NCBI GenBank assembly: GCA_041642175.1
Contig: JBEPWV010000001.1
Location: forward strand, 1-31,685
DNA from: Clostridia bacterium
GTDB taxonomy: Bacteria; Bacillota; Clostridia; Tissierellales; Dethiosulfatibacteraceae
Direction: 5' to 3'
Length of the DNA: 31,685 nt
This document shows, in pieces, positions 1 to 31,685 of the stretch. Below the pieces are notes generated by a model. The model had not been told where the DNA came from. It was given only the letters and a program-made list of their open reading frames with translations, and did not search any database. The position numbers and the translations under genes are program-made. Numbering within the stretch: the first letter of the stretch is position 1; each line of letters opens with the position of its first letter.

Positions 1-398
1 GCTATCATTTCCTGACCTTTTGTGTTGTTAAACAACACTCCAGTTAAATATCCGAAGAAAATTGCAATAGGTGTGGCAACTACACAGGCTAGTAAAAGTC
101 CTCCTAATCCAGTCCATCCAAAGTATAAAGCAATAATTAAAGCTATCTGTCCCGCCATTGCTCCAACAATAATACCAAAGTTAAGACCAATTCCCGCTGT
201 TATAGGGATTATCAGTGATAGAACAAGGAAAGTATTTCTGGTTATTCTTGTCATCATCTCATTTGCCAAGTAAAATACCGGTAAGTCTGATAACATAATA
301 CCTGCTACTGTTAAAAATATAAATATAAGTGTTACTACATTTTTTGTTAATAAGCTTTTTACACTTGTTTTCTTTGTATTTTTTGCTATATCTGCCAT
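1..398 (-). CDS. ABC transporter permease (CUT2 sugar/nucleoside type), partial; runs off the left window edge
   Basis: Not in the ORF track. Manual translation from ATG at 398 gives MADIAKNTKKTSVKSLLTKNVVTLIFIFLTVAGIMLSDLPVFYLANEMMTRITRNTFLVLSLIIPITAGIGLNFGIIVGAMAG..., which is hydrophobic and paralogous to the adjacent permease. It starts 1 nt after that permease's stop. Confidence 0.85.
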   Translation of the reverse strand, partial: MADIAKNTKKTSVKSLLTKNVVTLIFIFLTVAGIMLSDLPVFYLANEMMTRITRNTFLVLSLIIPITAGIGLNFGIIVGAMAGQIALIIALYFGWTGLGGLLLACVVATPIAIFFGYLTGVLFNNTKGQEMI

Positions 399-399
399 A

Positions 400-1428
400 T
401 TACTGTCCTCCATCCACTTTAGTAAGAGCGTATAGAATTATTCCGTTTTGTACAATCATTCTCGAAATTTCTGCAACACTTCCAAATGGAATAATCTCAT
501 TTAATACCGGCATGGAACTAGTAAGAGCACCTTGGAATAGAATAACTCCTATAATTACGTGGCTTACTTTCGCTCTGCTTGCCGTTGCTCCACCAATTAA
601 TACTGCTGCTACTGCAGGAAATGCCATCATTAGAGGAGCAGTATAAAGTTGAATAAACCCAAAACTCTGTGCATAAACAATAATTCCAACAGCTCCTAAA
701 TAAGTAGAAATAACATTAGCGACTATTCTTCCTCTATCAATATCTACACCTGATGCAACTGCAAATTTATTGTTCATCCCGCCAAGTTGTATAGCTGTCC
801 CCATTTTACTTTGTGTGAAAGCATAAACTAAGAAGCAGGCACCAAAAAAGAAAAGTAGTAATCCTGTAGGTACTTCTACATTTCCTATTTTAAAGTAAAG
901 AAAATTATCCAGTACTTTATATAGTGTACTTTCAAGAGTAAAGGTAGTCTTTAATCCTCTACCTATAGGCCAACGCATTATCTGACTACTAAAGGGTATT
1001 ACTATCCATGCAATACACATTAACTGTACAATAGAAAAACCGGTATAGGTGGATATAGTCATCTCTGCACCTTTACAGGCATTTAATAATTTCCCATACA
1101 AAATTCCAACAATTATAGAAAGTGGAAGAGCCATTGCAACTGCAAAAACAAATGCTGGCATTCCAACAAGATTAAATTCAATTGCTGTTGTTGCTGCTAA
1201 AAGACCCATTACAATTCCTATTGTAACAGCAAAATTTGGTCCAGTTCCAGATTGTATTGAAGGAACCATTGCCAGTACTATTACTCCATACATACCAACC
1301 CTTTGGATAAGATCCGATAATATCATTCCTATTGGTATTCCTACTACTACAGCTGTTATTAATATTATGATTAGTAGGAGTGTCATCATAAATCTAGGAA
1401 ATCCAATATCTTTAATGAATGTCGCCAT
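400..1428 (-). CDS. ABC transporter permease (CUT2 type)
   Basis: Polytopic membrane protein with a G-x-A-x-x-L-G-G-type motif (GTAIQLGGMNNKFAVASGV). The start is moved from 1452 to ATG 1428, which follows AGGAGG. Confidence 0.88.
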   Translation of the reverse strand: MATFIKDIGFPRFMMTLLLIIILITAVVVGIPIGMILSDLIQRVGMYGVIVLAMVPSIQSGTGPNFAVTIGIVMGLLAATTAIEFNLVGMPAFVFAVAMALPLSIIVGILYGKLLNACKGAEMTISTYTGFSIVQLMCIAWIVIPFSSQIMRWPIGRGLKTTFTLESTLYKVLDNFLYFKIGNVEVPTGLLLFFFGACFLVYAFTQSKMGTAIQLGGMNNKFAVASGVDIDRGRIVANVISTYLGAVGIIVYAQSFGFIQLYTAPLMMAFPAVAAVLIGGATASRAKVSHVIIGVILFQGALTSSMPVLNEIIPFGSVAEISRMIVQNGIILYALTKVDGGQ

Positions 1429-3031
1429 CTTGATCCCTCCTATCTTCATCATTTTCTATAGATTTTCCTGCCATTAATAAACCAAAGTTTGCATCGTTAT
1501 CTTCTGGTTGAAGTATCCCCGCAATTTTTCCTTCAGTCACTATGGCAATCCTGTCTGATATATTTCTCAATTCATTAAGCTCTGAAGAAGTCATCATTAT
1601 AGTCATATTATAATCTTTGTTTAGTTTTTTAAGTAAATCGAGTACAATTTTTTTAGCTCCTATATCTATCCCTCTAGTAGGCTCTGATACAAGAATTATT
1701 TCCGGATCCTGTGTAAGAGCTCTTGCTATACACACCTTTTGTTGATTACCGCCGCTAAGGCTTCCAACCATTTGTTTTGAACTTGTACATCTTATATCTA
1801 GATCTTCAATCATCTTTTCTGTACGTTCTTGAATTTTTTTCTTATCTCTAAGAGTAAAAAACTTATAATCTTTTAAATAGTCATTGTTTATATTCATAGC
1901 AGTAAATACAGTATTTAATTCAATGGTAGCATCATTTACCAGTCCAACTGCTTTTCTATCTTCAGAAACGAAAGCGATTTTTTTCTCAAGCATTTCTTTA
2001 GTAACTGGATTAGTTATATTTTCTCCTCTTAAAATTATCTCGCCTGAAGTTGGATAAAGTCCCATAATTCCATTTGATATACCCAGCTTACCTAGCCCTG
2101 CCAGACCTCCGATGCCTAAAATTTCTCCTTCATAAAGTTTAAGGTCTATACCTTTTACTTCTTCACCAGGCATTTTTACTTTAAAATCTTTAAGTTCTAA
2201 TATAGGGTCTTTGGTTGTATCAATGTTTTTTGTTTCTTTTCCTGATAATTCTATTTTTCTACCTATCATAAGCTCTGCTATTTCTCTGCTGGTAGTTTCC
2301 GAAGTTTTCTTTTTAGCTACTAACTCTCCATCTCTTAATACTGTAATGTTGTCTGATATTTCTATTACTTCATCTAATCTATGTGTTATAAATAGTATTG
2401 CTATTCCTGAATCTGCAAGCTTTCTCATTATTTTCAGCAAGTTTGTTGCTTCACTTTCTGTAAGTACAGCTGTTGGTTCATCAAATACTAAAAATTTAAT
2501 TCCTGTTTTATCAATTTCTCTTGCTATTTCAATAAACTGCATATAGCCTACAGGTAATCCAGCAACTGCAATCCATTCATCTATATTCATCTCTACTTTA
2601 TCTAAAGCTTTTCTTGCATCTCTACCCATCTTTGCATATTCTACTGTTTTTAATCTCGGCCCGAATAATCTGCTAACAAAATTATCTTTAGTAAGCTCTC
2701 TATTTAACTTAATGTTTTCTGTAATACTGTAATCAGGAATAAGCATAAACTCTTGATGAACCATACCAATCCCTAAATTCATTGCATCGAAAGATGATTT
2801 TATATCTCTTTTTTCTCCATCAAAAAATATCTCCCCTTCAAACCCACCAGTTGAATGAATTACATTCATTCCAAAAAGAATATTCATAAGAGTTGATTTT
2901 CCAGCTCCGTTTTCACCCATTAAACAATGAATTTCTCCTGGTTTAATTGAAAGATCGACATTTTTAAGTACAGTATTACCGTAATAAGTCTTGGTAACAT
3001 TTTTCATTTCTAACAAATACTCATTGTCCAT
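1412..3031 (-). CDS. ABC transporter ATP-binding protein, duplicated NBD (RbsA/MglA type)
   Basis: Walker A GENGAGKS, Walker B LVFDEPT, second-domain signature LSGGNQQK and EPTRGIDIGAK. Confidence 0.95.
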   Translation of the reverse strand: MDNEYLLEMKNVTKTYYGNTVLKNVDLSIKPGEIHCLMGENGAGKSTLMNILFGMNVIHSTGGFEGEIFFDGEKRDIKSSFDAMNLGIGMVHQEFMLIPDYSITENIKLNRELTKDNFVSRLFGPRLKTVEYAKMGRDARKALDKVEMNIDEWIAVAGLPVGYMQFIEIAREIDKTGIKFLVFDEPTAVLTESEATNLLKIMRKLADSGIAILFITHRLDEVIEISDNITVLRDGELVAKKKTSETTSREIAELMIGRKIELSGKETKNIDTTKDPILELKDFKVKMPGEEVKGIDLKLYEGEILGIGGLAGLGKLGISNGIMGLYPTSGEIILRGENITNPVTKEMLEKKIAFVSEDRKAVGLVNDATIELNTVFTAMNINNDYLKDYKFFTLRDKKKIQERTEKMIEDLDIRCTSSKQMVGSLSGGNQQKVCIARALTQDPEIILVSEPTRGIDIGAKKIVLDLLKKLNKDYNMTIMMTSSELNELRNISDRIAIVTEGKIAGILQPEDNDANFGLLMAGKSIENDEDRRDQDGDIH

Positions 3032-3057
3032 CTTGTCCCTCCATAAGTCTTAATAAG

Positions 3058-3088
3058 TTGATAGCAAGATTTTAAATCTTGCTATCAA
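3058..3088. terminator. Intercistronic stem-loop between the binding-protein and ATPase genes
   Basis: Perfect 15-bp inverted repeat TTGATAGCAAGATTT-T-AAATCTTGCTATCAA. Confidence 0.6.
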
Positions 3089-3117
3089 TTATTTTTGTTG
3101 TTATATTTATTGTTTTC

Positions 3118-4302
3118 TTAAAAGTCTACGTAATCACTAATAATCATCATGTAGTTATCATACACTGTACCATCTTGCTCTAATGGACTAAATCTCATTT
3201 CAACTCCAGCGTCTTCAAACATTAATCTTTCCATTGCAGCTTGGTCCCATCTTTCTTCAATGTCTCCATTTATCCATTCAACAGCATAATCTGCACTTGA
3301 TCTCATAAATGACATAGCCATAGGTACAGGCCAGCTTGACATTCTACCAGTCATATTGTTTTCTGACATTTTAGCTCTTATCTGTTCTATCATCCATTCA
3401 GTATCTCCCTGCTTATCTTCAGGAATGTCTATCTGTAAAGCTGAAGGGAATCCATGATATGGTGATGGACAGCATGGTTGTGGATAAATAGCTCCAGCAT
3501 CATATACAGCTTTTATTAATGGTGGTTGCTGTGAACAGTTAGTTGAGAAGAATGCAGTATCTTTACCATATTTATCAACTTGTTTAGGCACATCTTCAAG
3601 GATAAATTGTTGTGATCCAGATATTCCAGCATCTCCTGTTGGATCCGGTGAATCTACTTCAACAAATTCGATTCCTTCTTCTTCACATAAATCTCTCAAT
3701 ATATCTCTTCTCGTTGATAATAGAGCGTAAGACATATGTCTAGGGAAAGAGTAATGTACGAAAGTTTCAGCTCCCTGCTTTTTAACCTGTTCTACCATTG
3801 CAGGTCCCATTCCTAAATCATCAAGCTGAAGTACAATATCATTTCTTGAAGAAACCATTTCTGGATCTTCCTGAACTTGACCGGAAATAAGTAGTATGTC
3901 ATCTCCTCTCATTTCTCTAGCCTTTTCAAATGCTGCAGCTGTACCAGGAATAGCCTGTACAGCAATAATAGCTTTAACATCAGGATCTGATGCCATTCCT
4001 ACTATATTAGCTATAACTGTTTCCTGCTCATCCATAAATTTGTCAGGATAAGTTTGGATAAGTACATGCTCTTCACCGTACTTTTCTTGTATCTGCTGAG
4101 CTGCTCTGTACTCTTCCTCATTCTGTGAAACAGTACCAGTCGCTATACCAATTTTCCAGTTTTCATTTGCTTCTTCCGCTGGCTCTTCGCCTTCTGCCGG
4201 CTCTTCTGCTGGTTCTTCTGGTTCATCAGCTGGCTGACCGCAAGCTGCTAAACTAAAAACCATTACTATCACTAGTAATAAAACTGTGATTTTCCTAAAC
4301 AT
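3118..4302 (-). CDS. ABC substrate-binding lipoprotein, DUF3798-like
   Basis: Lipobox LAAC, acidic Glu/Pro/Ala linker, motifs FFSTNC and YPQPCCPSPYHGFP that I recognise as DUF3798-like, first gene of the ABC operon, AGGAGG RBS. Confidence 0.8.
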   Translation of the reverse strand: MFRKITVLLLVIVMVFSLAACGQPADEPEEPAEEPAEGEEPAEEANENWKIGIATGTVSQNEEEYRAAQQIQEKYGEEHVLIQTYPDKFMDEQETVIANIVGMASDPDVKAIIAVQAIPGTAAAFEKAREMRGDDILLISGQVQEDPEMVSSRNDIVLQLDDLGMGPAMVEQVKKQGAETFVHYSFPRHMSYALLSTRRDILRDLCEEEGIEFVEVDSPDPTGDAGISGSQQFILEDVPKQVDKYGKDTAFFSTNCSQQPPLIKAVYDAGAIYPQPCCPSPYHGFPSALQIDIPEDKQGDTEWMIEQIRAKMSENNMTGRMSSWPVPMAMSFMRSSADYAVEWINGDIEERWDQAAMERLMFEDAGVEMRFSPLEQDGTVYDNYMMIISDYVDF

Positions 4303-4335
4303 TTAATTCCTCCTATTAATATATATTTGATAATA

Positions 4336-4371
4336 ATTCAAATAGAATTTTTTGAAAAATTCTATTTGAAT
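4336..4371. repeat. Perfect 17-bp inverted repeat about 35 nt upstream of the SBP start codon
   Basis: ATTCAAATAGAATTTTT-TG-AAAAATTCTATTTGAAT. Confidence 0.75.
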
Positions 4372-4511
4372 TTATATCCATAATAAAACTAAAAAAATTA
4401 TTTATAATATTTTTACAACTCCATAATTATTCCTAACAGTATTTAAAATATTCATTTGTTTTATTGTTTTTTAGGTTTATCGAATGAATACCCAATTACT
4501 TATATTAGTAT

Positions 4512-4522
4512 TGGTCAGACCA
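4512..4522. promoter_or_regulatory. Candidate GntR/FadR-subfamily operator
   Basis: Palindrome TGGTC-A-GACCA fits the FadR-family TGGT-N3-ACCA consensus. It is a GC-rich spot in a very AT-rich intergenic region. Confidence 0.55.
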
Positions 4523-4755
4523 GATTTGTTGATTTTACCTTTTTAAAATGTTTAAACTTAGTCCCAATTATTTACTTATAATATACCCTATAAAGAAAGT
4601 TAATTCAAGTTTTTTTCAAGTTCTAAAGTAAACAATAAAATATAAACCGAATACCTCTTAATTACAATTTTTTATGTAGTATCTCTAATATATTATAAAA
4701 TAGAAACGTTTGCAATGTTTTTATTCTTAAGAAAATTTAACATTTATTTTATTAA

Positions 4756-6357
4756 CTACAGTTTCCACAGTAACATTATGGTAATAAAAATAATAAATAG
4801 GTAATTAGTATTAGGGAAAGTTATATTTGTTTTTCTAATTTTTTTAATTATAGCATAATCTTTTTCGATAACATATTTATATAAAGTATAACCTGTTATT
4901 AGTTTAAAAGAATATAGAATCCATTCTTTTTTATCTATCAGATTTATGTATTTAATTGGTGTTTTTAATAATAGTTCTCCGATAGGTTGATAAAAAATTC
5001 CTAAAATTATACATAGCAATCCTAAAATTACTACTGGTACTTTAGAGTTATTACAACTCTTTATTTTATATTTAATTTTCAATTCTTCCGGTTCTTTAAA
5101 TATTTGTAGAATTCTCATAAAGTAAGTTATAGTGAGTATATCTATGAAATGCATTGTGTTTATCACAAAATCATTGTTGATTCCGTATTTAATAATACTT
5201 TTACTAATATAACCATTAAAAATTGGCATTCCTGATAATGAAAAAAAACCTACTAATATAAATATCCCAATTAATGGTAACTCATGAAATATACCTCTTA
5301 TAATATTAGTATCATTTTCTTTATAGGTCTTAATTATTATACCGGCACTTAAAAAAAGCATGGACTTAAAAAAAGCATGATTGATTATATGAAGTATTCC
5401 TCCTATAATATCCCCATCTACTTGATTTAACCCTATCATTATTATTCCAATTTGAGATACAGTACTAAATGCTAAAATTTGTTTAATATCTTTTTGGCTT
5501 ACTGCAAAAATCCCTCCAGATATGGCAGTGAATAATCCTAAGATTATAAAAAATTCTCTAAAAGTCTCTAAGCCGTACATTGAATTAATTCTTATAAAAA
5601 CGTATAGACCACTTTTTACTAAAAGTCCCGATAGCAAAGCCGAAATAACCGAAGGTGCAGCACTATGAGCTTTAGGAAGCCAGTTGTAAACAGGAAAAAA
5701 TGCTGACTTAACTCCAATTGCTGCCATAATAGATATGTAGGAAATATTTGTTAGATTTAGTCCCTGAATTATATTTATTCTTCCTGTCAAAGTGTTAATA
5801 TTTAAAGTCCCTTCAGAATAATATATAAAAGCCATTCCAATAAGAAAAAACATTATCCCAACGCTGTTAAACAGCAGGTAGTAGAGTCCCGCTCTCACTG
5901 ACTCTCCTGTCATTTTGTAAAGAATAAGTATTGTTGATATTATTGTAGTAATTTCTATAAAAACAAAAAGATTAAACAAATCATTTGTTTGAAGCAATCC
6001 AAAGAATACTCCTTCTAAAAATAATAGGAAGAAATAAAATTTAGAGTCTTTTTTTCTTTCTTTCCAAGAATATATAATGACCATCCACCACATTATAATG
6101 GTTAAAAAAATAAAAGTCATAGATAGATAGTCGTTTTTCAATACAATACTGATTTTTTCACTCCAATTTCCAAGATTTAGAAATACTTCACCTTTAAGTC
6201 TATCAACATAAAAGTAGTATCTTAAAGCCAGTCCTGTAACAATGCTTTGACCTAAAAATACCAGCATATTAAATTTATAGTGGTGGGTTATATATATTAA
6301 AACACCAGTTATAACAGGTATCAATATCAATAAGACAGGTATCAAATCTATATTCAT
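4756..6357 (-). CDS. mrpD: Mrp/Mnh antiporter subunit D-like (proton-conducting transporter), copy 2
   Basis: Very hydrophobic 533 aa. Conserved FVFIE (TM5 Glu), GVKSAFFP (TM7 Lys), WLPKAHSAAP, GLLVK (TM8 Lys), AFSTVSQIG, NHAFFKSMLFL and GYISK. Confidence 0.88.
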   Translation of the reverse strand: MNIDLIPVLLILIPVITGVLIYITHHYKFNMLVFLGQSIVTGLALRYYFYVDRLKGEVFLNLGNWSEKISIVLKNDYLSMTFIFLTIIMWWMVIIYSWKERKKDSKFYFFLLFLEGVFFGLLQTNDLFNLFVFIEITTIISTILILYKMTGESVRAGLYYLLFNSVGIMFFLIGMAFIYYSEGTLNINTLTGRINIIQGLNLTNISYISIMAAIGVKSAFFPVYNWLPKAHSAAPSVISALLSGLLVKSGLYVFIRINSMYGLETFREFFIILGLFTAISGGIFAVSQKDIKQILAFSTVSQIGIIMIGLNQVDGDIIGGILHIINHAFFKSMLFLSAGIIIKTYKENDTNIIRGIFHELPLIGIFILVGFFSLSGMPIFNGYISKSIIKYGINNDFVINTMHFIDILTITYFMRILQIFKEPEELKIKYKIKSCNNSKVPVVILGLLCIILGIFYQPIGELLLKTPIKYINLIDKKEWILYSFKLITGYTLYKYVIEKDYAIIKKIRKTNITFPNTNYLFIIFITIMLLWKL

Positions 6358-6358
6358 T

Positions 6359-6688
6359 TTAACCTTCTCTTTCTAGTAGCTCGTCCCATTCTAAAGTACC
6401 GTAGTAGTGAAAGATCTTTATGCTTATCATGAAAGCAAGGGCAGTAGTAGAAGCACCTATTACTATAGTAGTAATCATTAATGCTTGAGGAAGTGGATCT
6501 ACCATATTAGGTATTCCCTCAATAATTATTGGAATGTCTCCTAGTCCAATATTCCCTAAATTTAAAAACAACAGTATTAAAGCTGTTTCTATTATACTAA
6601 AACATATAATAGATTTAATTATATTTTCACTTGTAACCATTCCATATAAACCAATTAAAATTATAACAAACGATAATATTGGATTCAT
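6359..6688 (-). CDS. mrpC: Mrp/Mnh antiporter subunit C (MbhG-like)
   Basis: DPLPQALMITTIVIG signature. The start is moved to ATG 6688, which follows GAAGGAG. Confidence 0.9.
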   Translation of the reverse strand: MNPILSFVIILIGLYGMVTSENIIKSIICFSIIETALILLFLNLGNIGLGDIPIIIEGIPNMVDPLPQALMITTIVIGASTTALAFMISIKIFHYYGTLEWDELLEREG

Positions 6689-6689
6689 A

Positions 6690-7097
6690 TTAACTCCTTC
6701 CTTCTTCAATAAAGCTTGAAAATATAGCTACTAAACCAATTGCAACTTTACTACCTATAAGAAAATTCAATAAAACCAAGAATATTCTCTTAAAGCTAAT
6801 TGCTGCTGGTATAGGTAGTGGATTTGTAAAAAAAGTTCCTTTAGTAATTAAACTTAAAGATCCCACTACTATTATCCATAAGAATAAGTGTTTTTCAAGT
6901 CTTACTAATCCATCTATAATATTAATTCTTTCGGGTATTATAAAGTATGTAATAAGTATAGCAGTTGCTAAAATAGCTCCTCCTTGAAATCCTCCACCAG
7001 GAGTTAGGTGTCCATTTACAATTACATAAAATCCAAATACCAAAATAAAAGGAAAAAGCACTCGACTAACACATGCTAATATTTGAGAATTTTTCAT
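6690..7097 (-). CDS. mrpB: Mrp/Mnh antiporter subunit B (MbhF-like)
   Basis: GHLTPGGGFQGGA signature. Confidence 0.9.
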   Translation of the reverse strand: MKNSQILACVSRVLFPFILVFGFYVIVNGHLTPGGGFQGGAILATAILITYFIIPERINIIDGLVRLEKHLFLWIIVVGSLSLITKGTFFTNPLPIPAAISFKRIFLVLLNFLIGSKVAIGLVAIFSSFIEEGRS

Positions 7098-7111
7098 TTT
7101 ACTACTCCTCT

Positions 7112-7378
7112 CTATATTGAAGGATCATCTTTTTTATACATAAAGGTAATCCCTGATACTGTTATAAGTAATAGACTGGTTTCAAAAATAGAATCAAATA
7201 ATCTGTAATCCAAATAAATACCTGTAACTATATTTTTAGAACCAGTTTCATATAATGTATTTTCTATATAATAATCTTTTGTAGTTGTTTCTATATTACC
7301 CTCTAGCCATGATATGTTAGTTGAAAAAACAAATAACATAAAGACCAACATACCAACTAAGGTTATTTTTTTAATCAT
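7112..7378 (-). CDS. Small Mrp subunit, MbhE-like (split piece of the MrpA/MrpB region)
   Basis: NIVTGIYLDYRLFDSIFE matches the N-x-V-T-A-I-x-x-D-Y-R-x-F-D-T-x-x-E motif. Confidence 0.8.
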   Translation of the reverse strand: MIKKITLVGMLVFMLFVFSTNISWLEGNIETTTKDYYIENTLYETGSKNIVTGIYLDYRLFDSIFETSLLLITVSGITFMYKKDDPSI

Positions 7379-7913
7379 TAGTTTCTACCTCTTCTTCTTT
7401 TATGATTTTAATATTATCTATATTTTTAACCTTGTTTTCAAGTTTATTTATAAGCAAACTACTTTTTTTGCCTCTTAAATAATAAGTCTTATTATCATCA
7501 GATCTATCAACTATTAAATCAACATTTCTTTCTCGAAATATCCCCTTAATATTATCTATATCTCTATCGTATATTTTTAATTCTAAATTATTATTATCTG
7601 CAAAATCTTGAAGGACTCTTCTCCCTTCTCCGGATAGAGAATTTATAAAATCATCCTTAACATGAGTTATAACAACATACTCTCTCTGCTTTGAAATAGA
7701 TATTATTAGTATTAGAGGCATTATAGCACTTCCTACTGCAATCTCAGCAAGAGCAACATCCGGTGCCTTGTTTAAAAAATAAAGCAAGGCTAAAAACAAA
7801 GAAGAAACCGAAAATAAAATAGCTACTACTGTGTTATTTTTATTTGCTACTAAAGCTATAGTTATAATAATTAGAAGTACCTGGATAAAATTTGCTAGTA
7901 CTACAGTTTCCAT
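7371..7913 (-). CDS. DUF4040/MbhD-like membrane subunit with a C-terminal soluble extension
   Basis: Three N-terminal TM helices with APDVALAEIAVG, followed by about 105 hydrophilic residues. Confidence 0.78.
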   Translation of the reverse strand: METVVLANFIQVLLIIITIALVANKNNTVVAILFSVSSLFLALLYFLNKAPDVALAEIAVGSAIMPLILIISISKQREYVVITHVKDDFINSLSGEGRRVLQDFADNNNLELKIYDRDIDNIKGIFRERNVDLIVDRSDDNKTYYLRGKKSSLLINKLENKVKNIDNIKIIKEEEVETND

Positions 7914-8206
7914 CCCTTTACCTCCTTTTCATCAACAGGTATTTCGTTTAGATACGCTGATCTAACTATAATGTGATTGCTTATAGGACCTGTGATTAAT
8001 ATGAAAACTAATATTAATATTAGTTTTACAGTGTATTCTCCTATTCCCGTGTAAAAAACAAGAGCAATTATAGCCGTAATTGAAGCTACTGTGTCAATTT
8101 TGCTGCTGGTCAGTAATCTAGAGTACATATTAGAGAATCTAAATATACCTAAAATTCCAAAAAATATGTAAATCCATGAAACGACCAAAAGAATTCTACC
8201 TATCAA
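7901..8206 (-). CDS. mrpG: Mrp/Mnh antiporter subunit G (MbhC-like)
   Basis: GIFRFSNMYSRL, SKIDT and PISNHII match MrpG motifs (G-x-x-R-x-x-D-x-Y-x-R-x-H..K-x-x-T; P-x-x-x-H). Confidence 0.82.
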   Translation of the reverse strand: MIGRILLVVSWIYIFFGILGIFRFSNMYSRLLTSSKIDTVASITAIIALVFYTGIGEYTVKLILILVFILITGPISNHIIVRSAYLNEIPVDEKEVKGWKL

Positions 8207-8472
8207 TTAGATCTACCTCCTGCTATAATAAATCTTGCAAAAAGAGTTATTGTTAAAAATCCTATTATTCCTGCAGATAAAGAAATATCCAACAGCACAG
8301 GCCTTTCCGTATATACAGCATACAAAGCTATTAATAATATAGTTTTTGCCGAAATAAGGTTCAATGCCAGTAATCTGTCCCATATAGTCGGACCGATTAT
8401 TAATCTTATTAAGGAAAACAGCATCGCTCCTACCAGAAAAAACATAGTAACAATTAAAATCATAAATTTCAT
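8203..8472 (-). CDS. mrpF: Mrp/Mnh antiporter subunit F (MbhB-like)
   Basis: RLIIGPTIWDRLLALN signature. Confidence 0.88.
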   Translation of the reverse strand: MKFMILIVTMFFLVGAMLFSLIRLIIGPTIWDRLLALNLISAKTILLIALYAVYTERPVLLDISLSAGIIGFLTITLFARFIIAGGRSN

Positions 8473-8485
8473 CCTTCCAATTATG

Positions 8486-8965
8486 TTAAATAAAAAATCT
8501 TTCGAAATTTTCTCTTATTTCTTTTCTCACCGTATCCGGACCTTCTTTGCAATCCTTTAGTGATAAAACAGTTAATTTATTTCCATCAGCATTCACAGTT
8601 ATGGTACCTGGTGTTAAGGTAATAGAGTTTGCGATAATGGCTATAATAAGAGGATCTTTAACCTTAAGTTCTATTTCCGTAATGAAAGGTTGACAGTCTT
8701 TTTTAATTATTCTCTTTATATAGCTAAAAGAAGATATATATATTTCTTTAAATAAATTAAATGTATAGGGTATTAATACTTTTATATCAATAGATTTGAA
8801 TACAAAACCTCGATGATTGTATAATATACCTTCAGAAAACTTAGTTACAAACAAACATATCAGTGCACCAGCAAATAGGTTTAAAGGTCTAAAACTCATG
8901 TTTAGTAAAAGCCAAAATCCCATTAAAACAATAAAAAGTTTATAATTGTTTCTAAATCTTCTCAT
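8486..8965 (-). CDS. mrpE: Mrp/Mnh antiporter subunit E (MbhA-like)
   Basis: ANSITLTPGTITV signature. Confidence 0.9.
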   Translation of the reverse strand: MRRFRNNYKLFIVLMGFWLLLNMSFRPLNLFAGALICLFVTKFSEGILYNHRGFVFKSIDIKVLIPYTFNLFKEIYISSFSYIKRIIKKDCQPFITEIELKVKDPLIIAIIANSITLTPGTITVNADGNKLTVLSLKDCKEGPDTVRKEIRENFERFFI

Positions 8966-8968
8966 GTA

Positions 8969-9316
8969 CTACCTCTTCTCTCTATGCATTATAATTTCAA
9001 GTTCATCATCATTCAAATATCTAATCTCTGCTTTATCAATTAAACTACCTATTATATATAGATTATCTCTATTTTTACCTTTCCCTAGCAGCTCCCAGTA
9101 GTATCCTTCAACTTCCCCAACATTATCTGAATTTAAAGTTTTATTTAACTTCTCTATTATTTCGTTGCTTATATCTGTATGGGATATAGACATTTTGATT
9201 ATATATTTATCTTCCTGTTCTTCTACATAAATACATATATCTTTTCCGCCTAATTCTAAAAGTAGAGACGTAACTTCAAGAATAATTGCATTGATTTTAT
9301 CTTTTTCATTTCTCAT
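8969..9316 (-). CDS. Hypothetical soluble protein inside the mrp cluster
   Basis: Tightly packed between mrpD and mrpE, with RBS GAGGAGG before ATG 9316 and an EGYYWEL motif. Confidence 0.75.
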   Translation of the reverse strand: MRNEKDKINAIILEVTSLLLELGGKDICIYVEEQEDKYIIKMSISHTDISNEIIEKLNKTLNSDNVGEVEGYYWELLGKGKNRDNLYIIGSLIDKAEIRYLNDDELEIIMHREKR

Positions 9317-9335
9317 AGTAATCCTCCTCAATTTT

Positions 9336-10946
9336 TTACCATTTCCAAATCATCATTATAAATATATATAATACAAGTAGATAATTTGACGTGCTGAAAG
9401 ATATATTTGTATGTCTTAAAACTTTTATGAACTTATAATCTTTCTCAATCAATAACTTATATATTATAAATCCTATACCTAAATTAATTAAGTAATCTAT
9501 GAAATTTGATATTTCCATACTGTAAACGTAGGATATATCAACATTTAATAAATAACTAATTATTGGAGTATAAAATATACCTAAGGTAATACAAAGTACT
9601 GCTGGAATAGCTAGTGCTATTTTTACACTTAAATATTTTTCTTTTTTTACTGCTGTTATTCCCTCACTATATTTGTTATCTTTCAAAAAAATTTGAGACA
9701 TTTTTATAAATGAAATAATAGTTCCAAAATTAATAATTTTCAAACCATATTCTGCAGCTGCATTTCCATTTAATCCATATTTAATAATAGTCTTACTAAC
9801 ATAACCATTAAACATAGGAGCTCCTGTGATTGATAGCATACCTATTATCATGAAAATAGATACTAAAGGCATTTTTTTAAATACACCTCTTATATCTGTG
9901 ACTCTTCTTTTATTGTACTTAGTAATAATGACTCCTGCACCTAAAAATAACAAGGATTTGAAAAATGCATGATTAAAGATGTGCATCAAGCCCCCAATAG
10001 CCTTTGTTTTGTCCATGGCATTAAGTCCAATCATCATAATCCCTACCTGAGAAACTGTGTGAAAAGCAAGAATTTGCTTCATATCTTTTTGGCTTAAAGC
10101 AAACATTACTCCAGTTATAGCTGTAAAAAAACCTAGTACTAAAAAGAAATTTCCTAAACTTATGTTTGTGTACATCTGATCAATTCTAATAAAGACATAC
10201 AGACCAGTTTTAACAAGCAACCCTGATAGCAAAGCTGAAATAGATGATGGTGCCGCACTATGAGCTTTCGGTAGCCAATTGAAAACAGGAAAGAAAGCTG
10301 ATTTAACTCCAACTGCAGCCATAATGAATATGTAACTTATAGTTAAAAACCTAACATTATCCACCATTTTTAATTCTTCAGTAAGCAACTCAATATTTAA
10401 AGTACCTACCAGATTGTATATCATAACCATACCAAGCAGGTAAAATAATATCCCAACGCTGTTAAAGAGTAGATAATATAATCCTGCTCTTACAGAAAAT
10501 CCATCTTTTTTATACAAAATGAGTATTGTTGATACAATAGTTATTAATTCTATAAATACAAAAAGATTAAAAATATCGTTAGTTTGCAGCATGCCTAAAT
10601 ATATACCTTCTAGAAACATAAGCAAAAACATAAATTTAGAATCCTGTCCTCTTATTTTCCAACAGTAAAATATGGCTGCCCACCACATTAGTATAGTTAA
10701 TGCTATAAAGGCAAAAGATAGACTATCGTTTTTTAATACTATTCCTGCAGTTTGATTCCAGTTTCCAAGATTAAGAAACACAGGTTCTTTGAAACCTTTA
10801 CTTATTTGGAAAAATTTTAATGCTAGTATAGTTATAGTTCCTTGGCTTATAAAAACAATATAATTCCCATACTTATTATATGTAAGATATACTACCATAG
10901 ATGCAACTACAGGTATTAGAATTAGTAATACGGGGATGTAATCCAT
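9336..10946 (-). CDS. mrpD: Mrp/Mnh antiporter subunit D-like, copy 1
   Basis: Same motifs as copy 2 (FVFIE, GVKSAFFP, WLPKAHSAAP, GLLVK, GYVSK). The start is moved from TTG 10967 to ATG 10946, which follows AAAGGA. Confidence 0.88.
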   Translation of the reverse strand: MDYIPVLLILIPVVASMVVYLTYNKYGNYIVFISQGTITILALKFFQISKGFKEPVFLNLGNWNQTAGIVLKNDSLSFAFIALTILMWWAAIFYCWKIRGQDSKFMFLLMFLEGIYLGMLQTNDIFNLFVFIELITIVSTILILYKKDGFSVRAGLYYLLFNSVGILFYLLGMVMIYNLVGTLNIELLTEELKMVDNVRFLTISYIFIMAAVGVKSAFFPVFNWLPKAHSAAPSSISALLSGLLVKTGLYVFIRIDQMYTNISLGNFFLVLGFFTAITGVMFALSQKDMKQILAFHTVSQVGIMMIGLNAMDKTKAIGGLMHIFNHAFFKSLLFLGAGVIITKYNKRRVTDIRGVFKKMPLVSIFMIIGMLSITGAPMFNGYVSKTIIKYGLNGNAAAEYGLKIINFGTIISFIKMSQIFLKDNKYSEGITAVKKEKYLSVKIALAIPAVLCITLGIFYTPIISYLLNVDISYVYSMEISNFIDYLINLGIGFIIYKLLIEKDYKFIKVLRHTNISFSTSNYLLVLYIFIMMIWKW

Positions 10947-11143
10947 GACATCATTCCTTTCTGTCAAATCTATAATACAGATACTCTTTTTATTGTTACC
11001 TTGGTATTCGTAATATTATTAAATTATATTAGTACGATTTTGAATTTAGAGCACAGAAATTGCTCCCTTTATTCATGACATGAAACTTTTAGAAATGCTA
11101 ATGGAAATTAATTATAACATTAAATCTAAAAAATTTGAATATA

Positions 11144-11187
11144 AAACCAACAATTTTTTTGGCATATGCTAATAAAATTGTTGGTTT
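11144..11187 (-). terminator. Probable terminator of the DegV gene
   Basis: 14-bp arms AAACCAACAATTTT/AAAATTGTTGGTTT just past the stop at 11198. Confidence 0.55.
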
Positions 11188-11197
11188 AGCTAAGTTT

Positions 11198-12151
11198 TTA
11201 TTTTTTCTTTATTCTATTAATCATCTTCAAAATTTCATCTTTCTTCTCAAGTAATTGATTCATTTGGTTGTATATAAGTCCATCATGTCTATGACCCTTT
11301 TCAATAAAATACATGGATAATCCTCTTAGTCCTACATGAGTTCCTACAGAAACACCCATTTGCATTATATAGATAGTATCTGTTAAATTTGTTTCTTCAA
11401 CTAATTTATTCTTTAATTCTTCAGCGTATGATAAATCTGAAGTATACCCAATAATTATGAAATCTGTTAGTTCTTCATCTACTCTTTTTTTAAATTCGTT
11501 TATATAATGTTCATATACTTTCTTAGTTCCTCTTACTTTTGCAACTATTGAACCTTTTCCATTCTTCATAGACATTATTGGTTTTACTCTAAGTAATTTT
11601 CCTATCATAGCACTTACATTAGTCAATCTTCCACTTTTTATGAGATTATTTAAATCATCTACTGATAAAAAATGCTTAACGTTAGTTTTATAGGTTTCAT
11701 TAAAATCTACTAACTCATTAAAACTAGCTCCTTTTTCTTTTAATAAGGAACTTTTCAGAACAAGATATCCACTGCCATGACTCATACACTTTGAATCTAC
11801 AACATGAATTTTCCCATTATTATTTTCATTTAAATACTCCTTCTGTGCAATTACTGCAGATTGGTAAGAACCGCTGGTTCCACTTGACATACATATACAT
11901 AGTATCTCATCAAAACCTTCATCTTGAGCTCTTTTATACTCCCTTGAAAATTCCGCAGGACTTGGCATAGAGGTTGTTGGTAGTTTTTCTAATTTTGGTA
12001 ACATTTCGTAAAATTCTTCCGGTTCTATATCGACTCTATCTTTGTAATTCTTATTATTAATCAAAATATTCAATGGCACTGTTGCTATATTGTATTTTTT
12101 TAAAATTTCATCACTCAAATCACAGGTTGAGTCTGCTATTATTTTTATCAA
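11198..12151 (-). CDS. DegV family fatty-acid-binding protein
   Basis: IIADSTCDL, PTTSMPS, SSGTSGSYQSA, VVDSK, LIKSGR, KPIM and THVG motifs. TTG start after AAGGAG. Confidence 0.93.
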   Translation of the reverse strand: MIKIIADSTCDLSDEILKKYNIATVPLNILINNKNYKDRVDIEPEEFYEMLPKLEKLPTTSMPSPAEFSREYKRAQDEGFDEILCICMSSGTSGSYQSAVIAQKEYLNENNNGKIHVVDSKCMSHGSGYLVLKSSLLKEKGASFNELVDFNETYKTNVKHFLSVDDLNNLIKSGRLTNVSAMIGKLLRVKPIMSMKNGKGSIVAKVRGTKKVYEHYINEFKKRVDEELTDFIIIGYTSDLSYAEELKNKLVEETNLTDTIYIMQMGVSVGTHVGLRGLSMYFIEKGHRHDGLIYNQMNQLLEKKDEILKMINRIKKK

Positions 12152-12180
12152 AGTTATACTCCTTTTTATATTTCAAGTTT

Positions 12181-12212
12181 AAAAAAACCACGAAATTCAA
12201 TATTCCGTGGTT
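12181..12212 (-). terminator. Intrinsic terminator after the DUF4332 gene
   Basis: AACCACG..CGTGGTT stem followed by a T-run on the minus strand. Confidence 0.65.
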
Positions 12213-12225
12213 CGTAGTTTTGCTA

Positions 12226-12630
12226 TTAGTAATTTAATGCTCTTGGTAAAGAATCTGCTTCTTTTACCCATTTTTGTATTTGTTTTTCAGTCGGTAGCTT
12301 TCTAACTAATTTCTTTTCTTCATTAACTTCTACCATTTTGTTATATAGATTTTCAGGATTTCTTTGAGCTAATTCCGGTACAGTGTCTACTCCTGAAGCT
12401 TCTAGTAATTCAGCATATTCTCCGCCTACACCTTTTATTCTCATAAGGTCGGCATGATTTGCCCATTTAAGAATTAATTTTTCTGAAAGGTCCACTTTTA
12501 CTGCTAATTCTTTTCTGCCTTTTGTGCTAGAACAAACTTCTAGTAAGTTTTCAATTGAACTTACACCAGCTTCTTTTAATTTTTCTTCATATGCCGGTCC
12601 AATTCCCTCGATTACACTTAACTTCGCCAT
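12226..12630 (-). CDS. DUF4332 family protein (tandem helix-hairpin-helix)
   Basis: IEGIGPAY and IKGVGGEYAELLEASGVDTVPELAQRNPENL motifs. Confidence 0.85.
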   Translation of the reverse strand: MAKLSVIEGIGPAYEEKLKEAGVSSIENLLEVCSSTKGRKELAVKVDLSEKLILKWANHADLMRIKGVGGEYAELLEASGVDTVPELAQRNPENLYNKMVEVNEEKKLVRKLPTEKQIQKWVKEADSLPRALNY

Positions 12631-12701
12631 ATAATCCTCTCCTTTAAAATTTTAAGTTATTCCATCCCTAAATTACTGAAGTTAATAACTATCTTATTAG
12701 A

Positions 12702-12710
12702 ATTATACCA
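12702..12710 (-). promoter_or_regulatory. Extended -10 promoter element for the DUF4332 gene
   Basis: TGGTATAAT on the minus strand about 70 nt upstream of the start. No good -35. Confidence 0.45.
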
Positions 12711-12739
12711 CTTTAAAGCTTAAATATACATTTATTTTT

Positions 12740-14341
12740 TTATCTTTTATCTTTACCTTTTGCAGGCTCGATTACAATAGGTCTACCTTTAATTTGATTG
12801 TTCCTCATAATAGTAAGTACTTCTCGTGCATTTTCTCTAGGAACTTCTACGAAAGTATACTTATCAAAAATATCTACTGTACCAATAAGTTTTCCTGACA
12901 TTTTAGTTTCCCCTGCTATAGCTCCTACAATGTCTCCAGGTCTTACACTATCTTTTTTACCAACATTAATAAATAGTCTTACCATTCCCGGCTCTGCTCC
13001 TGTATCGCCAAATACATCTGATGATTCTTCTTGCTCTTTTACTTCTTCATCTTTATCTACATACATCTTAATCATAGCTGCTGCTATATCTACTGATGTA
13101 ATATCATCATCCATTATTTGATCAACTATATCTAGATACTTTCTTAGATCTTCTTTTTTTACTGCTTTTTTTATTTCTTTCTTAAAGTCTCTAATTCTTA
13201 ATTCTTCTATATCTTTAGCTGTTGGTATTTGCTGAAGATGAATTTTTGTATTTGTATATTTTTGTATACCTTTTAAAGAATATATTTCTTTTCTTCCTGA
13301 TACAAAGGTGAAAGCCTTACCTACTCTTCCAACTCTACCTGTTCTACCAATTCTATGTACATAGTATTCCTCATCTTGAGGTACATCAAAGTTGAAAACT
13401 GCTTCTATATCATCTACGTCAATTCCTCTAGCTGCTACATCTGTAGCTATAAGAACATCTATAACACCTTTCCTAAATGCATTCATAACTCTTGTTCTTG
13501 TAGTCTGTCTCATATCTCCGTGAAGACCCTCAGCTGAATATCCTCTTGACTGCATCTGTCCTGCTAATTCGTCTACTTTTCTTTTAGTATTACAAAATAC
13601 TAATGCTAATTTCGGATTATGCATATCTATTAGTCTGCTCAAAACATCTAGTTTCATGTTATTTCTAACTTCAAAATAATACTGCTCCACACTGGGCACA
13701 GTAAGCTTTTTATGTACTACTTTTACTAATTCCGGATTATTTTGGTATATTTTTGTGATTTTTAGAATTTCTTTAGACATAGTTGCTGAGAAAAGAACAG
13801 TTTGTCTCTTCTGTGGTACATCTTTTAGAATAGTTTCGATATCTTCTCTAAAACCCATGTTTAGCATTTCGTCTGCTTCGTCGAGAACCATCATTTTTAG
13901 ATCTTCCATTTTAAGAGTATGTCTTCTCATATGATCCATTATTCTTCCTGGAGTTCCTACTATAATTTGAGGTTTTCTTTTTAATGCCTTTATTTGCCTA
14001 ATTATAGGCTGTCCTCCGTAGATAGGCATAGCCTTAATACCTTTTTTGTATTTTCCATACTTATTAATCTCATCACTTGCCTGTATTGCAAGTTCTCTAG
14101 TTGGACATAAAACTAAAACCTGCATGTTCTCTATATTCTCATCTATAGATTCAAGAGCTGGGATTCCAAAAGCTGCAGTCTTTCCTGTTCCCGTCTGGGA
14201 GTGTCCGATTACATCTTTACCTTCCATGATAAGTGGGATACTTTTTGTTTGAATTGCTGTAGCTTCTTCAAACCCCATATCCTCAACACCTTTTAATATT
14301 TCCTTTGATATTTGTAACTGTGAAAATTTGATTTTTTCCAT
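12740..14341 (-). CDS. deaD: DEAD-box RNA helicase (DeaD/CshA type) with C-terminal DbpA-like RRM
   Basis: Q-motif, TGTGKT, PTRELA, TPGR, DEAD, SAT, ARGID and HRIGRTGR motifs, plus the RLFINVGKKDSVRPGDIVGAI RRM. Confidence 0.93.
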   Translation of the reverse strand: MEKIKFSQLQISKEILKGVEDMGFEEATAIQTKSIPLIMEGKDVIGHSQTGTGKTAAFGIPALESIDENIENMQVLVLCPTRELAIQASDEINKYGKYKKGIKAMPIYGGQPIIRQIKALKRKPQIIVGTPGRIMDHMRRHTLKMEDLKMMVLDEADEMLNMGFREDIETILKDVPQKRQTVLFSATMSKEILKITKIYQNNPELVKVVHKKLTVPSVEQYYFEVRNNMKLDVLSRLIDMHNPKLALVFCNTKRKVDELAGQMQSRGYSAEGLHGDMRQTTRTRVMNAFRKGVIDVLIATDVAARGIDVDDIEAVFNFDVPQDEEYYVHRIGRTGRVGRVGKAFTFVSGRKEIYSLKGIQKYTNTKIHLQQIPTAKDIEELRIRDFKKEIKKAVKKEDLRKYLDIVDQIMDDDITSVDIAAAMIKMYVDKDEEVKEQEESSDVFGDTGAEPGMVRLFINVGKKDSVRPGDIVGAIAGETKMSGKLIGTVDIFDKYTFVEVPRENAREVLTIMRNNQIKGRPIVIEPAKGKDKR

Positions 14342-14428
14342 TTAAATAATTACTTCCTTCCATTTATTTCATTTATTTATTGATTATCTATATTATCTAA
14401 AATACATTCTTCTAAATAAGCGACTTTT

Positions 14429-14460
14429 AATTATAACAGAGTTTAAGCAATTATAACAGA
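14429..14460 (-). promoter_or_regulatory. Tandem extended -10 elements upstream of the helicase
   Basis: 12-bp direct repeat AATTATAACAGA with a 20-bp period. Each copy reads TGTTATAAT on the minus strand. Confidence 0.5.
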
Positions 14461-14477
14461 AGTATTTTAAATAAATT

Positions 14478-14516
14478 AAAAATAAAATTATAGCTAGAGG
14501 TTTTGCCTCTAGCTAT
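14478..14516 (-). terminator. Intrinsic terminator after msrAB
   Basis: ATAGCTAGAGG-CAAAA-CCTCTAGCTAT followed by a T-rich tail on the minus strand. Confidence 0.8.
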
Positions 14517-14524
14517 CTATTTTT

Positions 14525-15646
14525 TTATTCTACATATACTTTTAATTCTCCATACCCTTCTTCATCCATTTCCTCTAGAGGAATAAATTTAAGAGATCCG
14601 CTGTTCATGCAGTATCTTAGTCCTCCTTCTTCCTCTGGACCATCATCAAATACATGACCTAAATGTGTATCTCCGCTGATACTTAAAACTTCTACTCTTT
14701 TCATTCCTTGAGATGCATCTTCAACATATTTCAAAAGATTTTTGTCTATAGGTTTTGTAAAACTAGGCCACCCGCTTCTAGAATTATACTTATCTTTAGA
14801 GCTAAAAAGTGGTTGTCCCGTTACTATATCAACATATATACCTTTTTCTTTATTATCATTGTATTCATTATCAAAAGGTGGTTCTGTTCCCTTACCCTGT
14901 GTGATTTCATATTGTTCATCTGTAAGCATTTCTTTGATTTCTTCATCTGAAGGTTTTTCATAATTCTTTGGATTGATTTCCGGTTTTCTATTAGGTATGT
15001 CACTTAAATTAATATGACAGTATCCATTTGGATTTTTTTCTAGATAGTCTTGATGATATTCTTCCCCAATAACAAAGTTCTTCAAAGGCTCTACCTCAGT
15101 TACAATCTCACTGTCGTAATTAGGACTTATCTTTTCTATATAATTTTCTATAACTTCCCTGTCCTCTTCATCTTCATAGTATATCCCAGTTCTGTACTGA
15201 GTTCCAATATCATTACCCTGTCTATTTAAAATTGTAGGGTCAATAATTCTAAAATAGTACTCTAGAATATTATCAAGTTCTACAACATCCGGGTCATAAA
15301 CAACTCTGACAGTTTCAGTATGTCCTGTGGAGTCAATCTCTTGATAGCTGGTTTCTTCAGATTTACCGTTAGCATAGCCTACTTCTGTAAATTCAACTCC
15401 TATAATTTTGTCAAAATATGCTTCTACTCCCCAAAAACATCCTCCTGCTAAGTATATTTCTTTAAATTTACCCTTCTCATAATTTGGCATAACATCAACT
15501 TCCTTTCCTAATTCTTGATCTGTTTCTTCTCCTACTAGTTCATTCTCTTCTACATTGCTTCTATTTCCTAAAAATATTAAATATCCTAATAGTATTACTA
15601 CGATCACTATTAAAACATTTATGTATTCTTTTTTTAATATAACCAT
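14525..15646 (-). CDS. msrAB: Fused peptide methionine sulfoxide reductase MsrA/MsrB with an N-terminal membrane anchor
   Basis: MsrA motifs [18 protein letters not shown] and EEYHQDYL; MsrB motifs SGWPSF, HLGHVF and RYCMNS. The start is moved to ATG 15646 (AGGAG RBS), followed by one hydrophobic helix. Confidence 0.93.
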
Positions 15647-15754
15647 GTTCTTTCTCCTATATCTGAATTTATATAGCATAGTATTCATTTATGTATTTGA
15701 ATATATACCCATCTCAGCTCATTATATACTCTAAGAAGAACTTATTACATTAAA

Positions 15755-16342
15755 TTAAAGATAAGCTTTAATTTTTTCAACAAAAATCTTAGCCATCAAT
15801 TCATGACCCTTAGGGTTAAAATGAAGACCATCAAGATATATGCTGTGAAATTCTTTATCGGAAAGTTTATTAATTGAAGTATTAAAGTCAATGTAATCTA
15901 TTTCAAAAGCCTTGGAAAATCTCTTTAGCCAGTTATTATACTTTTCAATCTTTTTAGATATACATTCATAGTCTGCAAAAGAAGACCATTCATCTATTAC
16001 TTCATCTACATCTATCTTTGTAGGTAATCCTAATATAGGGGTTATCATATTTCCTCTAGCTTGATGTACCATAGCCATAATATTCGACTGAGGCACTCCA
16101 AGATTGGCTCCGGTTATTATATCGTTGCTTCCACCCATTATAAAAACTATTTTTGGTTTCTTTGAAATTACATCTTCTCTAAATCTTGCTAACATACCAC
16201 CGGTAGTATCTCCACTTATACCTTTATTTTCAATTTTAATTTTCAATTCATCTTGAGATAAGTTTATCCAAGTTTTATCTCTTCTGACTCTATATCCGTA
16301 GGTTAAACTATCTCCTATACATACTATCTTCAATTTATTCAT
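15755..16342 (-). CDS. SGNH/GDSL family hydrolase
   Basis: GDSLTYG, GISGDTT, GGSND and DGLH blocks. Confidence 0.92.
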   Translation of the reverse strand: MNKLKIVCIGDSLTYGYRVRRDKTWINLSQDELKIKIENKGISGDTTGGMLARFREDVISKKPKIVFIMGGSNDIITGANLGVPQSNIMAMVHQARGNMITPILGLPTKIDVDEVIDEWSSFADYECISKKIEKYNNWLKRFSKAFEIDYIDFNTSINKLSDKEFHSIYLDGLHFNPKGHELMAKIFVEKIKAYL

Positions 16343-16393
16343 CCTTTGCTATTGTTTTTCTTAGACAAATTATATTATATAGTATTTTCAACA

Positions 16394-16424
16394 AAAATAA
16401 AATCCTGATTTTCATCAGGATTTT
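16394..16424 (-). terminator. Intrinsic terminator of the hydrogenase operon
   Basis: AAAATCCTGAT-GAAA-ATCAGGATTTT then ATTTTT on the minus strand. Confidence 0.8.
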
Positions 16425-16431
16425 ACAGTAA

Positions 16432-18219
16432 TTATTTTTTAATGTATTCGTTGAAGACTCCTCTTTGAGTATACTTTGTATGGAGTAATTCATGTGATTT
16501 ATGTCCTAGTGGTTTATCTAAGTAGTCTTCATATATTTTTTTAATAGCTGGATTTTCGTGAGATTTTCTGTATTCTTTACCTTCATCTTCTCTCCATATA
16601 GCTTGAATTCTCTTCTGTATAGTGTCTTTATCAGAAGATCTCGGTTGTCCTCCACCGCTTATACATCCGCCAGGACATCCCATAATTTCTATAAAGTGAT
16701 ATGGCGAATTACCTTCAGATATTTCTTTCATCAGTTGTTTCGCTCCCGACAATCCGCTGGTAACTGCTACTTTTACTGTTACACCATCTAAAAACTTATA
16801 ATCTTCTAAAGGATTTTCTATTTTTATATCAGCTGTTTTTATCTTTTCTAATCCTCTTATTGGCTCTACTCTAAGTTTATCAAAGGGTACTTCTCTACCA
16901 GTAACTACTTCATAAACAGTTCTTAATGCTGCTTCCATCACTCCACCGGTTGTTGCAAATATATCTGCTGCTCCAGTAGACAACCCTAGAGGGTCGTCAA
17001 ATTTATTATCCGGTAAAGTTTTAAAGTCTATACCTGCTTCTTTTATCATACTGGCAAGTTCTCTTGTTGTTAGTACAGCATCTACATTTTGTAATCCGTT
17101 ATTCATCATTTCTGGTCTTGATATTTCAAACTTTTTAGCTGTACAAGGCATTACAGATACAACAAATACATCTTCAGGTTTTATATTTACTTTTTCAGTG
17201 TAGTAGGTTTTGGCTAAAGCTCCCAACATCATATGCGGGGATTTACAACTTGATACATGATCCAGTGCCTTAGGAAAATCGTGTTCTACGTATTTTATCC
17301 ATCCTGGGCTGCAGCTTGTAATCATAGGTAAGACTGAATCTTTCCCTGTTAAAGCATTCTTAACTCTTTCTAGGAACTCATAACCTTCTTCTATTATAGT
17401 TAAATCAGCAGTAAAATTAGTATCAAATATATCATCAAATCCAATATCTCTTAATGCTGATACCATTTTACCTGTTACCGATGTGCCTGCTTCATAACCA
17501 AATTCTTCTCCTAATGCTGCCCTTATTGCCGGTGCTGTTTGTATAATGACTCTTTTATTATCATCAAATATCGCATCCCATACAGGCTTTGTTGCATCTT
17601 TTTCATATAAGGCTCCTACAGGACAAACTATTGTACACTGCCCACAGTTACTGCAATTCACACTATTTAATGGTAATTCCAAAGCTGGTCCTATTTCCGT
17701 TTTAAATCCCCTATTTTGAGGATTGATAATACCTAACTCCTGTAGTTCATTACATACAGTAACACACCTTCTACAGAGTATACATTTTGAAGCATCTCTG
17801 ACGATGGATGGAGAAGATTCATCTAGGAAAGGTTTTGATACTTCTCCTTCAAATCTAGATTCATCAACTTTGAGCATTTCTCCTAACTCTTGAAATTCGC
17901 AATTTTGATTTCTACTGCAGCTTAAACAATCACTTGGATGATCTGAAAGCATAAGTTCATATACGACTTTCCTTGCCCTCTTAACTCTTTGAGTGTTTGT
18001 TTTTACAACCATGCCTTCCCTTACAGGAACCATGCAGGAAGCTTGAAGGTTTTTCTCTCCTTCCACTTCCACAACACACATTCTACAGGAACCTACTTTA
18101 TGTATATCTTCAAGATAGCAAAGATTAGGAATTAAGATGTTGTTTTCTTTTGCTGCTTCTATTATAGTCAAACTTTCCTTACAGCTAATTTCTTTATTAT
18201 TTATTTTTAAATTTACCAT
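16432..18219 (-). CDS. hydA: [FeFe]-hydrogenase catalytic subunit (group A; 2Fe-2S, His-ligated 4Fe-4S, 2x4Fe-4S, H-cluster)
   Basis: H-cluster motifs TSCSPGW, MPCTAKKFE and EIMGCPGGCISGGGQP; F-cluster motifs HPSDCLSCSRNQNC, CILCRRCVTVC and CSNCGQCTIVCP. Confidence 0.96.
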   Translation of the reverse strand: MVNLKINNKEISCKESLTIIEAAKENNILIPNLCYLEDIHKVGSCRMCVVEVEGEKNLQASCMVPVREGMVVKTNTQRVKRARKVVYELMLSDHPSDCLSCSRNQNCEFQELGEMLKVDESRFEGEVSKPFLDESSPSIVRDASKCILCRRCVTVCNELQELGIINPQNRGFKTEIGPALELPLNSVNCSNCGQCTIVCPVGALYEKDATKPVWDAIFDDNKRVIIQTAPAIRAALGEEFGYEAGTSVTGKMVSALRDIGFDDIFDTNFTADLTIIEEGYEFLERVKNALTGKDSVLPMITSCSPGWIKYVEHDFPKALDHVSSCKSPHMMLGALAKTYYTEKVNIKPEDVFVVSVMPCTAKKFEISRPEMMNNGLQNVDAVLTTRELASMIKEAGIDFKTLPDNKFDDPLGLSTGAADIFATTGGVMEAALRTVYEVVTGREVPFDKLRVEPIRGLEKIKTADIKIENPLEDYKFLDGVTVKVAVTSGLSGAKQLMKEISEGNSPYHFIEIMGCPGGCISGGGQPRSSDKDTIQKRIQAIWREDEGKEYRKSHENPAIKKIYEDYLDKPLGHKSHELLHTKYTQRGVFNEYIKK

Positions 18220-18221
18220 AT

Positions 18222-21200
18222 CTATATCCTCCTATCGCATCTTAGACATCTCATAGCTTCAGCAATAGCGTTTAATTTATGAAATCCTACAGCAACTTCA
18301 TCAAAGTTATCAGTTCTCTTTTGAGGATCTAAGAATTTCATAGAAAATCTTTCATGTTCAACTATTTCTTTTTCATCTGTTGGTTTAGGAATTTCAATAT
18401 CTTCTCCAGTGTTTAGCTCTCCGCTTCCACCTAAATATTTGTCTATCGCCTCAGCTGCATCCTTCCCGTCTGCTATTGCTGTAATTGCTGTATCTGAACC
18501 TCTAGCTACATCTCCACCGGCAAATACTCCATCAAGTTTAGTCATAAAGGTATCTCTATCTGTTACGAAGGTTCCCCACTTTGTAATTTCAACTTCATCT
18601 TTATCAATAAATGGTAAATCTGAAGATTGACTTACTGCCGGTATAACCATGTCAGCTTCAATAATGAATTCAGAACCTTCAATTATTTCCGGTCTTCTTC
18701 TTCCACTGCTATCAAATTTATTAAGTTTCATTCTTTGACAAATTATAGAATCTACTTTATCACTTCCTTGGAAACTTTTTGGCGATACTAATTCCATTAT
18801 TTCAATTCCTTCTTCTACAGCTTCTTTTATTTCTCTATCATCAGCGGGCATATCCTCTTTAGTCCTTCTGTATAGTATTGTTACTTTTTCTGCCCCAAGT
18901 CTTACTGAAGTTCTTGCCGCGTCAATAGCTGTATTTCCTCCACCAATAACCAAGACTTTTTTACCCACCTTTACATTTTTTTCAAGGTTTACATCTTTTA
19001 AAAAGTCCAGTCCATGATATACATTTTTTAATTCTTCTCCTGGTATTCCAATTCTATTTGAAAACTGTGTTCCTGTTGCTATGTATACAGCATCAAATTT
19101 ATCTTTTATTTCTTCAAATTCTATATCTCTACCTACTTCTGTGTTAAGGTGTACTTTAACTCCTACCTGTTTTATAAGATTTACTTCGTGTTCTAGTATA
19201 TCGTTTGGCAATCTGTATTCCGGTATGCCGAAAGCCAGTACTCCTCCTTCAATAGGTTGGGATTCGAATACTTCAACCTCATATCCCAATCTAGAAAGGT
19301 AGTATCCGCAGGTTAAGCCTGAAGGTCCTGCTCCAATTATACCGATGCTCTTATCTTTTTTTGGAAAAACAAGATCCATATATGGTTCCTCATGTTTCAT
19401 GACATAATCTGACACAAATCTTTTTAAATCTGCTACAGCTAAAGGTTCATCAAGTTGTGCTCTTCTACATTTACTTTCACAAGGATGAGTACATACTCTT
19501 CCACATATAGCTGGAAAAGGATTATCCTTTCTTACTAAATTATAGGCATCTCTAAATCGACCTTCTGCAATTAAGGATATATATCCAGGTACATTAACCC
19601 CTGCAGGACAGGCATTTTCACAAGGAGAAATGAATAATTCAGCACAAACTCCTGCTTTGCAGTATTTATATTTTATATGTTCTTCATATTCTTCTCTAAA
19701 GTTTTCTATCATACTTAATACGGGATTAGGTGCAGTTTGCCCTAAACCACATACAGCTGTCTCTTGAATTGTTTCTCCTAATTCTATTAGAAGTTCAATG
19801 TCTCCTTCTTTACCTTCACCTTCAGTTATTCTCTCAAGAATTTCAAGCATTCTTTTAGTTCCAACTCTACAAGGTACGCATTTACCGCAGGATTCTTCCT
19901 GGACAAATTCCATAAAAAATCTTGCCATATCAACCATACAGGTATCTTCATCCATGCTTATCAAACCACCTGAACCCATTATAGCACCAAGTTTTTTAAG
20001 AGAATCGTAGTCCACCGGTGTATTTAGGTTTTCACTTGTGATGCATCCACCGGAAGGTCCTCCTGTTTGGGCTGCCTTGAAGGTTTTATTTCTAGGAATT
20101 CCTCCACCTATATCAAAAATTATATCTCCTAACGGCGTTCCCATAGGTACTTCAACTATTCCTGTATTGTTTATAGCTCCAGCTAATGCAAATACTTTAG
20201 TTCCTGTATTTCCTTCTGTACCGTACCTTTTATACCAGGTGCTTCCTTCTCTAAGTATCTGAGGTACATTCGCGAAGGTTTCAACATTATTTATTATAGT
20301 AGGTTTATCAAACAAACCTCTTTGGAAAGGAAATGGAGGTTTCTGTCTAGGTTCTCCTCTTTCTCCTTCTATAGATTCCATAAGTGCAGTTTCTTCTCCA
20401 CATACAAAAGCACCGGCACCTATTCTTATTTCTAAATCAAAGTCAAAATCACTTCCAAATATATTCTTTCCAAGTATTTTGGCTTCCCTAGATTTTTTTA
20501 TGGCATCTTGTAATCTTTCAACTGCTATAGGATATTCGGCTCTTACGTATACATATCCTTTGCTTGCTCCTATAGCGTATCCACCGATAATCATTCCTTC
20601 TATAACTCCGTAAGGATCTCCTTCTAATAAGCTTCTATCCATAAAAGCTCCCGGATCTCCTTCATCAGCATTGCAAACAAGATATTTTTCTTTACCTTCT
20701 GCTCTTAAACCTGCTTCCCATTTCACTCCAGTTGGAAATCCTCCTCCACCTCTACCTCTTAAGCCTGAATCTTTTAATTCCTCAACAACATCTTCAGGAG
20801 ACATTTCCTTTAAGGCCTTGGCTGCACCTTTAAATCCATCTCGGGAAATATATTCTTCAAGGGAAGAGTAATCTATGCTTCCACAGTTTTTAAGAGTTAA
20901 TTTTATCTGCTTATTAAAATAATCGATATCCTTTATATAAGGAACATGTTTTTTGTTAATTTTATCGTAAAAGGTTTTTCTCTCTAATATATTCCCTTCT
21001 ATAAAGTGACTTTTAACGATATCAGGAATATCCTCAGGATCTAACTTTGTATAAAAAACTCCTCCCGGCATAACTATAATAACAGGTCCTATATCACAGG
21101 TACCCATACATCCTGTTTGTTTAACTACCACCTTGTTAGATAGGTTATTATCTTCAAGACTTTTTACTAGAGAATCCATAACTTTGCCGCAATCAGAGGA

Positions 21201-21320
21201 AATACATCCTGCTCCTGAGCAAACAAGTGCTTCATAATCATATGTAGACATGTTTTTATTATGTTTTGATTTAATTTGGTCTAAATCTTCTGGTTTATGG
21301 ACATATGTTGATTCTTTCAT
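18222..21320 (-). CDS. hydB: NuoF/HydB-like flavoprotein fused to a C-terminal GltD/NfnB-like FAD/NAD(P)H domain
   Basis: N-terminal thioredoxin-like 2Fe-2S. NuoF motifs SGLRGRGGGGFPTG, NADEGDPGAFMDR, GAGAFVCGEE, GGPSGG and CGKCVPCR. Then the GltD-like CGRVCTHPCESKC, IIGAGPSG, VIGGGNTAIDAAR and FAGGD. Confidence 0.92.
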   Translation of the reverse strand: MKESTYVHKPEDLDQIKSKHNKNMSTYDYEALVCSGAGCISSDCGKVMDSLVKSLEDNNLSNKVVVKQTGCMGTCDIGPVIIVMPGGVFYTKLDPEDIPDIVKSHFIEGNILERKTFYDKINKKHVPYIKDIDYFNKQIKLTLKNCGSIDYSSLEEYISRDGFKGAAKALKEMSPEDVVEELKDSGLRGRGGGGFPTGVKWEAGLRAEGKEKYLVCNADEGDPGAFMDRSLLEGDPYGVIEGMIIGGYAIGASKGYVYVRAEYPIAVERLQDAIKKSREAKILGKNIFGSDFDFDLEIRIGAGAFVCGEETALMESIEGERGEPRQKPPFPFQRGLFDKPTIINNVETFANVPQILREGSTWYKRYGTEGNTGTKVFALAGAINNTGIVEVPMGTPLGDIIFDIGGGIPRNKTFKAAQTGGPSGGCITSENLNTPVDYDSLKKLGAIMGSGGLISMDEDTCMVDMARFFMEFVQEESCGKCVPCRVGTKRMLEILERITEGEGKEGDIELLIELGETIQETAVCGLGQTAPNPVLSMIENFREEYEEHIKYKYCKAGVCAELFISPCENACPAGVNVPGYISLIAEGRFRDAYNLVRKDNPFPAICGRVCTHPCESKCRRAQLDEPLAVADLKRFVSDYVMKHEEPYMDLVFPKKDKSIGIIGAGPSGLTCGYYLSRLGYEVEVFESQPIEGGVLAFGIPEYRLPNDILEHEVNLIKQVGVKVHLNTEVGRDIEFEEIKDKFDAVYIATGTQFSNRIGIPGEELKNVYHGLDFLKDVNLEKNVKVGKKVLVIGGGNTAIDAARTSVRLGAEKVTILYRRTKEDMPADDREIKEAVEEGIEIMELVSPKSFQGSDKVDSIICQRMKLNKFDSSGRRRPEIIEGSEFIIEADMVIPAVSQSSDLPFIDKDEVEITKWGTFVTDRDTFMTKLDGVFAGGDVARGSDTAITAIADGKDAAEAIDKYLGGSGELNTGEDIEIPKPTDEKEIVEHERFSMKFLDPQKRTDNFDEVAVGFHKLNAIAEAMRCLRCDRRI

Positions 21321-21338
21321 TAATTATCACCTCTCAAT

Positions 21339-21845
21339 TTAATCATTGTAGTATTCAGATAAAATAGAATCGATTTTATCAGGATTTACCATTTTATATA
21401 CTTTATCATTAATAGTTATTGCCGGGGCCAATCCGCAGGCTCCTATACATCTCATAACCTCTAAAGTAAACATTCTATCCTCTGTGGTTTCTCCAACATC
21501 TATATCGAGAAGTTCTTTAAACTTTTCTAATATTTTCTTTCCTCCTCTTACATAGCATGCCGTACCTAAGCAAACTCTGATAGTATATTCTCCTCTCGGT
21601 GTGATTGAAAAAAATGAATAAAATGTTACTACACCACTAATCTTTGATAAAGGAATATCAGTCTTTTTAGATATGTGTTTCTGTACTTCAATAGGCAAAT
21701 GTCCGTATATTCCCTGAGCCATATGAAGTATTTGTATAAGGCTTCCTTCCTTGTCCTTATACTCTTCAATGATTTCCGTAATTCTCGAAAGTTTCTCTTC
21801 ATCGGTCTCTTCAGCACATTTGCATGTTTTGGTTTTTTCAACCAT
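21339..21845 (-). CDS. hydC: NuoE/HydC-like 2Fe-2S subunit
   Basis: VCLGTACYVRG and CIGACGLAP motifs; AAGGAG RBS. Confidence 0.93.
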   Translation of the reverse strand: MVEKTKTCKCAEETDEEKLSRITEIIEEYKDKEGSLIQILHMAQGIYGHLPIEVQKHISKKTDIPLSKISGVVTFYSFFSITPRGEYTIRVCLGTACYVRGGKKILEKFKELLDIDVGETTEDRMFTLEVMRCIGACGLAPAITINDKVYKMVNPDKIDSILSEYYND

Positions 21846-21982
21846 AACAATCCACTCCTTTTTAAATTTTATTTGGTTTTTTATATTAAGTAATTCATTT
21901 AGGTTTTTAAATTGTGTGATTTGTCATATCGATGAGTTATTAATGAATATAAATGTAGTATGATTATTATTGCAAGATGTCT

Positions 21983-22000
21983 TTGTTAATTTAATAACAT
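21983..22000. promoter_or_regulatory. Candidate Rex operator at the hyd operon transcription start
   Basis: TTGTTAA-TTTA-ATAACAT matches the clostridial Rex consensus TTGTTAA-N4-TTAACAA at 12 of 14 positions. Confidence 0.55.
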
Positions 22001-22004
22001 ATTT

Positions 22005-22033
22005 ATTATAGCACTTATGAAAACATTTTCCAA
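22005..22033 (-). promoter_or_regulatory. SigA-type promoter of the hydCBA operon
   Basis: Minus strand TTGGAA-17 nt-TATAAT. Confidence 0.55.
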
Positions 22034-22060
22034 GTATGTGAAGTTTGTTTTGAAAAATTT

Positions 22061-22089
22061 TTGACCTATCGGTTTTTTTTGAATATAAT
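22061..22089 (+). promoter_or_regulatory. SigA-type promoter of the MBL-fold gene
   Basis: TTGACC-17 nt-TATAAT. Confidence 0.7.
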
Positions 22090-22118
22090 AAAGTAAATAT
22101 AAAAAAGTTGGTGTTATT

Positions 22119-22841
22119 ATGAAAATGAAAAAAAAGCAATGTGAAGTAAGGTATTTATATAATAGCGGATTTACTATTGAAACAAAAAATACATTTATTA
22201 TAATCGATTATTATTCCAGCCAAAATCCTATTGATTTAAAAAAGTACGATGATAAAAATATTTACGTATTGGTTTCCCACAATCACGCCGATCATTACAC
22301 TAAAAGAATATATGATTGGAATGAAGAATATAATGTTAGATATGTCCTTCACGATGATATCAATGCACCGAGAGAAATAAATCCTGATTATGTAATTGAA
22401 GATAAAAGATATCACATAGATAAGACATTTCAAGTTGAAACTTTCGGTTCAACTGATAAAGGAGTTTCTTTTCTAATTTATGTTGATGAATTAATATTAT
22501 TTCACAGTGGAGATCTTAACTGGTGGAAATGGAATAGCGACTCAAAAGATGCTCAGCACCATGAGGAAGTATCTTATAAAGAAAAAATCGAAAAATTAAA
22601 AGGAAATAAAATAAATATTGCTTTTGTTCCGGTTGATCCAAGATTAGAAGAAAACTATGACCTAGGTGTTAAGTATTTTGCAAATAAAATAAATGCACAG
22701 GTTATAATACCCATGCATTTTAGAGATTCATTATCTTCATTGAGAAACCTTGATGAAGACTGGATGGGTATTGATACATCTTCAAAATTTCAACTAATAA
22801 CCGAAAAAGGTCAGAGCTTTTTCTATGATTTCAATTATTGA
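22119..22841 (+). CDS. MBL-fold metallo-hydrolase
   Basis: SHNHADH, FHSGDL and IPMH metal-binding motifs. Confidence 0.9.
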   Translation: MKMKKKQCEVRYLYNSGFTIETKNTFIIIDYYSSQNPIDLKKYDDKNIYVLVSHNHADHYTKRIYDWNEEYNVRYVLHDDINAPREINPDYVIEDKRYHIDKTFQVETFGSTDKGVSFLIYVDELILFHSGDLNWWKWNSDSKDAQHHEEVSYKEKIEKLKGNKINIAFVPVDPRLEENYDLGVKYFANKINAQVIIPMHFRDSLSSLRNLDEDWMGIDTSSKFQLITEKGQSFFYDFNY

Positions 22842-22869
22842 TTTTAAATCCTTTTGATTTAATCTTTAT

Positions 22870-23256
22870 TTATTTATATTTTGTATTTACCACCAATGAT
22901 TCATAAAGCTTTGTTTTTTCATAATCTATTTCTAGTTCTTTAACAAAATCTTCAGTCCCTTTTGGTATAGCAATATATTTTCCTTCAACTTCATATATAT
23001 AATGATCAGTTGCTTGTTGTTCATCCAGAACAATGCCAAAGGCTCTATCTCCTCAGCAGCTGCCTCTTATCATTACAAATAGATCATCATTTCCTTTTAG
23101 TTTCATTATTTCTTCTGCATTTTCATGAGCAATATCTGTTATGTCTACCTTTATCAACTGTTCTTCTAACTTTAGAGCTGTATCTCCATATTTATCTGTA
23201 TTACAACCGGATAAAATAAATATTAAAAGCACAGAGATTATAACGAGCTTTTTCAT
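22870..23256 (-). CDS. Predicted 128-aa HesB-like selenoprotein lipoprotein (in-frame TGA at 23053-23055 read as Sec)
   Basis: Manual translation through TGA gives MKKLVIISVLLIFILSGC...VDITDIAHENAEEIMKLKGNDDLFVMIRGSC-U-GDRAFGIVLDEQQATDHYIYEVEGKYIAIPKGTEDFVKELEIDYEKTKLYESLVVNTKYK*. Supported by the lipobox LSGC, HesB-like motifs on both sides of the TGA, and the AAGGAG RBS. Confidence 0.8.
23017..23033 (-). promoter_or_regulatory. Candidate bacterial SECIS hairpin
   Basis: mRNA UUGUUC-UGGAU-GAACAA. The G-containing apical loop starts 26 nt after the UGA. Confidence 0.6.
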
Positions 23257-23387
23257 CTGATTCTCTCCTTCTCAAATATAAATATTTATAATTCCTCATA
23301 TTTTATAATTTCATATTACCATTTTATTTAAAGTTTATGAAGGATAAATATTAGTTTAACAAGATTATAAATTTCAATCTACTATAA

Positions 23388-23405
23388 TTGTTATATATTT
23401 AACAA
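23388..23405. promoter_or_regulatory. Candidate Rex operator in the selenoprotein/SDR divergent region
   Basis: TTGTTAT-ATAT-TTAACAA matches the consensus at 13 of 14 positions. The palindrome extends to AATTGTTA/TAACAATT. Confidence 0.6.
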
Positions 23406-23534
23406 TTATAGTTTTAATCCTGATTTTTTTATTTAAACATGTTAATTTAATTTAATGCATAATAATCAAGCCTTTCACTCCCTTGCATACAACTTAATTA
23501 AAATTTTTTATTGGAAAATTTATAGTATTTATTG

Positions 23535-23563
23535 TTGACATGGAAATAATTCTTTGTTATTAT
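23535..23563 (+). promoter_or_regulatory. SigA-type promoter of the SDR gene
   Basis: TTGACA-17 nt-TATTAT with an extended -10 TG. Confidence 0.75.
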
Positions 23564-23579
23564 GTTAATAATTTAACGA
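23562..23579. promoter_or_regulatory. Candidate Rex operator overlapping the SDR -10 and start site
   Basis: ATGTTAA-TAAT-TTAACGA, 12 of 14 match. Confidence 0.5.
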
Positions 23580-23613
23580 TAAATAATATCTAAACTAGAA
23601 AGGAGATATTAAA

Positions 23614-24384
23614 ATGACAAATTTATTTGATTTAAAAGGAAAAAAAGCAGTAGTAACAGGTGGGTCTTCAGGACTTGGAGTTCAATTTGCAAAAGCACTT
23701 GCTAGACAAGGTGCTGATGTCGCTGTTGTTGCGAGAAGAATAGAGAAATTAGAAAAAGTTAGAGATGAATTAAAGGACATTGGTGTAAACAGTATAGCCG
23801 TTAGATGTGATGTAAGCAAAACTGATGATATAGCTAATGCCGTTGATGAAATTATTAAACATTTCGGTACTATAGATATATTAGTAAATAATGCTGGTCT
23901 GGGACTTATGGAACCTGCCCATACTCAATCAGATGAAACATGGGAAAAAATGATGGATGTAAATGTAAACGGAGTTTACTATTTTGCAAGAGAAGTCGTA
24001 GACAAGGTAATGCTTGAGAAGAAATATGGAAGAATTATAAACATTGGTTCAATACACAGTACGGTAGCTATGCTAGGATCCCCTATAAGTGCTTACTGCA
24101 CTACTAAAGGAGCTGTGGAAATGATGACAAGAGCTTTGGCTAATGAATGGGCTGAGTATAATATAACTGTAAATGCAGTAGGCCCGGGTTATTTCCCAAG
24201 TGAAATGACAAAAGATGTATTGGAAGATGAAGAGTTTTTGCAAGCTATTAAGACTTTTTGTCCTATGAAAAGAACAGGTAAAGATGGAGAGTTGGATGGC
24301 ATTATCGTGTACTTAGCATCTGACGCTTCAAGTTATACTACAGGACAACTTATTCAAATAGATGGAGGTTGGACAACAGTTTAA
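23614..24384 (+). CDS. SDR family oxidoreductase (gluconate 5-dehydrogenase/FabG-like), probably NADP(H)-preferring
   Basis: TGGSSGLG, NNAG, catalytic YCTTK and IQIDGG. The ARR after beta-2 suggests NADP(H). Confidence 0.9.
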   Translation: MTNLFDLKGKKAVVTGGSSGLGVQFAKALARQGADVAVVARRIEKLEKVRDELKDIGVNSIAVRCDVSKTDDIANAVDEIIKHFGTIDILVNNAGLGLMEPAHTQSDETWEKMMDVNVNGVYYFAREVVDKVMLEKKYGRIINIGSIHSTVAMLGSPISAYCTTKGAVEMMTRALANEWAEYNITVNAVGPGYFPSEMTKDVLEDEEFLQAIKTFCPMKRTGKDGELDGIIVYLASDASSYTTGQLIQIDGGWTTV

Positions 24385-24413
24385 TCTTCACTACTCATAT
24401 AAATTATCCCTTG

Positions 24414-24448
24414 CCCTCAGCAATTATTTTGCTGAGGGTTTTCCTTTT
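24414..24448 (+). terminator. Intrinsic terminator after the SDR gene
   Basis: CCCTCAGCAA-TTATT-TTGCTGAGGG followed by TTTTCCTTTT. Confidence 0.8.
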
Positions 24449-24523
24449 CTTGAAAGTATCAGATCTAAATGATAAGATTTAGCTATATATAAATTAAATT
24501 GCAATATAGAAAGGAGGATTTCT

Positions 24524-25333
24524 ATGTATCAAGTTGCCGGAATCCAGATGAGACCTATAATGAATAACGTAAATGCAAACTTAAAAAGAGGCATTAAATT
24601 TATTAGAGAAGCTGCAAAAGAAGAAGTTGATCTAATAGTATTACCTGAAATGTGGACTACAGGCTATCATCTAAGCAAAGAGGCTTTTTTGAAATTAGGA
24701 GAAGATAGAAAAGGACCAACAGTAACCGCTATAAGAGAAGAAGCTAAAAGAGCTAATGCTTCTATAATCTGCCCTTTTATTGAAAAAACTAATGTCAATG
24801 ATCTTTATATATCTGCTGCTGTTATAGATACTACTGGCGAATTAAGAGGCGTAGTAAGGAAAAGTGTGCTGTGGGGTAGAGAGAATAATATCTTTAAGTC
24901 AGGAAATATCGAATATCCTGTTTTTGATATAAAAGTTGGTAAAGTTGGGATATTAATATGTTATGAGATAGAGTTCCCGGAAACAAGCAGACTTTTGGCT
25001 TTGCAGGATGCAGATATGATAGTTTGTCCGTCAGTATGGAGTGTAGCATCATCTCATAGATGGGATATACAGCTTCCAGCTAGAGCCTTAGATAACACTG
25101 TATTTATATTTGGTGTTAATAACGTCGGTAGCAACAGCTGCGGTAAAAGCAAACTAGTAAGTCCTTTAGGAGATGTTTTAGTTGAAGCTTCTGAAACTAA
25201 AGAAGAGGTTATTATTCATATAGTAGATGATGAAATGCTTAAATGGGCTAGAGAAGAAGTTCCATATCTTAATGATTTCAAAAGCAAGTTAACACCGGGT
25301 GGAATAAACAAAATACCAATTCCAAAATTATAA
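24524..25333 (+). CDS. Carbon-nitrogen hydrolase (nitrilase superfamily)
   Basis: Triad motifs LPEMW (Glu), VRK (Lys) and ICYE (Cys); ARALDN. Confidence 0.9.
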   Translation: MYQVAGIQMRPIMNNVNANLKRGIKFIREAAKEEVDLIVLPEMWTTGYHLSKEAFLKLGEDRKGPTVTAIREEAKRANASIICPFIEKTNVNDLYISAAVIDTTGELRGVVRKSVLWGRENNIFKSGNIEYPVFDIKVGKVGILICYEIEFPETSRLLALQDADMIVCPSVWSVASSHRWDIQLPARALDNTVFIFGVNNVGSNSCGKSKLVSPLGDVLVEASETKEEVIIHIVDDEMLKWAREEVPYLNDFKSKLTPGGINKIPIPKL

Positions 25334-25347
25334 TAAAGGTGAGAAAA

Positions 25348-25836
25348 ATGAAAAAAGAAATACTGTTATTAGGAAATCCAGAACTTTACGGAATAAGTGA
25401 ATCTGTACAAAAAGATGAATTAACAGAAGTTGAAGTTATTGTAAATAATCTTCATGATACTTTGATAGATTTTAGAAATAAATACGGTGCGGGAAGAGCA
25501 ATTGCAGCACCGCAAATAGGAGTTAAAAAAAGGATTATTTATATGTTCATTGACAACCCAACTGTCTTTATAAACCCAAAACTTATTTTTCCAGATGAAG
25601 AAATGATGGAAGTAATGGATGATTGTATGTCATTTCCCAATCTATTTGTTAAGGTGAGAAGATATAAAAGAGCCATCATAGAATACAAAGACTTAAATTG
25701 GATAGATCAAGAAATGAAATTAAAAGGAGATTTATCTGAACTACTCCAACATGAATACGATCATTTAGATGGAATTTTAGCTACAATGCGAGCTAAAGAC
25801 AACAAAGCATTTTTCATGAAAAAATCAAGCAATTAA
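25348..25836 (+). CDS. def: Peptide deformylase-like protein with variant motifs
   Basis: GRAIAAPQIG, DDCMS and QHEYDHLDG. The start is moved from GTG 25339 to ATG 25348. Confidence 0.8.
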   Translation: MKKEILLLGNPELYGISESVQKDELTEVEVIVNNLHDTLIDFRNKYGAGRAIAAPQIGVKKRIIYMFIDNPTVFINPKLIFPDEEMMEVMDDCMSFPNLFVKVRRYKRAIIEYKDLNWIDQEMKLKGDLSELLQHEYDHLDGILATMRAKDNKAFFMKKSSN

Positions 25837-27353
25837 ATTTGCTTGATTTTTTCTATATACTCACTTATTTTTTCAGATGCATTATTTTTTATATGATTTT
25901 GATTTTCAACTTCTCCTTTTAAAAAATCCCAAAAAGCTGCAGTCATATTTGCTTCGTTTATTGCAAATATCATAAAAGGTTCTTCATTCTTAGATACAAT
26001 CACTCCAACATCTTCTTTGCAGTATATGCAATATTCTTTTTTTTCGTCTTTCTTCTCTAAAATCAAATTGTAGTTTTCGTACTTTTCATTTATTTTTTTG
26101 ATATTTTCCAAATGTTCAAGTAATTCATTTTTTTTATAATAAACAGGTTCCAATCCTAATATGTTCGAAAAATTAATCATAACATTTTCAAACTTTACAT
26201 CTTCAATTTCAGGTATAGATATTATATCCTCAAACTTACAATTATTTAGATTTTCTTCAAAAATCTTCTTTCTCTTTTTTATGTATTCTTTTAATTCAAT
26301 TTTTTTATCATAATTAATTCTATTTATTATTTTATTAGCTGTATTTAGAGGCATCGTTGTTAAAGAGAGAGGCTTAGTCTTAAGCACTACATCTCCCTGT
26401 TCCTTCTCAAATTCGGAAAGTGTTGATAAGTACTCTTCTCTACTGTTTTTATTGAAAATTTTCATTAAAGGCTTGCATAATCTCAAGTAATTATTAAATT
26501 CTATTTCTATTCCCTTCACAGCTTTAATATTTTGAACCAAATAGTTGATTGTACTGTCTTCCATATTTCCAACTCCTGATGCTGTAAGGGTTGCTGTATT
26601 AGGTGCTACAAACATAGTTCTTTTAAAAATTCCATCTCTTTTTCTCGGGTAATAATATGGCTCTATAGCTCCTGTCATATACAAAGGCATCCATTCCGAT
26701 ATAGATGCTAACATTTCATAGAGATTTCTACTTACTGTGTGTATTATTTTAATTTTGTTTCCCTTTAAAATAACTTGTATCATGAGTTTTTTCCATTTAT
26801 CTCTAAAAGCTGAGTTTCCCGTCAACCATTCCATACTTTCATCACTAAAAAGCAAAAGAGTTTGAGGTTGGTTTTCTTCTAAAACAAGAGATAAAAAATC
26901 TGAAACTCCTTCTCTTTTTCCCTCTATCCCCTTGTACATCTTTACATCCTTTTTAATAATATTATTACTGTTAACATTAGTTCCCCAACTATCTGTTTTT
27001 TTAAATTGAAAATTTGAAAATCCTTCTAGAAATCCTTCAATTGCTTTGCTTTCACCTTCCTTTTCATCTGTAAGCCATTCGTACAAGATTTGAGATGTGT
27101 CTTTGCTTCCATTGTTAATAAACCCACTACTTTTTAAAACCTCCAAAATCGCTTTTCTTTGATAACTCTCTGTAATATGTTTTATAAAGTAGTCTGCCAT
27201 ATATTTTACATAGTTTTCACTCTTTGCTAAATTTCTTTTACCCCGTCTAAGTCTACTTATATAAGAAGAATCCAGTGAAGTATACATAGCTAAATCACTA
27301 TTTTTTGTCTTTGTTAAATTCATTAAAAAATCAAGTTTTTCATTAAAATTCAT
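25833..27353 (-). CDS. Large transcriptional regulator: N-terminal XRE-like HTH plus an uncharacterised domain of about 430 aa
   Basis: NSDLAMYTSLDSSYISRLRRGKR is XRE-HTH-like. The gene is divergent from the SLH operon. Confidence 0.7.
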   Translation of the reverse strand: MNFNEKLDFLMNLTKTKNSDLAMYTSLDSSYISRLRRGKRNLAKSENYVKYMADYFIKHITESYQRKAILEVLKSSGFINNGSKDTSQILYEWLTDEKEGESKAIEGFLEGFSNFQFKKTDSWGTNVNSNNIIKKDVKMYKGIEGKREGVSDFLSLVLEENQPQTLLLFSDESMEWLTGNSAFRDKWKKLMIQVILKGNKIKIIHTVSRNLYEMLASISEWMPLYMTGAIEPYYYPRKRDGIFKRTMFVAPNTATLTASGVGNMEDSTINYLVQNIKAVKGIEIEFNNYLRLCKPLMKIFNKNSREEYLSTLSEFEKEQGDVVLKTKPLSLTTMPLNTANKIINRINYDKKIELKEYIKKRKKIFEENLNNCKFEDIISIPEIEDVKFENVMINFSNILGLEPVYYKKNELLEHLENIKKINEKYENYNLILEKKDEKKEYCIYCKEDVGVIVSKNEEPFMIFAINEANMTAAFWDFLKGEVENQNHIKNNASEKISEYIEKIKQI

Positions 27354-27407
27354 TCCAACACCCCCATGAATAAGATTATATCAAAGTATATATTTAAGCA
27401 CAATATT

Positions 27408-27445
27408 TTTGTCACAAATCATGCCAAAGTATTGTCAATGACAAA
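27408..27445. promoter_or_regulatory. TGTCA repeat/palindrome array, candidate operator
   Basis: TGTCA (27410), TGCCA (27422) and TGTCA (27433) with an 11-12 bp period, plus the palindrome TTGTCA-A-TGACAA (27432-27444). Confidence 0.5.
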
Positions 27446-27505
27446 TAGCATATATGTACCTTTTTAGATTTCAAAAGTTGTATAATCAATAATGAGGTGG
27501 TGTTT

Positions 27506-27805
27506 ATGGAGGTGAAGTACTATATAAAAGTTAAAACAGGATTTTTTAAGACAACTAAATATCAATTAGTAGTTAAAAAGAGTCTTGTAGAATTAATCCC
27601 TGAAAATAATGATTCCAAAAAAATTTTTCTCAAAGAAGATGAAATTTTATCAGTCTCTTTGAGAAAAAAAGATGAATTACATTTAGATTTTAATTTAAAG
27701 GAAGGTGGAATTACAGGTAGATTACTAGACATACAGAATATTCAAAAAATTTTCAAACTTTTGAAAGAAAATATTAACAAAAATATAATCTATGAGGAGG
27801 ATTAA
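27506..27805 (+). CDS. Hypothetical protein of about 99 aa (beta-rich, possibly PH-like)
   Basis: GAGGTGG RBS before ATG 27506. The stop lies 3 nt before the SLH gene. Confidence 0.65.
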   Translation: MEVKYYIKVKTGFFKTTKYQLVVKKSLVELIPENNDSKKIFLKEDEILSVSLRKKDELHLDFNLKEGGITGRLLDIQNIQKIFKLLKENINKNIIYEED

Positions 27806-27808
27806 GGA

Positions 27809-30800
27809 ATGTATAAGAAAATTTTAAGTTGGTTATTAACGGTCATAATGATTTTTTCAATGTTTGGGGGGATAGGTTTAGAAGGTTTTGGTATAAGTGA
27901 TCCTGAATGTAAAATTGATGAAACAGAATATTTATTATTTGCAGATGCTTTAACCGCTTCAGTTGATGGCGATACTATTACTTTATTAAAAAACGTTAAT
28001 CACACTGGTAAAATTACAATCACCGGCAATAAAATCACCTTCAATTTAAATGGGTTTAATCTCAATTTATCTAATACTGGTGATACTACGGTTGAAGTTA
28101 GTTCAGGTGGAGAAATCGATTTAGTAGGAGAAGGTGAATTTAATGTAGTAGGAACTAATTTAGGGACAACTGGATATTATGATCTTAGAGGTACTGTAAC
28201 TATTAAAAATGGAGGTAAAATAACAGTTACTAATGTCACTTCTACAGGTAATAGTGGCTATCCTGCTTATGGTATATATGTTTCGGATGGAGCGGCAACT
28301 GTTTTAAATAATGTTGAAACTTCCGGAACCAAACGTTTAGGAATATTTGCTACAGGTATTAACTCTTCTGCAGTAGTTTATAATAATGTTAAATCTTTAA
28401 ATAGTGCAGCTGTACAATTATATGATAATTCAAATATTACCGTTTATGGTAATGTTGAGGGCGTTTACGGTGTAGATGCTAATAATTCTACCGTTTTAGT
28501 TAAGGGTGATGCTGTTGGAGTATCAGCTGGCGCTAGAGCTCTGAGTGGAGCTCAAGTTTATATCGGAGGCAATACAACGTCTTCAGGAAATAATTCCTAC
28601 GGAGCGTATTCAACTCAAGAGAATTCATTTATTAGTGTTTCTGGTAGTGCTATAAGCTATGGAGATTACAGTAGAGGAACTTTCGCTGGAGCTGGAGCAG
28701 AAGCTTTGATTATAGGAAACTCAGAGTCAAGAGGAAATGATGGAGATGGAGTTTATACTACTTATAATTCCAATGTAAGAATTAAAGGAAATGTAATATC
28801 AGAAAGTGGCACTGGAGTATGGGCTTGGCATAATTTGGAAAATAAACCTTCTGTTACAATCGATGGTGAAATAGTTGCTGAAACCTTTATAGAGTTTGGT
28901 AGTAGTCCTACCACTTACAATATAGATAATTATTTCACTCCAACTACTAAAGTAGGTTATTTTACATACACAGACGGCAACAGTACTGTTTGGGTTTCAT
29001 ATCCAGCTGTTTGGGGCATAGAGATAGAGTCTACTGATATGTATCCTTTTGCTGGTGGAGATGGTTCATCAGAAGAAACAGCTTACGAGATATCCACTGC
29101 TAATCAATTGGCTCAACTTGCATATAATGTAAACAACGGAAATAAGTATACAGATAAATATTTTAAACTATCTGGAGATATAAATCTTTCAGGAAAAGAA
29201 TGGGTACCTATTGGAAATATTGAAGCAAATTATTTTAATGGATTTTTCGATGGAAATAATAATTGTATAGAAGGTCTAACAATAGGTAGTACAACTGATT
29301 TTAACTCCTCATATTATGCTTCAGGTTTGTTTGGAGTAATTGGGTCAAATTCATTAATAGAAAATTTAAAAGTACTAGATTCAACAATATATTCTAATAC
29401 TACCATGGGCACTGGTATGTTAGCAGGATATAATAATGGTGGAAATATAAATCATTGTGGTACTTCAGGAGAAATCACTTCATATTCTAGTATTGGAGGA
29501 CTAGTAGGTCGAAATGCTGGAAGTATATATAATTCATACAGTGATGTAGATTTGACAAGTGATAGAAATTCTATAGGAGGATTTGTTGGATATAATGATA
29601 GTGGTAATATTTATAACTGTTATGCAACTGGTGACGTTGTTGGAGGAGCATACTCTCATGCAGGTGGATTCATCGGTTATACTGTTTCCTGGAGCGGTAC
29701 AAGTATTATTGAAAATTCCTATGCTACAGGTAATGTTTCAGGTAGCGCCTGGGGATATTTAGGCGGTTTTTACGGACGGAGCTATCAAGGAACTTCTTTT
29801 ATGAATACTTATTGGAATGCAGATGCCGAAATAATTGCTTCTGAATACCATGGATATACTCCTTCAGTTCATGGAAGCAACGAAAATGGTCTTGCTAATC
29901 CTTCTGCTACCATGAAGAGCGAAACCTTTGTTACCCAATTAAATAATAATCTACCTGAACCAAAAACTGATTATTACAAATGGATTATAGATACAAGAAA
30001 AAACCAAGGATATCCTATTCATAATAGTATTTTTACAATAGCACCAGAAGAACCATCTCCATCTCCTAGACCATCCTTACCTAGTCTTGAAATTGAAACA
30101 ACAACTCTTAAAGATGGAATTGAAGGCGAAGAATACAAAGTTGAATTAAAAGCTGAAGGTGGAATATCTCCATACAGTTGGTCAGCAGAAGGACTTCCTT
30201 CAGGTCTTTCAATTAATAAAGGAGGCCTAATCTCAGGCACCTCAGAAGAAAATGGAAGTTTTTCAGTAAAAATAGAACTTATGGACAGTAGAAATTACTA
30301 CAGAAGTAAGATTTTCGATTTATTAATAGAAGGTGTTAAAGATGATGAGAATAATGAAGATACAGAAAGTGAAGAAGCTTCTTTTATTGATATAAAAGAC
30401 CACTGGTCAAAGGATTATATAAAGGAAGTTGTATCTAAAAATATAATAAAAGGTTATCCAGATGGTACCTTTAAACCTGAAAACAAAATCACAAGAGAAG
30501 AATTTGCATCTATACTAATAAGAGCATTAGGATTACAAACTGAGACAGGTATGTCATTTGCAGATACCCTAAATAGATGGTCAACTGATAGTATTTCAAC
30601 AGCTGTATATTACAATATTATCGCCGGCTACAATGAAAACACCTTCGGTCCTAGTGATCCTATTACTAGAGAGCAAATGGCTGTTATGATAGCTAGGGCT
30701 CTAAAGTTAGATGGACAAGATGAAGAGACAACTCTAAGGGATGTAAATCAATCATCATCCTGGGCAAAAGCTTCTATTATAGCTGCCGTAAAAGAAGGCT

Positions 30801-30910
30801 TATTAGATGGTTATCCAGATGGTACATTCAGAGCTAAAAACAATTTAACTAGAGCAGAAGCTATAAAAGTAATATTTAATCTATTGAACAATTTAGAAAA
30901 TTCTAATTAA
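27809..30910 (+). CDS. Secreted S-layer-homology (SLH) surface protein with a beta-helix-like region, GLUG-type repeats and a putative Ig domain
   Basis: Signal peptide; repeats GGLVGRN/GGFVGYN/GGFIGY; Pro-rich linker; GLPSGLSI Ig-like segment; three SLH repeats (GYPDGTFKPENKITREEFA, FGPSDPITREQMA, GYPDGTFRAKNNLTRAEA). Confidence 0.9.
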   Translation: MYKKILSWLLTVIMIFSMFGGIGLEGFGISDPECKIDETEYLLFADALTASVDGDTITLLKNVNHTGKITITGNKITFNLNGFNLNLSNTGDTTVEVSSGGEIDLVGEGEFNVVGTNLGTTGYYDLRGTVTIKNGGKITVTNVTSTGNSGYPAYGIYVSDGAATVLNNVETSGTKRLGIFATGINSSAVVYNNVKSLNSAAVQLYDNSNITVYGNVEGVYGVDANNSTVLVKGDAVGVSAGARALSGAQVYIGGNTTSSGNNSYGAYSTQENSFISVSGSAISYGDYSRGTFAGAGAEALIIGNSESRGNDGDGVYTTYNSNVRIKGNVISESGTGVWAWHNLENKPSVTIDGEIVAETFIEFGSSPTTYNIDNYFTPTTKVGYFTYTDGNSTVWVSYPAVWGIEIESTDMYPFAGGDGSSEETAYEISTANQLAQLAYNVNNGNKYTDKYFKLSGDINLSGKEWVPIGNIEANYFNGFFDGNNNCIEGLTIGSTTDFNSSYYASGLFGVIGSNSLIENLKVLDSTIYSNTTMGTGMLAGYNNGGNINHCGTSGEITSYSSIGGLVGRNAGSIYNSYSDVDLTSDRNSIGGFVGYNDSGNIYNCYATGDVVGGAYSHAGGFIGYTVSWSGTSIIENSYATGNVSGSAWGYLGGFYGRSYQGTSFMNTYWNADAEIIASEYHGYTPSVHGSNENGLANPSATMKSETFVTQLNNNLPEPKTDYYKWIIDTRKNQGYPIHNSIFTIAPEEPSPSPRPSLPSLEIETTTLKDGIEGEEYKVELKAEGGISPYSWSAEGLPSGLSINKGGLISGTSEENGSFSVKIELMDSRNYYRSKIFDLLIEGVKDDENNEDTESEEASFIDIKDHWSKDYIKEVVSKNIIKGYPDGTFKPENKITREEFASILIRALGLQTETGMSFADTLNRWSTDSISTAVYYNIIAGYNENTFGPSDPITREQMAVMIARALKLDGQDEETTLRDVNQSSSWAKASIIAAVKEGLLDGYPDGTFRAKNNLTRAEAIKVIFNLLNNLENSN

Positions 30911-30936
30911 TCAAAAATAATTTTGTTAAAGATTCA

Positions 30937-30974
30937 TAAAGACAGCAGACAAAAATCTGCTGTCTTTATTTTTA
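30937..30974 (+). terminator. Intrinsic terminator after the SLH gene
   Basis: TAAAGACAGCAGA-CAAAAA-TCTGCTGTCTTTA followed by a T-run. Confidence 0.85.
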
Positions 30975-31008
30975 ATCCCATCTTAATAAAAATATAACCA
31001 AACATTGA

Positions 31009-31037
31009 TTGTACACAACCTAAAGTAATGTTAAAAT
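31009..31037 (+). promoter_or_regulatory. SigA-type promoter of lemA
   Basis: TTGTAC-17 nt-TAAAAT with an extended -10 TG. Confidence 0.55.
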
Positions 31038-31066
31038 ATAATAAATAATTATACTAGGAGGAAATT

Positions 31067-31618
31067 ATGTTTATATTTGTTGGTATTATAATAGTAATAG
31101 CAGTATATTTGATTTTTGCATATAATAAATTTATAACCCTTAAGGAAAGAGTTGCCAATGCCTGGTCGCAGGTGGAGGTACAGTTAAAAAGAAGATACGA
31201 CCTTATTCCAAATCTTGTAAACACTGTGAAGGCTTATGCTAAACACGAGCAGGAAACTTTTGAAAAAATTACTCAAGCGAGATCCCAGGCTATAAATGCA
31301 CAATCTGTGAATGAACAGGCTCAAGCTGAAAGTCAACTTACAAACACTCTTAAATCTTTATTTGCAGTAGCTGAAAGCTATCCTGAATTAAAAGCAGATG
31401 CAAATTTTAGAAATTTGCAGGATGAACTTACAAATACAGAAGGTAAAATATCTTTTTCAAGACAGTTTTATAATGACACCGTACAGAAATTTAATACGAT
31501 GATTAAGTTATTTCCAAACAGTCTAATTGCTGGAATATTTAATTTCACTGAAGCTGAATATTTCAACTTAGAAGAAGAGCCTGAAGCGAGAGAAAATGTT
31601 GAAGTAAAATTTGATTGA
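31067..31618 (+). CDS. lemA: LemA family protein
   Basis: N-terminal TM, AWSQVEVQLKRRYDLIPNLV, AESYPELKADANF and YNDTV..FN..I..FP. Confidence 0.95.
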   Translation: MFIFVGIIIVIAVYLIFAYNKFITLKERVANAWSQVEVQLKRRYDLIPNLVNTVKAYAKHEQETFEKITQARSQAINAQSVNEQAQAESQLTNTLKSLFAVAESYPELKADANFRNLQDELTNTEGKISFSRQFYNDTVQKFNTMIKLFPNSLIAGIFNFTEAEYFNLEEEPEARENVEVKFD

Positions 31619-31629
31619 TGAGGTTTAAT

Positions 31630-31685
31630 ATGAAGAATAACAAGAAGATATTACTTGGGTTTGTAATGTCTTTAATATTAATTTT
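31630..31685 (+). CDS. Start of an exported or membrane protein co-transcribed with lemA (partial)
   Basis: GAGG RBS, then MKNNKKILLGFVMSLILI, a signal-peptide-like N-terminus running off the window. Confidence 0.55.
   Translation, partial: MKNNKKILLGFVMSLILI

Follow-up and report, generated by a model that had tools for sequence, protein, structure and literature searches.

The window (the whole 31,685-nt stretch of DNA analysed here) carries on its minus strand, at 22870..23256, a selenoprotein gene, which we predict with a probability of roughly 0.9 to encode a 128-aa prolipoprotein with the UGA of codon 68 decoded as selenocysteine (Sec). Based on its orthologs and on dN/dS values, this is a real selenoprotein gene, an exported form of a known selenoprotein family and no new system. 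An ATG (23256-23254), which lies 8 nt downstream of a Shine-Dalgarno sequence AGGAG read from the sequence (23265..23269, minus strand), opens the frame of 128 codons. The frame passes through adjacent Cys67 and Sec68 codons, TGC TGA (23053..23058, minus strand; TGC at 23058-23056 and TGA at 23055-23053), continues without a stop for 60 further codons and ends at a TAA (22872-22870, minus strand), 28 nt from the end of a convergent gene for an MBL-fold protein. With the TGA translated as U, the product has 128 residues, including ...MIRGSCUGDRAFGIVLDEQ.... The initial annotation had described the frame up to the TGA, the 60-codon continuation, the TAA and the 28-nt gap, all of them with exact coordinates and quoted sequences. 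Its proposal that TGA read-through hides a selenoprotein at this site is borne out by the conservation of the TGA, purifying selection, a hairpin, the presence of selA, selB and selD in the genome, and the IscA/HesB fold of the product.

A TGA occupies the same codon in the DNA of all 12 relatives of what we term clade A, which come from four genomes of the same genus and eight metagenome contigs; the clade A set comprises nine distinct full-length sequences (the window's own included), the ortholog L015 and two partial contigs. A six-frame search of 60 related genomes revealed the orthologs in the four same-genus genomes, with 52–83% identity and exactly one in-frame TGA each, and the continuation past the TGA is 52–88% identical across the 12 other DNAs. 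Both TGC (Cys67) and TGA (Sec68) are unchanged in the nine distinct full-length sequences compared, and neither Cys nor any other sense codon was seen at the Sec68 site among the clade A relatives examined. According to the initial annotation, homologs should carry Cys or TGA at this codon with conservation on both sides; they do carry TGA there, never a non-Cys sense codon, and both flanks are conserved. Thirteen full-length database proteins show W at the position of Sec68, which is a signature of code-4 gene calling on short contigs. A Cys version of the lipoprotein type was not found among 5.8 billion clusters, 1.8 billion representatives and 401 genomes of the order. The CC motif of the protein P0021 was considered as a Cys-Cys counterpart and rejected, since the alignment puts its first, and not its second, Cys at Sec68; L048, a PpiC-type lipoprotein, and P0018, a repeat protein, were discarded as homologs.

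Pairwise Nei-Gojobori estimates gave dN/dS values of 0.04–0.08 for codons 69-128 (dS 0.4–1.7), against 0.17–0.80 for codons 19-67; thus the part behind the TGA is under the strongest protein-level constraint in the whole gene. The open continuation is beyond chance, because the TGA codon is conserved in 12 other DNAs and the purifying selection is strong. We have also found relatives of the gene in RNA: a 457-nt contig from a salt-lake metatranscriptome, originating from a ~91%-identical relative, covers 22842-23227, a match from a second salt-lake RNA run covers 22982-23131, and neither differs at 23053-23055. These contigs are compatible with transcription through the TGA, as weak evidence, because DNA carry-over in RNA libraries is possible. 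The constraint behind the TGA excludes a pseudogene or an assembly error, and we regard it as hardly conceivable that the gene represents a pseudogene, a sequencing error or a recent nonsense mutation, with a 67-aa fragment or nothing as its true product: the public annotation does end at the TGA and the metagenome-assembled genome (MAG) is fragmentary, but the same TGA recurs in 12 independent clade A DNAs and in a second clade (B), the downstream dN/dS stays at 0.04–0.08 with dS of up to ~1.7, and the RNA contigs of relatives retain the TGA. As the initial annotation had anticipated of standard pipelines, orthologs from Clostridiales and Tissierellales MAGs are entered in NCBI nr as hypothetical proteins of 67 aa (HCX03756.1, MFZ7133912.1 and MBG0764130.1). 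In JGI data some are named "outer membrane lipoprotein-sorting protein", and the 3' part bears the name "IscA".

The MAG amounts to 1.42 Mb in 280 contigs, is 74.5% complete, and has a hypersaline-lake metagenome as its best-matching run. Elsewhere in this genome TGA is an ordinary stop, in agreement with the initial annotation. In the window, 25 of the 27 long ORFs stop at TAA or TAG and two at TGA; TGA ends the convergent MBL-fold gene (22119-22841) and lemA (31067-31618), the product of which matches the Pfam LemA profile end to end. Genome-wide, TGA is the stop codon in 148 of 1101 long ORFs, and under table 11, in which TGA is a stop, 79% of the assembly falls within ORFs of 150 aa or more. 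These stops and this coverage exclude a general reassignment of TGA, and the window showed no conserved gene in which an in-frame TGA takes the place of a Trp or Gly codon. A genome-wide reading of TGA as Trp or Gly (codes 4 or 25) instead of site-specific Sec agrees with the W that database gene calls give at the site, but has next to no chance of being correct in view of the stops and the coverage, of the lemA TGA situated exactly at the end of the profile, of code-4 calls in clade B that overrun a true TGA stop into unconserved tails, and of the Sec machinery encoded in the genome.

This machinery comprises selA, selB and two selD genes, all above the curated cut-offs, with selB divided between contigs C236 and C63. 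The selD paralogs (C56:2691-3614 and C236:1656-2576) each have their own in-frame TGA (Sec-type SelD), and on C236 selA and the start of selB come after selD. The tRNA-Sec gene was not found in the 74.5%-complete MAG, where ARAGORN finds only four tRNA genes altogether; it is present in all five same-genus genomes tested (~74 bits versus a threshold of 47). The genomic check suggested by the initial annotation therefore succeeded for selA, selB and selD, whereas for tRNA-Sec it succeeded in the congeners, the MAG with its four tRNA genes being uninformative on this point.

Downstream of the UGA we found a bSECIS-type hairpin (23012..23036, minus strand), made of a core stem-loop (23033-23017) and two possible lower G-C pairs (23036/23035 with 23013/23012). 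The core, UUGUUC-UGGAU-GAACAA, has a stem of 6 bp and extends from +23 to +39 (U of UGA = +1), and its apical loop UGGAU contains the G demanded of bacterial SECIS elements. In other families of the order, the canonical genes for HesB-like selenoproteins exhibit UUGCUC-UGGAU-GAGCAA at the identical offset; the loop UGGAU/C is common to both types, and the pair 26-36 is U:A in the window gene and C:G in the canonical genes, a compensatory change that makes one covarying pair. Clade B carries the same hairpin. In the nine distinct full-length sequences (the window's included), six of the seven codons of the hairpin (I75-Q81) are frozen at synonymous sites, the sole synonymous change affecting the third base of the D78 codon, at the very end of the loop; by comparison, 42 of 66 other codons for invariant residues vary (one-sided Fisher p=0.017). 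Leu77 is always encoded by CUG, which accounts for 5.5% of Leu codons in the genome. The hairpin is short and overlaps the strongly conserved peptide VLDEQ, so that its conservation is partly at the level of protein. Its folding energy is not better than that of shuffled sequences (z = -0.56), and an Rfam search retrieved no meaningful match at E up to 10. As the energy is not significant, the support for a SECIS element consists of position, synonymous-site conservation and covariation.

The initial annotation had also claimed a HesB/IscA-like identity for the protein. A domain of this fold was assigned to residues ~36-128 (22873..23151, minus strand) from weak NCBIfam matches, hhalign, and an AlphaFold2 model compared with known structures by Foldseek. 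The read-through protein scored 27.3 bits against NF038090 IscA_HesB_Se (E=3.5e-6, cut-off 85), 23.4 bits against TIGR00049 (cut-off 58.8) and 20.7 bits against TIGR01911 (cut-off 66.35). It showed no PF01521 match in Pfam, and single-sequence searches (phmmer versus the PDB, Pfam, ESM Atlas) returned nothing useful. Canonical neighbours from relatives pass TIGR01911 in three of three cases (66.5–70.9 bits versus 66.35), and with NF038090 the same three proteins obtain 88 bits, which is a pass, and 84.9 and 79.2 bits, below the cut-off of 85. In a comparison of profiles, hhalign aligned the lipoprotein-type profile with the canonical/IscA profile at 99% (E=2e-18, 96 columns), with the Sec columns superposed, and in a mixed profile the Sec column coincides with the conserved Cys of HI1723, AQ_1857 and E. 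coli IscA (Cys35). The AlphaFold2 model has a mean pLDDT of 73.8, with values below 50 in the Sec loop (67-80). Its top eight Foldseek matches in the PDB are IscA, SufA or HesB proteins (probability of at least 0.96), and all named matches but one in AFDB are IscA, SufA, ErpA or ISCA proteins. The model and the alignments assign the mature domain to the IscA/HesB (A-type carrier) fold and put Sec68 where these carriers have their invariant ligand Cys. The claimed identity is therefore upheld by the hhalign result, the Foldseek matches and the weak NF038090 hit, and so is the placement of the TGA at the Sec position of the family, which aligns with the Sec of canonical HesB-like proteins and with the conserved Cys of IscA, ErpA and SufA. 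The designation "HesB-like selenoprotein" holds as far as the Sec position is concerned, but the protein departs from regular members of the curated family in that it is exported as a lipoprotein, pairs Cys with Sec and lacks a C-terminal Cys.

Export is indicated by a putative lipoprotein signal peptide at the N-terminus (23203..23256, minus strand), composed of MKK, a hydrophobic core and the lipobox LSGC, with Cys18 at 23205-23203. All 26 family members examined obey the lipobox rule, in contrast to the two cytoplasmic relatives. In Pfam LPAM_1 the window protein reaches 12 bits versus the threshold of 20, and it gives weak N-terminal matches to lipoprotein families. The score below the threshold could be taken to mean that the hydrophobic segment functions as an uncleaved anchor or as an ordinary signal peptide; we consider this quite improbable, because the lipobox Cys (position 17/18) is kept throughout both clades against a variable remainder of the signal peptide, clade B passes LPAM_1, and the genome encodes both lgt (238.8 bits) and lspA (106.4 bits), each over its cut-off.

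The second and more distant lipoprotein clade, clade B (loci L049, i.e. G259:C425, and L052-L056; proteins P0031-P0038), has the lipobox LTSC and the motif SSAGUGTP, that is, a Sec without an adjacent Cys, and it has no C-terminal Cys. Consequently, the invariants of the entire family are export, fold and a single Sec. In database versions of clade B proteins the Sec TGA and the true TGA stop are both read as W, which produces spurious C-terminal tails. A sigma-54 PAS activator and an HpaB/AbfD-like gene lie downstream of the clade B gene. No neighbour genes are shared between clades A and B, and the neighbourhood does not constrain the function.

The same genome encodes a canonical HesB-like selenoprotein (C144:2521-2790, minus strand), which has no signal, contains ...SGFGUGGPQLGLVLDEQ... 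and ends with ...SSC. This copy shares with the window gene the U:A version of the stem and the VLDEQ...DH peptide, which points to a duplication within the lineage. Most likely, the gene arose by duplication of a cytoplasmic Sec-containing HesB-like gene, followed by the gain of a signal peptide, and judging from the shared sequence features the C144 copy is likely to be the parent of the lipoprotein copy.

HesB-like selenoproteins (TIGR01911 HesB_rel_seleno / NF038090 IscA_HesB_Se) were described by Zhang et al. (2006, PMC1794560) and are listed with the motif UxGP in Table 1 of a 2026 review of the prokaryotic selenoproteome (PMC13188914), in which neither the word "lipoprotein" nor the phrase "signal peptide" occurs. 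The window protein has in common with them the fold, the Sec column, the offset and loop of the SECIS element and the ...FG.xLDEQ... segment, as well as the occurrence in anaerobic Sec-using Bacillota, the canonical copy being present in this genome too (C144). The canonical proteins are small (~100 aa) and cytoplasmic, with a C-terminal Cys, whereas the window protein adds a lipoprotein signal peptide and a 17-aa linker, has CUGDR (Cys67 before Sec68) in place of GUGGP, lacks the C-terminal ...GGSSxC cysteine and the conserved GF, and belongs to a type found only in the Sec form. In place of UxGP, the window protein has U-G-D-R, the ortholog L015 U-G-T-I-P and clade B U-G-T-P.

The A-type Fe-S carriers IscA, SufA and ErpA (PF01521, TIGR00049; structures 1r94, 1s98, 1x0g, 2d2a and 2apn) share the fold, judging from Foldseek and profile comparison. 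In the window protein Sec68 replaces their first invariant Cys (IscA Cys35), with selenium in place of sulfur, and the C-terminal CxC ligands are missing, whereas the carriers have one loop Cys and two C-terminal Cys. The window protein also differs from them in its predicted extracytoplasmic, lipid-anchored location and in the lack of a Pfam match.

A likeness of description, with no claim of homology, exists with SaoB, SaoX and SaoC of the SAO system from Clostridioides difficile and other anaerobes (Haft & Gwadz, bioRxiv 10.1101/2022.07.06.499078). These are likewise signal-peptide or lipoprotein CU selenoproteins of anaerobic Firmicutes, whose database versions end at the TGA and whose CU was proposed to be a metal-binding site (bioRxiv 10.1101/2022.07.06.499078). 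Their folds are unrelated to that of the window protein (ABC substrate-binding or unknown fold), and they are encoded in a nine-gene operon, in contrast to the monocistronic gene for the HesB-fold protein found here. Haft & Gwadz mention no exported selenoprotein of the HesB fold (bioRxiv 10.1101/2022.07.06.499078).

The selenoprotein gene is monocistronic, with SDR and CN-hydrolase genes divergent from it and the MBL-fold gene convergent. Beyond the latter lies a NuoE/NuoF-GltD/[FeFe]-hydrogenase operon (16432-21845, minus strand), which encodes a NuoE-like protein, a 1032-aa NuoF-GltD fusion and HydA. This cluster is absent at this position in L041/L037 and L046, where a hydrogenase fragment or nothing remains. 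Two relatives have a decayed MBL gene alongside an intact selenoprotein gene and no hydrogenase operon, which brings a GDSL hydrolase and a membrane-anchored MsrAB within 1–2 kb. In the window, the MsrA-MsrB fusion (14525-15688, minus strand) starts with a transmembrane segment of ~75 aa that precedes the PMSR domain, and hence is probably an extracytoplasmic methionine sulfoxide reductase; in L041 and L046 the gene for this fusion lies 1–2 kb from the selenoprotein gene. On the other side, the window contains a gene for a 1033-aa protein (27809-30910, plus strand) with a beta-helix, a GLUG motif and three C-terminal SLH domains, which indicate an S-layer-anchored surface protein, and a 506-aa ORF (25833-27353, minus strand) with no Pfam match at E below 1e-5 that is 93% conserved in L039.

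A different association was observed for the canonical genes. At the loci L018, L019, L021 and L026, which represent several genomes from two families, the canonical HesB-like selenoprotein gene adjoins a gene for a P-type ATPase, the first heavy-metal-associated domain of which reads M-T-U-A-S-C, with Sec for the first Cys of MTCxxC. L026 was confirmed to contain both HMA and E1-E2_ATPase, and a gene for a TlpA-like thioredoxin lipoprotein (WCPYC) is situated upstream at these canonical loci. The Sec-bearing P-type ATPase as a neighbour suggests that HesB-like selenoproteins are linked to the handling of copper or other soft metals.

Based on these features, we propose the following sequence of events. 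SelB with Sec-tRNASec would bind the hairpin while the ribosome is on the UGA, leading to insertion of Sec, and the precursor would be exported via the Sec translocon. Processing by Lgt and LspA would then lipidate Cys18 and cleave the signal peptide, to leave a domain of ~110 aa tethered to the outer face of the cytoplasmic membrane, in which the flexible Cys67-Sec68 loop may serve as the working site. The protein is probably not a classical Fe-S carrier; such a role is unlikely because the protein lacks the two C-terminal Cys with which A-type carriers complete their Fe-S site. For the function, a soft ligand site for a thiophilic metal or metalloid ranks first of three possibilities, as a tentative proposal, followed by selenenylsulfide redox chemistry and then by the binding of Fe or Fe-S.

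The redox possibility, which we consider somewhat unlikely, is that Cys67 and Sec68 form a redox-active selenenylsulfide and that the protein is an extracytoplasmic oxidoreductase, for example one that feeds or protects surface proteins such as MsrAB. Mammalian thioredoxin reductase possesses a C-terminal Gly-Cys-Sec-Gly redox centre that is capable of forming a selenenylsulfide, and the S-C-U-G of the window protein resembles this GCUG in that a vicinal Cys-Sec is followed by Gly. The resemblance is an analogy only, as protein and context are unrelated and the small domain found here has its Cys-Sec pair within an internal loop. A redox role is assumed for the majority of prokaryotic selenoproteins (PMC13188914), and the MsrAB gene is found within 1–2 kb in two relatives, but this proximity is a matter of synteny among close kin, and in the window the MsrAB gene is 7 kb away, with the hydrogenase operon in between. 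Moreover, the fold is not thioredoxin-like, and clade B is without the Cys, so that a Cys-Sec selenenylsulfide cannot be the mechanism of the whole family.

It is more doubtful that the protein acts as an A-type carrier outside the cytoplasm, holding iron or an Fe-S cluster at a dimer interface by means of the Sec (and Cys67) of two protomers. The IscA fold and the Sec at the ligand Cys position agree with such a role, and two Cys-Sec pairs per dimer could conceivably supply four ligands; against it speak the absence of the C-terminal Cys pair of A-type carriers, the lack of Fe-S assembly genes nearby, and clade B, which has a single Sec and no other candidate ligand.

Returning to the metal or metalloid site, we tentatively regard the window protein as the founding member of an undescribed family, so far Sec-only, of lipid-anchored surface IscA/HesB domains from halophilic anaerobic Bacillota, in which the lone Sec (together with Cys67 in one clade) may capture or relay a thiophilic metal, a metalloid or selenium outside the cytoplasm. 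The finding corrects a systematic annotation error, whereby such genes appear as 67-aa hypothetical proteins, under a lipoprotein-sorting name, or with the codon read as Trp. As no curated family model catches the gene, a dedicated model would recover genes of this kind in metagenomes. The protein adds to the recently noticed exported Cys-Sec proteins of anaerobic Firmicutes, and it gives the HesB-like family, to which no function has been assigned in the ~20 years since it was discovered, a new predicted location in the cell. The retention of Sec together with the loss of the other Cys ligands of A-type carriers suggests that in this branch the chemistry is carried by the single Sec/Cys35 position. 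If our proposal is correct, it would be the first case of the A-type-carrier fold at work outside the cytoplasm.
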